Positions 1-64,000 of a stretch of DNA of 64,000 nucleotides are shown here, one piece after another. The first letter of the stretch is position 1. Each line of letters begins with the position of its first letter. A program made the position numbers and the translations under genes. The stretch comes from Candidatus Bathyarchaeota archaeon (GTDB taxonomy: Archaea; Thermoproteota; Bathyarchaeia; Bathyarchaeales; Bathycorpusculaceae), in contig JAAYYI010000033.1 of NCBI GenBank assembly GCA_012515445.1, forward strand, positions 10-64,009. The letters run 5' to 3'. The notes beneath the pieces are model-generated. The model saw nothing but the letters and a program-made list of their open reading frames with translations. It made no database searches and was not told the origin of the DNA.

Positions 1-184
1 GACTAGAAGGATCGGGAATTATGATTGGTTACAGTCGAAATGACTTAATTCTGAGAATATTCGGGTAGGTTATTGATAGTTATCACACCAGGGTGGTTAA
101 TTGTTTGTTGTGTTGTGGATGGGTGGATACATTGTAAGCTGATGTTTTTTTGTAATGGCATTTTGGTGGTTTATAAAACGTCAA

Positions 185-300
185 CAGAAAATTTTTGATC
201 TACTGTTAAAGCAGCAACTGTAGGTTCAACTTAGGCTTGAAAACAGAGAGGCTAGATCTACCCTCCTCAGCGATACCTCCCCCTCCCTTATTTAAAGGGC
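185..300. repeat. Dispersed intergenic mosaic repeat, copy A
   Basis: About 100 nt align to 33366-33474, sharing GTTCAACTTAGGCTTGAAAAC, TAGAyCTACCC..CTCAG and ACCTCCCCCTCCCTTATTTAAAG. The 5' part ATTTTTGATCTACTG recurs at 17863-17885 and, reverse-complemented, at 16081-16100. Confidence 0.75.
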
Positions 301-314
301 TAAACTGAAGATGG

Positions 315-806
315 CTACTTTTTTATCTGTTTAAGCAGCGTCTGCCGGGGCATGAACCCAAATCTCCCATAGAAGCTATACACCTGCTCGTTGCCGACGG
401 TTACTTCCAGAACCTTCTCAGCGGCGCCCTTCTCGTCCATCCATGTCAGCGCCCTAGTCATCAGCGATTCGCCTATACCGAGCCCACGGTAGGCTTCGGA
501 AACGAAGATAGACTCAACCGTACCCAGCTTTGCATCTGACAGACTGCTTACAATGTACCCCACAGCCGCACCGGAGCTTTCATCAATCGTGATATCAATA
601 CGCAACATGCCGCATCCCGCTTTGCTTAGCAGCTCAGATCGGCGCTTCTCCCAAGTCATAGCCGCAAAATGCCCCTTAAAGTGGATTGTGCGTTCGCCCA
701 TCAACCGATTTAGCCCCTCCCACAGTGGTCTGATCTGGTCTATCTCTGATTCATCCGTGAATGTGTACTTGATGTTAGGCGCGGCTTTTTTGGGCATATA
801 CGTCAC
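315..806 (-). CDS. GNAT-family N-acetyltransferase
   Basis: 163-aa ORF. The segment FVSEAYRGLGIGESLM fits the acetyl-CoA-binding R/QxxGxG/A motif and fold spacing of GNAT enzymes. Confidence 0.8.
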   Translation of the reverse strand: MTYMPKKAAPNIKYTFTDESEIDQIRPLWEGLNRLMGERTIHFKGHFAAMTWEKRRSELLSKAGCGMLRIDITIDESSGAAVGYIVSSLSDAKLGTVESIFVSEAYRGLGIGESLMTRALTWMDEKGAAEKVLEVTVGNEQVYSFYGRFGFMPRQTLLKQIKK

Positions 807-892
807 TTGGATAGCTGTGTTGTTGGCGGTTTCTGCTTAAAGCTTTATTTGCACAAACATCCAGCTATTCATTATCAAATTACGAGCAGTTT

Positions 893-1747
893 TTGATGTC
901 AAGCCAAGTAGATAAAGTCCAAGCTTACAGAAAAGAGGAAGAGAGTAAGATAGAGCAGCAATTCCTCAAAGGCAACCGAGACGAAGATTTAGGTGTCTAC
1001 ATCGACGTCTTCTCAGCTAAAAGTAGTGTTGAGGGCCAAAACGGCGGGGTAGTTACGGCTCTTCTGCAGAAGGGACTCCGCGAAGGCCTGTTCGACGTTG
1101 CAATAGTCGCAAGGCGGATGCAGGGCTACACGGCGCAGGCAGTAGTCGCCGATAATGCAGAAGCTGCTCTACAGTTCAAGGGAACAACTTACGTCAAAGT
1201 CAATGTTTCAAAGAAACTCCGAGAACTCCTCGGTCAAGGTAAAAGGCGGATAGCCGTCGTATGCACACCCTGCGAGATTAAAGCTGTACGAAAAATCCAG
1301 CAGACAATCGGCAAAGAAGCCGGAGTCTTAGTAATCGGATTATTCTGTTTTGAAGCTTTCAATCCCGCCAAGCTTAAAGAGGAGCTAGGCAAGCGAGGCA
1401 TCGACTTAGAGAAGGCTGAAAAGACAGAGATCAACAGAGGCAAATTCACAGCAACAGTTAACAGCGAAGCGACTATGTGTAGGGTAAAAGATATTGAGGC
1501 TGCATCCGAGCCGTTTTGTCGGTTCTGCAACGATTTTGTTTCTCGTTTGGCGGATGTCTCTGTCGGCTCCATCGGCAGTAGACAGGGTTACTCGACAGTT
1601 ATTGTGCGCTCCCCCGCTGGAGAACAGCTAGTTAAGGGTAATGACTTCGCCAAAGACACGGTCGATAAGCGGGAGATCGCTAAATTAGTGTGGTTTAAGT
1701 GTGAACGCGCAGAGAAACGCTTTGCTGACTTGAACCCGCAAGCTTAA
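893..1747 (+). CDS. FrhB/FdhB/FpoF-family F420-reactive FeS flavoprotein subunit
   Basis: 284-aa ORF starting at TTG 893 or ATG 896. Motifs GGVVTALL, CTPCEIKAVRK, GLFCFEAF and C-terminal CRFCNDF..ADVSVGS are typical of the F420 hydrogenase/dehydrogenase beta family. Confidence 0.75.
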   Translation: MMSSQVDKVQAYRKEEESKIEQQFLKGNRDEDLGVYIDVFSAKSSVEGQNGGVVTALLQKGLREGLFDVAIVARRMQGYTAQAVVADNAEAALQFKGTTYVKVNVSKKLRELLGQGKRRIAVVCTPCEIKAVRKIQQTIGKEAGVLVIGLFCFEAFNPAKLKEELGKRGIDLEKAEKTEINRGKFTATVNSEATMCRVKDIEAASEPFCRFCNDFVSRLADVSVGSIGSRQGYSTVIVRSPAGEQLVKGNDFAKDTVDKREIAKLVWFKCERAEKRFADLNPQA

Positions 1748-1864
1748 GCCCTGTTTTGACTATTTATTCTGAATGTGAGCGCTGTTTCTTAAGGGTTAGC
1801 GCAATATATGCAAAAGATTTTTTAACTCAAAAGCATTCCCCCTTTAAAGCGAGATGGAAACTCA

Positions 1865-2596
1865 ATGAAAATACTAAACGAGTTTGTACCAACACGTAAA
1901 TTCTTCAAGCTAGCAGAAGAACTCAAAGACCTTGTCGACGGCTGGAACGTAACTGACAGCGCAGCAGGCTATCCAGCACCAAGCGGCGTAGTCGTAAGCT
2001 GTTTACTGAAGAACAAGTACCCAGACAAGTACGTCTGCCCAATCTTCATTCTACATTACAAAGGCCCAGTTGAAGTCGGAGGATTAGCATTAGCATCCGA
2101 CATCGTTGGTTTAGACGGCTTAGCCGTAACCATGGGCGACAAGCCAAGCATCGGCGAACCAATCAAAATGCTTCCTTCATCAGAGGCTGCACGAGACTTC
2201 ATACGAAGCGACAAAGTTAAAATCAAAAACCTAAAACTCGGCTGCTTACTAAGCGCAAGATCAAACGTTGAAGACGCAATCAAACGTGCACAGGAACCAT
2301 GGGACTTCGTTTACTTCATGAGACTAAACGACGACTCATTCGAGCAACTAAAAGCAGTATCCGCTGCATGCAAGAAAATCAACAAGCCACTCTTCGCGTA
2401 CTTCCTCGTCGGAACTGAAAAGAACAAGGAAATCGTGAAAGTAATCGGTTGGCCAGTAACAGCCACAATGGACACTGTTGAAGAGAAAGCAGCAAGACTC
2501 GTCGGCCTAGTTGACGGCATCATCGCTACATGCGCTGGTGACGCTGAAGGCGACAAACTGATGCTGCAGAAACTCCAAAAGTTCCGCACAGCATAA
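1865..2596 (+). CDS. Short MetF-like (methylenetetrahydrofolate reductase family) TIM-barrel protein
   Basis: 243-aa ORF. NEFVPTRK resembles the MetF EFFPPRT motif, NVTDSAAG resembles SVTYGAGG, and GLAVTMGDKP resembles ALRGDPP. It is shorter than canonical MetF (about 290 aa). The assignment is from recalled motifs only. Confidence 0.5.
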   Translation: MKILNEFVPTRKFFKLAEELKDLVDGWNVTDSAAGYPAPSGVVVSCLLKNKYPDKYVCPIFILHYKGPVEVGGLALASDIVGLDGLAVTMGDKPSIGEPIKMLPSSEAARDFIRSDKVKIKNLKLGCLLSARSNVEDAIKRAQEPWDFVYFMRLNDDSFEQLKAVSAACKKINKPLFAYFLVGTEKNKEIVKVIGWPVTATMDTVEEKAARLVGLVDGIIATCAGDAEGDKLMLQKLQKFRTA

Positions 2597-2607
2597 AATA
2601 AACCATC

Positions 2608-2623
2608 GAGACCTCAGGGTCTC
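2608..2623. terminator. Perfect 6-bp hairpin between convergent genes, followed by a T-run
   Basis: GAGACC-TCAG-GGTCTC lies 12 nt after the MetF-like stop and about 35 nt from the 3' end of the signal peptidase gene. A T-rich tract sits at 2640-2657. Confidence 0.4.
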
Positions 2624-2657
2624 CTCCCCTAATCAATTAATCTATTCTTTTTTCCTT

Positions 2658-3359
2658 TTAAATTATTATTTCATCTTTTGGTTGCGGCTTCCGTTTTACC
2701 ACTGGCAAGACAAATTCAAGAATCACCAGTAAAAGTATAAGCACAAATACCAGTGGCAGACCCCAAGAGACATACCTGAAAAAGAGCGTAACCCAACCCA
2801 AAAGCGGAATCCTTAGAATTACTTTTCCTTCAACTAAATCAGCCGAGACACCCTGCCCGTTTGCAGTGTAGATGCTATTGGAATCATATTCACTTAACGA
2901 AGGAACTGCTGGCCACTTTTCGCCGTTACCATCTCCCTTTGTCTGGAAATGCAAAGTGCCATTTTCTGTGTAGCTAGCCACTATACGATGAACTATGGGA
3001 GTGCCGGTTTGGTCATTGGGTTTCTTGTATACTATTATGTCGCTGTTTGGGTAGTCAGTGTTTAATGTTTTTGGGTCTACGTCTTGGATGATTATTACGT
3101 CGCCCACGTTTAGTGTTCTGTTGAATGGATGAGTTAATGTCCAGAGGAAATCCTCAAGAGTATACGGCCGGTAATCAGGCCCTGGCACGGTGTTGTTGGG
3201 TATGCACATGCTGCTGCTTTCAACCACCCTAACAGGTGTTGAGACACCGAAAATCAGTGGCAGACTAAAGAAGAAACTGAGAACCAGAACTACAACAAGC
3301 ACCATAGAAAGTATGGTTCTAGCGTTCTTGTTGTGCCGTACCCTGTCAAGCACGTTCAA
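2658..3359 (-). CDS. Archaeal-type signal peptidase I (S26B-like)
   Basis: 233-aa ORF with an N-terminal TM helix, the SSSMCIP Ser box, GDVIIIQ, the IVHRIV His box and a C-terminal TM helix. Confidence 0.7.
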   Translation of the reverse strand: MNVLDRVRHNKNARTILSMVLVVVLVLSFFFSLPLIFGVSTPVRVVESSSMCIPNNTVPGPDYRPYTLEDFLWTLTHPFNRTLNVGDVIIIQDVDPKTLNTDYPNSDIIVYKKPNDQTGTPIVHRIVASYTENGTLHFQTKGDGNGEKWPAVPSLSEYDSNSIYTANGQGVSADLVEGKVILRIPLLGWVTLFFRYVSWGLPLVFVLILLLVILEFVLPVVKRKPQPKDEIII

Positions 3360-3475
3360 ATGTTTTCCTTCATGTCAAGGCGACCCCTTGTCTTATAAGA
3401 ATTTGTTAACTCCACCCAATCGGGAAGATAATATTTAAGTTCATGCATAATCAGGCATCTTAAGGAGAGCTAACT

Positions 3476-4234
3476 ACGAACACAATCCAAGTATTACCCG
3501 TCACAGGCTTACCACTAATACATCCCGGCGACCAATTAGGCAAGATGATCGCGGAAGCAGCAGAAAAGCAGGGTACCCCAATACAGCCGCACGACGTCAT
3601 CGTAGCCACCCACGTCGCTGTCTCAAAATCTGAAGGCAACATAGTAAACCTCGACGCCGTCAAGCCGTCCGAGAGAGCTATCGAGATCGCTAAGCAAACA
3701 AACAAAGACCCCGCAATGGTGGAAGTTATCCTGCAGGACACCAAAGAAATCGTCCGCATAGGCCAAAACAGCATCATAACCGAAACCAAAAGCGGCGTCG
3801 TCTGCGCCAACTCTGGGGTAGACCGCTCAAACGTGGCGGGCGACCGAAACGTGGTACCTCTGCCAAAAGACCCTAACGCTTCAGCGGCTAGAATCCGGCG
3901 GGAAATAGTTGAGCAATCCGGCGTTGAGGATGTGGCTGTTATCGTGTCTGATACCCATGGGCGTCCGTTTAGGATGGGGGAAATCAACATAGCAGTCGGC
4001 TACGCTGGCTTCAAACCTATCAGGGACAGGCGTGGAGAGAAAGACCTGTTCGGATATGTGCTGCGCATAAAGATGACTGCGGTTGCAGACGAGTTAGCTT
4101 CAGCGGCTGAGCTTGTAATAGGTCAAGCAAATGAAGGAATCCCCGTGGCTATCGTGCGAGGCTACAACTATACATCAAGCGAAGAACAAACCACACAGCT
4201 TATCCGAGCTAAGGAAAAAGACCTGTTCAGGTAG
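3476..4234 (+). CDS. cofE: Coenzyme F420:L-glutamate ligase CofE (start proposed at ACG 3476; first ATG is 3545)
   Basis: Motifs GVVCANSGVDRSNV, PLPKDPNASA and DTHGRPFR are present. The conserved N-terminus IQVLPVTGLPLIHPGDQL is encoded upstream of the first ATG, in a stretch with no ATG/GTG/TTG. GGAG at 3464-3467 lies 8 nt before ACG 3476. Product confidence is high; the start is uncertain. Confidence 0.85.
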   Translation, partial: TNTIQVLPVTGLPLIHPGDQLGKMIAEAAEKQGTPIQPHDVIVATHVAVSKSEGNIVNLDAVKPSERAIEIAKQTNKDPAMVEVILQDTKEIVRIGQNSIITETKSGVVCANSGVDRSNVAGDRNVVPLPKDPNASAARIRREIVEQSGVEDVAVIVSDTHGRPFRMGEINIAVGYAGFKPIRDRRGEKDLFGYVLRIKMTAVADELASAAELVIGQANEGIPVAIVRGYNYTSSEEQTTQLIRAKEKDLFR

Positions 4235-4276
4235 ATTCAAAAAGCCCAGCCGAGTAGAAAGATTAGAGTTGAAAGG

Positions 4277-4606
4277 ATGCAAGCACAAACACCCCAAGAA
4301 TTCTTTAGCACAATTTTACCTCAACGGTTCAAACCAGCGAAAGCAGCCGGCATAAACGTCGTCGCTCAAGTAAACATTTCTGGACCCGAAGGGGGCAGTT
4401 GGACAGTTACAATCAAAGATCAAAAGATGACTGTAACCGAAGGCGTGGACCCTAACGCTGAGTTAACGCTAAAAATGAACCCGGCCGATTTTCTGGATAT
4501 GGTAAACGAGAAGTTGAGTGCAGAGAAAGCCTTCTTTACCGGAAAAATCCAGTTTAAAGGCAATATCGCAGTCGCCCTGAAGCTTAAAGACGCTGGCTTT
4601 TTATAA
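4277..4606 (+). CDS. SCP2 (sterol carrier protein 2-like) domain protein
   Basis: 109-aa ORF. The C-terminal pattern ADFLDMVNEKLSAEKAFFTGKIQFKGNIAVALKL is typical of the SCP2 fold. Confidence 0.7.
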   Translation: MQAQTPQEFFSTILPQRFKPAKAAGINVVAQVNISGPEGGSWTVTIKDQKMTVTEGVDPNAELTLKMNPADFLDMVNEKLSAEKAFFTGKIQFKGNIAVALKLKDAGFL

Positions 4607-5146
4607 GTCCAGCTTATGGGCAACTTCCGGCGGCAGCGGCTCCTGACAGTACTTAAACGTGTCAGGCTCATCGATTTTACATATTGCTTTAAGCTCTTCA
4701 GCGCTTAGCTGCTTAATCAACTCAACGATTTTGTCATGTGCAACCAAGAACAACTGCTTCAAAGCTGGCTTGTCATGGAAGAGGACGCCGGCGTATTCGC
4801 ATATAACGGTTTTTTTAAGGTAAAATTCAACCATGCCTGTATGGAAGTTTATGTCGAAAGTGATTGGGCTGGCAACGCAGGTTTCGGGTTTAACAGAGTG
4901 CACCATGCAGCGTTTGGTTTTGCGGTCGTTAAAGACGCAGACGCCATCTTCATCTACTGAAGGGTAAGTGTAGCCGCCCTCAGTCGAGAAGGGATTGTCA
5001 ATGTTCAAGCCGTGTTCGTGCATGTATTGAGTTAAAATTTTTTTTCTCTCATCACTTAGCGGTGGCTTGGAACCGTGGCAGCAGGTATTCTTGCAGTTAC
5101 TGCAAACGTCATAGGAGTAGGTTTTTCCGTTGTTATCTTGGGACAT
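4601..5146 (-). CDS. YkgJ/UPF0153-like Cys-rich zinc/iron-chelating domain protein
   Basis: 181-aa ORF with CSNCKNTCCHG (CxxCxxCC) plus downstream conserved Cys residues (GVCVF, KRCMVH, ETC). Confidence 0.6.
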   Translation of the reverse strand: MSQDNNGKTYSYDVCSNCKNTCCHGSKPPLSDERKKILTQYMHEHGLNIDNPFSTEGGYTYPSVDEDGVCVFNDRKTKRCMVHSVKPETCVASPITFDINFHTGMVEFYLKKTVICEYAGVLFHDKPALKQLFLVAHDKIVELIKQLSAEELKAICKIDEPDTFKYCQEPLPPEVAHKLDL

Positions 5147-5752
5147 TTGGGTACCTTAGAACGGTTCATTGACATAGAGGCAATTAATAAGGGTTGAATA
5201 TACTTCGGTGATTGCTTCATGTATAACTCCTCAGTTGGACGCCTCTGGAAACGTTGACCTCCCAAATCTTTTTTTACGCTGTTCTGCGAGGTACAATCTG
5301 ACAAATATTGCCTGTGACGTAAATCTGTTCCCTGTTAAGCGACGCATCAGGTCACTTTTGTAGTGCTGAATTAAAAAGCGGCTTAGTTATAGATTGAGGA
5401 GCCCCCAAACATAGGGGACACGAAATTAAGCTTTATTGCGCTTTTAGGGCTATGAACAGCCGCCTTTACAATTGTTGCATCGCTAATTTTAAATATAACC
5501 TATCAAATACGCCTTCCTATTACTCTGGTGTCCTATGGGTGCTGGTTGTCTCAAGCATCGGCCAAACTGATGATTTCCATAAGCTGAGGTACTTAGCGAC
5601 TTCTAAATACTTTATAAAACGAAACTTGTCTGACCAAGTAATTTTTTTTCAGGGACATTTATTTTTTATCGCAAAAACCTTCACCCCTCTTAGCGCCGAT
5701 TCTCAATCTGCAATGATGAATAACCTACAGAACCCTAACTAAGGAATAACTC

Positions 5753-6871
5753 ATGGAAAAGAACGAAAACTCTGAAAGCAATGAAGAACTAAAAAATCAT
5801 GGACCGTTCTCCCTTCTAGATGGAGCAACCTCTCGTGTACCTACTATTACTCCAGAGCTCTCCTTTGCAAGCAGAATAGCTCGCGACCGCACAAAACCGC
5901 TCGAGGAAAGACTCGAAAACTTTGAGATTATCCTCGACTCCGAAGTAGGCGATACAAGCCTTACTCGTGCACGCAACATTGAACGAGAGATCGGTCTACG
6001 CCAGATTTACCTTAAATTTGAGGGCGGCAACCCAACAGGTACCCAAAAAGACCGCATCGCTTTCTCCCAAGCACTAGATGCTTTGCGACGTGGCTACAGC
6101 GAAATCACCGTTGCTTCATGCGGCAACTATGGCGCAGCCATCGCCTTGGCATCTTATCTTGCAGGTTTGCACTGTTTGATTTACGTTCCAGAAGGTTATC
6201 ATGCGAACCGTATTAAAGAAATCAAGTCCCTAGGCGCCGAATTAATCAAGGTTCCAGGTGACTACGAGGAAGCCGTGATTGTTTCACGTCAGAAAGCAGA
6301 AGAAAACGGTTACTATGACGCAAACGCCGGCGGCAGCAACACTAACTTACAATTCAAAGCCTACGGCGAAATCGCGTACGAAATCTACGATGAGCTCCGC
6401 GACGCCCCTGCAGCCGTAGCTGTACCAGCATCCAACGGCTCCACATTAGCCGGCATCTATCGTGGCTTCATCAGCCTCTATAACAGAGGAAAAACCTCCC
6501 GCATGCCTCGTCTCATCGCAGGCTCATCGTATGGCATGAACCCCATTGTCAACGCCTTCGTTAAGAACATGCCTAACTGCTGCGATTTAGATCCTGATAA
6601 AATTCACAACACAACAGTTAACGAGCCACTGATTAACTGGCGCTCCATCGACGGCGACTACGCCTTAACTGCCATCCGCCAAAGCCACGGCTGGGCAGCA
6701 TACGCCACCGACAAAAGTATGGTGGATTATGCTCGCCTCATCCGCGACAAAGAAGGCCTCAATGTGCTGCCCGCCTCCACCGCAGGCTTAATAGCGTTGC
6801 TAGATAGGCACAAAAAAGAAGCGTACCCAAGCGACCGCTATGTCGTCATATTAACAGGACGTAAAGCGTGA
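5753..6871 (+). CDS. PLP-dependent fold-type II enzyme, threonine synthase-like
   Basis: 372-aa ORF. LKFEGGNPTGTQKDR carries the PLP-lysine motif, a variant of NPTGSFKDR. SCGNYG and a Gly-rich phosphate loop region are also present. Confidence 0.75.
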   Translation: MEKNENSESNEELKNHGPFSLLDGATSRVPTITPELSFASRIARDRTKPLEERLENFEIILDSEVGDTSLTRARNIEREIGLRQIYLKFEGGNPTGTQKDRIAFSQALDALRRGYSEITVASCGNYGAAIALASYLAGLHCLIYVPEGYHANRIKEIKSLGAELIKVPGDYEEAVIVSRQKAEENGYYDANAGGSNTNLQFKAYGEIAYEIYDELRDAPAAVAVPASNGSTLAGIYRGFISLYNRGKTSRMPRLIAGSSYGMNPIVNAFVKNMPNCCDLDPDKIHNTTVNEPLINWRSIDGDYALTAIRQSHGWAAYATDKSMVDYARLIRDKEGLNVLPASTAGLIALLDRHKKEAYPSDRYVVILTGRKA

Positions 6872-6878
6872 CCCAAAC

Positions 6879-7934
6879 ATGGTACAGAAAGCAATAGTGT
6901 ACTGTGACCGAGAATACCTAAACGCAAACGGAAAAACAGCCCACGGACTAGTCCGTTACACCACACGCTACCAAATTGCGGGTGTAGTAGACTCTACTGT
7001 GCCAGCTTCAGGCGATGCTGGAGAAATTCTGGATGGAAAAGCAAGAAGCATCCCCCTATTCCACAACTTGGAGGAGGCCTGTGAAAAAACCAAGCCGGAC
7101 ACTTTTATCATCGGCGCAGTCTCAGAGGGCGGCGTTTTGCCAGCAGGCTATGACAAAGCTGTTGATTACGCGCTGGAGCATCATCTTAACGTCGTGTCGG
7201 GGCTGCATCAATTCATCTCCGACGACCCCCGCTTCGCCTCGGCTGCCAAGAGAAACGGCTGCCAAATCACCGACGTTCGCAAACTCTTCCGCGATCACAA
7301 ACGCTTCTACACCGGTGAAATAAGCAAAGTAGGCGCAACACGAATCGCCGTGCTGGGTACAGATTCCGCAATCGGCAAACGCACCACCGCAGTGCTGCTG
7401 GTTAACGAGTTGCGCAGGCGCGGCAGAAAAGCAGACATGATATTCACTGGTCAAACCGGCTGGATGCAGGGCTGGCCGCATGGCGCCATAATTGATGCTA
7501 TGATAAATGACTTTGTTTCGGGTGGTATAGAGGGTGCAATCATCGATTCTTGGCGTGACGAAGCTCCAGAGTTTGTTTTAATCGAAGGACAAGGCAGCCT
7601 GTTGCACCCGTTTTTCCCCGGCGGTTTTGAGATTATGGCAGCTGGGCAAATCCACGGCTTCACTATGCAGGACGCGCCTGGTAGACCGTGCCTCGATGGG
7701 TTCCCCGGCTACCCAATGCCTGACACACGCCGCGTAGTAAAACTGGCTAATCTTCTTTGCGGCAAGCCGCTAGTGGGCATCAGCATCAATCACGAGAACA
7801 TGACGCCACAGCAGGTTCAAACTGCCAAAGCCGACATGCACAAGAAATTCCATGTGCCCATTGAGGATCCAGTGTTTGATGGCGTAGTTAAGCTGACTGA
7901 TGCAATTGAGAAGCTACGTGACGGTGAAGCTTAA
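6879..7934 (+). CDS. DUF1611-family protein (DgcN-like P-loop/Rossmann protein)
   Basis: 351-aa ORF. The N-terminus has GKTAHGLVRY. The P-loop-like GTDSAIGKRTTAVLL and EGQGSLLHP are typical of DUF1611. It starts 8 nt after the upstream stop. Confidence 0.75.
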   Translation: MVQKAIVYCDREYLNANGKTAHGLVRYTTRYQIAGVVDSTVPASGDAGEILDGKARSIPLFHNLEEACEKTKPDTFIIGAVSEGGVLPAGYDKAVDYALEHHLNVVSGLHQFISDDPRFASAAKRNGCQITDVRKLFRDHKRFYTGEISKVGATRIAVLGTDSAIGKRTTAVLLVNELRRRGRKADMIFTGQTGWMQGWPHGAIIDAMINDFVSGGIEGAIIDSWRDEAPEFVLIEGQGSLLHPFFPGGFEIMAAGQIHGFTMQDAPGRPCLDGFPGYPMPDTRRVVKLANLLCGKPLVGISINHENMTPQQVQTAKADMHKKFHVPIEDPVFDGVVKLTDAIEKLRDGEA

Positions 7935-9371
7935 ACGAACCTTCTGTGCCTACAAAGCATAGAACTCTCCGAGCCCCAAATCCAAGGCAACGCCGTCCAC
8001 ACCGAAGTAACCCTCACCGACCTTTTGGCTAAAAAGAGCAGCTTTAGCCTGCAAGCCAAATACCCCCATGCACTTTCAGAGGCCGACTTACCGCTTCTGC
8101 GACTTGCCAGCGCCATGCCCATCCTTAACTACGGCTTATTCACCGACCAAATCCGATTGAACTACCCCATCAGCCACGCTGACCGTGCACTCCTAAATGA
8201 CCTTCTTGGGCTATTTAGCCGGGACATATTCATCAACAAGCTGGTGCGTCGGAAAAACCCCTATGTGCTCCCTGAGTACCTGCCAACCGAATCTGAGGTT
8301 ACGGAGGAAAACGCCAAGCCCCGAGCTAAAATCATCTCCAAATCGGTGTTTGCTGATGTTCCAATAATCAGCGGGTTAAATGCGAATTCCTGTGGGGTGC
8401 TCTCTAGCGGCGGCAAAGAAAGCCTCCTCACTTACGGCATGCTAAAAGAAGCAGGCGCCAACGTCTACCCCCTCTACGTCAACGAGAGCGGCGGACACTG
8501 GCGAACCGCATTGGCCGCCTACCGATACCATACTAAAACTGAGCCTAACACGGTACGGGTCTGGCTGAACGTAGATCGCTTCTACAACTTCATGCTTGAT
8601 CACCTCCAAATCATACGCCCCAACCACCGCAAAGTCTGGCTCGACACCTACCCCATCCGTCTCTGTATCTTCCCCGTCTACGTATTCTACCTCCTCCCCA
8701 TCTTCGCCGCCCAAAAAATCAGCAACCTTCTAATCGGCAGCGAATTCGACGACCCCCGGCTTGCACCCATCTACCGCGGCATTAAACACTACTTCGGCGT
8801 CTATGACCAAACCCAAGACTACGATTTACGCATGGAGCAATGGTATCAAAAACGCATGCCCACAATGAGGCAATGGAGCGCAGTGCGACCCATCTCAGGC
8901 TTGATTGTGGAACGTATCCTGACCCGCCGCTACCCCAAGCTAGCCAGTGTCCAGCGAAGCTGCCACAGCTGCCGTTTAGAGGGCGGCGAGGTAGTACCAT
9001 GCGGCGACTGCAGCAAATGCCTCGGAATCCAACTGTTCCTGCAGGCTAACGGCGCTGACCCCACAGCCTTGAACTACAGCAAACGGGATGTGGAGCTTTT
9101 CGCTCAGCGTTTCAATCAGGGCAGCTTGAGACTTGACGAGGATGAACGGGAGCATGCAGCCTACTTAGCCAGCCGACATGGCGTTACAGTCACCGGCAAA
9201 GAGAACCCGCATGTCGAGTCAATCCACCTCTACAAAGCCACCGCCGATCTGCAGCTTGTTCCAAAGCAGTTCCGCGCAAAACTTATGGGCATAATCGAGC
9301 AATACACCAACGGCTACACCAAACTCGAAGACGAAAAATGGGTCATCGCCGAGGCGTCTAAAGAGTTTTAA
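7935..9371 (+). CDS. PP-loop (N-type ATP pyrophosphatase) superfamily protein with C-terminal Cys cluster (start ACG 7935 proposed; TTG 8025 alternative)
   Basis: VLSSGGKESLLTYG is a SGGxDS-type PP-loop. The C-terminus has CHSCRLEGGEVVPCGDCSKC. The frame is open from the codon directly after the DUF1611 stop. Confidence 0.6.
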   Translation, partial: TNLLCLQSIELSEPQIQGNAVHTEVTLTDLLAKKSSFSLQAKYPHALSEADLPLLRLASAMPILNYGLFTDQIRLNYPISHADRALLNDLLGLFSRDIFINKLVRRKNPYVLPEYLPTESEVTEENAKPRAKIISKSVFADVPIISGLNANSCGVLSSGGKESLLTYGMLKEAGANVYPLYVNESGGHWRTALAAYRYHTKTEPNTVRVWLNVDRFYNFMLDHLQIIRPNHRKVWLDTYPIRLCIFPVYVFYLLPIFAAQKISNLLIGSEFDDPRLAPIYRGIKHYFGVYDQTQDYDLRMEQWYQKRMPTMRQWSAVRPISGLIVERILTRRYPKLASVQRSCHSCRLEGGEVVPCGDCSKCLGIQLFLQANGADPTALNYSKRDVELFAQRFNQGSLRLDEDEREHAAYLASRHGVTVTGKENPHVESIHLYKATADLQLVPKQFRAKLMGIIEQYTNGYTKLEDEKWVIAEASKEF

Positions 9372-9825
9372 CCATTTGAACGGCGTCGCGTGAGCCATGG
9401 TGCTCAAAGCGGTAATACCCCGCCAGCTGCTTTTTGGGCTTGTAACCGGCTTTCTGGTAGAGTGCGATGGCGGTTTTGTTGCCCTCGGAGACCTCAAGCT
9501 GAGAGAAGTTTAGCCCTCGCCGTCTCATTTCCTCTTCGGCAGCAAAGAGCAGCCGCAGCCCGATGCCTTGACCCTGATAAGCTGGGTCAACATCCAGCGT
9601 TTCAAGGTAACCGCCCCGAGTGCCCTTGCGGTAGAGCGCCACAATAAAGCCCCTGATGACTTCTGCGCATGTTTCGACGAGGCAGGTGCTGTTGGCTTTG
9701 TAGATGAGGTAGGCAAGCTGGCTTTTGGGGTAGGCGGTGGCTCCAGTGAAACAGCGGTTTTCGATTGCGACAATGGCTTCAATGTCGCTGGGTTCTGCAT
9801 TGCGAATTACTGCTGCTTCAGCCAT
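9358..9825 (-). CDS. GNAT acetyltransferase, RimI-like
   Basis: 155-aa ORF with IRNAEPSDIEAIVAIE, YQGQGIGLRLL and NKTAIALYQKAGY. Size and motifs match N-terminal acetyltransferases of the RimI type. Confidence 0.8.
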   Translation of the reverse strand: MAEAAVIRNAEPSDIEAIVAIENRCFTGATAYPKSQLAYLIYKANSTCLVETCAEVIRGFIVALYRKGTRGGYLETLDVDPAYQGQGIGLRLLFAAEEEMRRRGLNFSQLEVSEGNKTAIALYQKAGYKPKKQLAGYYRFEHHGSRDAVQMVKTL

Positions 9826-9959
9826 GTATGGTCAACTGGATAGAACATCGAGGCTTCTTTGGGAAAAACATTTCGATGCTATACAATCAGGCAACTTCTC
9901 TTTTTTCGACACCTATTTATCTTCTTATTTGTTTAACCTCTCCATCAGAGTTGAGACAT

Positions 9960-10925
9960 ATGCCCAAAGAATCAAATGAAGCGCATAAAATCGCAGTTAA
10001 AGATTACCAGTTCACAGAAAACATGACTGTAGACGAGCTTGTCAAGCAGATGGAGTTAGCTTGGGGTTTCACGGCGGGCAAGCTGGCTACAGGCGTCAAC
10101 ATAATGGAAGCCATGATCGACGACAAGAAATGCGTCAAAATCCTCTCGTTCACCGCCGACATCATCGCTACAGGCACAAGAGGTGTCATCCGCGAACTAG
10201 TCAAGCGCAAACTAGTCGATGTTATAATAACCACCTGCGGCACACTCGACCATGATGTCGCCCGCGTTACCCGCGATTATTACAAGGGTAGCTTCATGAT
10301 GAGCGACAGCAAACTGCACCATGAAGGCGTCAACCGACTCGGCAACGTCCTTGTACCAAACGACAGCTATGGTACAGTTATCGAAAAGAAAATCCTCGGT
10401 TTACTTGAAGAACTCTATAAAGAAGGCAAAAAAGAACTATCCACAATGGAGCTGAACCGCGAAATCGGCTTAAGATGCGTCGACGAAACCTCAATTGCAT
10501 ATTGGGCAGCTAAAAACGATATCCCAATCATCGTGCCCGGACCCACAGATGGCTCAGTAGGCTACCAACTCTGGTACTTCAGTCAAGACCACAAAGACTT
10601 CCGCATAAACATCCTGAAAGACGAGGAATACCTAAACAACCTCATCTTCGACGCCAAAAAAACCGGCGCCCTCATCGTCGGCGGCGGCATCAGCAAGCAC
10701 CACACGATCTGGTGGAACCAGTTCAAAGACGGACTCGACTATGTCGTCTACATATCGACGGCGGACGAGTGGGATGGCAGCTTAAGCGGCGCTCGGCCAC
10801 GTGAAGCAGTATCGTGGGGCAAGATTAACGAGAAGGCAAAGATGACGATGATCGAAGGCGACGCCACCATGGTGTTGCCGGTAATCACAGCGGCCTTGAT
10901 TGATCGCTTAAGTAAAAAGAAGTAA
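9960..10925 (+). CDS. dys: Deoxyhypusine synthase
   Basis: 321 aa from ATG 9960. Motifs are TADIIATGTRG, ITTCGTLDHD, GGGISKHH and DGSLSGARPREAVSWGKI, the last carrying the catalytic Lys. Confidence 0.85.
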   Translation: MPKESNEAHKIAVKDYQFTENMTVDELVKQMELAWGFTAGKLATGVNIMEAMIDDKKCVKILSFTADIIATGTRGVIRELVKRKLVDVIITTCGTLDHDVARVTRDYYKGSFMMSDSKLHHEGVNRLGNVLVPNDSYGTVIEKKILGLLEELYKEGKKELSTMELNREIGLRCVDETSIAYWAAKNDIPIIVPGPTDGSVGYQLWYFSQDHKDFRINILKDEEYLNNLIFDAKKTGALIVGGGISKHHTIWWNQFKDGLDYVVYISTADEWDGSLSGARPREAVSWGKINEKAKMTMIEGDATMVLPVITAALIDRLSKKK

Positions 10926-10986
10926 ACCTTCTTTTTCATTATTTTTAGTACAATAAAGTCTGTTTTGAAAAATAAAAGAAAGAAAA

Positions 10987-12066
10987 TTATGCCTTTGGCA
11001 TATCTTTGAAGATCCAACTCATGTCTGGACCCTTGCGTTTCTCAGTTACGCGCTCAGAGAGTGCGTGGCATATGAGTGGCAGCGCGATTGTTGCGTCACA
11101 GTAGCAGACTGCGCGTGTACCGGTTTGGCTGTTGATTTTGCCCCAGCTGATAGCTTCCTCAAGTGTGCATCCGGATAGTCCGCCCCATTGTGGGCTGTCG
11201 GTGGTGATTTGGATGGCGTATTTGTGGGGGTAGTAGTATTCCTGTATGCTTTTGCGTAAGCCGCCTTTTCTGCCTTTGACACCTTGGTCTTCGGTCATTG
11301 GTGAAACGGAGATGGCGATGAGCTGGGTTAGGTCTTTTGGTACGCCGCCGCCGATGTAGACGACGCCGACTTCTTTGGTTTTTGTGCCGATCTGGACGAA
11401 CTGGTCGAATTCTTTAACGCTGTCGACGTGGACGTTGTGCCCTTTGTTCTTTGCCAAGAGGAAGGTTTCGCCGTAGGCGCTGTCAACCATTGCTGGACTG
11501 AAGATTGGGACGCCGTTAGCTGCCGCAACTGCGGTGATGGCTGGAACCTTTTTCTTGCCGAGGAATTTGCCTAGGCCATGGAGAAATTCTGCGGATGTAT
11601 ACATGTAGTCTTGGTTGCAGGTCATGACGTAGTCTGTAACTAGGTCTTCCATTTCGCGGTAGTCTGTTTCTTTGCCATAGACATCGTAGTATCTGTTGAC
11701 GTCGTCGTTTAGGAGCTGTGCGTCGTCAACCATGTGGCTGCCTTGGTAGTAGCCTAGGCCCATTGCGTCAACGATGTCCTCAGATACGTTTGCGCCTGTG
11801 GAGATCAAGACGTCGATGAAGCGGTTCTCGATAAGCCAGTTGATGATTGTCCATTGGCCCGCTGTGCTCATGGAGCCTGCGAATCCGAGGGCGATGACTG
11901 TGTCTTTTTCTCTAATCATGTTTTCCCAGACATCGACGGCTTCGCCTAGTTTGCGGCCTTGGTAGGCGGTTTTACTCATTTCTTTTAGTAACTGTGAAAT
12001 GGGTTTTTGCTTAGTAACCTTGATGGGTTCTAGCTTCTTACTAAAATAGTCGTTACCTTTTGTCAT
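10987..12066 (-). CDS. Deoxyhypusine synthase-family paralogue
   Basis: 359 aa from ATG 12066. Motifs are GFAGSMSTAG, LISTGANVSED, GGGVPKD and GGLSGCTLEEAISWGKI; the SWGK Lys is retained. Confidence 0.75.
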   Translation of the reverse strand: MTKGNDYFSKKLEPIKVTKQKPISQLLKEMSKTAYQGRKLGEAVDVWENMIREKDTVIALGFAGSMSTAGQWTIINWLIENRFIDVLISTGANVSEDIVDAMGLGYYQGSHMVDDAQLLNDDVNRYYDVYGKETDYREMEDLVTDYVMTCNQDYMYTSAEFLHGLGKFLGKKKVPAITAVAAANGVPIFSPAMVDSAYGETFLLAKNKGHNVHVDSVKEFDQFVQIGTKTKEVGVVYIGGGVPKDLTQLIAISVSPMTEDQGVKGRKGGLRKSIQEYYYPHKYAIQITTDSPQWGGLSGCTLEEAISWGKINSQTGTRAVCYCDATIALPLICHALSERVTEKRKGPDMSWIFKDMPKA

Positions 12067-12279
12067 GTTAATTGGACACCTGTGTCGTTGTAAATAATAG
12101 GCTTGTATTAAAAATTTATTATTTAAAAAAGAGGCAAACAATAGTCTGTTGAACTAAAAAAAGGGCATTATTTTGAGATAGATAAATTCGGAGCCTGTTT
12201 CGCAGCCAAATAAAGGTGGGAAGCTTGACTTACCAGCCTGTTCGGCGCTGATGATGCTGTTTTTAAGTGTCAGACGCTG

Positions 12280-14223
12280 CTACATTTTTTCTGGCGCTGT
12301 TACTCCGACTAGGTTGAGGGTGTTTCGCATGACGGTTTGGATAGCTTTTGTTAGGGCGAGTCGTGCGTCGCCGAGTTTCGGGTTGTCGGCTTTCAGCACG
12401 GGGTATGCGTTGTAGAATGTGTTGAATTTATCTGCGAGTGCGTTTGCGTAGTCGGCGATCATGGCGGGTTTTAGGTACTCTGTTGCTTCGATGAACATGT
12501 CTGGGAAGTTTGCGAGGTTTAAGATGAGTTCCTTCTCCAGCTTCTCCGCCAGTAGGCCATAGTCAACGTTTTCCGGTTCACGTCCAGCTTTGCGGATGAT
12601 ACTGCAAGCACGTGCGTGGGTGTACTGCACGTATGGTGCGCTGTTGGTTTCGAAGTTAAGCACACGCTCCCACGTAAACACCACAGGCTTTCCCGGGTCA
12701 ACATCGATAAGTGCATATCGGACTGCGCCTAACCCGACGAAGTTGGCGATGTTATGCTTCTCCGCCTCGCTCAGCATTGGCGAGCGCTTGGTAACCTCCT
12801 CGTACGCGCGCCTAACTGCCTCGTCTAATACTTCGTCGAAGGTGATGTAGTGCCCTCGTCGGCTGCTCATCTTGTAACCCGGCAACGTAACCAGGTTGTA
12901 GGCGAAGTGTACTAGGTTGTCAGCGTCTTTACCGTGGCCCAATGCGTAGAGCGCCAACTTTAGCTGGAGCTGCGCAAGAGACTGCTCCATACCGATGACG
13001 TTGATGACTTTTTCGGCGTGCCTAAACTTCCAAATCGTGTATGCGATGTCGCGGGTGGTGTAGAGTGTTGTGCCGTCTGCACGTACCAGCGTTAAAGGCG
13101 GAACTTCGTTGTTTGGGCTTAATCCAAGTTTAGCTTTGAGGTTGAGGGTGTTAGCTGCTTTGTCGGCGTTGAATTGCTGTACGCCTTTCTCGTTGAAGAT
13201 AAACGGGGTTGACTGCAGCTTCGTCATGACTTCGCTTACCTGCGGCGTCCAAACGAAGTCGCTTTCCCAATCCCACGAGTCATAGGTAACTCCGACACGT
13301 TGCATTGTCGCTCGGAACCCGTCTAAGCAGAGGTCGCTGACTTCGCGGATTAACTCTTTAGCGGCTGGTTGTCCGTCTTCGTATCCACGGTTTAAGCGGC
13401 TGATTTCGCCTTCCGGATCATCGTCGAAGCTGATTTTTTTGAGTAATGTGTCGAAGAGCACGGGGTATTTCTCGCGTAGCTCAGCAGAGATCGATACCCA
13501 CTCGTCGAGTTCCTTGTTAGCTTTAGCCAGCTCTTCTGGGTTGTCAGCGGCTTTGGCTTGGAGCTTCTTTAGGCGGTTGATTTCCACGATGCAGCAGGTA
13601 ACCGTGTAGATTTTGCCAACGAAATGATCGGATTTCTCAGTCGGTTTAGGCTTGCCTAGCTTGGCGTATCCATATGCGACTACGCTGGATTGGCGTCCGA
13701 CGTCGTCTATGTAGTAGTGTCGGGATACGTTGTGGCCTCTGAGTTGCAGGATGCGCGCAATGGTGTCGCCGATTGTTGGGTTGCGTGCCTGACCGATGTG
13801 GATTGGGTGGAGTGGATTGACGCTTGTGTGCTCCACAATGATTTTTTGGGGCTGATCTGTTTTAACGAAGCCGTAGCTTTTGTCCAACTCTTTTATGGAG
13901 GTGAAGATTAAAGCGCTGAATTTTGCGAAGTCAACGTAGAAGTTAATGTATCCTGCACCTGCAGGCTCAACCTTCTCGATTAAGTCGAAGCCTGACTTGT
14001 CAACTGCGTCAGACAATTGCTTAGCTAAGTCGGTTGGTTTCTGTTTCAGCTGTTTTGCCAGCTCGAAGCACAGTGAAGTAGCCAGTTGGCCGTAGTCGAT
14101 GTTGGGTGTTTTCTTAAGAACTATGGTTGGCTGTTTAATATCGGGTAGAGACTTTGCCAAGGCGGCTGCTAATGCAGTTTGGCATTCAGCTCTGAACAGC
14201 TCATATGGGTTTTGTGCAATCAT
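12280..14223 (-). CDS. argS: Arginine--tRNA ligase
   Basis: 647-aa ORF with SVNPLHPIHIGQARN (HIGH region) and KMSSRRG (KMSKS-like). The C-terminal anticodon-binding domain pattern ends ...GVTAPEKM. Confidence 0.95.
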   Translation of the reverse strand: MIAQNPYELFRAECQTALAAALAKSLPDIKQPTIVLKKTPNIDYGQLATSLCFELAKQLKQKPTDLAKQLSDAVDKSGFDLIEKVEPAGAGYINFYVDFAKFSALIFTSIKELDKSYGFVKTDQPQKIIVEHTSVNPLHPIHIGQARNPTIGDTIARILQLRGHNVSRHYYIDDVGRQSSVVAYGYAKLGKPKPTEKSDHFVGKIYTVTCCIVEINRLKKLQAKAADNPEELAKANKELDEWVSISAELREKYPVLFDTLLKKISFDDDPEGEISRLNRGYEDGQPAAKELIREVSDLCLDGFRATMQRVGVTYDSWDWESDFVWTPQVSEVMTKLQSTPFIFNEKGVQQFNADKAANTLNLKAKLGLSPNNEVPPLTLVRADGTTLYTTRDIAYTIWKFRHAEKVINVIGMEQSLAQLQLKLALYALGHGKDADNLVHFAYNLVTLPGYKMSSRRGHYITFDEVLDEAVRRAYEEVTKRSPMLSEAEKHNIANFVGLGAVRYALIDVDPGKPVVFTWERVLNFETNSAPYVQYTHARACSIIRKAGREPENVDYGLLAEKLEKELILNLANFPDMFIEATEYLKPAMIADYANALADKFNTFYNAYPVLKADNPKLGDARLALTKAIQTVMRNTLNLVGVTAPEKM

Positions 14224-14270
14224 GCGATGTTGCGCTCCTAATGTATTTGGCTAATGTAAGGTTAGCAACG

Positions 14271-14282
14271 TTATATTTTAAA
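14271..14282. promoter_or_regulatory. Putative TATA box in the argS / deacetylase divergent region
   Basis: TTATATTTTAAA ends 40 nt upstream of ATG 14322. Confidence 0.35.
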
Positions 14283-14321
14283 TGCAATGGAAGTGCATTA
14301 GTACAGCGGATGCAGTAAACG

Positions 14322-15170
14322 ATGAAAACCAAGCTAGTCTATTCAGAAAAGTGTTTAGGCTATGGCACTTGGCACATTGAGGGGCCTCAAAGAGTAAAAA
14401 TTGCACATGATATTCTGCAGGAGAAGGGCTACAGCTTTGTTGAGCCTACAGCGGCAACTGAGGACCAAGTGCTCAATGCACATGACATGGAGTACCTTTG
14501 GAATCTTAGAAAAGGAATGGTGGAAGACTCTGACACGCCAGCTTACGATAACATCATTGAATTCGCTTGCCTGTCTGCGGGTGCAGCGATCGTGGCATCG
14601 AAGATCGGCGGCTTTTCGCTTACGCGTCCACCTGGACACCACTGCGGTAGGTATGGGTCTGCGTTGGGTGTTTATACACGTGGCTTCTGCTACCTCAATA
14701 ACATCGCTATCGCTGTAAAGGATTCAGCTAAAAAAACGCTGATACTAGACATTGATGGGCACCACGGGAATGGTACGCAGGAGATTTTTTTATGTGACCC
14801 CAAAGTGACTTACGTGTCTGTTCATCAGTCGCCGAATTTTCCGGGGACAGGTAAAGTGACGGAGGGAAACTGCATTAACTTTGAGTTGCAGCCAAACGTC
14901 GGAGGTAATGTCTACCTGGTAACGTTGGATAAAGCGTTAAGCTGCGTTAACCCAAAAGAGTATGAAGCGCTGGCGGTTTCCGCTGGGTTTGATACGCATA
15001 GCTGCGATTTAGCGTCACTGGGTCTAGTAACTGAGGACTATTACATGATCGGCAAACGCGTTGCAGCTTTAGGGTTGCCAACGTTCTTTGTTTTAGAAGG
15101 CGGCTACAATGGACAAAACGTCGGTTTAGATGTTGACTCGTTTTTGAGGGGTTACGAAGAAAACCGTTAA
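14322..15170 (+). CDS. Histone deacetylase-family amidohydrolase (AcuC / acetylpolyamine amidohydrolase-like)
   Basis: 282-aa ORF with RPPGHH, DIDGHHGNGTQ and EGGY motifs. Confidence 0.85.
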   Translation: MKTKLVYSEKCLGYGTWHIEGPQRVKIAHDILQEKGYSFVEPTAATEDQVLNAHDMEYLWNLRKGMVEDSDTPAYDNIIEFACLSAGAAIVASKIGGFSLTRPPGHHCGRYGSALGVYTRGFCYLNNIAIAVKDSAKKTLILDIDGHHGNGTQEIFLCDPKVTYVSVHQSPNFPGTGKVTEGNCINFELQPNVGGNVYLVTLDKALSCVNPKEYEALAVSAGFDTHSCDLASLGLVTEDYYMIGKRVAALGLPTFFVLEGGYNGQNVGLDVDSFLRGYEENR

Positions 15171-15190
15171 CCCCAATAAATTGGAAAAAT

Positions 15191-15823
15191 TTATTGTTCT
15201 TGCTCTGCTGCTTTTTTGTCTTCGGCGCGTTTGTTGATTGCGTCGATTTTCTCTGCGATGCGCTCACTGCGCTGCTCTGCTGCTGTGATGAGTGGCTTCC
15301 AGTCTTTGCGTTTAACGATAGCTGCTAACTGCTCGGTTTGAGCTGGCAGTTTTGCTAATGCGTCGTTAAAGTGGCTGTCTGCTGCTTCGTCAGAGTCTAC
15401 CGTGCAAAGTGCCTCTTCGGGGCATGCTTGGATGCAGCGTGTTTCGCCGTTGCATAGGTTGCATGCGATGGCTTTGCCGGTTTCAGCGTTAATTGCTATT
15501 CCACCGTGTGGGCAGGCTTGGACACACCAATCGCAGCCTTTGCACTTCTTTTCGTCGATGATTAGTAAGCTGTTTATTTCGCTTTGTGTGATTGCGCGTT
15601 CTGGGCATGCTTTTACGCATCTTGCGTCGTGGCAGCCTCTGCAGGTTAATGCGAAGTTGAATACTGGTGCCATGCGGACAACTCGGATTCTGCTTCTTAT
15701 GGGGTTCCAGTTGTTTACTTCACCTTTTTCGCTGGAGCAGGCGTATTCACAGATTCCGCAGCCGATACATTTGCTTGGGTCCACTGCGACGAATTTTCTT
15801 GGTAATGTTTTAGCGGACGACAT
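15191..15823 (-). CDS. 4Fe-4S multi-cluster ferredoxin-domain protein (DmsB/HybA-like)
   Basis: 210-aa ORF with four Cys groups: CIGCGICEYAC, CRGCHDARCVKACP, CKGCDWCVQACP and CNLCNGETRCIQACP. The C-terminus is a charged helical tail. Confidence 0.8.
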   Translation of the reverse strand: MSSAKTLPRKFVAVDPSKCIGCGICEYACSSEKGEVNNWNPIRSRIRVVRMAPVFNFALTCRGCHDARCVKACPERAITQSEINSLLIIDEKKCKGCDWCVQACPHGGIAINAETGKAIACNLCNGETRCIQACPEEALCTVDSDEAADSHFNDALAKLPAQTEQLAAIVKRKDWKPLITAAEQRSERIAEKIDAINKRAEDKKAAEQEQ

Positions 15824-16063
15824 ATTGTGACCAAACCTTTCGGTGTTAAAGTATCACTGTGCATCGTAGGCTTTTATGCATTACCCAAGAAAAATAATTT
15901 TTTATCAACATAAGCATGTTGAAACCCACTTTTGGGTCAGCTCTTGGTAATATTTGATAACTTAGTGCTCTGTTGAAGGTTTGTTTACCGTTTAGGTGGT
16001 TAGGGAGGCGATTTCTATAAGTTTCGTTGAAAGCAAGCATAGCAGACTTCTGTTGCTCTCCAG

Positions 16064-16100
16064 CTACCCCCCGCCCCCTATATAACAGTAGATCAAAATT
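16064..16100. repeat. Mosaic repeat, copy H (C-rich/TATA-like module + CAGTAGATCAAAA module)
   Basis: CTACCCCCCGCCCCCTATATAACAGTAGATCAAAATT; compare the reverse complement of 17863-17894 (GGGGTATATAGCAGTAGATCAAAAATCTG). Confidence 0.6.
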
Positions 16101-16292
16101 GTTTAGAATCCTTTTTTCTCTGTGGGTCGGTAGAAATAACCACAAAGAATTCGTTCCAGCGTTGTTGTTCTTTAAACAGGTAGATTAAAATCATAGAATG
16201 TTAAACTTCGTTCTACCATTTTTGCTTTGAAAAAGCGCTTGTTTAGGAAGAAGAAAAAATCGTCTTTTTCGGGGGAACCAAAGTTTTTTCTT

Positions 16293-16553
16293 TCACAGCG
16301 CGCTCTCCGTTTTATCGTTACATTGAATCCTGATTAGCATGGATAATCCGTTTTCCCCATGTGGCAGTCCCTTATGCCAATGTGCTGAGTGCTGGAAAGT
16401 ATGCACTTCTTTTCTGGTGTTGCTTGACAGGAAATCAACTGTGTTATCCATTAGTGATACGATTTCGAGTTTAGCAGTCTCTTTTAAGGCTACAGTCAAG
16501 ACGCCACCTCTAAAGGGATCCGCGGTAATGAACTGTTGAGGGACAGCCGACAC
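16293..16553 (-). pseudogene. N-terminal fragment of an MBL-fold (DHPS-like metallo-beta-lactamase fold) gene
   Basis: The 86-aa ORF reads LEIVSLMDNTVDFLSS...GENGLSMLI, like the first 70 aa of about 270-aa MBL-fold proteins, then stops. Its 5' end overlaps the Lrp gene 3' end by 44 nt. No continuation is seen in any frame. Confidence 0.35.
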
Positions 16554-17088
16554 ATTTTTTTTCGGCGTAACGTGCGCATATGCAGCAGTCTACTTTGCAG
16601 GGTGCTTTGTCTTTACCTTTATGCGTCAGGTACTCCCTGATTTGGAGAAACTGTGAGAACTCGTTTTCGCTGATTGGGTAGAATTCTGATCTGCGGATGC
16701 CAGGGTTGCTGCGTAGTGAGCATTTCTCGACTGATATGCTGTCTAGGGTGTCTCGGTTTTCGGCGATTACTACTGCGATGAGGTTGTATCCGCCTATTGT
16801 TTTGAAGAAGTGGACGACTCTGGGGCATTCTTTGAAGCGGTTCATTATGTCTTGCATTGCTTGGGCGTCTTCTATTTCTAGTAGGATCATTGCTGGTATG
16901 AGTCCGAATGCTTTTGGGTTTATTAGTGCAGTGTTTTTTATGGCACCTGTCTGGGTGAGTTTTTCGAGTCTTTTTTTGATGCCCATGCTTGTGTATCCTG
17001 TGGTTTTTTCTAGGTCTTTTAGGGTTGTTCTTGCGTCTTGTTGGAGTTGGCTGATTATTTTTCGGTCGATGTCGTCCATTAAAGTCAC
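16510..17088 (-). CDS. Lrp/AsnC-family transcriptional regulator with C-terminal Cys-rich extension
   Basis: 192-aa ORF with the HTH DDIDRKIISQLQQDARTTLKDLEKTTGYTSMGIKKRLEKL and a RAM-like domain. An extra tail reads CKVDCCICARYAEKKCVGCP. Confidence 0.8.
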   Translation of the reverse strand: MTLMDDIDRKIISQLQQDARTTLKDLEKTTGYTSMGIKKRLEKLTQTGAIKNTALINPKAFGLIPAMILLEIEDAQAMQDIMNRFKECPRVVHFFKTIGGYNLIAVVIAENRDTLDSISVEKCSLRSNPGIRRSEFYPISENEFSQFLQIREYLTHKGKDKAPCKVDCCICARYAEKKCVGCPSTVHYRGSL

Positions 17089-17104
17089 TCAGTTGGTTTA
17101 TTTT

Positions 17105-17132
17105 CTAAACATAATGTATTAATAATGTTTAG
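17105..17132. promoter_or_regulatory. 8-bp inverted repeat in the divergent Lrp / NifX-like promoter region (candidate operator)
   Basis: CTAAACAT-N12-ATGTTTAG lies 17-44 nt upstream of the Lrp start (17088) and about 30 nt upstream of ATG 17162. Confidence 0.35.
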
Positions 17133-17161
17133 CTATTAAACCTTGCAGTAAAGGCGATACT

Positions 17162-17545
17162 ATGACACAACGAATCGTAATACCCGTCCAAAACAACTCG
17201 GGCTTAGAATCCCAAATTGCACAACACTTCGGCCAAGCCCCCTACTTCGCCCTCGTAGAATTAGATGGCGCAAAGATAGCCAAAGTGGAAATCGAAAAGA
17301 ACACAAGCACACATATGGGCGGCACCGGAGACCCGCATGGAAGCACACTGTCCCTAAGACCCACAGCCATAGTAGCATGCGGAATGGGGCCAGGAGCCAA
17401 GAACTGCTTCGAAGGCGCTGGCGTGCAAGTGCTGCAGGCAATTGGCATCACAGTTGGCGAGATAATTGAAAACTACAAAAGCGGTTTACTCCAGCCACTA
17501 ACGGCAGTCTGTCCACACGCACATCATCACCACCACAATCATTAG
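17162..17545 (+). CDS. NifX/NifB-C-terminal-domain-like (dinitrogenase FeMo-cofactor-binding fold) protein with poly-His tail
   Basis: 127-aa ORF. IAQHFGQAPYFALVELDG is typical of this fold. The C-terminus is CPHAHHHHHNH. Confidence 0.7.
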   Translation: MTQRIVIPVQNNSGLESQIAQHFGQAPYFALVELDGAKIAKVEIEKNTSTHMGGTGDPHGSTLSLRPTAIVACGMGPGAKNCFEGAGVQVLQAIGITVGEIIENYKSGLLQPLTAVCPHAHHHHHNH

Positions 17546-17862
17546 CCTATTTTTTGGGCTGAATGGTTTCTGGCGAGCATAAATTGCTTTCAAGTTGTCT
17601 GCCCACTCCTTGAAGCGGTCCCTTTACGTGTCTTCCGAGTGCATTCGGCCAGAAACCCAGCACACCTTAAAAAGCCGTTGTAGTCTCTTTCGTTGTCTGT
17701 GGATTTAAATTGTTAGTGTTCTAAATTTTCAAATTAGAAGAAGAAGGCAGCAGCCCCCTTGCTCTTCTTCAACCAGAGGATTTTGCTGTGGCTCCTGTTA
17801 TGTCCTCATTTGCTTCTGATTGCTTGCTGGTTGATGCGGTTTCCCCAAGTTCAGCGGCAGTT

Positions 17863-17894
17863 ACAGCAGATTTTTGATCTACTGCTATATACCC
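17863..17894. repeat. Mosaic repeat, short copy
   Basis: CAGCAGATTTTTGATCTACTGCTATATACCCC shares ATTTTTGATCTACTG with copy A (190-204) and, as reverse complement, with copy H. Confidence 0.55.
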
Positions 17895-17937
17895 CAAATG
17901 CGTTTTCATTCCCATTAGAGATATCAGGCGGAGAACC

Positions 17938-18492
17938 ATGAAGGCAGAGTTAACAAAACCAGAAACCTCACTCATAATCTACTGGTCAAAAACAGGAAAC
18001 ACCCAAAAAGTCGCATACGCCATGAAGCAAGGTCTAGAAGAAATCAACACGCACGTCACCGTAAAGAAGCCTGAAGAAGCAGAAAACCTCGACTACTTCG
18101 ACTACGACTTGGTCTGCGTAGGCTGCCCGTCTCATTCTTGGCATCCGCCAGAGCAGATGACTGCCTATCTTAAGAAGAAATTTAATTACTACCGGGAAAA
18201 CGGCAAAATAAGACTTGGCGCCCCCAAGGTCGCGGGGAAAAACGCTATCGTCTTCGTGACTTATTCTGGCCCCCACACGGGTATCGCTGAAGCAACGCCT
18301 GTCGGCAAAGATATTGCTCAGTACTTTGACCATATAGGCTTCAATGTAGCTGCTGAATGGTATGTTCTAAGTGAATTCCACGGCTCAAAAGAAGCCAACC
18401 GTGAAGGGCGGCTCGGCGACCTCAGAGGCAAACCCAACGCTGAGCAGCTGCAGGGCATAAAAGACAGCTTAAAACAGCTGTTCACAATGTAA
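17938..18492 (+). CDS. Flavodoxin-like protein
   Basis: 184-aa ORF. LIIYWSKTGNTQKVA is the FMN phosphate-binding loop (S/T-x-T-G-x-T). Confidence 0.7.
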   Translation: MKAELTKPETSLIIYWSKTGNTQKVAYAMKQGLEEINTHVTVKKPEEAENLDYFDYDLVCVGCPSHSWHPPEQMTAYLKKKFNYYRENGKIRLGAPKVAGKNAIVFVTYSGPHTGIAEATPVGKDIAQYFDHIGFNVAAEWYVLSEFHGSKEANREGRLGDLRGKPNAEQLQGIKDSLKQLFTM

Positions 18493-18575
18493 CATATTTT
18501 TCCCCTTAAAAATACCACATTAAATATATGCCAGATTTTGCTAGTCAAAGAGCAGAAATCTTTGAGGTTTATGTT

Positions 18576-19340
18576 ATGAAAACTCTAGTTACCGTCGGTC
18601 GTGGTGGAACAGGAAAATCCAGTTTCTCAGCCCTTATGGCAAAAGCCTTCATAGAAGCCAAACAAGCCCCAATCTTGCTAGTTGACGCTGACCCTGACCA
18701 GAACTTGGCTGAGATGCTTGGAGTAGACCTTAAAGAAGCAGGTAAATCCACAATAGCAGACCTCATCGTAAGCACTTTCATCGAGGGCGGAGGCACTACA
18801 GTCGGCGTTGCTCCGGCCCAGCGCATCGAAGCCCGCATCTGGGAGAAGGGCCTCTACGAAAGCGCCAGCTTCGATTTTATGGCTGTCGGCAACAAATGGA
18901 TTGAAGGCTGCTACTGCATGCCTAACACTGCGCTGAAAAACGCACTGGAATCTCTTACTAAAAACTACAAATACGTCATAGTCGACTCCCCAGCGGGCCT
19001 TGAGAACCTTAACCGCAGAATCACCTCAAAAGTTGACGACGTATTTGACATATTAGACCACTCCAAAAAGTCACAGGATCATGTCAAAAGAGCATACAGA
19101 ATAGCTAAAGAAGTTGACATGAAATTCCAAAACTTTTACATAATTGGTGGATACCGGTTCCCGCCTGAGCTGGGACAAGAGGCAGAAACCAACTTGGGAT
19201 TCAAATATCTCGGTAAAATCGAGGCAGATGACGAGCTAGACCAAGCAGTTCTTGATGGAGAGTCGCTTTTAGACCTTCCAAATGATAATAAAGCGTATCT
19301 TTCGGTTAAAAAAATCCTTGAAACACTGGATTACTTATAG
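18576..19340 (+). CDS. cooC: CODH nickel-insertion accessory ATPase CooC
   Basis: 254 aa from ATG 18576 with the deviant Walker A GRGGTGKSS, the CooC-type CxC motif EGCYCMPN and DSPAGLE. It lies immediately upstream of cdhA. Confidence 0.85.
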   Translation: MKTLVTVGRGGTGKSSFSALMAKAFIEAKQAPILLVDADPDQNLAEMLGVDLKEAGKSTIADLIVSTFIEGGGTTVGVAPAQRIEARIWEKGLYESASFDFMAVGNKWIEGCYCMPNTALKNALESLTKNYKYVIVDSPAGLENLNRRITSKVDDVFDILDHSKKSQDHVKRAYRIAKEVDMKFQNFYIIGGYRFPPELGQEAETNLGFKYLGKIEADDELDQAVLDGESLLDLPNDNKAYLSVKKILETLDYL

Positions 19341-19417
19341 CCCAAATTTTTTTACATAATTTTTTCTTATCTTAACATTTCTATTAGTCTAACCTGACTT
19401 TTGAATAAAGAATCTGG

Positions 19418-19460
19418 AAAGGTTTAAAAAGATTGTAAGCTGGTAGACTGGTAAACCTTT
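19418..19460. promoter_or_regulatory. 9-bp inverted repeat overlapping a TATA-like AAAGGTTTAAAAAG upstream of cdhA
   Basis: AAAGGTTTA (19418-19426) and TAAACCTTT (19452-19460) are separated by 25 nt. The repeat ends 17 nt before the TTG start of cdhA. Confidence 0.35.
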
Positions 19461-19476
19461 ACAGAGGTTATTAGAT

Positions 19477-21825
19477 TTGACTGATAAAAACGTCCATGTA
19501 AAAATAGACGAAATGAAGACCAACGCCGGTCTTGTCAAGAACCTCGAGTTATCTATTGGCAAGGTTATTAATGATAACTATACTGAAGAGCCAATGGGTC
19601 CAACTCCGATGCCCTCCATAACCACCCTGCGAGATTGGGACATGAAGCTTTTAACCAAATACAAGCCCTTCTACATGCCCGACTGCGACTCATGTTGCCT
19701 TTGCACTTTTGGCAAATGTGACTTGACCGCTGGCAAACGCGGCGCATGCGGTTTAGACATAGCAGCCCAATCATCGCGTATCGTTATGATTGCAGCCTCA
19801 ATCGGTTCTGCATGCCATACAGCTCACTCACGCCACTTAGTTAACCACTTAATAGAAAAGTATGGCCGCAGGTACCCCATTGATGTCGGAGGATTAAACG
19901 TTAAAGTTGAAGCACCAGTCAGCCGCCTTGTAACTGGTATAAAACCTGCAACACTCGGCGACTTGGATGATATTCTAACATACACAGAAGAAGAAATTAC
20001 TCAAATTCTAGCAACCGCACACACAGGTCAAGAAGCAAACCCATTAGACTTTGAATCAAAAGCCTTCCACATCGGCATGATTGACCATGTAGGTATGGAA
20101 GTAGGCGACATTGCCCAGATATCCGTTTTCGGCTATCCAAAAGCTGACCCAGAAGCTCCACTAATCAAATTAGGCATCGCCAGCGTTGACAGAACCAAAC
20201 CGGTTGTCATGTGCATCGGCCACAACGTTGTACCATCAGTCGGAATTATCGACTATGCAAAAGAAAACAAAATTGACGAAAGAATCGAAGTAGTCGGCTT
20301 ATGCTGCACAGCCCACGACATGTCAAGATACTACACCCGTGCAAGAATCGTTGGCCCAATCAGCTGGGAAATCAGATTCATACGCGCAGGCCTTGCAGAT
20401 GTCGTAGTACTCGATGAGCAATGCATCAGAACCGATGTAGCTGAAGAAGCAGCGAAAGTTAACACACCAGTCATCGCAGCCTCAGAGAAGAACTGCGTTG
20501 GTTTCAAGAACCGCACAAACGACTCAACCGACTCAATCGTCGAAGACCTCGTCACTGGCAAAGTTCCGGGTGTACTAGTCCTTGACCCAGAAAAAGTCGG
20601 CGAAGTAGCCGTCCGCGTTGCAATGAAGATGGCACCAATCCGCAAACGCAAGAACGTTCTCCCAACAGCAGAAGAAGTTGTTGCAATCGCAAAGACATGC
20701 ACACAATGCAAAGCTTGCCAGCGCAACTGCCCACAGGACTACTTCATCCCAGCAGCTATGAAAGCAGCAGCTGCCGGTGACTTATCAAAACTAGAAGAAA
20801 TATACGAAGTCTGCATTGGATGCTTAAGATGCGAAAGCGCATGCCCACAGAAAATCAAGATCCATAGCCTCATCGTCAAAGCAGGCGAAAAATCAATGCA
20901 ATGCGAAGATAACCTATGCCGCAGCGGCAGAGGTGCAGTTTCAGATGTCGAAATCCGCAGCGTCGGTGGTCCACTTGTTCTTGGAGAAATTCCAGGTATC
21001 GTCGCCATCGTCGGTTGTAGCAATTATCCAAAAGGCGGCAAAGACGTATATGACATAGCCAGAGAATTCGCAAGCAGACGATACATTGTTGCACTATCAG
21101 GATGCAGCGCAATGTCCGCAGGCAGCTACCGCAACAAAGATGGCCAAACCCTCTACGAAGAATTCCCAGGCGGATTCGAAGCAGGAGGAGTCCTCAACGT
21201 CGGCTCATGTGTCTCAAACAGCCACATTGCAGGTGCAGCCATCAAAGTCGCAAATATCTTCGCAAAACGCCCACTAAGAGGCAACTACGAGGAAATCGCA
21301 GACTATGTCCATAATCGTATCGGTGCAGTAGGTTTAGCTTGGGGTGCATACTCACAAAAAGCAGCATCCATCGCAGCAGGTTTCTGGCGCTTAGGTGTAC
21401 CGGTCGTCGTCGGCCCACACGGAAGCAAATACAGACGCATGCTCCTAGGCCGCAAGGAAGACCCAGAAAACTGGAACGTAATAGACGCACGCACAGGCGA
21501 AACAGTCAATGTCGGTCCATCACCAGAACACCTATTCAACGTAGCAGAAACCAAAGAAGAATGCATCGTCCAAATCGCAAAGCTCTGCATGAGACCAAAC
21601 GACACATGGAAGGGACGCTCCGGCAAACTCAGCCACTACATTGACCTACACAAACGCTACATGGGTGTCATGCCAAACGATATTCACCTATACGTCAGAA
21701 CAATGGCAGATGTACCAATCACAATGAAGGACGAAATTACACAAGTCCTGCAAGCAAACAACTGGAAAGAAAGCATAATTCCGGACCCAACATTGCTCCC
21801 AAGAATGGTCCGTAAAATGAAGTGA
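19477..21825 (+). CDS. cdhA: Acetyl-CoA decarbonylase/synthase alpha subunit (CODH catalytic subunit)
   Basis: 782-aa ORF starting at TTG, with GAGGT 8 nt upstream. It has N-terminal CDSCCLCTFGKCDL..GACG cluster motifs, a ferredoxin-like insert (CTQCKACQRNCP, CIGCLRCESACP) and a C-cluster region. Confidence 0.95.
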   Translation: MTDKNVHVKIDEMKTNAGLVKNLELSIGKVINDNYTEEPMGPTPMPSITTLRDWDMKLLTKYKPFYMPDCDSCCLCTFGKCDLTAGKRGACGLDIAAQSSRIVMIAASIGSACHTAHSRHLVNHLIEKYGRRYPIDVGGLNVKVEAPVSRLVTGIKPATLGDLDDILTYTEEEITQILATAHTGQEANPLDFESKAFHIGMIDHVGMEVGDIAQISVFGYPKADPEAPLIKLGIASVDRTKPVVMCIGHNVVPSVGIIDYAKENKIDERIEVVGLCCTAHDMSRYYTRARIVGPISWEIRFIRAGLADVVVLDEQCIRTDVAEEAAKVNTPVIAASEKNCVGFKNRTNDSTDSIVEDLVTGKVPGVLVLDPEKVGEVAVRVAMKMAPIRKRKNVLPTAEEVVAIAKTCTQCKACQRNCPQDYFIPAAMKAAAAGDLSKLEEIYEVCIGCLRCESACPQKIKIHSLIVKAGEKSMQCEDNLCRSGRGAVSDVEIRSVGGPLVLGEIPGIVAIVGCSNYPKGGKDVYDIAREFASRRYIVALSGCSAMSAGSYRNKDGQTLYEEFPGGFEAGGVLNVGSCVSNSHIAGAAIKVANIFAKRPLRGNYEEIADYVHNRIGAVGLAWGAYSQKAASIAAGFWRLGVPVVVGPHGSKYRRMLLGRKEDPENWNVIDARTGETVNVGPSPEHLFNVAETKEECIVQIAKLCMRPNDTWKGRSGKLSHYIDLHKRYMGVMPNDIHLYVRTMADVPITMKDEITQVLQANNWKESIIPDPTLLPRMVRKMK

Positions 21826-21844
21826 GGAACGGAGGAGAAAAACT

Positions 21845-22387
21845 ATGTCCTGTGAACCATGGCAATGTGCAGAAATTGCAGCAACTAAAAAAGCAAACGT
21901 AATCCAAAAACCCGAGATAGCAGTCGCAATGATGAAACGGGCTCAACACCCCATCCTCATTGTCGGCAGTAATGTCACAGAAAGATGGATGGACGGTAAG
22001 CAAGCCATCGAATACATCATCGAATTCGCAAACGCATCAAAGATTCCAGTAGTAGCAACAGCCCATATGGTCGGCGAATTTGTAAAGCGCGGCTATACTC
22101 CAGCAGCATACTGGAATGCAATGGAAATCAGCCAACGCGTCTGTGACCCAACATGGATGGGACTGGACGGCAAAGGCCACCCAGACCTAGTCATCTATGT
22201 TGGTATGCCATACTACATGGAAGCACTGATCCTAAGCGGCCTCAAACACTTCGCACCAGACCTAAAAACAATGACACTTGACAACATGTACCATGTACAC
22301 GCAAGTTGGTCATTCCCTAACGCAAGCCTAGAAGAATGGGCTGCAAACCTCAAAGTTTTAACTTCAAAATATAGTGGAGGACAATAA
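21845..22387 (+). CDS. cdhB: ACDS epsilon subunit
   Basis: 180-aa ORF directly after cdhA, with GGAGGAG upstream. Size and position are canonical for the archaeal cdh operon. Confidence 0.85.
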   Translation: MSCEPWQCAEIAATKKANVIQKPEIAVAMMKRAQHPILIVGSNVTERWMDGKQAIEYIIEFANASKIPVVATAHMVGEFVKRGYTPAAYWNAMEISQRVCDPTWMGLDGKGHPDLVIYVGMPYYMEALILSGLKHFAPDLKTMTLDNMYHVHASWSFPNASLEEWAANLKVLTSKYSGGQ

Positions 22388-22388
22388 A

Positions 22389-23795
22389 ATGTCAATGTTT
22401 AAAGATATACCAGTAGAAGTCGGCGTAATCTACGAAGGAGAACGTATCCGCAGAAACGACATGCAAGTCGAACTCGGCGGACCAACAGTCAAACAAAAGT
22501 TTGAACTGGCAAAAGTAAAACCCATGAACGAAATCGACGATGGCAAAGTCACCATCATCGGTCCAGACTTAAAAGACCTTAAAGAAGGCGGCGCTTACCC
22601 ATTCGGTATCCTAATCGAAGCAGCAGGCGCAAAACTCGATGCAGGCCTCGAAGGTGTCCTAGAAAGACGCATTCACGGCTACTTAAACTACATCGAGGGC
22701 TTCATGCACCTAAACCAGCGCTATGACATCTGGATACGCATCGGCAAGAAATCCTTCCAGAAAGGCCTAAACAGCTTTGAACCAATCGGCAAAGTCGTCT
22801 ACAGACTCTTCAAGAGCGAACTACCAATCGTCGAGAAACTACAGATCACCTTCATCACAGACCCAGCAAAACTAGAAGAAATGACGCCAGCGGCAATGCA
22901 AGCATACGAAGCACGCGACTCAAAAGCCAGAGGCCTAAAAGACTCAGAAGTATCAGAATTCTACGGCTGTGCACTCTGCCAGTCATTCGCACCAAGCCAC
23001 GTCTGTGTCATTACACCACAAAGATACAGCAACTGCGGCGCCATCAGCTGGTTCGACGGTAAAGCCTCCGCAAGCATTGACCCCAAGGGCCCAGTCTTCG
23101 CAATCCCAAGAGGCGAAATGCTAAACGAAGAAAAAGGTGAATTCAGCGGCGTTAACGAAGCAGCAAAGAAACGCAGCATGGGCGAAGTCACCAAAGTCTG
23201 GCTATACACAGCCTTTGACCACCCACACACTTCATGCGGATGCTTCGAAGCAGTAACCTTCTACGTCCCAGAAGTCGACGGCTTAGCAGTCGTACAACGC
23301 AACTTCAAAGGCGCAACCGTAAACGGCTTACCCTTCAGCACAATCGCAGACTCCGCAGCAGGCGGACGCCAAATCGACGGCTTCCACGGAATGTCCATCG
23401 AATACATGCGAAGCAGCAAATTCTTCGCAGCAGACGGCGGATGGAACCGCATCGTTTGGGTACCAAAAGAAGTCAAGGAAAAAGTCAAAGACTTCATCCC
23501 GAAAGACGTTGTTGACAAGATCGCAACCGAAGAGGATGCAAAGAACGTTGACGAACTCAAAGCGTTCCTGAAGGCAAAGAACCATCCAGTCGTTGCTAAA
23601 TGGGAAACAGAAGCACCAGCAGCAGAAACCGCAGCAGTCACCGTTAACGAGGAAGCAGCAGGCACAATGATGCCAGTTGCAACAGCAGGATCACTGCCAA
23701 TAATGGCCGGCGGATTCAAGATCATCCTCAAAGACGCAAAGATCTACGCCAACAAAGTCATCATAACCACCGCAAAAGACGAGAAGAAAGCTTAA
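22389..23795 (+). CDS. cdhC: ACDS beta subunit (acetyl-CoA synthase, A-cluster)
   Basis: ATG 22389 is preceded by GGAGG at 22376-22380. Motifs FYGCALCQSFAPSHVCVITP and HTSCGCFE carry the A-cluster Cys ligands. Confidence 0.95.
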   Translation: MSMFKDIPVEVGVIYEGERIRRNDMQVELGGPTVKQKFELAKVKPMNEIDDGKVTIIGPDLKDLKEGGAYPFGILIEAAGAKLDAGLEGVLERRIHGYLNYIEGFMHLNQRYDIWIRIGKKSFQKGLNSFEPIGKVVYRLFKSELPIVEKLQITFITDPAKLEEMTPAAMQAYEARDSKARGLKDSEVSEFYGCALCQSFAPSHVCVITPQRYSNCGAISWFDGKASASIDPKGPVFAIPRGEMLNEEKGEFSGVNEAAKKRSMGEVTKVWLYTAFDHPHTSCGCFEAVTFYVPEVDGLAVVQRNFKGATVNGLPFSTIADSAAGGRQIDGFHGMSIEYMRSSKFFAADGGWNRIVWVPKEVKEKVKDFIPKDVVDKIATEEDAKNVDELKAFLKAKNHPVVAKWETEAPAAETAAVTVNEEAAGTMMPVATAGSLPIMAGGFKIILKDAKIYANKVIITTAKDEKKA

Positions 23796-23810
23796 GCCCG
23801 GTGACCTAAA

Positions 23811-25025
23811 ACGTCCAACGACAAGAAAAACAATGACGCGCTCAAGCTAAGTGACGATCTCTTAGCAGCGCTCGCAAAGTTCAAGACGATCGAGTTGGAA
23901 GACTTCCAACTTGACGCCAAAGAACTAGAAATACTCTTCGAGCCAGGACAAGCAGTAAACGTATTACCGAAACTCAAACTACCATTAGGCGTCGGCGCAG
24001 GCAAACCAACAAGCTTACTAGCACAGAACTTCCTGCCACCAGTCGAGAAATACCCAAACAAGATCGCCACAGTCAAACTAGGCGCAACACGAAGCGAAGG
24101 CGGCACACGCGGCAGAACAGTCACACTCGGCGGAGAAACCTCTCCAGCCTTCTACTCCTTTGAGAACCCAACACCACACAAACCAATCGTAACCTTAGAC
24201 GTCTTCGACATGGAAGTCCCACTGTCCAAGGCCGTCAAGATGCACGTTAAAGACGTCGTCGGCGACCCAGCAGCATGGGCGAAGCTTGCAGTCGAAAAGT
24301 TCGGCGCAGACATGGTTACAATGCACCTCATCAGCGTAGACCCACTACTCAAAGACGCATCACCGAAAGAAGCATGCAAAACAGTCGAGAAAGTCCTGCA
24401 GGCAGTCGATGTACCACTCGTAATCGGCGGATGCGGTGACCCAGTAAAAGACACAGCCCTCTTTGAAGAGGTATGCGCTCAGTTCCCAGGCGAACGCTTC
24501 CTAATCAGCTCAGTTACACGCGACATGGATGGCGAAAAATGCGCTAAATTCATCAAGAAAGCAGGCAACGCAGTACTTGCCTTCACACCAATGGACCTTA
24601 ACTTTGCACGCGAATTAAACAGGCGTCTCTTTGATCACCTATCACGCGAAGACATCGTTATGGACTTAACAACCGCAGCCCTCGGCTATGGACTTGACTA
24701 CGCATTCACCAACATGGAACGTGCACGCATCGGCGGCTTAATGGGCGACATGGAACTCGCTCAACCAATGAGCAGCGGCACAACCAACGCTTGGGCAGCC
24801 CGTGAAGCATGGCTAAAGATGTCAGCGGACTTTGAACCACGCGAACTCAGAGGTCCACTATGGGAAGTCACCACAGCGCTCACACTGCTTACTGCAGGTG
24901 TCGACGTATTCATGATGATGCACCCAGCAGCCGTTAAAACCCTCAAAGACGTCACTAACTACTTAACTGCAAACAAGAAAGCCGACCCAACCAAGTTCCT
25001 TGAGTGGGTTAAGGTGAAAGCTTAA
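23811..25025 (+). CDS. cdhD: ACDS delta subunit (corrinoid FeS protein small subunit); start proposed at ACG 23811, TTG 23895 alternative
   Basis: TIM-barrel CdhD/AcsD-like sequence (TLGGETSPAFYSFE, VTMHLIS, VPLVIGGCGD). The frame is open from 23805, with GGTGA at 23800-23804. Confidence 0.9.
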   Translation, partial: TSNDKKNNDALKLSDDLLAALAKFKTIELEDFQLDAKELEILFEPGQAVNVLPKLKLPLGVGAGKPTSLLAQNFLPPVEKYPNKIATVKLGATRSEGGTRGRTVTLGGETSPAFYSFENPTPHKPIVTLDVFDMEVPLSKAVKMHVKDVVGDPAAWAKLAVEKFGADMVTMHLISVDPLLKDASPKEACKTVEKVLQAVDVPLVIGGCGDPVKDTALFEEVCAQFPGERFLISSVTRDMDGEKCAKFIKKAGNAVLAFTPMDLNFARELNRRLFDHLSREDIVMDLTTAALGYGLDYAFTNMERARIGGLMGDMELAQPMSSGTTNAWAAREAWLKMSADFEPRELRGPLWEVTTALTLLTAGVDVFMMMHPAAVKTLKDVTNYLTANKKADPTKFLEWVKVKA

Positions 25026-25039
25026 GGAGACATGACAGT

Positions 25040-26464
25040 ATGGCAGACGATAAAAAAGGTGGATTAAAAGAACTCAGCCCAATCACTATCTACAAAAACC
25101 TACCGAAAACCAACTGCAAAGAATGCGGCCAAGACAATTGTATGGCATTCGCCGCGAAACTTGTCAATCGCGAACTTGAACTCGACGCATGTAAACCACT
25201 CCAGAAGCCAGAATACGCAAAGCAGTATGCTGCACTAAAAGAGCTCCTTAAACCAGCAGTTAAAGAAGTAATCATCGGCGTCGGCGAGAAAGCCAAGAAA
25301 ATCGGCGGCAAACTAGTCATGTACCGCCATGAGCTTACATACAAGAACCCAACCGCAATCGCAATCGACGTAACCGACGAGATGCCAGAGAGCGAAGTTG
25401 TCGCCCGCGTACAGAAGACTGAAAACTTCAGCTTCGAATACATCGGCAACACCCTCAAACTCGACATGATCGCCGTCAGATGCACAAGCGACGACGCAGA
25501 CAAATTCAAAGCATGCGTAAAGAAAGTCAGCGAAACCACAAAGCTACCGATGATCCTGTGCGCCATGAACCCACAAGTCATGGAAGCAGGCATAATGGCC
25601 ACACCCAAAGCACGCCCGCTACTCTACGCAGCAAACAGCAGTAACTGGAAAGAAATGGCTGAACTAGCAATCATGTACGATGCACCACTAGTCGCGTCAT
25701 CACCAAACGACCTCGACGGACTCATGTCACTGGCAAAGACTCTCCAGACATACGGCGTTAAAGACATCGTTCTTGACCCAGGAACCTTCCCAAACGAAGG
25801 CTTACAGGACACAATAAACAACTTCACCATGCTACGCCGTGCAGCAACAAAAGCCGGCAACGAACTCGCAGGCTTACCACTGCTCGGTGTACCCATGGCT
25901 GCTTGGGCAAACAAGGGCGAAACAGCAGATGACCTCATCAAATGGCGCGAATCATACATCGCATCCATGCTGGTTGTCCGCTACGCAGACGCACTCATCC
26001 TACACGGAAACGACGGATGGAGCCTACTGCCACTTGCAGTACTACGCCAGAACATCTACACAGACCCACGTAAGCCAGTTGCAGTTGCACCAGGTCTCAA
26101 AGTCTTCGGTACACCAGACGAGAACAGCCCAGTCATGTTCACAAGCAACTTCGCGTTAACCTACTACACAGTCGCTTCAGACATCGAATCCAGCAAGACC
26201 AACGCGTACTTAATCGTTGTTGAATCAGAAGGTTCAGCCATCGACAGTGGTGTCGCAGGACGCAAATTAACCGCAGAACGCATCGCAGACGCAATCAAAA
26301 CATCAGGCGTTGAAGGCAAAGTTAAGCACCGCAAGATCATCAGCCCAGGCAAAGCAAGCAGAATCAGCGGCGAAATCGAAGAACTATCAGGCTGGAAAGT
26401 CCTGGTCGGTCCACGCGACAGCAGCGAAATCCCGAAGTACATCATCGATAAATGGCAACCATAG
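25040..26464 (+). CDS. cdhE: ACDS gamma subunit (corrinoid FeS protein large subunit)
   Basis: 474-aa ORF with the N-terminal 4Fe-4S motif TNCKECGQDNCMAFAAKL..C. AAGGAGA lies upstream. Confidence 0.9.
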   Translation: MADDKKGGLKELSPITIYKNLPKTNCKECGQDNCMAFAAKLVNRELELDACKPLQKPEYAKQYAALKELLKPAVKEVIIGVGEKAKKIGGKLVMYRHELTYKNPTAIAIDVTDEMPESEVVARVQKTENFSFEYIGNTLKLDMIAVRCTSDDADKFKACVKKVSETTKLPMILCAMNPQVMEAGIMATPKARPLLYAANSSNWKEMAELAIMYDAPLVASSPNDLDGLMSLAKTLQTYGVKDIVLDPGTFPNEGLQDTINNFTMLRRAATKAGNELAGLPLLGVPMAAWANKGETADDLIKWRESYIASMLVVRYADALILHGNDGWSLLPLAVLRQNIYTDPRKPVAVAPGLKVFGTPDENSPVMFTSNFALTYYTVASDIESSKTNAYLIVVESEGSAIDSGVAGRKLTAERIADAIKTSGVEGKVKHRKIISPGKASRISGEIEELSGWKVLVGPRDSSEIPKYIIDKWQP

Positions 26465-26467
26465 CCA

Positions 26468-26492
26468 TTTTTCCTTTTTTAATTTCTTTTTT
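26468..26492. terminator. Oligo-T tracts between convergent cdhE and the Kelch-repeat gene
   Basis: TTTTTCCTTTTTTAATTTCTTTTTT begins directly after the cdhE stop. Oligo-T is the usual archaeal termination signal. Confidence 0.4.
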
Positions 26493-26520
26493 AGTTCTGT
26501 TTCTATTAGCTAATTCTCTG

Positions 26521-27798
26521 TCACTTGTGTTTTTGATGGTGCTTCCAGAGACTTAACGTTGGCGCAACTATTGCTATGCCCGTGATTATGGCGGCTATGA
26601 TGATAGTCTGCGTGGATGCTTCTGATGTTGATGGTTCTGGTATTTTTGTAGGTGTGGTTGTTGGGGTTGGCTGCGGTGTTTGAGGTGTTAGCGTCATAGT
26701 TGGTTTTGGGGTGGTGGTTGGTGTTGGCTGGCCAGTTTGTGTTGGTTCCGGTGCTGGCACATCATAGATTATGCCCCTGTACCCTGATGGTATGTATTGG
26801 TGGACGCTGGTGCTTGTGCTGTAGAAGTATCGTCCTCCAACAACGTATATAGTGTCGTTTAACACAGTGATGCCTACATCGTGGCGTGGATCAGTCAGAG
26901 GTGTACTTTTTGCCCAGCTATCGCTTGCTGGATCATAGGCGTAGTGTTCTTGGCTGTTCTGGCCGATAACGTGGATTTTTTTAGCGGCGAATTCTCCGGT
27001 TATTGCTGCCCCGGCGCTTGGCAGTAAGTGCCATGATGGTATCGCGCGTTGGCTCCAAGTATCAGTTGCTGGGTCATACATTTGGTTAGCGAGGTTCATG
27101 GAGTATGTAAAGCTTGTAACGCCTATCCAGTAAATCTTGTCGTCTAGCATAGCTGAGGCAGCGTAGATTGCGGCTCTGTTGAAACCCTCTGTTACGACGT
27201 TCGGGATGGGTGCTTTTACCACCCAACTATCTGTCACTGGATCGTAGGCGTAGTTTAAGCTCTGGTCAGGATCGCCTCCCATAACGTAGATTTTGCCGAG
27301 GGCAAGGTTGGTTTGGAGTCTTGATCTTGCAGTGGGCATTGTTGTTTTGGTTTCCCACGTGTTTGTTGCTGGGTCATATGCTTCGACTACTGCGGTGTCC
27401 TCCCATTGTTTGGATGTAAAGTTGTAGATGCAGCCGCCGATGCAGAAAATTTTGCCTTCGTAAACTGCTATACCGATCTGTGACCTGTTGGTCGGCATCG
27501 ACGCTTTTGTAGTCCACCTGTCCAGAGTTGGGTCATACATTTCGTTGATTCCGAGTATGCCTCCGCCTCTGATTTCGCCGCCTATTGAATAGATTTTTCC
27601 GTCTACAACTGCTGCTCCGGGGCCTGCTCTTGATGTTGGCATGGCTGCTTTAGGGAGCCAGATGTTTTCGGCTGTAATTATGCTGCCGTTTGATTGGGCA
27701 AAACAGGGTAAAGGGCAAACCATCATGACAATTAATGCCGGGATGATCAAAAGAAGCATTATGGTCGTTCGGTTATGCAAGCATTTCACCAACAGCAA
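26521..27798 (-). CDS. Secreted Kelch-repeat beta-propeller protein with Pro/Thr linker and C-terminal TM anchor
   Basis: 425-aa ORF with a signal peptide and repeated GKIY.IGG / W...A.MPT.R units. A PTPT-rich linker is followed by a TM helix and KHHQKHK. Confidence 0.75.
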   Translation of the reverse strand: MLLVKCLHNRTTIMLLLIIPALIVMMVCPLPCFAQSNGSIITAENIWLPKAAMPTSRAGPGAAVVDGKIYSIGGEIRGGGILGINEMYDPTLDRWTTKASMPTNRSQIGIAVYEGKIFCIGGCIYNFTSKQWEDTAVVEAYDPATNTWETKTTMPTARSRLQTNLALGKIYVMGGDPDQSLNYAYDPVTDSWVVKAPIPNVVTEGFNRAAIYAASAMLDDKIYWIGVTSFTYSMNLANQMYDPATDTWSQRAIPSWHLLPSAGAAITGEFAAKKIHVIGQNSQEHYAYDPASDSWAKSTPLTDPRHDVGITVLNDTIYVVGGRYFYSTSTSVHQYIPSGYRGIIYDVPAPEPTQTGQPTPTTTPKPTMTLTPQTPQPTPTTTPTKIPEPSTSEASTQTIIIAAIITGIAIVAPTLSLWKHHQKHK

Positions 27799-27982
27799 GA
27801 GTGTGGGAAACGCCTTTAGTTCTATTCATGGAACATACTGTTCCAGCCTTGGAACGTAACTAACATTAAACTTGTCAATACCAACCATTTCAAAAAAGAA
27901 TAACGATCTAGAGTTTGTTTTCTGTATGTCAAAAATTCTTTATCAGCAACGTTCGGCAGAGTAGCTAACAGAGGAATTCTAG

Positions 27983-28363
27983 TTGGATCACACCATAATA
28001 CACTTCGATATCCCAGCAAACGATATTGAAAAAATGAAAAAATTCTACACTGAACTTTTCGGCTGGAAAATAGAAAAACTTGGCAACATGGAATACTACG
28101 GAGTAACAACCGTGCCCATGGATGAGAAGGGCAACCTGCTCAGACCGGGCGTAAACGGCGGCCTCTATAAAAAAGAGCAACCGCAGCAGCAGTCTGTGAA
28201 CTACATCTACGTGGAATCCGCTGACGAGTACAGCAAGAAAATCGTGGCTTTAGGCGGCAAAATAGTTGTTTCGAAGACAGAGGTTCCAGGCATGGGCTGG
28301 TTCGCATTAGCGCAAGACCCAGAGGGCAACACTTTTGGCATCTTTGAAACAATGCCGATGTAA
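27983..28363 (+). CDS. VOC-family (glyoxalase/bleomycin resistance-like) protein
   Basis: 126-aa ORF starting at TTG, directly after an in-frame TAG. Motifs are IIHFDIPANDIEKMKKFYTELFGW and DPEGNTFGIFE. Confidence 0.75.
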   Translation: MDHTIIHFDIPANDIEKMKKFYTELFGWKIEKLGNMEYYGVTTVPMDEKGNLLRPGVNGGLYKKEQPQQQSVNYIYVESADEYSKKIVALGGKIVVSKTEVPGMGWFALAQDPEGNTFGIFETMPM

Positions 28364-28440
28364 AATCTGTTTAAGCGGCTGCTGCTGATTTATTTAAGCG
28401 GATGGGCCACGGCGGAGCAAGAAGCCATACAGTGTGCCTT

Positions 28441-28496
28441 CTCCCCTAATTTTGTCCTTTAAATAAGGGGGGGTTTAGAAAAATCGCAGTTGACCT
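28441..28496. repeat. Mosaic repeat, copy G
   Basis: CCTTTAAATAAGGGGGGGTTTAGAAAAATCGCAGTTGACCT aligns with 63287-63329 (CCTTTAAATAAGAGGGGGGTCTAGTCGGAAATCGCAGTTAAGG). Confidence 0.7.
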
Positions 28497-28744
28497 CAAC
28501 TCATATGCTGCATAATCGAATTGCTTGTAGAATCGCCCACAACCAGTTCACAATGTGACTAAAGCGGAGTGCAAAACAGATGTTTCTGCTAGACCTGTAT
28601 CGTAGTAGAAGCAGTAGGGCTGTGTTTCCTTTTTTCTTCGAATTCGAAAATCAAAAAGCGATTTCCATATTCCTACCCTCGGCAATTAAACGTAATTGTT
28701 AAAGCCCAGAAAACAACACATTAACCAAGCAAGGCGAAAAACAG

Positions 28745-29827
28745 ATGCCGAAAAACTACACTTACACAGATGCAGGCGTCAACAGAGCACAACGCCACGA
28801 ATCCAAAAAGCAACTATCAAGCTTAAAAGAAACCTACCGCCACATAGGCTTCGGCGGCATCATGCATCTGCCATACAGCAATCTCTTCCCAACTGCGCAG
28901 GACACGTTTCTGGATCTTCAAATCGAAGGTGTCGGCACCAAAGTCCTAATCGCTGAATTAGCAGACAAATATGACACAATCGGCGTAGACGCAGTCGCCA
29001 TGGTTGTAAACGACATAATCCGATCTGGCGCAAAACCACTCGCCTTAGCAGACAATATACACGCCGTAGCCAGCGAACCTAAACTCGTACAGGCATGGCT
29101 CAAAGGCATAATCGAGGGCGCAGAGCAATCCGAGTGCCCAGTCGTCAACGGAGAAACAGGCGACGTAGCAGAAATCATACGCGGCATCAAACCAGACAGC
29201 GGCTTTGACATGGTTGCCTCATGCATCGGCAGCGTCGAACGCAAAGACATCATAACCGGCACAGGCATCAAACCCGGTGACTCCATCATCGGACTCGCCA
29301 GTAGCGGTGTCCACAGCAACGGCATTACCCTCGTACGCAAAATTCTCTTCAAGCAATGGGGTGGAAAATACGACGCATCCGACATTCCAGAAGGCTTAGA
29401 GCGCGAAGTGGTACTTGAAGCGTTGGAGCCCACTAAAATTTACGTTAAACCGCTCCTCACTTTAGCCCGCGAAGTCAAAGTCAAAGGCGCCGTGCACATC
29501 ACAGGCGATAGCTACACAAAATTCAACAACCTCGTCAACTACTCGGCGGGAATAGGCTTCTGCTTTGACAATTTCAAGCCGCAACCCATATTCGGAGTAA
29601 TACAGCGCACAGCCTCAGAACTCGGCTACACCATAACTGACGAGGAAATGTTTCGGACGTTTAACATGGGCTGGGGTTTTGGCATAATCGTTGACAAAAC
29701 AGAAATCGACAAAGCAATGAACACACTTGAGCAGGCAGGATACGCGGCTGAACGCATAGGCAAAGTCACCGACAGAGAGCGCACAGTGGAAATAGAGCAC
29801 AAAGGCAAACACATGATTTTAACGTAA
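28745..29827 (+). CDS. purM: Phosphoribosylformylglycinamidine cyclo-ligase (AIR synthetase)
   Basis: 360-aa ORF with YTDAGVN, GVGTK, DAVAMVVNDI and GLASSGVHSNG motifs. Confidence 0.95.
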   Translation: MPKNYTYTDAGVNRAQRHESKKQLSSLKETYRHIGFGGIMHLPYSNLFPTAQDTFLDLQIEGVGTKVLIAELADKYDTIGVDAVAMVVNDIIRSGAKPLALADNIHAVASEPKLVQAWLKGIIEGAEQSECPVVNGETGDVAEIIRGIKPDSGFDMVASCIGSVERKDIITGTGIKPGDSIIGLASSGVHSNGITLVRKILFKQWGGKYDASDIPEGLEREVVLEALEPTKIYVKPLLTLAREVKVKGAVHITGDSYTKFNNLVNYSAGIGFCFDNFKPQPIFGVIQRTASELGYTITDEEMFRTFNMGWGFGIIVDKTEIDKAMNTLEQAGYAAERIGKVTDRERTVEIEHKGKHMILT

Positions 29828-29885
29828 GCTTTTGCACTGTTTCTTACGAAAGTGTTTAAATTCAGATTGCTTAGTTTAAAGAACT

Positions 29886-30137
29886 ATGAAATACGCTGCC
29901 AAAATCGAAGTAGGCCTCAAACCCGGACACAGTAACCCGGAAGGCGAAACCACCGCACGTTCACTAGTTGAATTAGGCTTCAGCGTCGAGGCAGTAGACG
30001 TTAGCAAAGTCTACACTATTATCCTCGAAGCAGCATCAGCCAAAGAAGCCAAAGCTAAGGCGGAGGAAATGAGCAAACGACTGCTCGCTAACCCGACAAA
30101 GGATAACTACACTATCAGTGTCGTTGAGCAGAAATGA
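29886..30137 (+). CDS. purS: FGAM synthase subunit PurS
   Basis: 83-aa ORF with the pattern KPGHSNPEGETTARSL.....V. Its stop overlaps the purL start (ATGA). Confidence 0.85.
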   Translation: MKYAAKIEVGLKPGHSNPEGETTARSLVELGFSVEAVDVSKVYTIILEAASAKEAKAKAEEMSKRLLANPTKDNYTISVVEQK

Positions 30138-32518
30138 ACGCCGACTTAATCGTGCAACGAGAAAACAGCCAAGTACTCGAATTTAAAATAGCTAAAGCCA
30201 CAAAGGCGCAGCTTCAGGAAATCAACAGCGAACTCGCATTGGGCTTCAGCGCAGAGGAACTATCCATAATACAGGCTTACTTTATCAAGGAAAAACGTAA
30301 CCCAACTGACATTGAGCTCCAAACCATAAGCCAGTCATGGAGCGAGCACTGCTGCCACAAAACCTTCAAAGGCAAAATCCAGCTTAACGGCAAAGAGATC
30401 AGCAGCCTATTCAAAACCTACCTCGCCAAAGCCACCAAAGAAATAAACGCACCCTGGTGCTTCAGCGTTTTCGAGGACAACGCGGGCATAGTTAAATTCG
30501 ACAAGGGCTACGGCATCGCGGCGAAGGTGGAAACTCACAATCACCCATCAGCAGTTGAACCGTTCGGCGGCGCGGCAACCGGCGTCGGTGGAGTCATCCG
30601 AGACATCCTAGGCGTCTGGGCAGATCCAATAGCATGCACCGACGTCTTGGGCTTTGGGCCGCTGGATTATGATTACAACAAGTTACCCAACGGTGTCAAG
30701 CACCCCAAATACATCTACAGAGGCGTCACCGCCGGCATCAGCGCCTACGGAAACAACATGGGCATCCCAACCGTTAACGGTGCAATATACTTCGACGACA
30801 GCTACACGGGTAATGTCGTAGTGTACTGCGGCTGCATCGGGCTACTGCCACTAAACAAGTATGTGCGCAGCGGCAAAGTAGGCGACTACGTTGTCTTGTC
30901 AGGCGGCAAAACAGGAAGAGACGGCATCCACGGCGTAACGTTCGCCTCAGCCGAACTCACAGAGAAATCTGAGGAAATCAGCCGCCCAGCAGTGCAGATC
31001 GCTGACCCCATCGAGGAGGAAAAAGTCAAGCGCGCAGTGGTTGGAATCCGAGACGCCGGTTTAGGTAGCGGAATAACAGATATTGGGGGAGGCGGTTTGT
31101 CTTCGGCAGTCGGCGAAACGGCAGAGCGCTTTGGATCCGGAGTAGCAGTGGATCTGGAAAAAGTTCACCTTAAACATGAAGGCCTCTCGCCATGGGAAAT
31201 TTACTTATCTGAATCGCAGGAACGCATGCTTATGACTATTCCTCCTGAGAATCTGGAGCAGGTTATGGCAATCTTTGAGAAGGAAGATGTTCACGCGGTA
31301 GCCATAGGCAGACTAATTCCGGAGCGGCGATTGAGGTTGAGCTACAAGGGCGAATTAGTCTCAGACATCGACATGGCGTTCCTTTTCAGCACATGCGAAA
31401 TCACTAAAACTGCAACCCTCGAACAGGCTAAATTGATAGAGCCAGACTTCCCAGAACCACAAAACCTTACCCAAACCCTGCTTGACTTGCTTGCGGCTCC
31501 AAACATTGCGAGCAAAGAAGCAGTCATACGCACCTACGACCACGAAGTCAAAGGCAACACCCTACTCAAGCCGTTGCAGGGCGACTACGCAGGACCAAAC
31601 GACGCAGCAGTCCTAAAACCCGTCGACGTCTCAAATAAAGGCCTAGTTATCAGCTGCGGCATGAACCCCAACTACGGCAAAATCGACGCTTACTGGATGG
31701 CGGCTTCAGCAATCGACGAAGCCATACGCAACAACCTCGCCGTCGGCGGCAGAAGAATCGCAATTCTTGACAATTTTACGTGGGGCAACCCTGAGAAGAG
31801 CGAGCGGCTCGGCAGCTTGGTGCGTGCCTGCGAAGCATGCTACGATGTAGCCACCAATTTCCGCACACCTTTCATTTCGGGCAAGGACAGTTTATACAAC
31901 GAATCGCCGCTTGGCCCAGTCACGCCTACTCTGCTCATCACAGCAATCGGCATCATACCAGACATAAACAAAACTGTTTCAGTCGACCTGAAAGCGGCAG
32001 GCAACCTAATCTACATAGTTGGCGACACTTACTCTGAACTCGGCGGCAGCGAATACTACAAACTCAAAGGCTTTCTCGGCGCTTCAGTGCCTAAACTGAA
32101 TGCCTCTAAAGCCCGAAAATCCTACTACAACCTAACCAAAGCCATGGGCGAGGGCATAGTGAAGTCCTGCCATGACCTTTCAGAGGGCGGCTTGGCGGTT
32201 GCGGCGGCGGAGATGGCGTTTGCAAGCGGGCTAGGATTGGAACTTGATCTCCAAAAAGTCCCTGCCAAAAACGTCAGCCGAGATGATTTCATGCTGTTCT
32301 CGGAGTCTAACAGCCGATTCTTAATAGAAGTCGCTCCAGAAGACCAGAAACTTTTCGAAGAGCTGATGGGCAAATACAGCAAGCCAATCGGTAAAGTAAC
32401 CAAGGAACAGAAGCTGATCATCAAAGGCTTAAGCGGCAAAGCTGTAATCGATGCATCGATTGACAAGCTTAGGTATAGCTGGAAGAAAACCCTCAACCCC
32501 AAGGAGGACATACAATGA
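30134..32518 (+). CDS. purL: FGAM synthase II (large subunit)
   Basis: 794-aa ORF with SWSEHCCHKTF, VETHNHPSAVEPFGGAATGVGG and GKDSLYNE motifs. Confidence 0.95.
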   Translation: MNADLIVQRENSQVLEFKIAKATKAQLQEINSELALGFSAEELSIIQAYFIKEKRNPTDIELQTISQSWSEHCCHKTFKGKIQLNGKEISSLFKTYLAKATKEINAPWCFSVFEDNAGIVKFDKGYGIAAKVETHNHPSAVEPFGGAATGVGGVIRDILGVWADPIACTDVLGFGPLDYDYNKLPNGVKHPKYIYRGVTAGISAYGNNMGIPTVNGAIYFDDSYTGNVVVYCGCIGLLPLNKYVRSGKVGDYVVLSGGKTGRDGIHGVTFASAELTEKSEEISRPAVQIADPIEEEKVKRAVVGIRDAGLGSGITDIGGGGLSSAVGETAERFGSGVAVDLEKVHLKHEGLSPWEIYLSESQERMLMTIPPENLEQVMAIFEKEDVHAVAIGRLIPERRLRLSYKGELVSDIDMAFLFSTCEITKTATLEQAKLIEPDFPEPQNLTQTLLDLLAAPNIASKEAVIRTYDHEVKGNTLLKPLQGDYAGPNDAAVLKPVDVSNKGLVISCGMNPNYGKIDAYWMAASAIDEAIRNNLAVGGRRIAILDNFTWGNPEKSERLGSLVRACEACYDVATNFRTPFISGKDSLYNESPLGPVTPTLLITAIGIIPDINKTVSVDLKAAGNLIYIVGDTYSELGGSEYYKLKGFLGASVPKLNASKARKSYYNLTKAMGEGIVKSCHDLSEGGLAVAAAEMAFASGLGLELDLQKVPAKNVSRDDFMLFSESNSRFLIEVAPEDQKLFEELMGKYSKPIGKVTKEQKLIIKGLSGKAVIDASIDKLRYSWKKTLNPKEDIQ

Positions 32519-33336
32519 ACACTGAAGACATCAAGGTCTGTGTACTGCGAGTCGGCGGAACCAACTGCGACGCAGAAACACAGCGGGCATTCACTGAACT
32601 CGGCGCCAAAGCCGAAGTCATACAAGTCAGCGACATGATCAAAAAACGCAACCTACTTGACTACAACGTGCTAGTTTTCCCGGGCGGCTTCAGCTACGGC
32701 GACTACGTGCGAAGCGGAGTCATTTTCGCGCGGCACCTCTCAGCGAACTTGGGCAAAGAAATCAGGCAATTCGTTGACGAAGGTAGACCTTTGCTTGGCA
32801 TATGCAATGGCTTCCAGATACTCGTCGAATACGGTTTGCTTCCTGGTTTCAGCGGTATCAGCGAATTCCCCGAGGCCACCTTAACCACCAACGAGCCAGC
32901 AGGCTTCAAATGCAAATGGGTCTACCTAAAACAGGAAAACCGCGGCAAATGCGCATTCACCTCAGCAATCCCAGCGGGCAAAACCATCCAGCTTCCAATC
33001 GCGCACGGCGAAGGCAGACTGCTATTCCCCAAAGAAAAAGAGCAGGCGCTACTCAAAAAAATCATTGACCAAGACATGCTCGTGTTCCGCTACTGCACAA
33101 AAGACGGCGAAACAGCAGAAGGCAAATACCCCGATAACCCAAACGGCAGCTTCCACGACATCGCAGGCATATGCAATCCCGAGGGCAACATATTCGGATT
33201 AATGCCACATCCAGAACGTGCGATGTACTGGTGGCAGCAACCCACATGGACAAGGGAAAACCAGATGCTAAAGTACGGCGACGGCAAACTAATCTTCCAA
33301 AGCATAATTAACAAGCTGACGAAAACCAATCACTAA
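32515..33336 (+). CDS. purQ: FGAM synthase I (glutaminase subunit)
   Basis: 273-aa ORF with FPGGFSYGD, the GICNGFQ catalytic Cys and HPER. Its start overlaps the purL stop (ATGA). Confidence 0.95.
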   Translation: MNTEDIKVCVLRVGGTNCDAETQRAFTELGAKAEVIQVSDMIKKRNLLDYNVLVFPGGFSYGDYVRSGVIFARHLSANLGKEIRQFVDEGRPLLGICNGFQILVEYGLLPGFSGISEFPEATLTTNEPAGFKCKWVYLKQENRGKCAFTSAIPAGKTIQLPIAHGEGRLLFPKEKEQALLKKIIDQDMLVFRYCTKDGETAEGKYPDNPNGSFHDIAGICNPEGNIFGLMPHPERAMYWWQQPTWTRENQMLKYGDGKLIFQSIINKLTKTNH

Positions 33337-33365
33337 ACCTTCTTTCTAACGTGTGATTTTTTTTC

Positions 33366-33474
33366 TATACCCCCTTATTTAAAGCAGTTAACTATATGTT
33401 CAACTTAGGCTTGAAAACCGATTAGTTAGACCTACCCGTCTCAGTGGTACCTACCCCATCCTTATTTAAAGGAC
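33366..33474. repeat. Mosaic repeat, copy B (two direct C-rich/TATA-like modules flanking the GTTCAACTTAGGCTTGAAAAC core)
   Basis: It aligns over about 100 nt with copy A. It lies between the convergent 3' ends of purQ and the pfkB-like gene, so it is not simply a promoter. Confidence 0.75.
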
Positions 33475-33536
33475 AGACACCGCTTAAGCTACTCCACAGA
33501 AAGTAGATCAGTCAGCCAAAAAGTGGCATAAAAAAA

Positions 33537-34445
33537 TTAGAAGGTTAAGTCTTCTCTTGTTGGCAAACCGTCACGGGCGCCCATTTTCATTACGCTTCTG
33601 GAAGCCACAAAGTTGCCAAGTCTGCCGCAGTCTTCGAGTGTGCGGTTGTGTACTAAGCCGTATAGGAAGCCTGCGTCGAATGCGTCGCCCGCGCCTGTGG
33701 TGTCGACTACTGGCACCTTGTAGGGTTGCAACGTCATTTTTTCTTCGCCATTCGATACGTAGCATCCCTTGTCACCCATCTTTACCGCGACGATTTCGAC
33801 GCCCATGTCGATTAGCATTTGGGCGCCTTTGGGGATTTCGCGTTCGCCGGTGATGAGCTCAAGCTCCAAAGCGTTTGGCATCATAACAAACGAGTTCTGG
33901 ATAATCGGCTCAATAGCCGAGAGACCTTTCTGTGCATAGAGTGAGCCGGGGTCAAAGCTGACTTTAACACTGTCCGGTAGAAAACTCATAAGCTTCTTCT
34001 GCGCCCGGAACGATTTCTCGCCAACAAACGACGATAAGTGTAGAAACTGGGTGTCGGTGATGTATGACGCTTGTATTTCTCTGAACTCGATTTGGTCGTT
34101 GACGCCGGAGTTAATGTAGAGTGCTCTTGCACCCTTCTTATCTACGAAGCCGAGGCAGACGCCGCTTTTGCCTTTAGGGGAGTGGATGATGCCATCTGTG
34201 TTGACGCCTTCTTTTTGGAAGCAGTCGATTTGCAGTTGACCTTCGTGGTCGTCTGCTATTTTGCCGACGAAACCGACACTTTGTCCCAAGCGTGCCAACC
34301 CTACCATTGTGTTGGCTGCTGAACCGCCGCATGCCTCCGTATAATCATGGATGAAGCTTTCTTCCTCTGCACTCGCTATCTTGTCCACTTTTAGAAGTGT
34401 GTCAACGTTGAGTGCTCCGAATCCTACTACGTCAAATCTTGTCAT
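33537..34445 (-). CDS. PfkB-family sugar/nucleoside kinase (ribokinase-like)
   Basis: 302-aa ORF with an N-terminal GG motif region (GGSAANT) and the C-terminal DTTGAGDAF anion hole motif. Confidence 0.85.
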   Translation of the reverse strand: MTRFDVVGFGALNVDTLLKVDKIASAEEESFIHDYTEACGGSAANTMVGLARLGQSVGFVGKIADDHEGQLQIDCFQKEGVNTDGIIHSPKGKSGVCLGFVDKKGARALYINSGVNDQIEFREIQASYITDTQFLHLSSFVGEKSFRAQKKLMSFLPDSVKVSFDPGSLYAQKGLSAIEPIIQNSFVMMPNALELELITGEREIPKGAQMLIDMGVEIVAVKMGDKGCYVSNGEEKMTLQPYKVPVVDTTGAGDAFDAGFLYGLVHNRTLEDCGRLGNFVASRSVMKMGARDGLPTREDLTF

Positions 34446-35356
34446 TGGAATATCTCGCTGAAGGGTATTTTATATTGGCCTAATTTGCCCTCATAGTTGC
34501 CGGCTGAGATGCGCACTACGCCGGGAATGTCTACAGTTGCTTCGACGCCTGCCTTAGTGGCTAACTTTATGGCGTCAATTGATACTGCGTCGTAGACTAC
34601 TTCGGCGATGTAGCTCACGCCGTCTGGCACTTTGGATTCTTTGCCGAGTTTGGCTTTGAGAGAGGGGCAGTAGCTGTGGTTTGTTGTTGGGCCGATCTCT
34701 GGGAAGTGAGTTTCTGGTTTTGAGCCGGCTGAGCAGATGTCGAAGGTTGTGACGACGCCGTCGATGTGGTGGATTGCGTCAAGCGCTTTTGCACCTGCTT
34801 CTTTTAGTGCCTCTTTGTTGGTGCAGAATAGCCAGATGTTGCCGCCTGCGACTCCTCGGGCGTAGCCTATGTAGCGTTCGATTACGAAGTCGGGGCACAT
34901 TAGCGGTACAACGATGACTTCTCTGCCGTGGCGCTGCTCGACCCATTCATAGCCGTCGCCGCAGTGACCAACCCGGGTCATCATATCCATTTTGCCCTCT
35001 GCGTTTGGCAATGCATCATAGACTGCTGTAAAGGGTTTAACTAGGATGTCTTGGCGTATGCGGTAGCTGAGTTCCTTCTCGAATTTTTCAAGGAGTTTAG
35101 CGAAGTCCTTTTTGGGGTTAAGTTCGCCCCAGAACTGCAAAATTGCGCCAACGCGTCCGTCGGGTGTTTCGTCTTCGCTTAGGTAGCGTTCAACTCCGCC
35201 CTCGGTACGGCCGATGACTACTGAGGGGGTTGCGGTTGAGTCTGAAGTTGCTTTGCAGAGTGTTTCAACGTCGTCTGCTGTTACGATAACTCGGCAGTAT
35301 AAGCCGCTGAATCCTTCGATGAAGGTGTCATAATCGATTTTTGGGTTCTTAACCAT
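34442..35356 (-). CDS. ftr: Formylmethanofuran--tetrahydromethanopterin N-formyltransferase
   Basis: 304-aa ORF, collinear with recalled Ftr sequences (TFIEGFSG..RVIVTA, GVAGGNIW, and C-terminal ISAGNYEGKLGQYKIPFSEIF versus the Methanopyrus ISAGNFGGKLGQYEIHLHDLF). Confidence 0.9.
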   Translation of the reverse strand: MVKNPKIDYDTFIEGFSGLYCRVIVTADDVETLCKATSDSTATPSVVIGRTEGGVERYLSEDETPDGRVGAILQFWGELNPKKDFAKLLEKFEKELSYRIRQDILVKPFTAVYDALPNAEGKMDMMTRVGHCGDGYEWVEQRHGREVIVVPLMCPDFVIERYIGYARGVAGGNIWLFCTNKEALKEAGAKALDAIHHIDGVVTTFDICSAGSKPETHFPEIGPTTNHSYCPSLKAKLGKESKVPDGVSYIAEVVYDAVSIDAIKLATKAGVEATVDIPGVVRISAGNYEGKLGQYKIPFSEIFQ

Positions 35357-35357
35357 A

Positions 35358-36437
35358 CTATCCTAATCTCCCTATGTTTATTCCACGTACCTTTTTCCTG
35401 AACTCGCTACTTTCCTTGATGAGTGAACCCATATTTTTGGATGTTACTATTTGAACCTTCGGCAAGCAGTCAGGGTAAAGCGTGGTTAATTCTGCCAGTA
35501 TGGCTGGGTCTACGTCTGCTTTTTTGAGTGCCTCTATGCTCCAGTTTTCGATTGCTTTGATAGCGGCTTGTTTGCCGTGCTTGCAGAAGATGTCGGCTAA
35601 AGTGGCGGTTATGAGGTTGCTCTCGGATTGCACCGCGACTTCGGCTGCCTTGATTGCGTAGCTGTTGCCGTTGAATGAAACGGATAAACCGCCTTTGTTT
35701 CGTACTAGCTGGAATGCTTCGACGTCGGTTATGCTATCGCCAACGTACATGGCATTCTCAAATTTGGCGCCAAGCTTTTTGGCGGCGTCGCGGATGGATT
35801 CAGCTTTCTGCTCCCCGCCGACCGTAACTACATCAGTCAACAGTTTCCCGACTGTCATCTTGGGGATTTCTGACCAGAAAATCTCATCTAAGCGCTGCAG
35901 TAGCGTCTGGTCGCAGTCACAAAAGTTCTCTATACTGTTTATGCCTGAGATGTCGATTGTGCGCATGTGGGCGATTTCCTGCGCCATTTCTCTAAGCGTT
36001 TCTTTCTCGTCTACCGTTATGGGGGCTTGGTCGAGGCTTAACCGAGTGCAGTAAGTATTCTGGAATGGGAAATCGGTTGCCTTGCACAGCGAGCGGATGT
36101 AGTGCTCGTAGCTTGTGCTCACAATGTATGAATCGGCGAGGCGCTGGACATGGGCAAGTGTGGTTTTGGTGTCTTTAATTAATACGATGTTTTGCTGGCT
36201 GAACTCTTCCATCTGGCGGTCGGTTACGCCGTAAGCTTTGAAGAAGGGCAGAATCAGCTTTAGTGTGGTGCCTGCAGTGTAGCCCGGTTTTTGAACAATA
36301 TCGGCGAGGACGTCGTCGTATTTGCTGATATTGGCAAAAAGCCGGTCGCCGCTCGGGATGAAATGTTCGGCTAACTCGAACGCATTATCGTTTTTGCTAA
36401 TTGGGCCTTCGCAGTCGGAGATGAAGAGGCGCTTCAA
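35358..36437 (-). CDS. HAD-superfamily-like protein (EhaR-like family)
   Basis: 359-aa ORF. N-terminal FISDCEGPISKNDNAFE and the late YVGDSITD motif resemble proteins annotated as energy-converting hydrogenase A subunit R. This assignment is from memory. Confidence 0.4.
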   Translation of the reverse strand: MKRLFISDCEGPISKNDNAFELAEHFIPSGDRLFANISKYDDVLADIVQKPGYTAGTTLKLILPFFKAYGVTDRQMEEFSQQNIVLIKDTKTTLAHVQRLADSYIVSTSYEHYIRSLCKATDFPFQNTYCTRLSLDQAPITVDEKETLREMAQEIAHMRTIDISGINSIENFCDCDQTLLQRLDEIFWSEIPKMTVGKLLTDVVTVGGEQKAESIRDAAKKLGAKFENAMYVGDSITDVEAFQLVRNKGGLSVSFNGNSYAIKAAEVAVQSESNLITATLADIFCKHGKQAAIKAIENWSIEALKKADVDPAILAELTTLYPDCLPKVQIVTSKNMGSLIKESSEFRKKVRGINIGRLG

Positions 36438-37849
36438 GCCTTCCTCAGCTGCTCCATCTTCTTGATGCTTTTTGCGATGTGATCTTTGGCTGCGACGTCG
36501 GTGCGGTTCCAGAGTGCTCCGCCGGTGATGGCTTTGGCGCCTTCTTGGCTGATGGTGCGGGCTTCCTCTATGTCTTTGCCGATTCCGAGGATACCGATAA
36601 CACGGGATTTCAATGCGTAATTCTTGCCGTCTCTTAGCTCCATTGATCCGGGGTAGATGCGGATTTTATCGCCGTACTTCTTGCTGAGTGCTTCTGCTTT
36701 GGAGAGGTCAACTGGGCCGCCGACTGCTGCTCTGTCCAGCTTGCCTGCGTGGACTTTGCTGTATCCGCCATAATCAGGCGGCACTTTGTAGGTTAAAACT
36801 GTGGCTGACTTGTGCATTTCGACGCTTGTTAGGTTGCCGTCAATCATTCTTAGGCATACGTCTGCGAAGTCGTCTTTGATTACTGGGAGAAGGTTCATGA
36901 TTTCCGGGTCGCCGGGTCGGCTGTTAATCTCCAAAATTTTGATGCCTTTGCCTGTATGCATAAACGCGAGGTATAGTGGGACTCCGCGCAATGCGGTGTC
37001 ATCGGGGATTTTTTTGCGCCAGCCCTTGAAGACCTTCTCTGCTAATGCAAGTTCGGCTTCTCGGTCGGCTGCTGTAAGGAAGGGTAAGTAATCTTTGGCG
37101 TCTTTGTAGGAGCCCATGCCGCCGGTGTTTGGTCCGCGGTCGTCGTCGAATGCGCGTTTGTAGTCGCGAGTGTCGGGGGGCGGGATGAAGTGTTTACCGT
37201 CGCAGAACCCCATGCAGCTTGATTCTTCGCCGGGCACTTTTTCCTCGAGGATAACTGCGCCGTATTTGAAGTTGGATAAGAAGTGTTCCCAGAGTTGCTC
37301 TCGGGTGGTGAAGTGGTCGCCCCAGACGCCCACGCCTTTTCCCAGCGCGGGTTTATCGGGTTTAACTGCCACTTGGTTATCGAGCTCATCTAGCCACCTG
37401 TAAACTGCAGATTTAGCTTCAGCTTCAGACTTGTACTGGGCTGGGTCGAAAACTTTGAATCTTGGATTAGCCTCGGGTGCGATTTCCTCGAAAAGTAGGC
37501 GCTGGGCTACTTTGCTCTCTTCAATTGCATAGGCTTTTTTGGGGCAGATGACTGGTATGCCGACTTTGGCTTCGATCAAGTCTCGGATGCCCTTAATGAT
37601 GGGGTTCTCGGATCCTACAAGCACGAAGTCGAGATCGGTTTTATTGGCTTCGGCGAAGCGGCAGATTTCGTTAACGTCTAAGCTTGGAATAACCGCGTGT
37701 TTTGCGGCATGTTTGGCGTTGTAGGGGTTGCATTGCTTGTCAGCGACGTAGAGTTGCACGTTGTGGTTTTTGCTTCTAAGAAGAGTGTCAGCCATAGCGA
37801 CTTCTCGTGCGCCGTAAGAAACCAGTAGTACTCCCAGTTTATCCATCAA
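36434..37849 (-). CDS. purD: Phosphoribosylamine--glycine ligase (GAR synthetase), long archaeal form
   Basis: 471-aa ORF with ATP-grasp layout and PurD-like motifs (GPNTGGMGSY, EINSRPGDPE). It sits between purF and the HAD-like gene, with a 4-nt overlap. Confidence 0.85.
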   Translation of the reverse strand: MMDKLGVLLVSYGAREVAMADTLLRSKNHNVQLYVADKQCNPYNAKHAAKHAVIPSLDVNEICRFAEANKTDLDFVLVGSENPIIKGIRDLIEAKVGIPVICPKKAYAIEESKVAQRLLFEEIAPEANPRFKVFDPAQYKSEAEAKSAVYRWLDELDNQVAVKPDKPALGKGVGVWGDHFTTREQLWEHFLSNFKYGAVILEEKVPGEESSCMGFCDGKHFIPPPDTRDYKRAFDDDRGPNTGGMGSYKDAKDYLPFLTAADREAELALAEKVFKGWRKKIPDDTALRGVPLYLAFMHTGKGIKILEINSRPGDPEIMNLLPVIKDDFADVCLRMIDGNLTSVEMHKSATVLTYKVPPDYGGYSKVHAGKLDRAAVGGPVDLSKAEALSKKYGDKIRIYPGSMELRDGKNYALKSRVIGILGIGKDIEEARTISQEGAKAITGGALWNRTDVAAKDHIAKSIKKMEQLRKA

Positions 37850-37902
37850 AGATTCACCGAATTATTAGCTGCTGTATTTTGCGTTATGTAGCTTAATAGC
37901 GG

Positions 37903-39384
37903 TTACGGCTGAATCTCTTCGTTCTCGTAGATTCTGCCTTTCTCCTCATATCCTTGCTGGAAGCGCCGCTTCATTGCGTCAGCGATTTTCTGTGCACAGG
38001 GTGTCGGGTACTTGCCGGTTATGCAGGCCAAGCAGAGTTCATCCGTTTTTTTGCCTGTAGCCTCTACTAGAGCTTCGATTGACTGGTAGCAGACACCGTC
38101 GGCACCGATGATTTTTGCGATTTCCTCTGCGTTGTGGCGTGAACCGACGAGTTGGCCGTAGCTGGACATGTCGATGCCGTAGAAGCATGGGCCGATGATA
38201 CGTGGGAAAGTCACGAACACGTAAACTTTCTTCGCGCCTGCCTGACGCATCTTTTCGATGATTACTTTGGTTGTGTCTCCGCGGACGATACTGTCCTCGG
38301 TTATGATGACGCTTTTACCTGCGACTTTGGAGCCTAAAATGTTGATTTTTTTGTCGATGGTTGAGTAGCGTTCAGCGTTTAGCAGGATAAACGCGCGTTC
38401 AGTTACATAGCGGTGGCGCCTTGAGCAGCGTTCCCAGCGGAGTCCTGAAGCTTCATGCACGCCCATCGCGGAGTCGTCGCCTGTTTCGGGAACCGACATG
38501 ATTATGTCGCATTCCTTAACGACGTCTTGGTACTCTTTCACTGTGTTGCGCCCGAATTGCTCACGTATTTCATAGACGTATTTGCCGTTGAAAATAGAGT
38601 CGGGACGTGCAAAATATGCGAATTCAAACGCGCAGAAAGCGTGTTTGGGGTTTTCGATTACTTGGATTCGTTTAAAGCCGTCTTTGGTTGCGATAGCGAG
38701 TTCGCCGGGGTTTAACTCGAAATCCCGTACAAAGCTGTTCATGTCCAAGCTGACGGTTTCAGAGGAAAACGCTAAAGTTTTAGTGTTGGGGTCATGTCCG
38801 GCACACAGCGGTTTAATGCCGTGCGGGTCTTTGAAGGCAAAGAATTCTCCGTTTCCGGTTATGCCTGTGACGCTGAATGCTCCGTCGAGGCTTTCCATGA
38901 CTCCTTTTGCCGCGGCCACTATGTCTTTGCTCTGCTTGTAGCCAAGCAGGAACTTGTGACAAACGAGGTCTGAGTCGCAGTTGTAAATGAAATCCTTAAA
39001 GTTGTCTTCCATCTCTTTTTTGAGTGGCTGAGTGTTAACGATGTTGCCGTTGAATGATAGTGCTACGGTTACTCCGCCCATTGAGGCGGTAAAAGGCTGG
39101 GTTCCTTGAACGATGGATACGTCGTCGCATTTTCCTGATGTAGTGTAGCGGACGTTTCCGATGCCGACTGAGCCTGGGAGCCTAGCGAACCATTCGTTGA
39201 TTGCGTTGCCCTTGACTTTCGGTACTAGGTCCAGGTTCTTGTATGAGAAGAATTGTCCATTATGGAATGTGAGGAAGCCATGTGATTGGTGGCCTCGGTG
39301 ATTCTGAGCTCTTAGTCCCCAGTAAACATAGGGGAAAACTGGTTGATTTTCGAAGTTTATTGCTCCAAATATGCCGCAGCCCGT
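37903..39384 (-). CDS. purF: Amidophosphoribosyltransferase (start proposed at ACG, plus-strand 39382-39384; first ATG is 39081)
   Basis: Upstream of the first ATG the open frame encodes GCGIFGA (the Ntn Cys nucleophile), LRAQNHRGHQSHGF and GIGNVRYTTSG. The PRTase motif VIITEDSIVRGDT lies downstream. Confidence 0.9.
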   Translation of the reverse strand, partial: TGCGIFGAINFENQPVFPYVYWGLRAQNHRGHQSHGFLTFHNGQFFSYKNLDLVPKVKGNAINEWFARLPGSVGIGNVRYTTSGKCDDVSIVQGTQPFTASMGGVTVALSFNGNIVNTQPLKKEMEDNFKDFIYNCDSDLVCHKFLLGYKQSKDIVAAAKGVMESLDGAFSVTGITGNGEFFAFKDPHGIKPLCAGHDPNTKTLAFSSETVSLDMNSFVRDFELNPGELAIATKDGFKRIQVIENPKHAFCAFEFAYFARPDSIFNGKYVYEIREQFGRNTVKEYQDVVKECDIIMSVPETGDDSAMGVHEASGLRWERCSRRHRYVTERAFILLNAERYSTIDKKINILGSKVAGKSVIITEDSIVRGDTTKVIIEKMRQAGAKKVYVFVTFPRIIGPCFYGIDMSSYGQLVGSRHNAEEIAKIIGADGVCYQSIEALVEATGKKTDELCLACITGKYPTPCAQKIADAMKRRFQQGYEEKGRIYENEEIQP

Positions 39385-39590
39385 GTTCTGGTCCCTTCTA
39401 GCCTTGAATGCAACAGTAGTAAAAGAGGAGGTTTATCAGCTTTTAGTACAAATTTAACTATAAGTCATGGTTTTTTTAACAGCAATCAGACTTACCTGAC
39501 TAAATTCGGGCGACGAGATATTTCCTTATTAGACGATAAGTGGCAACAATTCATTATTTTCTGGTTTCGAAGTTTACTATAGCTTCTGCT

Positions 39591-39624
39591 GCTCTCAAGC
39601 GACCCCCTCCCTTATTTAAAGCGG
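39591..39624. repeat. Mosaic repeat, short copy F (C-rich/TATA-like module)
   Basis: GCTCTCAAGCGACCCCCTCCCTTATTTAAAGCGG lies in the divergent purF / TIR-like gene region, about 55 nt upstream of ATG 39679. Confidence 0.6.
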
Positions 39625-39678
39625 CAGAACTTGCACAACATTTTACTGCATTAACCACGACATAGGTCACTGAGCATT

Positions 39679-40512
39679 ATGCAGACGCCCAAATACCACA
39701 TTTACCTCGCATACGCCGAAGCAGACAAATCCGGCTTCCGATTCAACATCACACAAGAAGAGCTGCAGCGCACCTTCGCCGAACCCATCAACGAGGGCAA
39801 ACAATTCTGGTTCTTGGGCAGACTCCTAAATCCCATGAAAATCGCCAAGGTCCTAATTTTTTGGTCCTATGAGGAAGCGAACATGCTTGACTTGCCCAGC
39901 AACGAAAGCATCGTCGTCGAGAAGGACAAAAAATACGTGGTTGAATCCATAGAGAGGGGCAAAGTTAAAGGCGCCTATTTGTGCACGGACAAATTCTTGG
40001 CTAAACCCCAAACTGTGGCAGCGCCTACAGGGGCAACTTTTTCTGGTAAGCGTCGTGTTCTAATCGTCTCCGGCACCGACGATGCCATGAAGCAGAAGCT
40101 GACAAAAGCGCTGGGCAAACTCCTGCTTGTGCCGGTGGTGCTGTGCGAGGAGCCGGGGCATGGTAGAAAAATTGTGGAGCGCTTCACCGCCGCATACGCC
40201 GACGTTGGCCTAGCAGTGGTGCTGCTGTCACCAGACGACTACGTCTACGCCAAAAGTGAGCAACCGACCAAACGAAAACTAAAACCCCGCCAGGACGTCG
40301 TATTTGAACTTGGCTACCTGCTCGGTAAACTGGGCAAAGAAAAGGTGCTGGTTCTCTATAGGGAGTCGGAGAAAGGCGAGTTCGAAGTTAACACTGACTT
40401 CGAGGGCGTAACCTCCGCGCCGTTCGACAGGCTTGACAGCTGGAAACTGGCGCTTCTGCGCGGGCTACTCGGCAACGGCTACCAAGTTGAGGGCGACAGA
40501 ATCCTAAAATAA
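39679..40512 (+). CDS. Two-domain protein: unknown N-terminal domain + TIR-like nucleotide-binding domain (Cap12/PycTIR-type, PF10137-like)
   Basis: 277-aa ORF. The C-terminal half has RVLIVSGTDD, VVLLSPDD and RQDVVFELGYLLGKLGKEKVLVL, matching the recalled signature of the TIR-like family. Confidence 0.65.
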   Translation: MQTPKYHIYLAYAEADKSGFRFNITQEELQRTFAEPINEGKQFWFLGRLLNPMKIAKVLIFWSYEEANMLDLPSNESIVVEKDKKYVVESIERGKVKGAYLCTDKFLAKPQTVAAPTGATFSGKRRVLIVSGTDDAMKQKLTKALGKLLLVPVVLCEEPGHGRKIVERFTAAYADVGLAVVLLSPDDYVYAKSEQPTKRKLKPRQDVVFELGYLLGKLGKEKVLVLYRESEKGEFEVNTDFEGVTSAPFDRLDSWKLALLRGLLGNGYQVEGDRILK

Positions 40513-40538
40513 CCCCTGACGGTTTCAGATAGCAGCGC

Positions 40539-40614
40539 GCGGTTGTAGTCTAGCTCGGTAGGACTCCAGCTTCCCAAGCTGGCTACCCGGGTTCAAATCC
40601 CGGCAACCGCACCA
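40539..40614 (+). tRNA. tRNA-Gly (anticodon CCC), CCA encoded
   Basis: A cloverleaf was folded by hand. The acceptor stem is GCGGTTG/CAACCGC and the D stem GTCT/GGAC. The anticodon stem CCAGC/GCTGG carries loop TTCCCAA, and the T stem CCGGG/CCCGG carries loop TTCAAAT. Discriminator A is followed by CCA. Confidence 0.9.
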
Positions 40615-40763
40615 AATTATACATTAAATGCGTAGTTCTGCATTTTACTAACGCACACTTTTCAAGTGATGTCCAACCCGCAACTGATTCTTGCTCGTTA
40701 TGGATGCTTTTATATTTCGTGCTGGAGCTAATTCGGTTAATAGACATTCGGGAGAGACTATGG

Positions 40764-42080
40764 TTGAATAAAACAGCAAAAACACTTTCAATTCTTGTAA
40801 TCAGCGTCTTATGCCTGTCCATCTTCACCTCATCCGCAGCGGCGGGAACCACGGGGTTATGGATATACGGCGGAGACAAATACGACATGGCAATCGCCAA
40901 CATGGCCACCATGGATGGCAGCCACGTACTAGTAGGCTGCACACAATCCTACGGTTCATTAGCCGACGACCTATGGCTTTTCAAAGTAGCAGGCGACGGC
41001 TCTACAACATGGAGCAAGCACTACGGTGGTGAAGGCAACGAATCTGGCTTTAATGTTATCACAACAGTCGACGGTGGATATGCAGTAATCGGCGCCACAA
41101 CCTCATATGGTGCAGGCGAAGAAGACATCTGGCTGGTTAAAACAGACTCGGAGGGCAATATGCAGTGGAACCAAACCTACGGCGGCTTATACGACGACGA
41201 AGGCTGGATGCTAATCCAAACCAGCGACGGCGGCTACCTCATCACAGGCTTAATCTGCACTTCTGAAGGCATAGGGGACGGTTGCCTAATAAAAACAGAC
41301 TCATCCGGCAATCTGGAATGGCAGAAAACCTACGGTGGAGCAGGCGACGAAGGCTTTTACGGCATAACCAAATCCTCCGAAGGCGGCTACATCCTAGCTG
41401 GATACACAAATTCAACTGGCGCTGGCAAGTGCGACGTTTGGCTAGTAAAGGTAAGTGCCTCAGGTACCGAGCAGTGGGCTAAAACCTACGGCGGCTCAGA
41501 AGACGATTACGGGTATATCGCTTTTGAAACCGAAACAGACTTCGTCGTTGACTGCACAACCTACTCTTACGGCGCAGGCGAAGCAGATGTTTGGCTGCTT
41601 AAAGTCGACGCTATGGGCGGTTTAATGTGGAACTACACCTATGGTGGACCAGAAGACGACCATGGCTGGTACGGCGCAAAAACCACCGACGGCTTCGCAC
41701 TTGGCGGCTACACCTACTCTTATGGGGTAAACGGTAACGCTGCTGCTTGGCTCATAAAAGTAGACATAAACGGCATGACTATGTGGAACCAAACCTATGG
41801 GTCAGCAGCCAAAGACTTCTACGGTTGGGCGGTAACGCAGACAAGCGACGGTGGCTATGCAATTTCCGGCGAAGTATTACCAGTAGATGTCGATACATGC
41901 GACGCTTTCCTAGTCATCACCGACGAGAACGGCGATGCATTGATTCCTGAAGACACCGCCAATACCGAGCTTATCCCACTATGGGCTGTCGGCGCGATCG
42001 TTGCGGTTATAATCGTTGTTTTGCTGGTTGTTGTTCTGCTTATGCGGCGAAAACCCAAGCAGCCGCAACCAACACAATAA
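40764..42080 (+). CDS. Secreted 7-repeat (beta-propeller-like) surface protein with C-terminal TM anchor
   Basis: A TTG 40764 start gives the signal peptide MNKTAKTLSILVISVLCLSIFTSSAAA. There are seven repeats of about 50 aa (W.KTYGG..D.G....T.DGGY...G.T.S.G.G..D.WL.K.D..G...W). The C-terminus is a TM helix plus RRKPKQ. Confidence 0.6.
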   Translation: MNKTAKTLSILVISVLCLSIFTSSAAAGTTGLWIYGGDKYDMAIANMATMDGSHVLVGCTQSYGSLADDLWLFKVAGDGSTTWSKHYGGEGNESGFNVITTVDGGYAVIGATTSYGAGEEDIWLVKTDSEGNMQWNQTYGGLYDDEGWMLIQTSDGGYLITGLICTSEGIGDGCLIKTDSSGNLEWQKTYGGAGDEGFYGITKSSEGGYILAGYTNSTGAGKCDVWLVKVSASGTEQWAKTYGGSEDDYGYIAFETETDFVVDCTTYSYGAGEADVWLLKVDAMGGLMWNYTYGGPEDDHGWYGAKTTDGFALGGYTYSYGVNGNAAAWLIKVDINGMTMWNQTYGSAAKDFYGWAVTQTSDGGYAISGEVLPVDVDTCDAFLVITDENGDALIPEDTANTELIPLWAVGAIVAVIIVVLLVVVLLMRRKPKQPQPTQ

Positions 42081-42192
42081 CCACCTTTTCTTTTTATTAT
42101 TTTTTTTGTTTTACAATTAGATCGCTTGCTGGGTTCATGCCGGCAAGGGTTAAATCCAGCATTCTGCATCGGGTTATACGAGGCTCCAAAAA

Positions 42193-42852
42193 ATGAAGTG
42201 TCTAATCCCAATAGTAGCAATCGCAGTATGCTGCCTCTTTATCGGCGGCTTAATCTTAGTAATTGAACTCAACCAGCCCACAGGCGAAAACGCGAACGCT
42301 AACTCAAACGGCGACAACCCCGTTTTAGGCTCAGTGGGCTCACCCAATTCGCCCATCGTCGGTTCGCCGGCGTATTCAAGCGGCAACATACAAGTATTTC
42401 TAAAAGTCGACGGCGTCACAGGAGAATCCACCGACGCAAAACATCTCGGCTGGGTCGAAGCAACCGCCTATAACTGGACAGTTACCGTTCCACAATCCAG
42501 CAGCGGCAGACCAATCGGGTCACCATATCCCAGTAACTTCATTGTAGTAGCGGAAACCAGCAAAGCTTCCCCTGTCCTATTCCGAGATTGTGTAATGGGC
42601 AAACAATTAACCGTAACAATCGCGGTTCAATCCACCGACGGCAACGGCAAAGCAGTGGATATATGCACTTGGAGACTCGGCAATGTCATCATGAGTTCGT
42701 ATAATACCAACACAGGTCTCGACGGAGGCAGCCGCGTCTACGACGTATATGGCTTTATGCCAGGCAAGGTTGAGGTGACGGTGCAACAAATCAACGCTGA
42801 TGGCAGCTTAGGGTCACCGACTTCAGCAGAATGGGAATACGTTTCAAGGTAA
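42193..42852 (+). CDS. Membrane-anchored Hcp-like protein (type VI secretion tube protein family fold)
   Basis: 219-aa ORF with an N-terminal TM helix and a low-complexity linker. About 150 aa are then collinear with recalled Hcp1. VFLKVDGVTGESTDAKHLGWVEATAYNW matches MFIKIGDVKGESKDKTHAEEIDVLAWSW, and TSKASPVLFRDCVMGKQL matches IDKSTPNLMMACSSGKHY. Confidence 0.7.
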   Translation: MKCLIPIVAIAVCCLFIGGLILVIELNQPTGENANANSNGDNPVLGSVGSPNSPIVGSPAYSSGNIQVFLKVDGVTGESTDAKHLGWVEATAYNWTVTVPQSSSGRPIGSPYPSNFIVVAETSKASPVLFRDCVMGKQLTVTIAVQSTDGNGKAVDICTWRLGNVIMSSYNTNTGLDGGSRVYDVYGFMPGKVEVTVQQINADGSLGSPTSAEWEYVSR

Positions 42853-42875
42853 AGCTTGAACTTCCTCTCTTCTTT

Positions 42876-43094
42876 TTACTTCTGTTTTTCTCCGCATTCA
42901 GGGCAGAAATGCGCTTTCTCCGTAATTCGGCTGTAGCAGTTGGGGCAGATTTTCAGGACAATTGGCTGGGGTTTTAGCGATGCCCCGCAGAAGTTGCAGA
43001 AATTCGAGCGCGCGATGACTTGTGAGCTGCATCTTGGGCACGTTATGTAGCTGTTTACGTCTGGAACAGGGATCATTATAGCCGTAGAGAGCAT
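42876..43094 (-). CDS. Double zinc-ribbon protein
   Basis: 72-aa ORF with four CxxC pairs: CPRC..CNFC..CPNC..CPEC. Confidence 0.6.
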   Translation of the reverse strand: MLSTAIMIPVPDVNSYITCPRCSSQVIARSNFCNFCGASLKPQPIVLKICPNCYSRITEKAHFCPECGEKQK

Positions 43095-43196
43095 AAATCA
43101 CATCATAGTAGTATTGGCGGTTCCTGCTCTTATTATTGTTCATGGTATCCATCAGTCACACACCGTTATTAGCACAAGACGCCCCAGTTTTTGTAG

Positions 43197-43433
43197 ATGA
43201 AGTTTATGGGTAATAAAGTTCCCGACAGCGAAGAAAACGCCAATCGGTGCCTCTGCCCTACATGCCCAACATACAAGAAATCGCAGTTAAGTGGCACATT
43301 GTTCTGCGGTCGCGGTAAAGCACAGCAGAAACCCATCCAAACCGGATGCTTATGCCCAAACTGCCCCGTTTGGAAGCAGTACTCGCTGGACAGCATGTAC
43401 TACTGCGCCATGGGCAAATCAGAGGAACTATAA
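43197..43433 (+). CDS. Small Cys-rich protein (DUF2769-like)
   Basis: 78-aa ORF with the duplicated motif CLCPTCP...FC / CLCPNCP...YC. Confidence 0.5.
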   Translation: MKFMGNKVPDSEENANRCLCPTCPTYKKSQLSGTLFCGRGKAQQKPIQTGCLCPNCPVWKQYSLDSMYYCAMGKSEEL

Positions 43434-43437
43434 ACGG

Positions 43438-44346
43438 TTAGCTTTTCGGTTTTTTCTTGTAGAGTATAGCTGCTGCTGTTAGTGTTAGAAGTGCCGCTGT
43501 CAGTAGAATTGTAGCTGGGAACTCTGGAACCATATTTGTTGGTACGGGCGTAATCAACGGGGGCTGTTCAGTAGACGACTCAACGTAAAGGGTGTGCAGT
43601 ATATCGGCCACGGCGTTAACCGCCAGATTCAAGAATTCTCCGCATCTGCTACTGAAGACTGAGTTGCTCCAGTTGTAGTTGGTATCCATCCAGACACAGC
43701 CTAAATGGTTGCTGCCGCCAAAAGTTGTGTCGTAAGCTAAAGCCGCCGTGACATTATACACTGTCGTTGTGCTTAGATTGCCGTCGTAGAAGAGATAACT
43801 GTTGAAGGTGTCAGAGTAGCTGTTGGTTCTAGTGTTGACGTAGTTTTCGTAATCGCTATGATGCTGTTCTGCACCCCAAGCTGTATTTACACCCATGTTA
43901 TGCGCATAAACCGCTACGTCGGAAACGTAATGAGTCATTATTCCCGCAGTTCTGGCTGCGTTGGCATAGTCTTTACTTTTAAGGTAAGACAGTGCCTGAT
44001 TGTAGGTTTCATTTGCTCTCTTGGCTGCGGCATCATCAACTAACATTCCCTCAGTTGAGTAGTAAATATGATGCTTGGTGGTGTCGCCGATGCCCTCGAT
44101 GATATCATTGCCGTTGTCGGGTAGTTCTGTGCCCAAGAGGTAAACCACCAAGTTATCGAGAATGTACTGTTTCTCTGCTTGCGGCAGGTAATCCAGCGCG
44201 TGCTCAGCAATCCAGTCGTGGGTGCCATAATCCGGGTGCGCCAAATCCGCGGAGTAGCCGCCATTACTCCAGCACAAAGCAGGTGCTAAACCGCATAAAA
44301 GAGGAATACAACAAGTGAACACTAAAGCGGGCTTACTTATCTTCAA
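43438..44346 (-). CDS. Secreted zinc-dependent phospholipase C / S1-P1 nuclease-like protein with PEF-CTERM-like sorting signal
   Basis: 302-aa ORF with a signal peptide, W..GTHDWIAEHAL and HHIYY / HYVSD..V.AH His-rich metal motifs. The C-terminus is VPEFPATILLTAALLTLTAAAILYKKKPKS. Confidence 0.55.
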   Translation of the reverse strand: MKISKPALVFTCCIPLLCGLAPALCWSNGGYSADLAHPDYGTHDWIAEHALDYLPQAEKQYILDNLVVYLLGTELPDNGNDIIEGIGDTTKHHIYYSTEGMLVDDAAAKRANETYNQALSYLKSKDYANAARTAGIMTHYVSDVAVYAHNMGVNTAWGAEQHHSDYENYVNTRTNSYSDTFNSYLFYDGNLSTTTVYNVTAALAYDTTFGGSNHLGCVWMDTNYNWSNSVFSSRCGEFLNLAVNAVADILHTLYVESSTEQPPLITPVPTNMVPEFPATILLTAALLTLTAAAILYKKKPKS

Positions 44347-44464
44347 CTGGTCTGATTCACACTCAAGCCTGATATACTTTCAGGACGCTTTTAATGCTTC
44401 GCAAGACAGGCGGTGAATTTAGATTAACAAATATTAAAAACACGGTTTTACTTCCTATTAATCG

Positions 44465-44848
44465 ATGATTATCTTGAAGTACGATATCCTATACACAGAC
44501 GGCAATGGGATTTCACATTTTAGAGCCGCAAACTTCTCTTTCACGGATACAAACTTTGCGCCGCCTGCCCCGCCGGTTGGGCTCTCGGAATTCATAGACA
44601 CAGGAAAAATGGTTTTCTTCAGTATACCCAAGGGCTGGTTCGGTGACTGGCACCCAGCGCCCATGAAGCAGTTCTTCTGTTGCCTCAATGGCGAAATAGA
44701 GATAGTGTCAGGCGACGGTGAGAAGCGGCGTTTCCGCGAAGGGAACGTTTTCCTGCTTGAGGATACGTCTGGGCAGGGGCACACAACCCGCGTAGTTGGC
44801 GACGAGGCGTTTGTTGCTGCCGTTGTGCAACTAGCAAATCAGAAGTAG
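44465..44848 (+). CDS. Cupin-like small protein
   Basis: 127-aa ORF with a beta-rich pattern (G..H..P..Q.F..L.GE.E....GE...F..G) compatible with the cupin fold. The assignment is weak. Confidence 0.45.
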   Translation: MIILKYDILYTDGNGISHFRAANFSFTDTNFAPPAPPVGLSEFIDTGKMVFFSIPKGWFGDWHPAPMKQFFCCLNGEIEIVSGDGEKRRFREGNVFLLEDTSGQGHTTRVVGDEAFVAAVVQLANQK

Positions 44849-44926
44849 CCCCTGTCTACCTGTTTCTACTTTGATATGGGAATCTGTTTTTTAATCCCCA
44901 AGCCCTCTTCTATGTAGGGAATAGAT

Positions 44927-45280
44927 GTGACTGTTTTTGTAGTCAGAACATACACCGTTAAACCGGACAAGCTAGCTGATCATAAGATATGGGGCAAGAA
45001 GCTGGTTGCGCTCTTAAAGAAGAAGCCTGGGCTCTTCAGCAGCGTGCAGGGCATGCGGGTGTTAAGCCACAAATACGGCGGGCAAGTTGGTGGCTTCACG
45101 GCAATGTGGAAGTTTAACAGCCTACAGGACGCTGAAGAGTGGGAAAACGGTTTCACCGTAGTCAAAGAGGAAGTGACGCTGCGCCAAGAGTTTCTCGAAC
45201 TCATTGTGCCCGGTTCATATCGCCAAGAGATTTGGGAACCTGTGCGAACCATAAACCGTCGAAAACAGAAAACCAAGTAG
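44927..45280 (+). CDS. Hypothetical protein (possible ferredoxin-like Dabb/NIPSNAP-type fold)
   Basis: 117-aa ORF starting at GTG. Codon usage resembles the neighbours. No diagnostic motif. Confidence 0.35.
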   Translation: MTVFVVRTYTVKPDKLADHKIWGKKLVALLKKKPGLFSSVQGMRVLSHKYGGQVGGFTAMWKFNSLQDAEEWENGFTVVKEEVTLRQEFLELIVPGSYRQEIWEPVRTINRRKQKTK

Positions 45281-45326
45281 GCGCCTCTCCAACATAATGG
45301 GATACTAATAGAAACTAATTGCAATA

Positions 45327-45387
45327 CCTATAGAGGGGGTACCTTTTTTGTTAGTAGGGAGGGAGGTACTTTTGAGTAGGATAGGTC
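45327..45387. repeat. Mosaic repeat, copy E (reverse orientation, degenerate)
   Basis: The reverse complement GACCTATCCTACTCAAAAGTACCTCCCTCCCTAC...GGTACCCCCTCTATAGG matches the TAGACCTACCC..CTCAG..TACCTCCCC core. Confidence 0.55.
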
Positions 45388-45452
45388 AACGCTTTTTCCC
45401 GTCGAAAGGTTCATTACATTAACCAGTGCACAAGCATAATTGTAGTGATCTT

Positions 45453-46214
45453 ATGCCGTTAGCATTTATTATCGGAACCGCAGGAAGCGGAAAATCTCAC
45501 TTCACAGCAGCATTCGCGGAATGGCTAAAAATGAGCAAGCAGGACGTGGCAATCGTTAACCTTGACCCCGGCGCGCTTAAGCTGCCTTACCAGCCCGACG
45601 TGGACGTTCGCAACTACGTGGACGTCGGTGACTTGATGGAGAAGTACAACTTGGGCCCCAACGGTGCCTTGATTATGGCTGCGGATTTGATCGCTGACGA
45701 AATAGAGAACTTAACACGCGACATAGAGGAAGCCCACGCTGACCTCGTACTGGTCGATACGCCGGGGCAAATGGAACTCTTCGCCTTCCGTGCCTCTGGA
45801 CCCTACATCGTAAACGAGTTAACCAAGGAACCGAAAGCACTGCTCTACCTCTTCGACGCAGTATTCAGCGTGAACCCATTTAACTATGTTTCAAACATGT
45901 TCCTCTCAGCGGCAGTGTACAACCGCTTCTTCCAGCCACAGATTCACATCCTCTCAAAAACCGATTTAATCCCCAAAAAGGACGTGCATGAAATCGCGTC
46001 ATGGTCAGCTAACCCGATGGCGCTCGAAGACGCCCTGCAGACGAAACTTGAAGATTCAAAACGGATATTCAGCCACAACATGATGCAAGCCATCAACAAG
46101 CTCGGCATGAAATTCCTACTGATGCCTTCATCGTCTAAAACAAACGAGGGCATGGTAAACATCAACGCAACCCTTGAGCGACTATTGAATTACGGAGAAA
46201 AATACACAACCTAA
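45453..46214 (+). CDS. GPN-loop GTPase
   Basis: ATG 45453 gives MPLAFIIGTAGSGKS (P-loop). Other motifs are NLDPGA, LGPNGA (GPN) and DTPGQMELF. Confidence 0.85.
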   Translation: MPLAFIIGTAGSGKSHFTAAFAEWLKMSKQDVAIVNLDPGALKLPYQPDVDVRNYVDVGDLMEKYNLGPNGALIMAADLIADEIENLTRDIEEAHADLVLVDTPGQMELFAFRASGPYIVNELTKEPKALLYLFDAVFSVNPFNYVSNMFLSAAVYNRFFQPQIHILSKTDLIPKKDVHEIASWSANPMALEDALQTKLEDSKRIFSHNMMQAINKLGMKFLLMPSSSKTNEGMVNINATLERLLNYGEKYTT

Positions 46215-46837
46215 GCGTTGAGGAGCGACCAGCTGGCTGCGAAAGCGCCGCGTTTCGCCCTAAGAGGTGACTCCGCTGACGCTACTACGATGGCGTCGTT
46301 TTCCTTGGGCTGCAGCTGCTCCAGCATCTGCCTAGTGGTTTTCGGGTACTGCTTTTCCATGTCCTCTATAACTGATTCAATCCTTAAGTGCCCGTTGTGG
46401 TAAACCATAACGAAAGCTTTGTGTGCGCCGGCAATAATCGCTGCGTCACGCTGGTTAATGCCTGAGCCGACTTTTTCGCCGCAGTTCCTAACTAGAAAGG
46501 CATAGTTGTACTCGTTGGGGTTTAACTCTGACTTGCCGAAGTCTATCTCTTTGGGGAAGGCTTCCTCGAATTGCCCCCAGATGTCTCTTCCTTTCTCTGT
46601 TAACTCGCATCCTGACTTTGATATCTCTATGAGGTCAGCTTCGCGGAGGCGGCTGATGATGGTTCGTATTGCGCCGTCGCCGACGCCGAGCAACTCAGCA
46701 AGTTTGGTTCTGCCGATGGGTTTCTGTGATAGAAGCTGCAGTGCATAGAACACATGGAAAACTGTGAAGCTCGTTGAGGGACCGGGCGCTTTTTTCCCCG
46801 CTAATTGCTGGATAAACTTCTTCAACGATGCTGCCAT
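46211..46837 (-). CDS. Winged-helix transcriptional regulator with C-terminal DUF4443-like domain
   Basis: About 208 aa from ATG 46837. The HTH segment is IGRTKLAELLGVGDGAIRTIISRLREADLIE. Confidence 0.5.
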   Translation of the reverse strand: MAASLKKFIQQLAGKKAPGPSTSFTVFHVFYALQLLSQKPIGRTKLAELLGVGDGAIRTIISRLREADLIEISKSGCELTEKGRDIWGQFEEAFPKEIDFGKSELNPNEYNYAFLVRNCGEKVGSGINQRDAAIIAGAHKAFVMVYHNGHLRIESVIEDMEKQYPKTTRQMLEQLQPKENDAIVVASAESPLRAKRGAFAASWSLLNA

Positions 46838-46876
46838 GTGTACGTCCACCTGTGATATGTAGCATTGATTGGGTAC

Positions 46877-47293
46877 TTATAACTTATCGAAGCTTCGGCT
46901 GCCGCCGAATTTGTAAGCTACCGCTGAAATCTCAACGAGTGCTCCTGATTTGAGTTCGCAGGCAACTGTCGCTCGGGCAGGCGGCGCTTCTGGGAAATAC
47001 TTTTCGTATTCCCTGTTGAAGTCACCGAATAGAGTCATGGATGAGAGGTAAACGGTTGTTTGAACGATGTCTTTTAGGCTATAGTTGGCGGCGGATAGTA
47101 TGGCTTGAATGTTCTCCATTACCTGTTTTGTCTGCTGGGTGATGTCTGCTTCTATCAGCTGGTTGATTTTGGGATTTATGGCGAGTTGCCCCGAGATATA
47201 GAGGGTGCCTGCTGCTTGGATTGCTTGACTGTAGGGTCCCACTGGTTTAGGCGTGTTTGGGCTTGTGATAACTTGCTTCATAACGCTCAACAT
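46877..47293 (-). CDS. RidA/YjgF-family enamine/imine deaminase
   Basis: 138-aa ORF with PKPVGPYSQAI..G.LYISGQ and ARATV....L..GALVEI motifs. Confidence 0.85.
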   Translation of the reverse strand: MLSVMKQVITSPNTPKPVGPYSQAIQAAGTLYISGQLAINPKINQLIEADITQQTKQVMENIQAILSAANYSLKDIVQTTVYLSSMTLFGDFNREYEKYFPEAPPARATVACELKSGALVEISAVAYKFGGSRSFDKL

Positions 47294-47441
47294 GTTTTCT
47301 GTGCTGTTCTGCGCTTAAAACCCTTATGTAGCAGGCGAATAGCTCACCCATCCGATATTCCGTTTGGAATATTTTATTCAGAAAGCCATATAAGAAAACC
47401 GGCAGGTAAGCTATACTACTTCATCAACGGAAGAGAACACT

Positions 47442-48620
47442 ATGAATCGAACAGGCAAATATTTGTTCACATCCGAATCCGTCGGAGAAGGTCACCCAGA
47501 CAAAGTAGCAGACCAAATCTCTGACAGCGTCCTAGACGCAATCTTCAGCCAGGATCCAAAGGCACACGTTGACTGCGAAACCCTCGTCATGCAGGGCACA
47601 GTCATGATCACTGGCCAAATCACCACAAAAGCAAGCATAAACATCCCAAACATCGTCCGAGGCACCCTAAAAGACATAGGCTTCGACAACGCCAAAGACG
47701 GCTTAGACTGGGAAACATGCGGTATCCTAGTCTCACTAACTGAGCAATCCCCAGACATCGCTATGGGTGTACAGGAATCTAACGGTAAAGAGCAGGGAGC
47801 AGGCGACCAAGGAATGGTTTTCGGTTACGCCTCAAACGAAACCAAGGAACTGATGCCGCTGCCAATCTTGCTTGCTCACAGACTCGTAAAACGCTTAGCC
47901 ACCGTCCGCCACGATGGTACAATGCCATACTTGCGCCCAGACTGCAAATCCCAAGTAACAGTCGAATACGAAAACGGCAAACCAAAATGCGTCAAAACAG
48001 TCGTCATCGCAGCTCAGAACAACGGCTCAGTTGAAGACTCAGTTCTCAAAAAGCAAATCATCGACCAAGTCATCAAAAAAATAATCCCCGCCAACATGCT
48101 TGCGGCAGACGTGAACTACGTCATTAACGGCACAGGCCGCTTCGTCATCGGCGGAACACTAGCAGACTCCGGCTTAACCGGTCGCAAAATCATCGTTGAC
48201 ACATACGGCGGTGTAGGCGCTCACGGCGGCGGATGCTTCAGCGGCAAAGACCCCTCAAAAGTGGACCGCAGCGGATGCTACATGGCACGCTACATCGCAA
48301 AGAACATTGTTGCAGCCGGCTTAGCAGATCAATGCCAAGTCCAAATCAGCTACGCCATCGGCGTCGCCAAACCAATCAGCGTACTAGTCGATACTAATGG
48401 CACTGGCAAAATCCCAGACGAGCAAATCCTCGACTTGGTCCAGAAGAACTTTGACATGACTCCATACGGTATCATCACAACACTCAACCTAAGAAGACCA
48501 ATCTACAAGAAAACCGCAGCTTTCGGTCACTTCGGCCGCGACGATGTCGAGTTCCCGTGGGAACGCTGTGACAAAGCAGAGATTCTCAAGAAAGCAGCAG
48601 CTGAATACAAGAAAGCATAA
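47442..48620 (+). CDS. metK: S-adenosylmethionine synthetase, bacterial/eukaryotic MetK type
   Basis: 392-aa [35 protein letters not shown] and [17 protein letters not shown] are near-identical to the bacterial MetK signatures. Confidence 0.95.
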
Positions 48621-48736
48621 GCTTTCTTTTTCTCCTTGTTAAGAAGAAGAAAAAAAGTTACGGCAAGCATATTTTTTCTTCTTACATATTTCAGAGGTAT
48701 TTTTTCTACTTTTTTTAAAAATACTATGAAGGTTTT

Positions 48737-49000
48737 TTATGGTACTCCGTTTGAGTTTTTAGTCATAAGATTAACAGCGTACACTTCAGCTTTAGCCTTA
48801 GTTGGGAACTCAGGTGAAACCACTCTACAGTCTTTCTCTTCTTCAGGCCGTGGCCCAACAAAAACCAGAACATGAAAGCATTGGCCATACTGTTTCTGTG
48901 CTACAATAAGTGTTTGGCCAGTGGCTTCGTTGAAGTAGCCGCATTCATGTTTGAGTATCTTCCAACCTTTAATATCCTTGATTTTTCTTCCCACCTGCAC
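48737..49000 (-). CDS. Hypothetical small protein
   Basis: 87-aa ORF with ordinary composition and no recognisable motif. Confidence 0.3.
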   Translation of the reverse strand: MQVGRKIKDIKGWKILKHECGYFNEATGQTLIVAQKQYGQCFHVLVFVGPRPEEEKDCRVVSPEFPTKAKAEVYAVNLMTKNSNGVP

Positions 49001-49061
49001 CTGTAATTAGATTATGGGCAAAAAAGCCCTACCGGTTTGATACCGAATTAATTGCGGGTTA

Positions 49062-49340
49062 TTAGTTTAATAGTTTAACGACTGTGCCTATTGCTTGGCC
49101 GGGAACTCCATGGTTGAATCTTACTCTAACCATGCCGTTTTTACCATGAAGGCTTATGACGTGTCCAAGCATCAGACTTTTTCCTGATTTCCAAGCTACT
49201 TTTTGCCCCACTAACTTGCCTGCAACAGATGAGGAAGTTATGCCTTGGAATTCTATCAAGCAAACGTTTGGTGTTTGAGATTTATTGCCTACTTGGTAAT
49301 TTGTTATTCTTCCGTAAGTTTTCTGTGACAAATTGTTCAC
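49062..49340 (-). CDS. rpl35ae: Ribosomal protein L35Ae (eL33)
   Basis: 92-aa ORF with the pattern GRI..Y..G...Q.....LIEF.G......A..L.G..V.W.....GHV...HG.NG.VRVRF..G.PGQA.G. Confidence 0.8.
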   Translation of the reverse strand: MNNLSQKTYGRITNYQVGNKSQTPNVCLIEFQGITSSSVAGKLVGQKVAWKSGKSLMLGHVISLHGKNGMVRVRFNHGVPGQAIGTVVKLLN

Positions 49341-49479
49341 CTTAAAGTGCTTCTTACTGGGTTTGCCCGCTTTTAAATGTGCTCTAGACTTTGTTTAATT
49401 CTCAAACGCAATATTTTACGGTATACTTTAGAAAGCGAGTTTTAAAAGAAATCCTTACTTGGATTTTGAGTGCTGCTAA

Positions 49480-50634
49480 CTACACTGCAGGCGCTATATC
49501 TGGCGCCGCGCTTGACATAGACTGCCATCGGCGCCGATTTACCTTCACAAACAAAGTAACTATAAGCGCAACCAACACAGCTCCTGCAACTACAAACGCA
49601 ATAACATAAAGGGGCAGAATCCACACTGTCGCTAGATTACTTACTGAACCATTCAATTCCTCGTTGCCTAACCAGCTTGCCTGCACATCCATCGATCCTG
49701 ACGTCTGAATCATCCAGTCAAAACTGAAACGCCCATCAGTGCCGGTTTGGGCTGAGCCAATTGTGAACCATTCTCCTGCGTTGCTTCGGGCTCGTAGGGT
49801 AATGTTCTCGCCTGTCTGATGCGGAAGTATCTGCCCAGTTATGGTTACATTACCGTTCTGCAGGATAAAGGGCGAAGACATAGCTAACGTTAGAGTGCTT
49901 GGGTCCAGTTCGTGCAATGAAGCGCCCACTTGACCAGGTGCCGTATTCTGCATATAAGTTGGCCCCACAACCTGCACAGAGATGTTTTGGTAACTGCTTG
50001 GGCACTCGCCGACTCGCCAGCCATTTCGCCAGGAGCCGCCTGTGCATTCTGCTATGTAGTAAGTGGCGTTCTGGTAGGTGACGCTGTAAACGCCGTTTCT
50101 TGCATCCGTAGGTTGATAGCCGACGTCCACTGCGAGTTGCATGTGCCGCTGTTGCTGATAATATAAGAGCACCACTGGGACGCCGCCAGCCTCCAAAATC
50201 GAACCTGCTATAAACGCGAATAAGTCGCAGTCGCCAACTCCCTCAAACAGTGTTTCAGCGGGGTACTTGACTGCCTCTGATTCTTCATAGGTTATCTGGT
50301 GGACGATTTGAAGTACGCCGTTTGTGAAGTCCTCGGTGTTGTTATAAATCTGCCAGAGTTTGTCAGCGACAGGCTTCATTGTGTAGGGTGTGATGAACTG
50401 TGAAAGATGCTGTGCGGTGAAGACAAAGTGGTTCTGCTGCATGTAGTACTGGTAGAGACTGTAGGGCACTATTAAGTTGAGTTGGTAGGATGTTGAGCTG
50501 CCGGGATATTCTGATACCAGAAAAGATAGTTCAGTATCCTGTGTTTCGCTCTCGGTTCTGCCAACAGGAACTAACGATAAGACGATTACCAATAGTGCAG
50601 ATAGGCAGAGCGCTTTTAGGTACACAGCTTTCAT
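49480..50634 (-). CDS. Membrane-anchored extracellular protein with transglutaminase-like Cys-protease core
   Basis: 384-aa ORF with a signal peptide. GVGDCDLFAFIAGSILEAGGVPV fits the G.C..FA.....L.A.G.P signature. A later beta-rich domain is followed by a C-terminal TM helix plus RRR. Confidence 0.5.
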   Translation of the reverse strand: MKAVYLKALCLSALLVIVLSLVPVGRTESETQDTELSFLVSEYPGSSTSYQLNLIVPYSLYQYYMQQNHFVFTAQHLSQFITPYTMKPVADKLWQIYNNTEDFTNGVLQIVHQITYEESEAVKYPAETLFEGVGDCDLFAFIAGSILEAGGVPVVLLYYQQQRHMQLAVDVGYQPTDARNGVYSVTYQNATYYIAECTGGSWRNGWRVGECPSSYQNISVQVVGPTYMQNTAPGQVGASLHELDPSTLTLAMSSPFILQNGNVTITGQILPHQTGENITLRARSNAGEWFTIGSAQTGTDGRFSFDWMIQTSGSMDVQASWLGNEELNGSVSNLATVWILPLYVIAFVVAGAVLVALIVTLFVKVNRRRWQSMSSAAPDIAPAV

Positions 50635-50705
50635 ATTGGAGAATACCCGCCGAATGTTTCCTCCAATTGATTTGATTCCTTAAATGGTTATTCCCAAAAC
50701 TGCAT

Positions 50706-51527
50706 CTACAGCGCTTTATCCTGTACTGATGCACCCGACTGTCTAATCAGCGTTGCAAGTTCATCTACGGCTTCAGCAAGCAACCTTTCAGGTTCAGCTA
50801 CCTGCGTGGCAACCATCGTAAGATGCAGTTCCACGAGGGGTCCATTATTAGAAGTAAGCGGATGTGACTTGATATATACCCCCTCGCAGTCAGTCATCAC
50901 CTTGTCAATTAGAGGTGCTAACCGTGATTCACCGATACCTTCTACAAAGAGGCTTCGCTGGCAAAAAGCGCAACCGCCAACAGCCTTCTTGATTTCCAGT
51001 GCAATGGTTTGAGTAAAAATCGCCTCCATCTCTCTGGGTACACCGGGCAACGAAAACAGGGTTGTGGAGCCGACTTCCACTCGGAGGCCTGGCGCTGTCC
51101 CAATCGGGTTGTCGACTGGCTCTGTGTTTTCAGGGAAAGTAGCCATCTTTACCCGTGGCGGCGTCATCTCCATGTCAACTGGGAGTTGGTGCTTTGTAAA
51201 ATATTCAACCATTCTAGCTTTAACCATTTCGAGTGCCTCTTGGTTAATGACGAGTTTCTGGTTTAGTGCCGCCGCGATGCCTTGGAAGGTTTTATCATCG
51301 AATGTTGGGCCTAAACCGCCCGTGAGTATTAGGAATCTGGGTTTACGAGCTATGGCTTCGTTTATTGTTTGTGCGACTTCTTCAACTATATCCTGAACTA
51401 CGGTTACTCGTTTTACGTTAGCTCCTAATGCGGTTGCTTGTGCCCCGAGCCAGCATGCGTTTGTATCCTGAATTTTACCGATAAGTAACTCGTTGCCTAT
51501 GCAGATGATTTCTATTTCCACAGCCAA
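50706..51527 (-). CDS. CinA-like MoCF-biosynthesis (MoaB/Mog fold) domain protein
   Basis: 273-aa ORF with IICIGNELLIGKIQDTN and ILTGGLGPTFDDKT. Confidence 0.75.
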   Translation of the reverse strand: MAVEIEIICIGNELLIGKIQDTNACWLGAQATALGANVKRVTVVQDIVEEVAQTINEAIARKPRFLILTGGLGPTFDDKTFQGIAAALNQKLVINQEALEMVKARMVEYFTKHQLPVDMEMTPPRVKMATFPENTEPVDNPIGTAPGLRVEVGSTTLFSLPGVPREMEAIFTQTIALEIKKAVGGCAFCQRSLFVEGIGESRLAPLIDKVMTDCEGVYIKSHPLTSNNGPLVELHLTMVATQVAEPERLLAEAVDELATLIRQSGASVQDKAL

Positions 51528-51646
51528 GAGGATTACCCTACAGTTGGGATGGTGAGGATTGCTTTAATACAGTTTCTATGAAAAAGGCATGATTGGATTC
51601 ATGGTCAAAGCTAAGAAAATGTATAGCGCCGCTTTCTAGGCGGGGT

Positions 51647-51847
51647 CTACTTTTTACTGAGATACCACTTAAGGTACTCTTTTCGGCGGGCTGCTTTCGC
51701 GTCTTCGTCATCGAAGTTCTGGCGCTTGTCATGTTCGTCGTTGAGTTCCTGCCCTGTACAGTATAAACCACAGCTCTTGCAGCAATACTTCTTGGTTAAG
51801 GAGATGTAAGTCATTTCTCCGCCGCATTCAGGACAATAATTTACCAT
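51647..51847 (-). CDS. Zinc-ribbon small protein
   Basis: 66-aa ORF with CPECG...CCKSCG and a basic C-terminal tail. Confidence 0.5.
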   Translation of the reverse strand: MVNYCPECGGEMTYISLTKKYCCKSCGLYCTGQELNDEHDKRQNFDDEDAKAARRKEYLKWYLSKK

Positions 51848-51944
51848 GTTTTGATGCCCTTTTTTGGTTTTATATTTATTCGCGGCTGGGCAGATATTAG
51901 TCTTCGCATTAAAAAAGTAATAAAGTTGCCCTAAAAATAGGGGG

Positions 51945-52988
51945 TTATACGTGGCGGTAGATTTTGTCGTTGCTGTACTGACCGGATTCCATTTCCTGTT
52001 CGATCTCTCTTAGCAGCAAGATCCGCTTGAACGTAGCTGGGTGAGTTGAGAAGAGGCTGTTTGCCTGCTGCCATGTGGATTTTGCTTCTTTTTCCATCGC
52101 CAACTCGAGTTCGCGTTCGTCCAAGACGCCGTCGTTGTCTAAGTCGTATCTGTTTTTGTTATCCATTATTGAGGCGATTTCCTGTTTAGCCATGCCTGGG
52201 TCAGAGATGTAAAATGAGCGGGCGCTGGAGTTAGTTTTTGGTGCTATGGATAGGCCGTAGGTTATTTTTGCCAGTGCACTTGAGAGTGAGCGGGGTGAGC
52301 CAGTTTCGTACGCTGAGAAGGCGTCCGCATAGTGCTCACGCAGTCTGCTTAAGCGCATGACTATGATGAATGTTAGGATGTAAATTGCGTATGAGATGAC
52401 GCCGATTACCAGCAGGATGGCGCCGGAGTTGTCTTTATCTCGTCTGCCTCTTCCGCTGAATGCACCGGCATAAAGTGTAACCTGTGCAATGTAGTATGAG
52501 ATTAGCGGCAAACAGGATAGAACGGTCATTACGATGTAGTCTTTGTGCTTCACGTGTCCTAGCTCGTGGGCGATGACTGCCCTGACTTCTGATTGGTTTA
52601 GCTGCCGAAGTAGCCCTTCATGGACGGCTAGCACGGCGCTACCTTGTGTTCTGCCAAACGTGAACGCGTTAGGAGTATTGCTTGGCACCGTTGCTAACCG
52701 CGGCATGGGTAAGCCCGCTTTGTCTGCAAGCTCTTTAACGGTGTTTTCAAGCCATGGGTTTTCGCCGGGTTTGAGGTAATTCAGGTGGGTGGTCCACGCT
52801 ACGATGGATGGGCCGACCGCATACTGGAACAAAATGAAAAGGGCAGAAGCGCCTATAGCAATCGCTAAACCCGCAAATACGTCCAACTCTAAGAAGATGA
52901 CTATTGCAAAGATGAGAAGCGAGAATATGAATGCTGATAAGAATATGGATGTGGCCATTGCGAATTTGAGTTGTGATAGATTAGCCAA
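51945..52988 (-). CDS. htpX: M48-family zinc metalloprotease HtpX-like
   Basis: 347-aa ORF with N-terminal TM helices, HELGHVKHKD (HExxH) and further TM helices. Confidence 0.85.
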   Translation of the reverse strand: MANLSQLKFAMATSIFLSAFIFSLLIFAIVIFLELDVFAGLAIAIGASALFILFQYAVGPSIVAWTTHLNYLKPGENPWLENTVKELADKAGLPMPRLATVPSNTPNAFTFGRTQGSAVLAVHEGLLRQLNQSEVRAVIAHELGHVKHKDYIVMTVLSCLPLISYYIAQVTLYAGAFSGRGRRDKDNSGAILLVIGVISYAIYILTFIIVMRLSRLREHYADAFSAYETGSPRSLSSALAKITYGLSIAPKTNSSARSFYISDPGMAKQEIASIMDNKNRYDLDNDGVLDERELELAMEKEAKSTWQQANSLFSTHPATFKRILLLREIEQEMESGQYSNDKIYRHV

Positions 52989-53094
52989 GCATTAAGCCTC
53001 TCATTAGACTGTTTTCAGTAACGCCTAAAGGAATTAAGGCTTTTCCCAAAAAGGAAGAATAGAATAACGATTTAAAAAAAGGAAAAAGAAAGGA

Positions 53095-54078
53095 TTAGAT
53101 GGGGTAAGCTCCGCATTTCTTGCAGAACTGAATCTTTGTAACCTGCCAACTCTTGCACTTGGGACACTGGATAGCGCCAGGTACCTGTGGGAAGACTTCT
53201 TTGGGTACGCCGAAGACTTTGCGGAAGTGCTGGTAGTAGAGTAGCTGCTCTTGATCGGCGATTTCAACGTCGTCTTGCTCTTTGATTTTAGCTACTTTCT
53301 CCTTGAACTCTTCTAGCGTGAAGGTGTCGTTGAAGTATGTGCGCAACGTTTCGGTACCTGTGCCTGCTTCGAGTGGCGCTTTGGGTCTCCAGATGGCGTC
53401 ATGGGGGATGACGTCTTCGTATGCTTTGCGGAGAATCCATTTGCCATACTTTACTCCGTTGTACATGTTAATCTTGTACTTGATAGGGATCTTCTTGGCC
53501 CATTCCTGGAATTCGGGGTCTAAGTAGGGTGCCTTGATCTCCATGCCCATTGACTTAGCCATAGGGATGGATGAGAAACCCATTTCAGCCCACATTTCCT
53601 GCTGTTTAACAGCAAACTGTTCCTCTGTAAGGTGGAATTGCCAGGGGTAACCGAAAAGCTCGTCAAGCCCGTCTCCGGTGAAGGCGGTTTTGATGCCTTT
53701 CTCTTTAAGTAGGGTTAAGCCGATGTAGACTGGAAGGCTGTTTCGGATCTCCATAGGGTCGAATTTTTTGAGTGCTTCTATGACTTTGGGGTAGAATTTG
53801 AGGAGGTCTTCTTTGCCGAACTGGTAGGTTTCCTGTTTGAGGTGGAGGAAGTCTACCATCATTTTGACGTATTGGGCGTCTTTGGGTTGGCCATGCTTGA
53901 ATGCTAGGGTGATGCAGGGTATGTCGGGTTTGTATTTTACGGCTTCCCAAGCGATTATTTGGGTATCTGTTCCTGCTGAGAAGAGGAAGCCGTCGGCAAG
54001 GTTGTTCTTTACGATTTTGTGAATTAGTGTTCTTGCTTGTTGGGTAAGTTGGGCTACTTCTGTTTCGTTAATGGCCAT
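53095..54078 (-). CDS. Asparagine synthase-like synthetase-domain protein (no glutaminase domain) with C-terminal zinc ribbon
   Basis: 327-aa ORF. FLFSAGTDTQ is a degenerate SGGxDS PP-loop, and FTGDGLDELFGYPW matches the AsnB G.G.DE.FGGY motif. The C-terminus is CPKCKS..CKKCG. Confidence 0.6.
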   Translation of the reverse strand: MAINETEVAQLTQQARTLIHKIVKNNLADGFLFSAGTDTQIIAWEAVKYKPDIPCITLAFKHGQPKDAQYVKMMVDFLHLKQETYQFGKEDLLKFYPKVIEALKKFDPMEIRNSLPVYIGLTLLKEKGIKTAFTGDGLDELFGYPWQFHLTEEQFAVKQQEMWAEMGFSSIPMAKSMGMEIKAPYLDPEFQEWAKKIPIKYKINMYNGVKYGKWILRKAYEDVIPHDAIWRPKAPLEAGTGTETLRTYFNDTFTLEEFKEKVAKIKEQDDVEIADQEQLLYYQHFRKVFGVPKEVFPQVPGAIQCPKCKSWQVTKIQFCKKCGAYPI

Positions 54079-54330
54079 TTCTTTCCCTCGATATTACTGT
54101 GTTTGTCAGCCTCGTCCTTTATAAAGTTAACCGTGTGCTTAGTAAAGCCATTAAATACTGGACGGATGTGCAAATTAATTATTAATAGGTGGACATGTGG
54201 TGATTTGAACGGCTGGCGTATCCATGCTGTATGCTGCCTTAGCACAAAAAAACCAACCATTGAACAGCAAAAACCAAACTTTAAAAGACATAAACCAAAC
54301 ATTACACAAAACAACAAAAAGGCACCCCAC

Positions 54331-55083
54331 ATGAGAGTCAGCGTACTACACATGGCAATCAGACCCAACCTAGACGACAACCTCAAAGCCGCCAAAACAC
54401 AGGTCATCAAAGCAGCAAAACAAAAACCCGCCCTAATCGCCCTCCCAGAATACTTCTCCGTCCCTAACTGCATGGGCGATTTCACCGACGCAGCAGCCAT
54501 CAGCAGAGAAACCTGCAACAAAACACTTGACTTCCTGCAGGATATCTCCGCAAAAATAGGAAACATCTACCTGTTGGGGGGCACGGTGCTCCAAGAAGAC
54601 GGCGGCGCCTACTACAACACCAGCACACTCTGGAAGAACGGTGCCTTAATTGCTAAATACAAAAAAATCAGCCCGATAGACTGCGAATTAAAGGCTGGCG
54701 TCGCTAAAGGCTCAACTCCGCTGGTGGTTGATACGGAGATTGGCAAGCTGGGATTGATTGTTTGCGCTGACAGTTTTAACGCTGAACTGGTAAAAACGGT
54801 TGCGGGGTTAGGTGCAGAGATAATTTCGCTGCCGGTTGCGGCTATGGGTGCTCATCCGCCCGTTAAGGGTCACCCGCTGACTGAGGCGATGGCCCGTAAC
54901 TATGGCGTGTTCGTGCTAAAGGTGGGTAACGTTAGCTCCAGTATGCGTGGCGGAAGAAGCGCCATCATCGCTCCCTGGGGTATTCTGGGTGAAGTTACCG
55001 ATGCACCCGAAGACAGCATATTAACTGCAGAGTTAGATATGGAAAAGTTAAGGGCTTATAGGGCGAAGCTCAGTAAAACTTAG
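54331..55083 (+). CDS. Carbon-nitrogen hydrolase (nitrilase superfamily)
   Basis: 250 aa from ATG 54331. LPEYF carries the catalytic Glu, KYKK the Lys, and LIVCADSF the Cys. Confidence 0.8.
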   Translation: MRVSVLHMAIRPNLDDNLKAAKTQVIKAAKQKPALIALPEYFSVPNCMGDFTDAAAISRETCNKTLDFLQDISAKIGNIYLLGGTVLQEDGGAYYNTSTLWKNGALIAKYKKISPIDCELKAGVAKGSTPLVVDTEIGKLGLIVCADSFNAELVKTVAGLGAEIISLPVAAMGAHPPVKGHPLTEAMARNYGVFVLKVGNVSSSMRGGRSAIIAPWGILGEVTDAPEDSILTAELDMEKLRAYRAKLSKT

Positions 55084-55954
55084 CCCAGTTATCCACAATT
55101 TTCTGCATTTTAAGGAAATTGTAGGTTTTCAGCCATTCCCTGAATGCATCGTTATGCACCGCGAACTGCGCAACCTGCTTAGCGTTCTCCGAATCGTGTA
55201 CAAGCAGCAGTACAGCCATCAGGTTGTGTCTTGATATGATTGCAACCGTTTTTAGCAATGCATCGAGTTTATCGTCGGTGGGCATTTCTGCGCTGAGTTC
55301 AACCACCACGGGTTTTTTGAGTGTAGCCACAAAGTCGCGGACGATCGTATCTACCCAGTAGTTAGTGAAGTAGTTGCCGCTTGATAAGGGAACATGGAAG
55401 TAATCGACTAGCTCCGCGATTGCCGCGAAGTCTATGCCGAAGCGCTCCTTGGCAAGAACTGGGTCTGGGAACATTTCCACAGCAAAGGTGCCCTTGGTGT
55501 GGGTTTTGGCTTCTTTGAGGAATTCGGTTATTGTTTTAGCCCGCCACTCTGTCCAGTTTAAACCGCTTTTCTGGTGTAGTTCGGTGCATCTTGGGCAGGT
55601 GCAGAAGCTTTCGTCAGCGAAGTGGTAGAGGTTCAAGGTGACGCCCTCGATGTCCTCTTTTGATACGCTGTCGAGGTAATCGAATACTTTTTTTCGGTAA
55701 GCTGGATTAGTTGGGCATACAAAGTCAAAGGCGAGATTAGCTTTACGGTTTTTACGCATAGCTGGTCCATCTTTAGATTGTGAAACCATGCTGGGGTCTT
55801 CACGGATTGCTTTTGCGTCGCAGAAGACGGTTACGTCGTTCTGCATGCCCTTCGCGGCTGGGAACGCTTGTCCGTCAACCCATTTACTGAAGAAAACATG
55901 AACGTCATAGCCCGGTACAAACTCGGGTTTGTATGTAACTAAGCCAATTTGCAT
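55070..55954 (-). CDS. GHL10/UPF0748-like TIM-barrel protein, paralogue 1
   Basis: 294-aa ORF. It shares HFADESFCTCPRCTELHQKSGLNWTEWRAKTITEFL and PDPVLAKERFGIDF with 62013-62915. The FCxCxxC...W..WR pattern recalls the glycoside-hydrolase-like 10 family. Confidence 0.45.
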   Translation of the reverse strand: MQIGLVTYKPEFVPGYDVHVFFSKWVDGQAFPAAKGMQNDVTVFCDAKAIREDPSMVSQSKDGPAMRKNRKANLAFDFVCPTNPAYRKKVFDYLDSVSKEDIEGVTLNLYHFADESFCTCPRCTELHQKSGLNWTEWRAKTITEFLKEAKTHTKGTFAVEMFPDPVLAKERFGIDFAAIAELVDYFHVPLSSGNYFTNYWVDTIVRDFVATLKKPVVVELSAEMPTDDKLDALLKTVAIISRHNLMAVLLLVHDSENAKQVAQFAVHNDAFREWLKTYNFLKMQKIVDNWAKFY

Positions 55955-56014
55955 GCCCTAATTCAATGCTCGCAACAGATATATCTCTGGCGCTTATTTA
56001 ATTGTTGATTTCAT

Positions 56015-56239
56015 ATGGACAAACAAAAGTCTAAGTCACCAATAACGATTGATCTCGCCAATTGCGGTCCCTGCACTGGGCAAATCTGTATTGGTGTTTG
56101 TCCACAGGGCGCTCTTGAAGAGGGCAAAAACCGCAAACCACAGATTGTTACAGTAGTTACCTGTACCAAATGCGGCGTATGCATGAACCTGTGCCCAAAC
56201 AAAGCCATCAGTTTAAATGCCTCTGCCCCTAAAAAGTAG
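56015..56239 (+). CDS. 2x[4Fe-4S]-type small ferredoxin
   Basis: 74-aa ORF with CGPCTGQICIGVCP and CTKCGVCMNLCP. Confidence 0.7.
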   Translation: MDKQKSKSPITIDLANCGPCTGQICIGVCPQGALEEGKNRKPQIVTVVTCTKCGVCMNLCPNKAISLNASAPKK

Positions 56240-56257
56240 CAAACGGGGTCAATAAAA

Positions 56258-57265
56258 GTGGATCAGCAGCGTGACTTTCCCGGCGACATCAAGTTTATTG
56301 TTAAAGACAACGTTTTAGCCTTCACTTCGCCAGAAGGCTTCGATATCATTAGCTCAGCGATTTTCAACGGCGGCGCCAGACACATCAAAAACGTTCTAAA
56401 CATCGGTGTACCGCCCGGCTACAGCGATGTGGCGCTGCATATGGATCCGATGGCGCTTATCACAATGTCCGCGGCTAAGCTGGACTTAAAAAAGGATTAC
56501 TTGGCGATGGTTACCGCTGCTAACGTGCACAACTTTAGTTTGGTTTCAAAGAAAAACGAGGAATGCACAGTCTATATTGCAGCTACGGCAGGGTGCAGCC
56601 ATGGTGAATCCAGCGGCGAAACCATAAAAGTCGAGGAAATCCTCGGCACCATAAACATCATAGTTCTAATCGACGGTGCGCCAGTTCAAAGCTGCCTAGC
56701 CGCCGCCATGATAACAGCCACAGAAGCCAAATCCGCAGCGCTCCACGACCTTGACGTACGCAGCCGCTACACAGGCGACCTCGCAACAGGCTCAATTACA
56801 GACAGCGTCACGGTGGCAACCACCGGCAAAGGCATACCTATTGTGCTAGGCGGCCCTGCATCGACTCTGGGTCAACTCGTAGGTGCTTGCACACGACAGG
56901 CAGTTACCGAGGCGCTGCTTAAGCAGGAGCCTGAATGGATTAACCGCTCAGTGCTTGATCGGCTAAGAGAACGTAAATTGCCGGTTGAAAAGTTGGCTTC
57001 TGAAGTCTCCAAAATTAAAGGTTTAGAAATCACCGCCGAGGAACTAACAGAGTTACTGAAAAAGGATCCTTCAGCGTTGGCGTCGCTACTTGCGGCGGCA
57101 CGAATGGATGACGACTACAAGAAGAGTCTTCTTCCAACTGACTTTGCAAGCTGGAGCCAAATCACCGCCTGCGCAGAATGCAAGAAAATGCAGGGCTACG
57201 AAGCGGTTGAGTTGCCGCCATTCATAAAAGACGCCTTAGTCAAAATCCTCAAAGCCACCCGTTAA
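56258..57265 (+). CDS. cbiZ: Adenosylcobinamide amidohydrolase CbiZ-like protein with about 120-aa C-terminal extension
   Basis: 335-aa ORF starting at GTG, with AIFNGG, VTAANV, ATAGCSHGES, GTINIIVLID, ITATEAKSAAL and ATGSITDSV. Confidence 0.7.
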   Translation: MDQQRDFPGDIKFIVKDNVLAFTSPEGFDIISSAIFNGGARHIKNVLNIGVPPGYSDVALHMDPMALITMSAAKLDLKKDYLAMVTAANVHNFSLVSKKNEECTVYIAATAGCSHGESSGETIKVEEILGTINIIVLIDGAPVQSCLAAAMITATEAKSAALHDLDVRSRYTGDLATGSITDSVTVATTGKGIPIVLGGPASTLGQLVGACTRQAVTEALLKQEPEWINRSVLDRLRERKLPVEKLASEVSKIKGLEITAEELTELLKKDPSALASLLAAARMDDDYKKSLLPTDFASWSQITACAECKKMQGYEAVELPPFIKDALVKILKATR

Positions 57266-57280
57266 GGGTCAGGATACGGC

Positions 57281-57628
57281 TTGAACGTAATAAACCCCAA
57301 AGACCCGTCACAGAAGCAGGCAACCTCCATATGCATTGTTTCTCCTGATAAAACTGAGGCTGTCTGTTTTGAACCGCAGGAACTCGAAGAGTTAATCGCT
57401 GAGTTATCCAGCGGAAGAATCGCGCTAGATTACCTTGCCGAGCACCTAAAACTAACCTGTCATCAGCTTTACTACGTCGTCGAGCACCTGCGGAAGACTG
57501 GAAAAGTTAGCGGCGAATTAACTTACAGTACCTTCACCTCCAGCGGCACCTCAAAGCTATTACACCTCGAGAAGATAAAAGTGCAGAAACGTATGCATAG
57601 GCAGAAGATGCGGGAAAAAGGAAAGTGA
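57281..57628 (+). CDS. Hypothetical protein (possible winged-helix segment, basic tail)
   Basis: 115-aa ORF starting at TTG, 15 nt after the cbiZ stop. No diagnostic motif. Confidence 0.35.
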   Translation: MNVINPKDPSQKQATSICIVSPDKTEAVCFEPQELEELIAELSSGRIALDYLAEHLKLTCHQLYYVVEHLRKTGKVSGELTYSTFTSSGTSKLLHLEKIKVQKRMHRQKMREKGK

Positions 57629-58083
57629 TAATTACGTTTTCATAAGCGCTGTTTGTTAGTTTTAGTTAATAGCGGCTATTTGCGGAGCAACTGTTGCCTT
57701 AGCAAACAATGGGTTACTTAACAATAGAAAGCATACAAGCAACGATTTAGGCTGGCTAAAAATAAATGCCCAAATTATTTAGGCGGAAAATTTTGCGTCA
57801 ATCAGCCAGCAGTTAGCGATGATAACCTGATAACAGCCAGTGCGTTTGCAGCGTTAGAGTTTTCTTACGAGGTTTTCAAGAGGACTGGCGTTAAGAAAGC
57901 ACAAACCGCGAGGCGTGGTATCAACTATATAAGACAAGGAACGCTGGGTGTTTTACAGAATTGATGGAGTCGTTAAAATAGACACACTCATAGCTCCTTA
58001 AAGTTGCTAAATCAGACCGTTATCAAGGGACAATCAAGAAAACGGGAACATTTTTAACACAACATCGTTTTCCCTACCAGAGA

Positions 58084-58635
58084 ATGAGAAGACACTGGGT
58101 ATTTCTTACATTCGTATTCGTGTTTGCTATCTCAGCGTTGACTATACTGATTGGTTACTCCCTTTTGCCCATCTCTCAGCAGGATATGGCTCAGCCTTGG
58201 ATCTTTAAGGGCGCATATGCAACATACACTGGTCAAGTAGTCGACGTTTCTACACAAACCAATCTTTCCGCAAGAATCGAAGTCACAGACGTAAATGCCT
58301 CCCACGTGCAGGTTAGGACTTCCTCAACAATTGCGCCTTCTTCTGGGCCAGCAGTCAACGATCACTTTACTCTCTGGATAAGTAAAGCCAACGTAAGCTT
58401 CCAGCCCCCGGGAGAAGCTTTTGCACGGAGCTACAGCGCACAAATCTCGAATCGATCCTGCACTGTCTACGAGTACACTAACGAAGCCATAAACGCCACC
58501 TACTACATCGATGATGCTCTGCAGTGGCCTGTTCGGCTTGTCTATATGACAGGCTTTGAAAACCAGCTTTACACCTTAGACTTCCGACTTAATAGTACAA
58601 ACATAGGGGCGCTGGACGAGGCTTTTTTTGGTTGA
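58084..58635 (+). CDS. Hypothetical N-terminally anchored extracellular protein
   Basis: 183-aa ORF with an N-terminal TM helix (WVFLTFVFVFAISALTILIGY). The remainder is beta-rich. Confidence 0.4.
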   Translation: MRRHWVFLTFVFVFAISALTILIGYSLLPISQQDMAQPWIFKGAYATYTGQVVDVSTQTNLSARIEVTDVNASHVQVRTSSTIAPSSGPAVNDHFTLWISKANVSFQPPGEAFARSYSAQISNRSCTVYEYTNEAINATYYIDDALQWPVRLVYMTGFENQLYTLDFRLNSTNIGALDEAFFG

Positions 58636-58737
58636 ATAGAGCGCGCTAAGCACATCACAGCTTTCTCATTTGGAGGAAAGGCGAAAGCGTAAAAACGTGA
58701 GCATAGGCGGAAAATGACCTGAAAAAGAAAGTAGCGG

Positions 58738-60150
58738 TTAAGCTTTTGCTGCTCCACGCCTTCTGGCAAACACTAAAACCGCTATGGCTATCGCCGAAGC
58801 CAAGAGTACGATTGCAACTGCGGTAATTTCAGGCGTTAACTCTAAAGTAACGCCGGTGCTGTCAATTGAGGACGGTGGAGTCCATTTTGCAGGGCTAGGT
58901 GTCGGCGTTACTGTTGGTGTAGCGGTGGACTGTGGGGAAACCGGTGTCCCCAAATTTATTGGCTGATCATAAACTGGTAATGCTATGTTTATGGTTGGTG
59001 CTTCAAAGGGTGCAACTAGTGGATAGTTGTCTTTGTTTTCGGAATTAATTACATAAGGTGTGTCGCCTATGCCGTCGCCATTTAAGTCAGCGCCGGTGTA
59101 GTCGCTCCAGTAGTTGCCAACGCCGCCTTTATCCCAGATGCTGCCGCCTGTGTGGTAATCGCTGTAGAATTTGACGTTAGCAGAGTTGTTGATGAAGGCG
59201 TTGTGGTAGAAGGTGTTGTTTAAGCCACTGCCACCATTCAGGTTGCAAATGCAAACTCCACTGTTATATTCAGCGCCGTAAGTGGCATATCCTTCGTCCA
59301 TGATATAGTTATCGTAGAAGAGGTTGTCTCTGCAGGTGCTGCCTATCCATATTCCCCACACGGATGGCCCCCTGATTTGGTTTCCGGATACTATGTTGTT
59401 TGAGCAGGATCGGTCGGAATTGCCTAAGCTGATTTCGCCGCTGTTTCCCTGAATGGTGTTGTAGTCGCCGTAGAAAACGTGCATTAAATCGTAGGAATTG
59501 TGAGTTATTGTGTTATAGGAGCCCCAGACTATGAGACTTCCAGAGATATTGTTGCTATAAAGGTTGCAGTAGCTGGCGTTAACTGAAATACTATGATTAG
59601 CCGCGTTAACTCTATTTTGTGAAAGAGTAATGTTAGAACCCTCTATACGCCAGTCATCGCCAGTTAGTGTGCATCTTTCGATTGCTACCTTGGAGCCGGT
59701 TAAGCTGCAGGTTTTTCCAAGCGTAATAATGTTACTTACAAGTTGTACCTCATCGCCGTTGCCTGTAATGCCGCCGGTCGAATTGATTGTTAAGCCCGAG
59801 ATTCTGACGTTGTCTGAGTTGATGATAATTGCGTCGTCTGGGTAATAGTAAGTGCGGTTAAAGTATGAGCTATAGACGCTTTCAATAGTCGGATTTATGA
59901 TAACAAAATTGTTTCTGACGTCTTCGCCACTTATGGTTAATGGTTTGTTTATTTCGAAGCATGAATCGTTGTAGACGCCATTTCTTACGTAGATTGTGTC
60001 GCCTGCTGAGGCGCTTGCTATTGCTTGTGTGATTGTGGGATAGTCATCGGGAACGATTATAGTTTTTGAGCCGGCGTTTACTTGGTTGACTGATGCTGCG
60101 CTTATGAGAAGTATGCAAGCTATGAATAGGACGGCTGAAGGTTTTAACAT
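58738..60150 (-). CDS. Secreted right-handed parallel beta-helix (NosD/pectin-lyase-fold) protein with C-terminal TM anchor
   Basis: 470-aa ORF with a signal peptide. There are multiple about 22-aa N.I.GN-type repeats (NNISGS, HNSYD, GNQIRG, YDNYI, YHNAF). A PT-rich linker precedes the TM helix and RRRG. Confidence 0.7.
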   Translation of the reverse strand: MLKPSAVLFIACILLISAASVNQVNAGSKTIIVPDDYPTITQAIASASAGDTIYVRNGVYNDSCFEINKPLTISGEDVRNNFVIINPTIESVYSSYFNRTYYYPDDAIIINSDNVRISGLTINSTGGITGNGDEVQLVSNIITLGKTCSLTGSKVAIERCTLTGDDWRIEGSNITLSQNRVNAANHSISVNASYCNLYSNNISGSLIVWGSYNTITHNSYDLMHVFYGDYNTIQGNSGEISLGNSDRSCSNNIVSGNQIRGPSVWGIWIGSTCRDNLFYDNYIMDEGYATYGAEYNSGVCICNLNGGSGLNNTFYHNAFINNSANVKFYSDYHTGGSIWDKGGVGNYWSDYTGADLNGDGIGDTPYVINSENKDNYPLVAPFEAPTINIALPVYDQPINLGTPVSPQSTATPTVTPTPSPAKWTPPSSIDSTGVTLELTPEITAVAIVLLASAIAIAVLVFARRRGAAKA

Positions 60151-60270
60151 GCTTTAACCTTCTTTGGTTAAGGTCAAGGTAGAATAAAGCTCTCTGCATG
60201 GAACATTGTGTTCTTTTTTTCGAACAGCGTAGCGAACGCAGTTTTGCTTATAATGAACAATTGAAAAAAT

Positions 60271-61335
60271 TCAGCGCGGAATGGTCATCACAAATTTTGT
60301 GCCCTTCCCTGCTTCGCCCTCTTCACATATGCTCCAGCCGTAAACTTGAACGATCTTTTTTGACAAAAACAAGCCAAAGCCTGTGCTGCCGCCCGTGCTG
60401 AAGCCCTGCCTGAAGAGTTGGTCCTTGCAGTTAATGGGTATACCCATGCCGTCATCCTCATAGATGAGCCGTAAGTCGCCAGCTGGTGTTCCCTGATGGT
60501 AAATCCAGACGTTCTGGGTTGTTTTACCATACTTGCGTGTGTTATCCATGAAGTTGAACAGCAGCTGCCTTAGCAGTGAATCAGCATGGACGATTAAGCC
60601 GTGGCAGTCATTGATTACTTTAAAAGGTAAACTCGGGAACATTTCAACTGCGCCGTCCACGGCTTTACCTACATCTAAATCGACAAGTGCCTCCATACCT
60701 ACCTGTTCATAGGTTGAGGCAAGCTCGAAAATCTTCATTGAGTCATTGACTGCACGGGACATTTTATCTAAGCCGTCAACGACGTCGACCATGTCGTAGT
60801 GCCGTTTTTTGAGAATGTAGGTGTAGCTTGTTACTGAGCTGAGCTTGTTGCGTACGTCGTGGCGTGTGAGGCTGCCGACGACTTTGAGTTTTTCGTTTAA
60901 CTCTTCAATTTTGTCTATGTTGGCGGAGAGATATTCGAGGGCGACGGTCATGTCTTTTTCCATGATTTTCTGCTCGGTGATGTCGGTGGCGCTGACTGCG
61001 GAGCCGAGGTAGACGCCGTTGTCACCGTAGACTGGTGAGCAGTTGACTAGGACGGGAACTAGCGAGTCGTCTTTTCTTTGCGCTAAATATTCTGCTGCAA
61101 CGGCTTCTTTGCTGTTCAGCCACTTTGTTATTATCTCAGTTTCTTCTTTGGCATCTGTGCCCGATAACAAGGGTACCATGTCTTGGCCTAGCGCCTGGTT
61201 TTTTGTGTAGCCGAAGAGCTTCTCTGAAGCGCTATTCCAGAATGTGATTTTCCTGTTGGCATCTACCATTATTACGGCTTGCCCAATGCGGTCTAGTAGG
61301 TTAGCGTGAAAGCTTTCGGCGGCTTTTAGTTCCAA
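60271..61335 (-). CDS. PAS-domain sensor histidine kinase
   Basis: 354-aa ORF with a PAS domain (ITFWNSASEKLFGY), the H-box LTRHDVRNKL, the N box (FMDNTRKYG) and G boxes (DDGMGI, GFGL). Confidence 0.8.
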   Translation of the reverse strand: MELKAAESFHANLLDRIGQAVIMVDANRKITFWNSASEKLFGYTKNQALGQDMVPLLSGTDAKEETEIITKWLNSKEAVAAEYLAQRKDDSLVPVLVNCSPVYGDNGVYLGSAVSATDITEQKIMEKDMTVALEYLSANIDKIEELNEKLKVVGSLTRHDVRNKLSSVTSYTYILKKRHYDMVDVVDGLDKMSRAVNDSMKIFELASTYEQVGMEALVDLDVGKAVDGAVEMFPSLPFKVINDCHGLIVHADSLLRQLLFNFMDNTRKYGKTTQNVWIYHQGTPAGDLRLIYEDDGMGIPINCKDQLFRQGFSTGGSTGFGLFLSKKIVQVYGWSICEEGEAGKGTKFVMTIPR

Positions 61336-61508
61336 GACTTATCGCTCAATTATGCCCTTACCTCTGAATAAAATTGTTATGAATCGACAATCCACTTCGT
61401 TTATCGATCACACTTCGTCAGTTTGTTAGCACAGTAACATGGCGTATAAACAGGAGATAGCTTGTCCGGCTTTCAGACTAAACCGACGGTATCCTAAGTT
61501 ACGTTTTA

Positions 61509-61612
61509 GCGCAACAGTAGGTTCTACCTACTCTTCACTGCTTTAAATAGGGGGGAGGTCACTTTGAGACGAGTAGGTCCTAAAAAGCCTCTTATATAAG
61601 GGGAGGGGGGTC
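61509..61612. repeat. Mosaic repeat, copy C (two C-rich/TATA-like modules in reverse orientation + 7-bp hairpin AGTAGGT-TCT-ACCTACT)
   Basis: CTTTAAATAGGGGGGAGGTCACTTTGAGACGAGTAGGTCCTAAAAAGCCTCTTATATAAGGGGAGGGGGGTC. Its reverse complement aligns with 63203-63255. Confidence 0.7.
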
Positions 61613-61693
61613 TTGTGAGAGCAAAAGACTCTGATCGTTGTAATTTTTAGGACGCACAAAGCGGTTTATTGTTTGTCTGCTTCTTTGTTGGCT

Positions 61694-61816
61694 ATGATGC
61701 CTATAATGTTTAAGTGTCCAATATGTCAAGCTGTTCTTGCTGATCCAGCTGAGTTACGTGAGCACAGGTTAGCTAAGCACAGGAATTGTGTGCATGAAGC
61801 TAAATGTGTGTGCTAA
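61694..61816 (+). CDS. 40-aa C2H2 zinc-finger mini-protein (below the ORF-track cutoff)
   Basis: The translation MMPIMFKCPICQAVLADPAELREHRLAKHRNCVHEAKCVC has exact C-x2-C-x12-H-x4-H spacing. I read it directly from the sequence. Confidence 0.5.
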   Translation: MMPIMFKCPICQAVLADPAELREHRLAKHRNCVHEAKCVC

Positions 61817-62012
61817 ATTGGCACCGCAATATTGCTGTTATTAATTGATGTGCTGTCAGCGGATATGCTGAGTAGCTTATGGCGTGATTGCTAATATTCA
61901 GCAATCCAGTTGTCTAACTCTAAGAAACCAGTGCAACCTGCCCTTCCTGCGAAGACTTAATAAGGTTCCAGAGGTCATGTTCTCGTTAAAATCAACATAA
62001 GGTGTATTAGAT

Positions 62013-62915
62013 TTGAAATTCGGTGTGTTTCTCTACCAACCAGAGCCTGTTGAAGGCGTCGATTACAATTTCTACCGACAGAAATCCGAATCCGGCATCG
62101 TCGGTGTAGTAAACCCAAAAATGTACACTAACATCGCATGCTTCGGCGACAATAACATGGCTGCAAAGCGCCCAGACTGGGTGTCCACAAGCAGCTTTGG
62201 CCCAGCACTCAGGACCAACAAACGCTACAACCTCCGCTGGGACGTAGTCTGCATGACTAACCCAGAAGCAAGAGAATACAACCTTAAAATCATCGCTGAC
62301 AGCGCCAAAAAAACTCCAGGCATCAGCATCAGCAGCCAGCACTTCGCTGATCAAGGCTTCTGCACATGCCCAAGATGCATTGAGCAGCAACGCAAAAGCG
62401 GCTTAAGCTGGGTTGAATGGAGAGCAAAAACCGTCACTGACTTCCTCGCTGAAGTTAAAGAGGTTGTCCAGGGCAAGCCGCTCTTCGTAAACATCCTCCC
62501 AGACCCATTACTCGCCAAAGAACGCTTCGGCTACGATTTCGAAGCAATGGCACAGTACACTGACTACTTCGTTATTCCAATGTTCAGCAAAGCATACCCG
62601 TCACCATGGTACTGGGAAACCATCGCACGCGGATTCAAGAGCAAACTAAAGAAGCCAACCTTCGTAAACTTCTACGTACGCGGCCCCAACGAAACATGGG
62701 AAACAGTCGCGACAACACAGCAGATCATGACAGTCGCAACCCGCGTTGCACGCCAAGGCATCGACGGCGTCATCTTCCTAGCAGAGAAGGCTGAGTACAT
62801 CCAGAAGTTCCAGAAAGAGGCAGCCGCAGACAAAGTTACACGTGAATTCCTTAAGGATCACGGCGGCGACGATGTACTAGATCTCTTTGCACGTTGGGAG
62901 AAAATCTACTCCTAA
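62013..62915 (+). CDS. GHL10/UPF0748-like TIM-barrel protein, paralogue 2
   Basis: 300-aa ORF starting at TTG, with AAGGTG 8 nt upstream. It has HFADQGFCTCPRCIEQQRKSGLSWVEWRAKTVTDFL and PDPLLAKERFGYDF. Confidence 0.45.
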   Translation: MKFGVFLYQPEPVEGVDYNFYRQKSESGIVGVVNPKMYTNIACFGDNNMAAKRPDWVSTSSFGPALRTNKRYNLRWDVVCMTNPEAREYNLKIIADSAKKTPGISISSQHFADQGFCTCPRCIEQQRKSGLSWVEWRAKTVTDFLAEVKEVVQGKPLFVNILPDPLLAKERFGYDFEAMAQYTDYFVIPMFSKAYPSPWYWETIARGFKSKLKKPTFVNFYVRGPNETWETVATTQQIMTVATRVARQGIDGVIFLAEKAEYIQKFQKEAAADKVTREFLKDHGGDDVLDLFARWEKIYS

Positions 62916-63180
62916 ATCTTTCTTTTTTATTTTATTTTTAGGCTTTTTATTGGGTTAGCTTGGGCTATTGTAGAACATTAGCTCATAAACTGAATATGTG
63001 TATTGTATAGTAAGTACTATTACGCTCTTCCCTTCTGTTGTTTACCAGTTATACAGACCAACAGCACACAAGGAAACTAGCAATGACCAAAAAATTGCTA
63101 ACCGCACTAACAATCACTCTAGTAATATTCTCTGCAGTATACTGGCCAATGTCAAGCTAAGTCGTTTTGTTGCTTTGCAG

Positions 63181-63330
63181 CTACCTACCTCCTTATAAAA
63201 AACGGCTTTTTAGGACCTGCCTGCCTCAGAGTGACCTCCCCCTCCCTTATATAAAACAACAATGGCTGGTTCTATCAAAGCTTTTACCTTTAAATAAGAG
63301 GGGGGTCTAGTCGGAAATCGCAGTTAAGGT
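63181..63330. repeat. Mosaic repeat, copy D (inverted pair of C-rich/TATA-like modules + AAATCGCAGTT module)
   Basis: GACCTCCCCCTCCCTTATATAAA (63233-63255) faces TTTAAATAAGAGGGGGGTC (63289-63307). The left part aligns with copy C (reverse complement) and the right part with copy G. Confidence 0.7.
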
Positions 63331-63332
63331 GC

Positions 63333-64000
63333 CTATCTTAGGATTTTGAATATTACGTATCTGTCGTTTGAGTATACCAGTTGTAGGATTTTGCTGTTGA
63401 TTATTTGTGTGTCGAGTTCGTTTCGGTCGTAGACTATGAAGCCGATGCTGTCTCGTTGTATGTAGCTGCGGAAGTCTCTGGGTTTAACCTCGAAGGGCGC
63501 TGTTTTGGTTGTGAATAAGCCCTGTAGAGTCTCTTTTGTTAGCGCTGGGTAGCTACTCTGGGATAGCGTCAGCGTCTGGTATGAGCGCTGCACCGTCTCG
63601 TTAGCCGCTAAAGCGTCGAAGTCGTAGACGATGCGTAACGCGTCGATCTGACGGTTAGCTAAAGAGCCGATGTTACCCCACGTCGGCAAGTCATCGAAGT
63701 ACACTGCATAACCAACGCTGTTTGTTCCGTCGTAGAGTCCAAGGTAGCTGTCCTTAAGCTGAGTCCCAGTAAAATTGGCAACAGCCCAGTTGTCCTCTGA
63801 GGATTTAACTTCTGCAGGCGCATCATACGGATTCACCCAATCAAGCAGTCCCGGAATATCGGCGACTTCCAACTTGTACTGCAAATCAAAAAGCGTAGAT
63901 AAGTACAGGGTGGCATCGGTGATTTCGCCATTTATGGGCGTTACCGTCCAAGCAACGTCGAATTGGTAGCTGTCGTTATGCACGGAAATCATCTTGGTTA
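63333..64000 (-). CDS. Hypothetical protein, probably 5'-truncated by the window end
   Basis: The frame is open to the last base of the window (first ATG at 63992). It is beta-rich with no recognisable motif. Confidence 0.4.
   Translation of the reverse strand, partial: TKMISVHNDSYQFDVAWTVTPINGEITDATLYLSTLFDLQYKLEVADIPGLLDWVNPYDAPAEVKSSEDNWAVANFTGTQLKDSYLGLYDGTNSVGYAVYFDDLPTWGNIGSLANRQIDALRIVYDFDALAANETVQRSYQTLTLSQSSYPALTKETLQGLFTTKTAPFEVKPRDFRSYIQRDSIGFIVYDRNELDTQIINSKILQLVYSNDRYVIFKILR

Follow-up and report, generated by a model that had tools for sequence, protein, structure and literature searches.

Where does translation of purF begin in a Candidatus Bathyarchaeota archaeon whose purF frame offers no canonical start codon ahead of the catalytic cysteine? 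The gene lies on the minus strand of a 64,000-nucleotide stretch of DNA (GCA_012515445.1 JAAYYI010000033.1:10-64009), analysed here as a whole and referred to as the window. Its frame is open from two upstream stops, TGA (39436-39438) and TAA (39433-39435), to 37903, where it ends with a stop codon (37903-37905). Eighteen sense codons (ACC TCC TCT TTT ACT ACT GTT GCA TTC AAG GCT AGA AGG GAC CAG AAC ACG GGC) separate these stops from the Cys codon, and none of the 18 is ATG, GTG or TTG; a preliminary description of the sequence was right about this absence but had counted 17 codons. The nucleophile Cys is encoded by TGC at 39376-39378 and followed by GGC ATA TTT GGA (CGIFG), and the first canonical start in the frame is the ATG at 39079-39081, codon 100 with the Cys as 1. 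The 99 codons from the Cys to this ATG thus lack a canonical start, which bears out the earlier claim that the Cys and about 100 residues lie upstream of the first ATG. The reading frame and its neighbor, as reinterpreted here, comprise the following features.

37903 to 39384, minus strand: purF coding sequence, reinterpreted, with a proposed ACG start and 493 codons (Met-Gly-Cys...) plus the stop codon.
39382 to 39384, minus strand: proposed start codon ACG, at position -2 from the nucleophile Cys; the homologous codon is ATA, ATG or ACG in 56 of 56 group-B loci (defined below).
39376 to 39381, minus strand: GGC (Gly at -1) and TGC (catalytic N-terminal nucleophile Cys), as placed by alignments and codon counts.
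39079 to 39081, minus strand: first ATG of the frame (Met100), an internal codon by this reading, with upstream codons under purifying selection.
36434 to 37849, minus strand: purD (GARS), the next gene downstream of purF, in a gene order shared with relatives.

Within the window this arrangement looks specific to purF. A stop-to-stop survey of ORFs of at least 150 codons (n = 59) found the start-less 5′ part of the purF ORF, at 117 codons, to be the longest by far, and the second-longest start-less run (92 codons) lies in a shadow frame. No other real start-less gene was found in the window: no Pfam domain in nine further ORFs reaches upstream of the first canonical start, by a test that is blind to true starts a few codons upstream of the canonical one.

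Homology searches leave the identity of the product clear. The NCBIfam model TIGR01134 (purF) aligns over its full length (1-432 of 432), with profile position 1 falling on the Cys (residue 18 of the open frame per profile alignment). The score of 316 bits misses the curated equivalog cut-off of 350, yet the end-to-end alignment and the best PDB matches, all of them PurF, indicate a divergent archaeal branch rather than a different family. The best solved relatives are the plant and Bacillus subtilis enzymes (6LBP, 1AO0, and 1GPH; E about 1e-72). Aligned with 1AO0 (E = 2e-71), the window protein places its Cys on the mature B. subtilis Cys1, and in both the profile and the structure-based comparison homology reaches up to this Cys. 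The glutaminase motifs NHRGHQSHG and SFNGNIVN and the PRPP loop ITEDSIVRGDT align with B. subtilis segments. The motifs CafEFAYF, PCFYGID, and CLACITGKYP are also kept, with all four [4Fe-4S] cysteines aligned to those of 1AO0, which we take to be C236, C382, C437, and C440 in the B. subtilis protein. Together these alignments identify the enzyme as an amidophosphoribosyltransferase of the B. subtilis type, including its four Fe-S cysteines. The nearest database proteins come from metagenome-assembled genomes (MAGs) of Bathyarchaeia or ‘Bathycorpusculum’. The gene order purF-purD-HAD hydrolase-FTR, with purF first, recurs in two relatives (L082 and L084), and purF and purD probably belong to the same operon.

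All genomes compared are uncultured MAGs, and a single T-to-C change would suffice to make an ATG read as ACG; an error of sequencing or assembly, or a decaying pseudogene complemented by another purF, might then account for the missing start. However, ACG-GGC-TGC is present in all of the closest relatives (NCBI GCA_030153525.1, Logan SRR404246 and SRR404247, and a 3.3-Mb ENA contig; 93-96% protein identity to the window PurF, pS 0.31-0.38). These sequences represent three independent assemblies from different projects, and ACG is found in two more distant species as well (L002 and L003). A frameshift or assembly error exposing an ATG-initiated frame, which the preliminary description had named as a way in which its reading could fail, is therefore not what the relatives reveal. 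Over the 99 start-less codons, comparison with the closest relatives gives pS of 0.31-0.38, pN of 0.01-0.04, and dN/dS of 0.02-0.08, the last equal to that of the remaining gene, which argues that these codons are translated and under selection. The catalytic and Fe-S residues are all intact, no second purF copy was found in the window, and among the best 80 genome loci none shares an assembly with another. Error or decay thus retains a next to negligible probability, and by these comparisons purF is intact and functional, neither an assembly artifact nor a pseudogene.

The same constraint bears on the start chosen by gene callers, which predict initiation at the first ATG (39081). The result would be a 392-residue protein devoid of a glutaminase nucleophile, such as an ammonia-dependent PRTase, and 44 of 120 related database proteins are truncated in this way. 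But the 99 upstream codons are constrained like the rest of the gene, the truncated calls begin at points that vary by genome with the position of the first ATG, GTG, or TTG, and the alignment to 1AO0 places Met100 inside the Ntn fold. Initiation at this ATG is, in our judgment, hardly credible. Annotation of the family is correspondingly mixed: among the 120 closest protein clusters, the 44 truncated calls begin downstream of the Cys, 55 are extended upstream of it and read I-G (51), T-G (3), or M-G (1) before the Cys, and 21 begin M-G-C.

Comparison of purF 5′ ends across related genomes, a check that the preliminary description had proposed, drew on the DNA upstream of the Cys codon in two sets of loci, the best 80 of the species-representative genomes and another 80 taken from metagenomes. 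Two N-terminal architectures were distinguished. Group A consists of more distant Bathyarchaeia (about 60-70% identity) with an ATG eight codons upstream of the Cys and a propeptide of the form M-G-E-x-L-K-I/E-A (MGEQLKIA); the codon at -2, internal in these genes, is ATC in 13, ATA in 10, ATG in 2, and GAG in 1. The window and 55 relatives (63-96% identity) make up group B, in which the group-A ATG is lost and Gly occupies -1. At -2 the 56 group-B loci, window included, read ATA (44), ACG (6), or ATG (6), and none has ATT, ATC, or another Thr codon. The start-less pattern is thus clade-wide, with ATA and not ACG as its commonest form.

The group-B codons at -2 are therefore ATG and single-base neighbors of ATG only, and they interchange with ATG among relatives. 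Within the same context at 89-90% identity to the window, ATG is found in L165 (90%) and ATA in L166-168, and the proteins of the ATG-bearing relatives L165, L001, and L005 begin MGCGIFG. The two adjacent codons are also largely fixed, with GGC in 45 (Gly at -1) and TGC in 47 (nucleophile Cys) of 51 distinct sequences. Ile codon use at -2 differs between groups A and B (Fisher p = 1e-7, with phylogeny not corrected for), and all 13 conserved Ile columns inside purF mix ATA, ATT, and ATC. The early codon Ile7 is ATA-biased in both groups. A reassignment of AUA to Met in this lineage was considered and rejected, ATA being common at conserved Ile columns of purF. Synonymous sites over the first purF codons are unusually conserved in general, and for this reason conservation of the -2 codon is weaker evidence than the argument from stop codons given below.

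A neighbor-joining tree, built without support values, places group A at the base. It also makes L107 of group A sister to L111 and L024 of group B, so that loss of the upstream ATG may have occurred more than once. Lineages with ACG adjoin lineages with ATG, which is consistent with a codon path from ATA through ATG to ACG.

Initiation farther upstream was considered as a source of the N-terminus, either in frame or in another frame joined to the Cys by read-through or programmed frameshifting. The window does carry a TTG in the +1 frame, 35 nt upstream and open to the Cys, and some relatives have an in-frame ATG or TTG at -12. Yet no in-frame canonical start exists in the window, and among the 50 group-B loci whose -2 codon is not ATG, 40 lack an in-frame ATG, GTG, or TTG from the preceding stop onward to the Cys; the other 10 have one that is perhaps usable in those genomes. 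A canonical start open to the Cys is absent in all three frames from 20 of the 56 group-B loci, L082 (94% identity) and 19 ATA loci among them. In-frame stops at -3 or -4 interrupt 11 loci, one at -3 (L016) and ten at -4 (L004, L006, L007, L017, L021, L056, L081, L090, L091, and L102). The closest of these to the window, L081 (96% identity), has TAG at -4, which leaves AAC-ACG-GGC alone before the Cys. Throughout the L004 subclade an upstream ATG is conserved as nucleotides, but whether it stands in frame varies with the length of an A-run (four or five), and positions -50 to -20 show no conservation in group B. The start-less loci, the in-frame stops, and the frame shifts of the L004 subclade argue that an upstream start, read-through, or frameshifting is not the general mechanism, and we consider it extremely improbable for the window. 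With these alternatives removed as a general mechanism, the start falls on the -2 codon.

For the window alone, the frame stays open for 18 codons and contains two other single-base neighbors of AUG, AAG at -9 and AGG at -6, either of which might start a protein with a longer propeptide. Both codons, however, lie within or upstream of the Shine-Dalgarno-like (SD-like) block described below, the residues upstream of the Cys are not conserved as protein, and the TAG at -4 in L081 would cut off such a start in a relative of 96% identity; we consider use of either codon quite unlikely. Editing of the mRNA to AUG, by C-to-U conversion at ACG and A-to-I conversion at AUA, was also weighed. Start-codon editing from ACG to AUG occurs in plant organelles, but two distinct chemistries would be needed in one clade, no conserved structure surrounds the site, and we know of no archaeal mRNA editing of this kind. 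We rate editing as very improbable.

Our preferred reading is that translation of the window purF most probably starts at the near-cognate ACG (39382-39384), yielding a Met-Gly-Cys product. The preliminary description had singled out this ACG, two codons before the Cys, as the start of an M-G-C protein. Its proposal now has comparative support from the same ACG in three independent assemblies of close relatives, from the stop of L081 immediately upstream of the remaining codons, and from the homologous ATG of L165, L001, and L005. A non-canonical purF start most likely extends to about fifty related species, and the start arrangement would be ancestral to a whole clade within the Bathyarchaeia.

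The following features lie upstream of the proposed start codon.

39392 to 39398, minus strand: SD-like purine block GAAGGGA, with the end of its GGG 8 nt upstream of the ACG.
39406 to 39411, minus strand: predicted region of transcription initiation, some 22-24 nt beyond the TATA-like box, from group-A spacing.
39431 to 39438, minus strand: conserved TATA-like box TGATAAAC, nearly invariant in groups A and B, within which both in-frame stops (TGA and TAA) fall.
39440 to 39480, minus strand: purF-specific upstream element GTTAAAAAAACCATGACTTATAGTTAAATTTGTACTAAAAG, conserved across groups A and B (about 80 loci).

When 54 distinct group-B sequences are profiled for conservation without gaps, positions -50 to -20 hold almost no information; a purine block (R R G G G R) then occupies -19 to -14 relative to the Cys codon, 7-8 nt before the -2 codon. 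This is the sole conserved block between -50 and -10 among the 54 relatives. After it come a spacer that is not conserved, A-rich sequence at -9 to -7, and A-(T/C)-(A/G), GGC, and TGC, and three-base coding periodicity sets in at A-(T/C)-(A/G)-GGC-TGC. The weak SD match reported earlier (AAGGG, 8 nt spacing) coincides with this block, and nothing else non-coding is conserved from the promoter-like box to the start. In the window the putative SD matches GGAGG at only 4 of 5 positions; other window genes have GGAGG-like SD sites at similar spacing, and basal group-B members have stronger purine blocks at the same place (GGGGGAG, GGGGAGGAG, and GTAGGAGTGG). RNAalifold, applied to positions -35 to +60 of 30 relatives, detected no conserved RNA structure around the start (-1.96 kcal/mol, no compensatory pairs). 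The purine block, the spacer, the onset of periodicity, and the lack of conserved structure together indicate that the purF start has the anatomy of an SD-led initiation site.

Farther upstream, all loci of both groups carry the purF-specific element, ending in AAAAG(C/T)TGATAAA (39431-39480 in the window). Its box TGATAAAC is the putative TATA box of the purF promoter, and GTTAAAAAAACCATGACTTATAGTTAAATTTGTACTAAAAG may be a BRE, an operator, or a second A/T-rich box. No copy besides that of purF was found in the window, where further copies were sought as a test for a pur regulon operator. An RNA hairpin formed by the inverted repeat CTTTTTAG...CTAAAAG in this element was rejected as a candidate, since several lineages show uncompensated changes in its arms. 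When the whole window and the interval 39300-39700 were scanned against Rfam with E up to 10, the only matches were a tRNA-Gly and a chance lncRNA match, and no known leader RNA is therefore recognized at purF.

The spacing of the box differs between the two architectures. In 23 of 27 group-A loci the ATG follows GATAA at a distance of 23-26 nt (mode 24), with variable sequence and no SD between box and ATG; this is the TATA box-to-ATG geometry expected of an archaeal leaderless mRNA. An alternative reading takes a more upstream TTAAAWWT box as the TATA element, and group A would then be leadered without an SD. Group B has 37-51 nt (mode 47-48) from the box to the -2 codon, which implies a leader of about 13-27 nt, and for the window purF the predicted 5′ leader is about 25 nt. 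Basal group-B loci keep the group-A spacing of the box to -2, read AGGGGGAG where group A has ATGGGAGAG, and have AGGGGGAGCC in place of the group-A ATGGGAGAGC.

These observations suggest the following mechanism for initiation at ACG. The weak SD-like GAAGGGA, on a leader of approximately 25 nt, would position the 30S subunit 8 nt before the ACG, and initiator Met-tRNA would then mispair with the codon at its second position. It would mispair with AUA at the third position in most relatives, and a few relatives would offer it AUG. The primary product would be Met-Gly-Cys-Gly-Ile-Phe..., as in the MGCGIFG proteins of the ATG-bearing relatives. Removal of Met-Gly, by methionine aminopeptidase and the self-processing typical of Ntn amidotransferases, would expose Cys1 as the N-terminal nucleophile, with a predicted Cys-start peptide of CGIFGAINFENQPVFPYVYWGLR.

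As to how this site arose, the ancestor probably had a leaderless mRNA with AUG eight codons upstream (propeptide MGEQLKIA), and this AUG would then have been lost. Former GGGAG(A/G) codons would have become the SD, and the AUA codon for Ile(-2) of the old propeptide would have become the start. We lean toward this leaderless-to-SD history of group-B purF, with less confidence than we place in the ACG start.

Start efficiencies measured in E. coli are 1-2% of AUG for AUA and 0.1-1% for other codons including ACG, with Met at the N-terminus (bioRxiv 10.1101/063800), and aIF1 of Sulfolobus solfataricus rejects AUU in vitro (PMC4705826). Since ACG and AUA are poor initiators where measured, the predicted start would imply either that the need for PurF translation is low or that this lineage is unusually tolerant of ACG and AUA starts. 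ATG recurs in the clade without taking over and has seemingly been replaced by ACG in the lineage of the window, a pattern compatible with selection against a strong start. It is speculative, and in our estimate unlikely, that the AUA/ACG start is a selected control point or reflects a lineage-specific relaxation of start selection (e.g., through an altered aIF1 or initiator tRNA). If it were so, start-codon stringency would set translation of the committed enzyme of the purine pathway, AUA and ACG would be genuine archaeal start codons, and further genes would be truncated in annotation.

Reviews list AUG, GUG, and UUG as the only accepted archaeal starts, and rejection of near-cognate codons by aIF1 is reported (PMC4705826); set against this, the present comparison makes a well-supported case for an essential archaeal gene starting at AUA or ACG. 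Our literature searches for starts other than AUG, GUG, or UUG in purF or in Bathyarchaeia found no report. Near-cognate initiation as such is known already; an archaeal purF start that alternates between AUA, ACG, and AUG appears to be new. The locus also offers a plausible evolutionary route, in which a leaderless AUG is lost, an internal codon takes over, and an SD is recruited from former coding sequence. For annotation, gene finders miss the purF start and need ATA and ACG as options there; given the truncated and extended PurF calls, purine synthesis may be scored as defective when the metabolism of Bathyarchaeia is reconstructed. The occurrence of ACG, ATA, and ATG in near-identical contexts makes this gene a test case for start-codon stringency in TACK archaea.

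Compared with known systems, the window PurF shares with the B. subtilis enzyme (1AO0/1GPH) its enzyme class, fold, four cluster cysteines, and PRPP loop, and in both the primary product carries residues ahead of the nucleophile Cys that need removal. The B. subtilis protein, a [4Fe-4S] enzyme, loses a propeptide of 11 residues, whereas the residues to be removed are the predicted Met-Gly in the window and eight in group A; unlike B. subtilis purF, the window gene lacks a canonical start codon and scores 316 against the TIGR01134 cut-off of 350. PurF of the E. coli type (1ECB) also exposes its Cys as residue 1 after removal of what precedes it, but it begins Met-Cys from an ATG start, loses only the Met, by methionine aminopeptidase, and has no Fe-S cluster. 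Among near-cognate starts, the closest parallel is E. coli infC (IF3), likewise a housekeeping gene with a conserved, SD-led near-cognate start, in this case an AUU read by initiator tRNA. The infC AUU serves autoregulation by IF3, however, a logic with no evident counterpart in PurF; the purF codon varies among AUA, ACG, and AUG, unlike that of infC, and archaeal initiation uses aIF1, aIF1A, and aIF2. In eukaryotic and viral ORFs starting at ACG or CUG, and in near-cognate tests in E. coli, a single-base neighbor of AUG is read as Met, as proposed for purF, and expression is low relative to AUG. Those cases are usually alternative isoforms or reporters, whereas in purF the near-cognate codon would be the sole start of an essential enzyme, conserved across a clade.

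Upstream of purF, immediately 5′ of the TATA-like TGATAAA box, lies an element of some 45 nt that is specific to this gene and is conserved at the equivalent position in about 80 related purF loci (e.g. L008, L013, and L107):

39440-39480, minus strand, purF-specific upstream element

Its consensus reads GTYAAAAA-N3-CATG-CTTTTTAG-TTAAAWWTGTACTAAAAG, and it is kept among Bathyarchaeia despite PurF identity of only 60–85%. Within it are two GT-N-AAAA repeats, and CTTTTTAG and CTAAAAG form a partial inverted repeat. A purine regulator may use it as an operator, or it may serve as a second promoter box.

Separately, the nucleotide sequences of several subclades have a recurring ATG approximately 31 nt 5′ of the purF −2 codon. 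This ATG lies at −37 from the Cys codon in loci L004, L007, L056, L090, and L082 and at −34 in L001, out of frame in each case; in other relatives, such as the database protein P0048, it is in frame as position −12. It may be a remnant or may have another role, for example in the initiator region of the promoter.

Locus L017 (DATGZD010000049.1) and protein P0108 are labelled Acidobacteriota (“Candidatus Sulfotelmatobacter sp.”); their purF is of the typical Bathyarchaeia type with a start-like codon at −2 (group B), including the shared upstream element and an ATA start, and the label probably reflects mis-binning or contamination of those MAGs. In L056 (long-read MAG MFD06085.bin.2.65), purF (3001-3252) is broken after 84 codons and the region upstream is normal; an assembly indel is more likely here than a real pseudogene.

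The interval between purF and the neighboring tRNA gene differs in content among close relatives:

39679-40614, plus strand, purF-to-tRNA-Gly(CCC) interval
40539-40614, tRNA-Gly(CCC)
Counterpart regions: L081, 1-2422; L082, 1877-2519; L084, 948-2861

The window encodes a 277-aa ORF, and an equal-sized ORF at the matching position in L081 has a CAP12-PCTIR TIR domain; L081 additionally carries an AAA_14/DUF4143 ATPase. The same interval holds a HepT/MNT toxin-antitoxin pair in L082, and DUF433/DUF5615, flavodoxin, and glyoxalase in L084. The interval resembles a small, variable islet of defence or toxin-antitoxin genes adjoining the tRNA gene.

Two further ORFs of the window stand out:

40704-42080, plus strand, 458-aa repeat protein
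47442-48620, plus strand, ORF matching S-adenosylmethionine synthetase domains of the bacterial/eukaryotic type (PF00438, PF02772, PF02773)

The first contains about seven repeats of the unit GG..DD.g..v..T.DGGY...G.T.S.G.G..D.WLVKtD..G...W..tYGG, followed by a C-terminal hydrophobic anchor and basic tail, and appears to be a surface protein from a family of archaeal repeat proteins that is common among Bathyarchaeia. The second may have been acquired horizontally, since its domains are of the bacterial/eukaryotic type, whereas the enzyme usually found in Archaea is of a distinct, archaeal type.

Follow-up and report, generated by a model that had tools for sequence, protein, structure and literature searches.

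Hcp is regarded as a hallmark of type VI secretion (T6SS) in diderm bacteria. The canonical protein has no signal sequence and is assembled in the cytoplasm, where a tube subunit must polymerise within the sheath. A Hcp-like reading frame beginning with a hydrophobic segment is present in a 64-kb stretch of DNA from a Candidatus Bathyarchaeota archaeon (the window, that is, the whole stretch that was analysed). This raises the question of what a Hcp with a membrane anchor does in an archaeon, and whether it has anything to do with contractile injection. The features of the gene and of its surroundings are collected in Table 1.

Table 1. Positions in the window of the Hcp-family gene, its parts, its upstream region and neighbouring genes
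Feature	Position	Strand	Basis or remark
Whole gene, putative signal-anchored Hcp-family protein, 219 aa	42193..42852	+	ATG start; stop codon 42850-42852
Putative N-terminal signal-anchor, residues 1-26	42193..42270	+	Hydropathy, AlphaFold helix, family conservation
Linker, residues 27-61, low-complexity Asn/Pro/Gly/Ser, predicted disordered tether	42271..42375	+	Composition, pLDDT
Hcp β-barrel domain, complete, residues 62-219	42376..42849	+	Pfam, PDB alignments, Foldseek, invariant columns
Asn94-Trp-Thr sequon, candidate N-glycosylation site	42472..42480	+	At the position of canonical Hcp "SWG"
Intergenic region, probably with the gene's own promoter	42081..42192	+	Sequence, RNA contig ends
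TIR protein	39679..40512		Matches PADLOC candidate system PDC-S35
tRNA-Gly(CCC)	40539..40614		
458-aa repeat protein	40704..42080		TM helix at C-terminus

Identification of the protein as Hcp

By its sequence and its predicted fold, the protein is a Hcp. The open reading frame reported in a preliminary description of this DNA is present, and all of the peptides quoted there occur in its translation. The Hcp homology claimed there is borne out by a profile search: the Pfam family T6SS_HCP (PF05638) matches with 73.3 bits (E = 3e-20) against a gathering cutoff of 23.5, from residue 69 to residue 175 and over profile positions 1-111 of 129. When PDB sequences were searched with phmmer, 15 Hcp-containing chains were found at E < 1e-3, and these are collinear with the protein over residues 66-216. 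They include Y. pestis 3V4H (5e-11) and P. aeruginosa Hcp1 1Y12 (9.5e-6), and also Salmonella Hcp, 5XEU and 5XHH. The alignment with 1Y12 lies within the same range of residues, in agreement with the proposed collinearity with Hcp1 over the whole fold. Known structures of Hcp1/TssD include 1Y12 from P. aeruginosa (PA0085) and 4W64 from A. baumannii.

Structure prediction had been proposed in the preliminary description as a check on the fold. In the AlphaFold2 model of the monomer, which was built from an alignment of 14 family sequences, the predicted β-rich domain has pLDDT values of 74-88. Comparison of this model with known structures by Foldseek ranked those of Hcp1 first (probability 1.00; target-normalised TM-score 0.72-0.82; 20-24 % identity), and every chain among the best 50 PDB matches contains Hcp. 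With the E-value limit of the Pfam scan set at 10, the matches were T6SS_HCP and a weak, sub-threshold one to Ig_J; none of the phage or eCIS tail-tube families appeared.

The domain keeps the canonical motifs GES-D--H--W-E and SKA-P-L. Other canonical segments are replaced in the archaeal family: SWG by NW[ST], and RKAGG by QSTD--G. In two members (P0013 and P0014) the extended loop is shortened. The TssD subfamily model of NCBIfam (TIGR03344) gave 31.8 bits, below its cutoff of 58.9. This means that the protein belongs to the Hcp family, yet has diverged from the working tube subunits. The replaced segments, the shortened loop and the missed cutoff could also be taken to indicate that the Hcp barrel is kept here as a stable fold alone, in a surface protein, for instance an adhesin, that is a monomer or at any rate forms no ring. 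We consider this quite improbable, because every Hcp studied structurally, as seen in the PDB matches, is a hexameric ring; the multi-domain relatives described below bear on the same point.

The N-terminal helix and the linker

In residues 1-26 (MKCLIPIVAIAVCCLFIGGLILVIEL), the Kyte-Doolittle hydropathy averages 3.1 over 15 residues. The segment consists of Lys2, about 23 hydrophobic residues (4-26) and the sequence Glu25-Leu-Asn-Gln at the C-flank, and the AlphaFold2 model places a helix at residues 4-26. Residues 22-51 have pLDDT values below 50 and are predicted to be disordered. Among the 35 residues of the linker are seven Asn, five Pro, five Gly and five Ser. The N-terminal transmembrane (TM) helix and the Asn/Ser/Pro-rich linker of about 35 residues had thus both been recognised correctly. 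As judged from the sequence, one N-terminal TM helix with a positive N-flank and an acidic/polar C-flank corresponds to a signal-anchored (type II) surface protein. The signal-less cytoplasmic protein that would be expected for TssD is not what is encoded, since helix and tether are conserved and transcribed.

A word-indexed search of 5.8 billion proteins gave a family of 14 clusters, 36-100 % identical to the query, and PF05638 is carried by all of them (14/14). The hydrophobic N-terminal helix and a polar Asn/Ser/Gly linker are kept in every full-length member (11/11); the remaining three of the 14 are 5'-truncated fragments. Both parts are still present at 36-38 % identity (P0013 and P0014). 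The helix has the consensus MKWLIPxxAVxICCLFVGGLIxVVELNQ across the full-length members, and the linker differs in length among them while its polar character stays. When the gene was compared with the orthologue of locus L004, 3 synonymous and 5 amino-acid-changing codons were found in the TM segment, and 12 and 7, respectively, in the linker. Such synonymous-only differences are the pattern of a translated sequence. In the Hcp domain, they make up about one third to 60 % of the differing codons, depending on the pair of orthologues. Both anchor and linker belong to the protein and are conserved in it.

The preliminary description had left room for a true start after the TM segment. This does not hold: the Hcp domain is preceded by no Met other than residue 1, the anchor is conserved in all 11 full-length members with synonymous codon changes, and an RNA contig that begins at 42192 contains it. 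Two other kinds of N-terminal signal were considered. A lipoprotein was rejected because Val or Ile precedes Cys13/Cys14, so that there is no lipobox, and these cysteines are missing from P0013 and P0014. A type IV pilin-like signal was rejected because, by eye, no charged segment with a G/A cleavage site lies ahead of the hydrophobic stretch.

It might be asked whether the helix is a long cleavable signal peptide. In that case export would be followed by release, and the mature Hcp domain would be a soluble ring or monomer, either secreted or pseudo-periplasmic, that might for instance carry small secreted proteins. Classical signal peptides do occur in other archaeal exported Hcps (P0076 and P0165), and the lumen of canonical Hcp rings binds small effectors and stabilises them (PMC13035841). 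However, a hydrophobic stretch of about 23 residues has the length of a transmembrane helix and not that of a signal-peptide core, no conserved A-x-A or small-x-small cleavage motif follows the helix when the family alignment is inspected by eye, and the long, conserved and flexible linker is best explained as a tether. Release of the protein seems unlikely to us. From the length of the hydrophobic core and the lack of a conserved cleavage motif, we infer that the helix is retained as a signal-anchor.

Transcription of the gene

Assemblies of about 20 public metatranscriptomes contain the gene. These stem from anaerobic digesters, bioreactors, wastewater, sludge and soil; the sequencing runs with the sequence are mostly from digesters and bioreactors. 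In three RNA libraries, the contigs of the upstream gene stop at 42026-42084, the region 42085-42191 has zero contig coverage, and the contigs of the Hcp gene start at 42192 (X28), 42207 (X25) and 42243 (X26). The 5' end coding for the TM segment is present in RNA. Because of the gap between the two sets of contigs, the Hcp gene appears to be transcribed on its own. The X28 contig starts one base ahead of the ATG, which is only a suggestion of a leaderless mRNA, RNA contig ends being different from mapped transcript ends.

In the intergenic region, a T-rich tract lies at about 42086-42113, after the stop of the upstream gene. It is followed by the A/T-rich hexamers TTAAAT (42150-42155) and TTATAC (42174-42179) and by GAGG (42180-42183). 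No promoter element was found in this region at the canonical distance from 42192; judging from the sequence and the contig ends, the gene's own promoter probably lies within it.

Genomic context

Pfam was run on practically every ORF of at least 120 residues in the 64 kb, and on small neighbouring ORFs; no T6SS, CIS or phage-tail family was detected in the window. The scans showed archaeal housekeeping genes, which encode, among others, the five subunits of an archaeal CODH/ACS (cdh), formylmethanofuran:H4MPT formyltransferase, ArgRS, two deoxyhypusine synthases, F420-related enzymes and proteins of purine biosynthesis. In addition to the neighbours in Table 1, there are a convergent double zinc-ribbon gene, a DUF2769 gene and a gene for a zinc phospholipase C (PLC). 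The last protein ends in a PEF-hydrophobic-KKK tail, on which NCBIfam gave no detection of PEF-CTERM.

The order purL-purQ, TIR, Hcp, PLC, cupin, ATP_bind_1, metK is found again in a 3.3-Mb ENA contig (L001; ERZ21878447, ctg45500c), the Hcp of which is 59 % identical to that of the window. The arrangement is largely similar in L002 (GCA_040961665.1; Hcp 38 % identical), and L004 has the same local gene order (Hcp 83 % identical). No T6SS or CIS genes are annotated in the 20-kb loci L001 and L002, and none is found near the gene in L004. The archaeal context and the lack of T6SS/CIS genes nearby, both pointed out in the preliminary description, are therefore seen in the window and also at syntenic loci, where archaeal housekeeping genes are again present. 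No conserved functional partner gene was found at these loci; the synteny singles out no partner, as it is shared by the flanking housekeeping genes.

A role of the Hcp in a defence system was rejected, because PADLOC gave no match for the Hcp protein and the TIR neighbour belongs to a general synteny that includes purL/purQ and metK. A viral origin was also rejected: a scan of IMG/VR gave one distant match (27 % identity) and no family member. A scan of metagenomes for further family members gave one 100 %-identical fragment, the rest being distant Hcps.

These results bear on whether the protein could be a normal tube subunit whose contractile system, archaeal and so far unrecognised, is encoded elsewhere in the genome. 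The TM segment of the protein would then be an annotation artefact, or would be removed to leave a cytoplasmic protein. To our knowledge, phage and eCIS systems have tube families of their own and do not use PF05638, which speaks against such a system of either kind. A tube subunit would be in keeping with the full-length Hcp domain and its canonical motifs, with the literature on bacteria, in which orphan hcp genes far from the T6SS cluster are common, and with phage-type sheath homologues reported in some Bathyarchaeota MAGs (PMC9230969). However, the TM helix and the linker are conserved, coding-constrained and contained in the transcript, with no Met ahead of the domain, and no CIS gene was seen in the window or at the three loci within the limits given above. 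A Sec-type anchor would also put the domain on the side of the membrane opposite to that on which tube subunits are assembled in a sheath. Since an exported and anchored subunit cannot load into a cytoplasmic sheath, a role as projectile tube is argued against, whatever else the genome encodes. We regard a tube subunit as very unlikely.

The syntenic loci also bear on whether the gene has a function at all. A functionless recent transfer from bacteria, or a decaying remnant, would be compatible with the small size of the family (14 clusters), and the identity of about 30 % to bacterial canonical Hcps, about equal among them, would fit horizontal transfer. Against this, the position has been held although the copies are only 38-60 % identical, the ORFs are intact, the synonymous share in the Hcp domain is the one third to 60 % given above, and the gene is transcribed in many independent samples. 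This explanation is considered to be extremely unlikely.

A conserved sequon in the Hcp domain

At the position of "SWG", the sequence N-[WY]-[ST] occurs in 16/16 domains of the archaeal family. The sequon was seen at this position in 4/22 domains of other exported Hcps, in 1/25 of canonical Hcps and in 2/270 of multi-domain Hcps. Asn94-Trp-Thr is the sole N-x-S/T sequon in the protein. In archaeal surface proteins, N-glycosylation is common at such sequons. Together with the family-specific conservation, this makes it reasonable to place the domain outside the cytoplasm in a glycosylated form, in which Asn94 is probably the N-glycosylated residue.

Exported and multi-domain relatives

An exhaustive HMMER search with the family profile, covering 1.84 billion representatives, gave 6,521 matches at E values up to 1e-3, and the analysis of classes rests on the best 161 of them. 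These 161 include 22 further single-domain Hcps of 185-290 residues with a strongly hydrophobic N-terminal segment; the canonical Hcps in the search are signal-less and have 155-170 residues. Among archaea, single-domain Hcps bearing export signals are found in at least four lineages; some bacteria have them too. Four such clusters, the window family among them, have surroundings that are archaeal or look archaeal. P0072 (in L021) is located among DUF8036, DUF8412 and HVO_A0261-type genes, the P0076 cluster (in L053) adjoins TiaS and a RuBisCO large-subunit gene, and P0109 (in L005), which has a coiled-coil-like linker, adjoins an archaeal-type ThrRS. The signal peptides of P0076 and of P0165, a member of the same cluster in L053, have A-x-A-like sites. 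P0097 and P0094 are in bacterial contexts. No T6SS genes were found within 10 kb of these exported Hcps (L021, L053, L005 and the P0097 and P0094 loci). At a canonical Hcp locus taken as positive control (L007, Massilia), no T6SS cluster was evident from the ORF list alone.

Canonical Hcps and the other exported Hcps lie equally far from the archaeal family, at a mean identity of about 30 % and a maximum of 38 %. A single clade of exported Hcps was rejected on this ground, and the equal distance suggests that export signals have probably been added to Hcp more than once.

About 60 proteins among the best 161 of the 6,521 matches carry several Hcp domains, and those with six are bacterial. The numbers of proteins with one to seven domains are 73, 21, 7, 8, 11, 40 and 1, respectively, so that there is a sharp peak at six tandem domains, and most of the "five"-domain cases contain a domain-sized gap. 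An independent count by Pfam gave six Hcp stretches in all five of the multi-domain proteins tested. The inter-domain linkers usually have 15-25 residues. The start motif "LExLExRxLL", which is typical of planctomycete secreted proteins, is present in 17 of the 60. Neighbouring genes include PSCyt, PSD1 and DUF1501, families typical of planctomycetes, and a gene for a PKMT-like methyltransferase is found repeatedly next to the six-domain genes. Other multi-domain Hcps have no N-terminal signal and carry C-terminal Ig-like, cadherin, PKD, RTX or serralysin C-terminal domains. From such sequence features, the multi-domain proteins look extracellular.

The six-domain protein P0018 (1,048 residues) was modelled from a 12-sequence alignment; the mean pLDDT is 80.5 and the pTM 0.77. 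When its domains are superposed on Hcp1, each gives an rmsd of 1.2-1.5 Å at 36 % identity. A pTM of 0.77 over six domains means that the model fixes their mutual arrangement and, taken with the copy number of six, the obvious reading is a closed pseudo-hexameric ring. P0018 would thus be a single chain closing on itself, and the model argues that the ring is the working unit of Hcp outside T6SS. It should be added that six-Hcp relatives are joined to adhesin-type Ig, cadherin and PKD domains, as might be expected if the barrel served an adhesin without forming a ring. The preference for exactly six copies and the pTM of the model indicate instead that the ring has been retained outside T6SS. 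In view of the six-fold relatives, of the conservation and of the expression, a non-ring protein and a functionless gene are both less likely.

Proposed role of the archaeal protein

We think it rather probable that the protein forms a surface-tethered, probably N-glycosylated Hcp ring, which would act as a scaffold or binding platform of the envelope, outside contractile injection. The helix would be inserted by a Sec-dependent route as a signal-anchor, with Lys2 inside and Glu25 and the remainder of the chain outside. The Hcp domain would then be displayed at the outer face of the cytoplasmic membrane on its tether of about 35 residues, and would probably be N-glycosylated at Asn94. The domains may assemble, as in all studied Hcps, into a hexameric ring, which its six tethers would keep under or inside the cell-surface layer. 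Such a ring would be static, as opposed to a stacked projectile tube. Ring formation and function of the archaeal protein are here derived from analogy with its relatives, and "scaffold or binding platform" is to be understood as a generic role. The preliminary description had proposed a repurposed Hcp ring, surface- or pore-associated. By analogy, the six-tandem-Hcp relatives suggest a repurposed, surface-associated ring; nothing in sequence, model or context points to a membrane pore.

A broader proposal can be put forward only tentatively, and we hold it to be possible but somewhat doubtful. Exported Hcp rings might constitute a widespread, so far undescribed class of extracellular rings that is independent of T6SS. 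It would consist of single domains, membrane-tethered or secreted, in four or more archaeal lineages and some bacteria, and of single-chain pseudo-hexamers with six domains in bacteria. The protein of the window would then be a glycosylated, six-fold ring of the envelope, with a structural or cargo-holding task of its own.

Public pipelines label the archaeal homologues "type VI secretion system secreted protein Hcp". In the literature searched (papers accessible without subscription), no description of archaeal, signal-bearing or six-tandem Hcps was found. The label can mislead on function, as the archaeal Hcp fold appears to be exported and tethered and no injection machinery was seen; caution is called for when T6SS is deduced from hcp matches in metagenomes. 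If the proposed role is correct, the tube fold has a second use in the cell envelope, apart from contractile injection. Seen with the relatives that have six domains in one chain, this would make the hexameric ring a reusable extracellular building block. The topology and the archaeal host would surprise T6SS specialists, and with the exported and single-chain Hcps it can be tested directly whether the fold has a role independent of T6SS. The protein also offers an entry point into the envelope biology of Bathyarchaeia, a field that is almost unknown. Hcp1 rings are already in use as scaffolds in protein nanotechnology, for which natural single-chain and tethered rings may be of interest.

Comparison with known systems

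The closest known counterpart is Hcp1/TssD. The archaeal protein shares with it the PF05638 family, a collinear domain, the β-barrel fold as predicted here and the motifs GES-D--H and SKASP-L. It differs in the conserved membrane anchor and 35-residue tether added at the N-terminus, in the sequon that stands in place of SWG, in the TssD cutoff that is missed, and in its archaeal host with no T6SS genes near the gene.

The VgrG/gp27 hub provides a precedent for tube-fold domains fused in one chain to give a six-fold ring. However, VgrG has two tube-like domains per chain and acts as a trimer within a contractile machine, whereas the six-tandem relatives have six PF05638 domains in one, apparently exported, chain and no T6SS context.

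The heterohexamers of minor Hcps in Bacteroidales resemble the proposed archaeal ring in that Hcp rings have been diversified as cargo-binding platforms (PMC13035841; bioRxiv 10.1101/2025.01.09.632221). Unlike the archaeal protein, these minor Hcps are cytoplasmic, signal-less and located within T6SS loci.

Extended or specialised Hcp effectors and orphan hcp genes are similar in having a non-Hcp segment appended or in lying away from the T6SS cluster. In the specialised effectors, the extension is a C-terminal toxin, delivered by the T6SS of the same genome. The archaeal extension, in contrast, is at the N-terminus and seems to be an export/anchor signal, which would be incompatible with loading into a T6SS.

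Genes around the Hcp gene of the window

The stretch immediately following tRNA-Gly(CCC) in the window (40539-40618 and onward to approximately 42080) looks like a variable region or an integration hot spot. Contigs from run X12 depart from the window sequence at 40614 and 40618. In addition, the region between the TIR gene and the Hcp gene differs among the syntenic loci. It is occupied by a repeat protein of 458/462 aa in the window and L004, and by about 8 kb of different genes in L001, where the TIR gene occupies the same place, beside tRNA-Gly(CCC) and upstream of the Hcp region. In L002, nothing intervenes: the TIR gene, also upstream, is directly adjacent to the Hcp gene. The TIR protein of the window matches PDC-S35, a candidate single-gene defence system in PADLOC, with an E-value of 7e-40.

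The 458-aa repeat protein begins with a signal-like segment and carries a TM helix at its C-terminus. No Pfam family was found for it, and its sole match was a weak one to the SBBP beta-propeller. In the RNA library X25, the contig depth at its gene was 21, the maximum of the locus, compared with about 6. Therefore, this is probably a major surface protein.

The phospholipase C gene is conserved near the Hcp gene in L001, L002 and L004. PEF-CTERM was not detected by NCBIfam on the phospholipase C homologue encoded in the window; its C-terminal end, PEFPATILLTAALLTLTAAAILYKKKPKS, resembles the PEF-CTERM archaeosortase sorting signal.

Farther from the Hcp gene, two deoxyhypusine synthase paralogues are convergent neighbours, scoring 354 and 295 bits against PF01916. 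It should also be mentioned that MetK of the window is of the bacterial type amid otherwise archaeal surroundings; MetK is also found in both L001 and L002. In most archaea, the MAT is of the archaeal type.

Coordinates of the genes in the window and in the loci of Hcp relatives
Feature	Sequence	Position	Strand	Remarks
TIR protein	window	39679-40512	+	277 aa; CAP12/Pycsar-type TIR domain
458-aa repeat protein	window	40704-42080	+	repeated W-x-K-T-Y-G-G ... D-G-G-Y units
Zinc-dependent phospholipase C homologue	window	43438-44346	-	
Deoxyhypusine synthase paralogue	window	9765-10925	+	PF01916
Deoxyhypusine synthase paralogue	window	10987-12141	-	PF01916
MetK, bacterial-type	window	47442-48620	+	TIGR01034, 561 bits
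P0109, exported Hcp	L005	3596-4486		
P0165, exported Hcp	L053	3320-3937		
P0072, exported Hcp	L021	10001-10627		
Six-Hcp gene	L020	8001-11378		
Six-Hcp gene	L055	7741-12516		
Methyltransferase beside six-Hcp	L020	11536-13107	-	
Methyltransferase beside six-Hcp	L055	5882-7402	-	
Methyltransferase beside six-Hcp	P0018 contig	2120-3691	-	

Exported Hcp and six-Hcp proteins

An N-terminal signal or anchor precedes the Hcp domain in three further archaeal or archaeal-looking lineages, represented by P0109, P0165 and P0072; their fetched flanks contain no T6SS genes. P0109 has a coiled-coil-like linker and its gene adjoins that of an archaeal-type ThrRS, and the P0165 gene adjoins those of TiaS and the RuBisCO large subunit.

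The top 161 profile matches include about 40 proteins from bacteria, 900-2,164 aa in length (P0015-P0028, P0030, P0033-P0046 and others), each with exactly six tandem PF05638 Hcp domains. They bear export motifs at the N-terminus, or Ig, cadherin, PKD or RTX parts at the C-terminus. No T6SS genes were found near their genes. The predicted fold of one member, P0018, had a pTM of 0.77. These proteins look like single-chain pseudo-hexamers, and no description of them was found in the literature searched.

A methyltransferase gene directly adjoins the six-Hcp gene in all three six-Hcp loci examined. The two may form a functional pair, with the surface ring as the methylation target. The three methyltransferases (506-523 aa) have a common architecture, Methyltransf_23 + MethyTransf_Reg + WHD_PKMT, in which they resemble protein-lysine methyltransferases.
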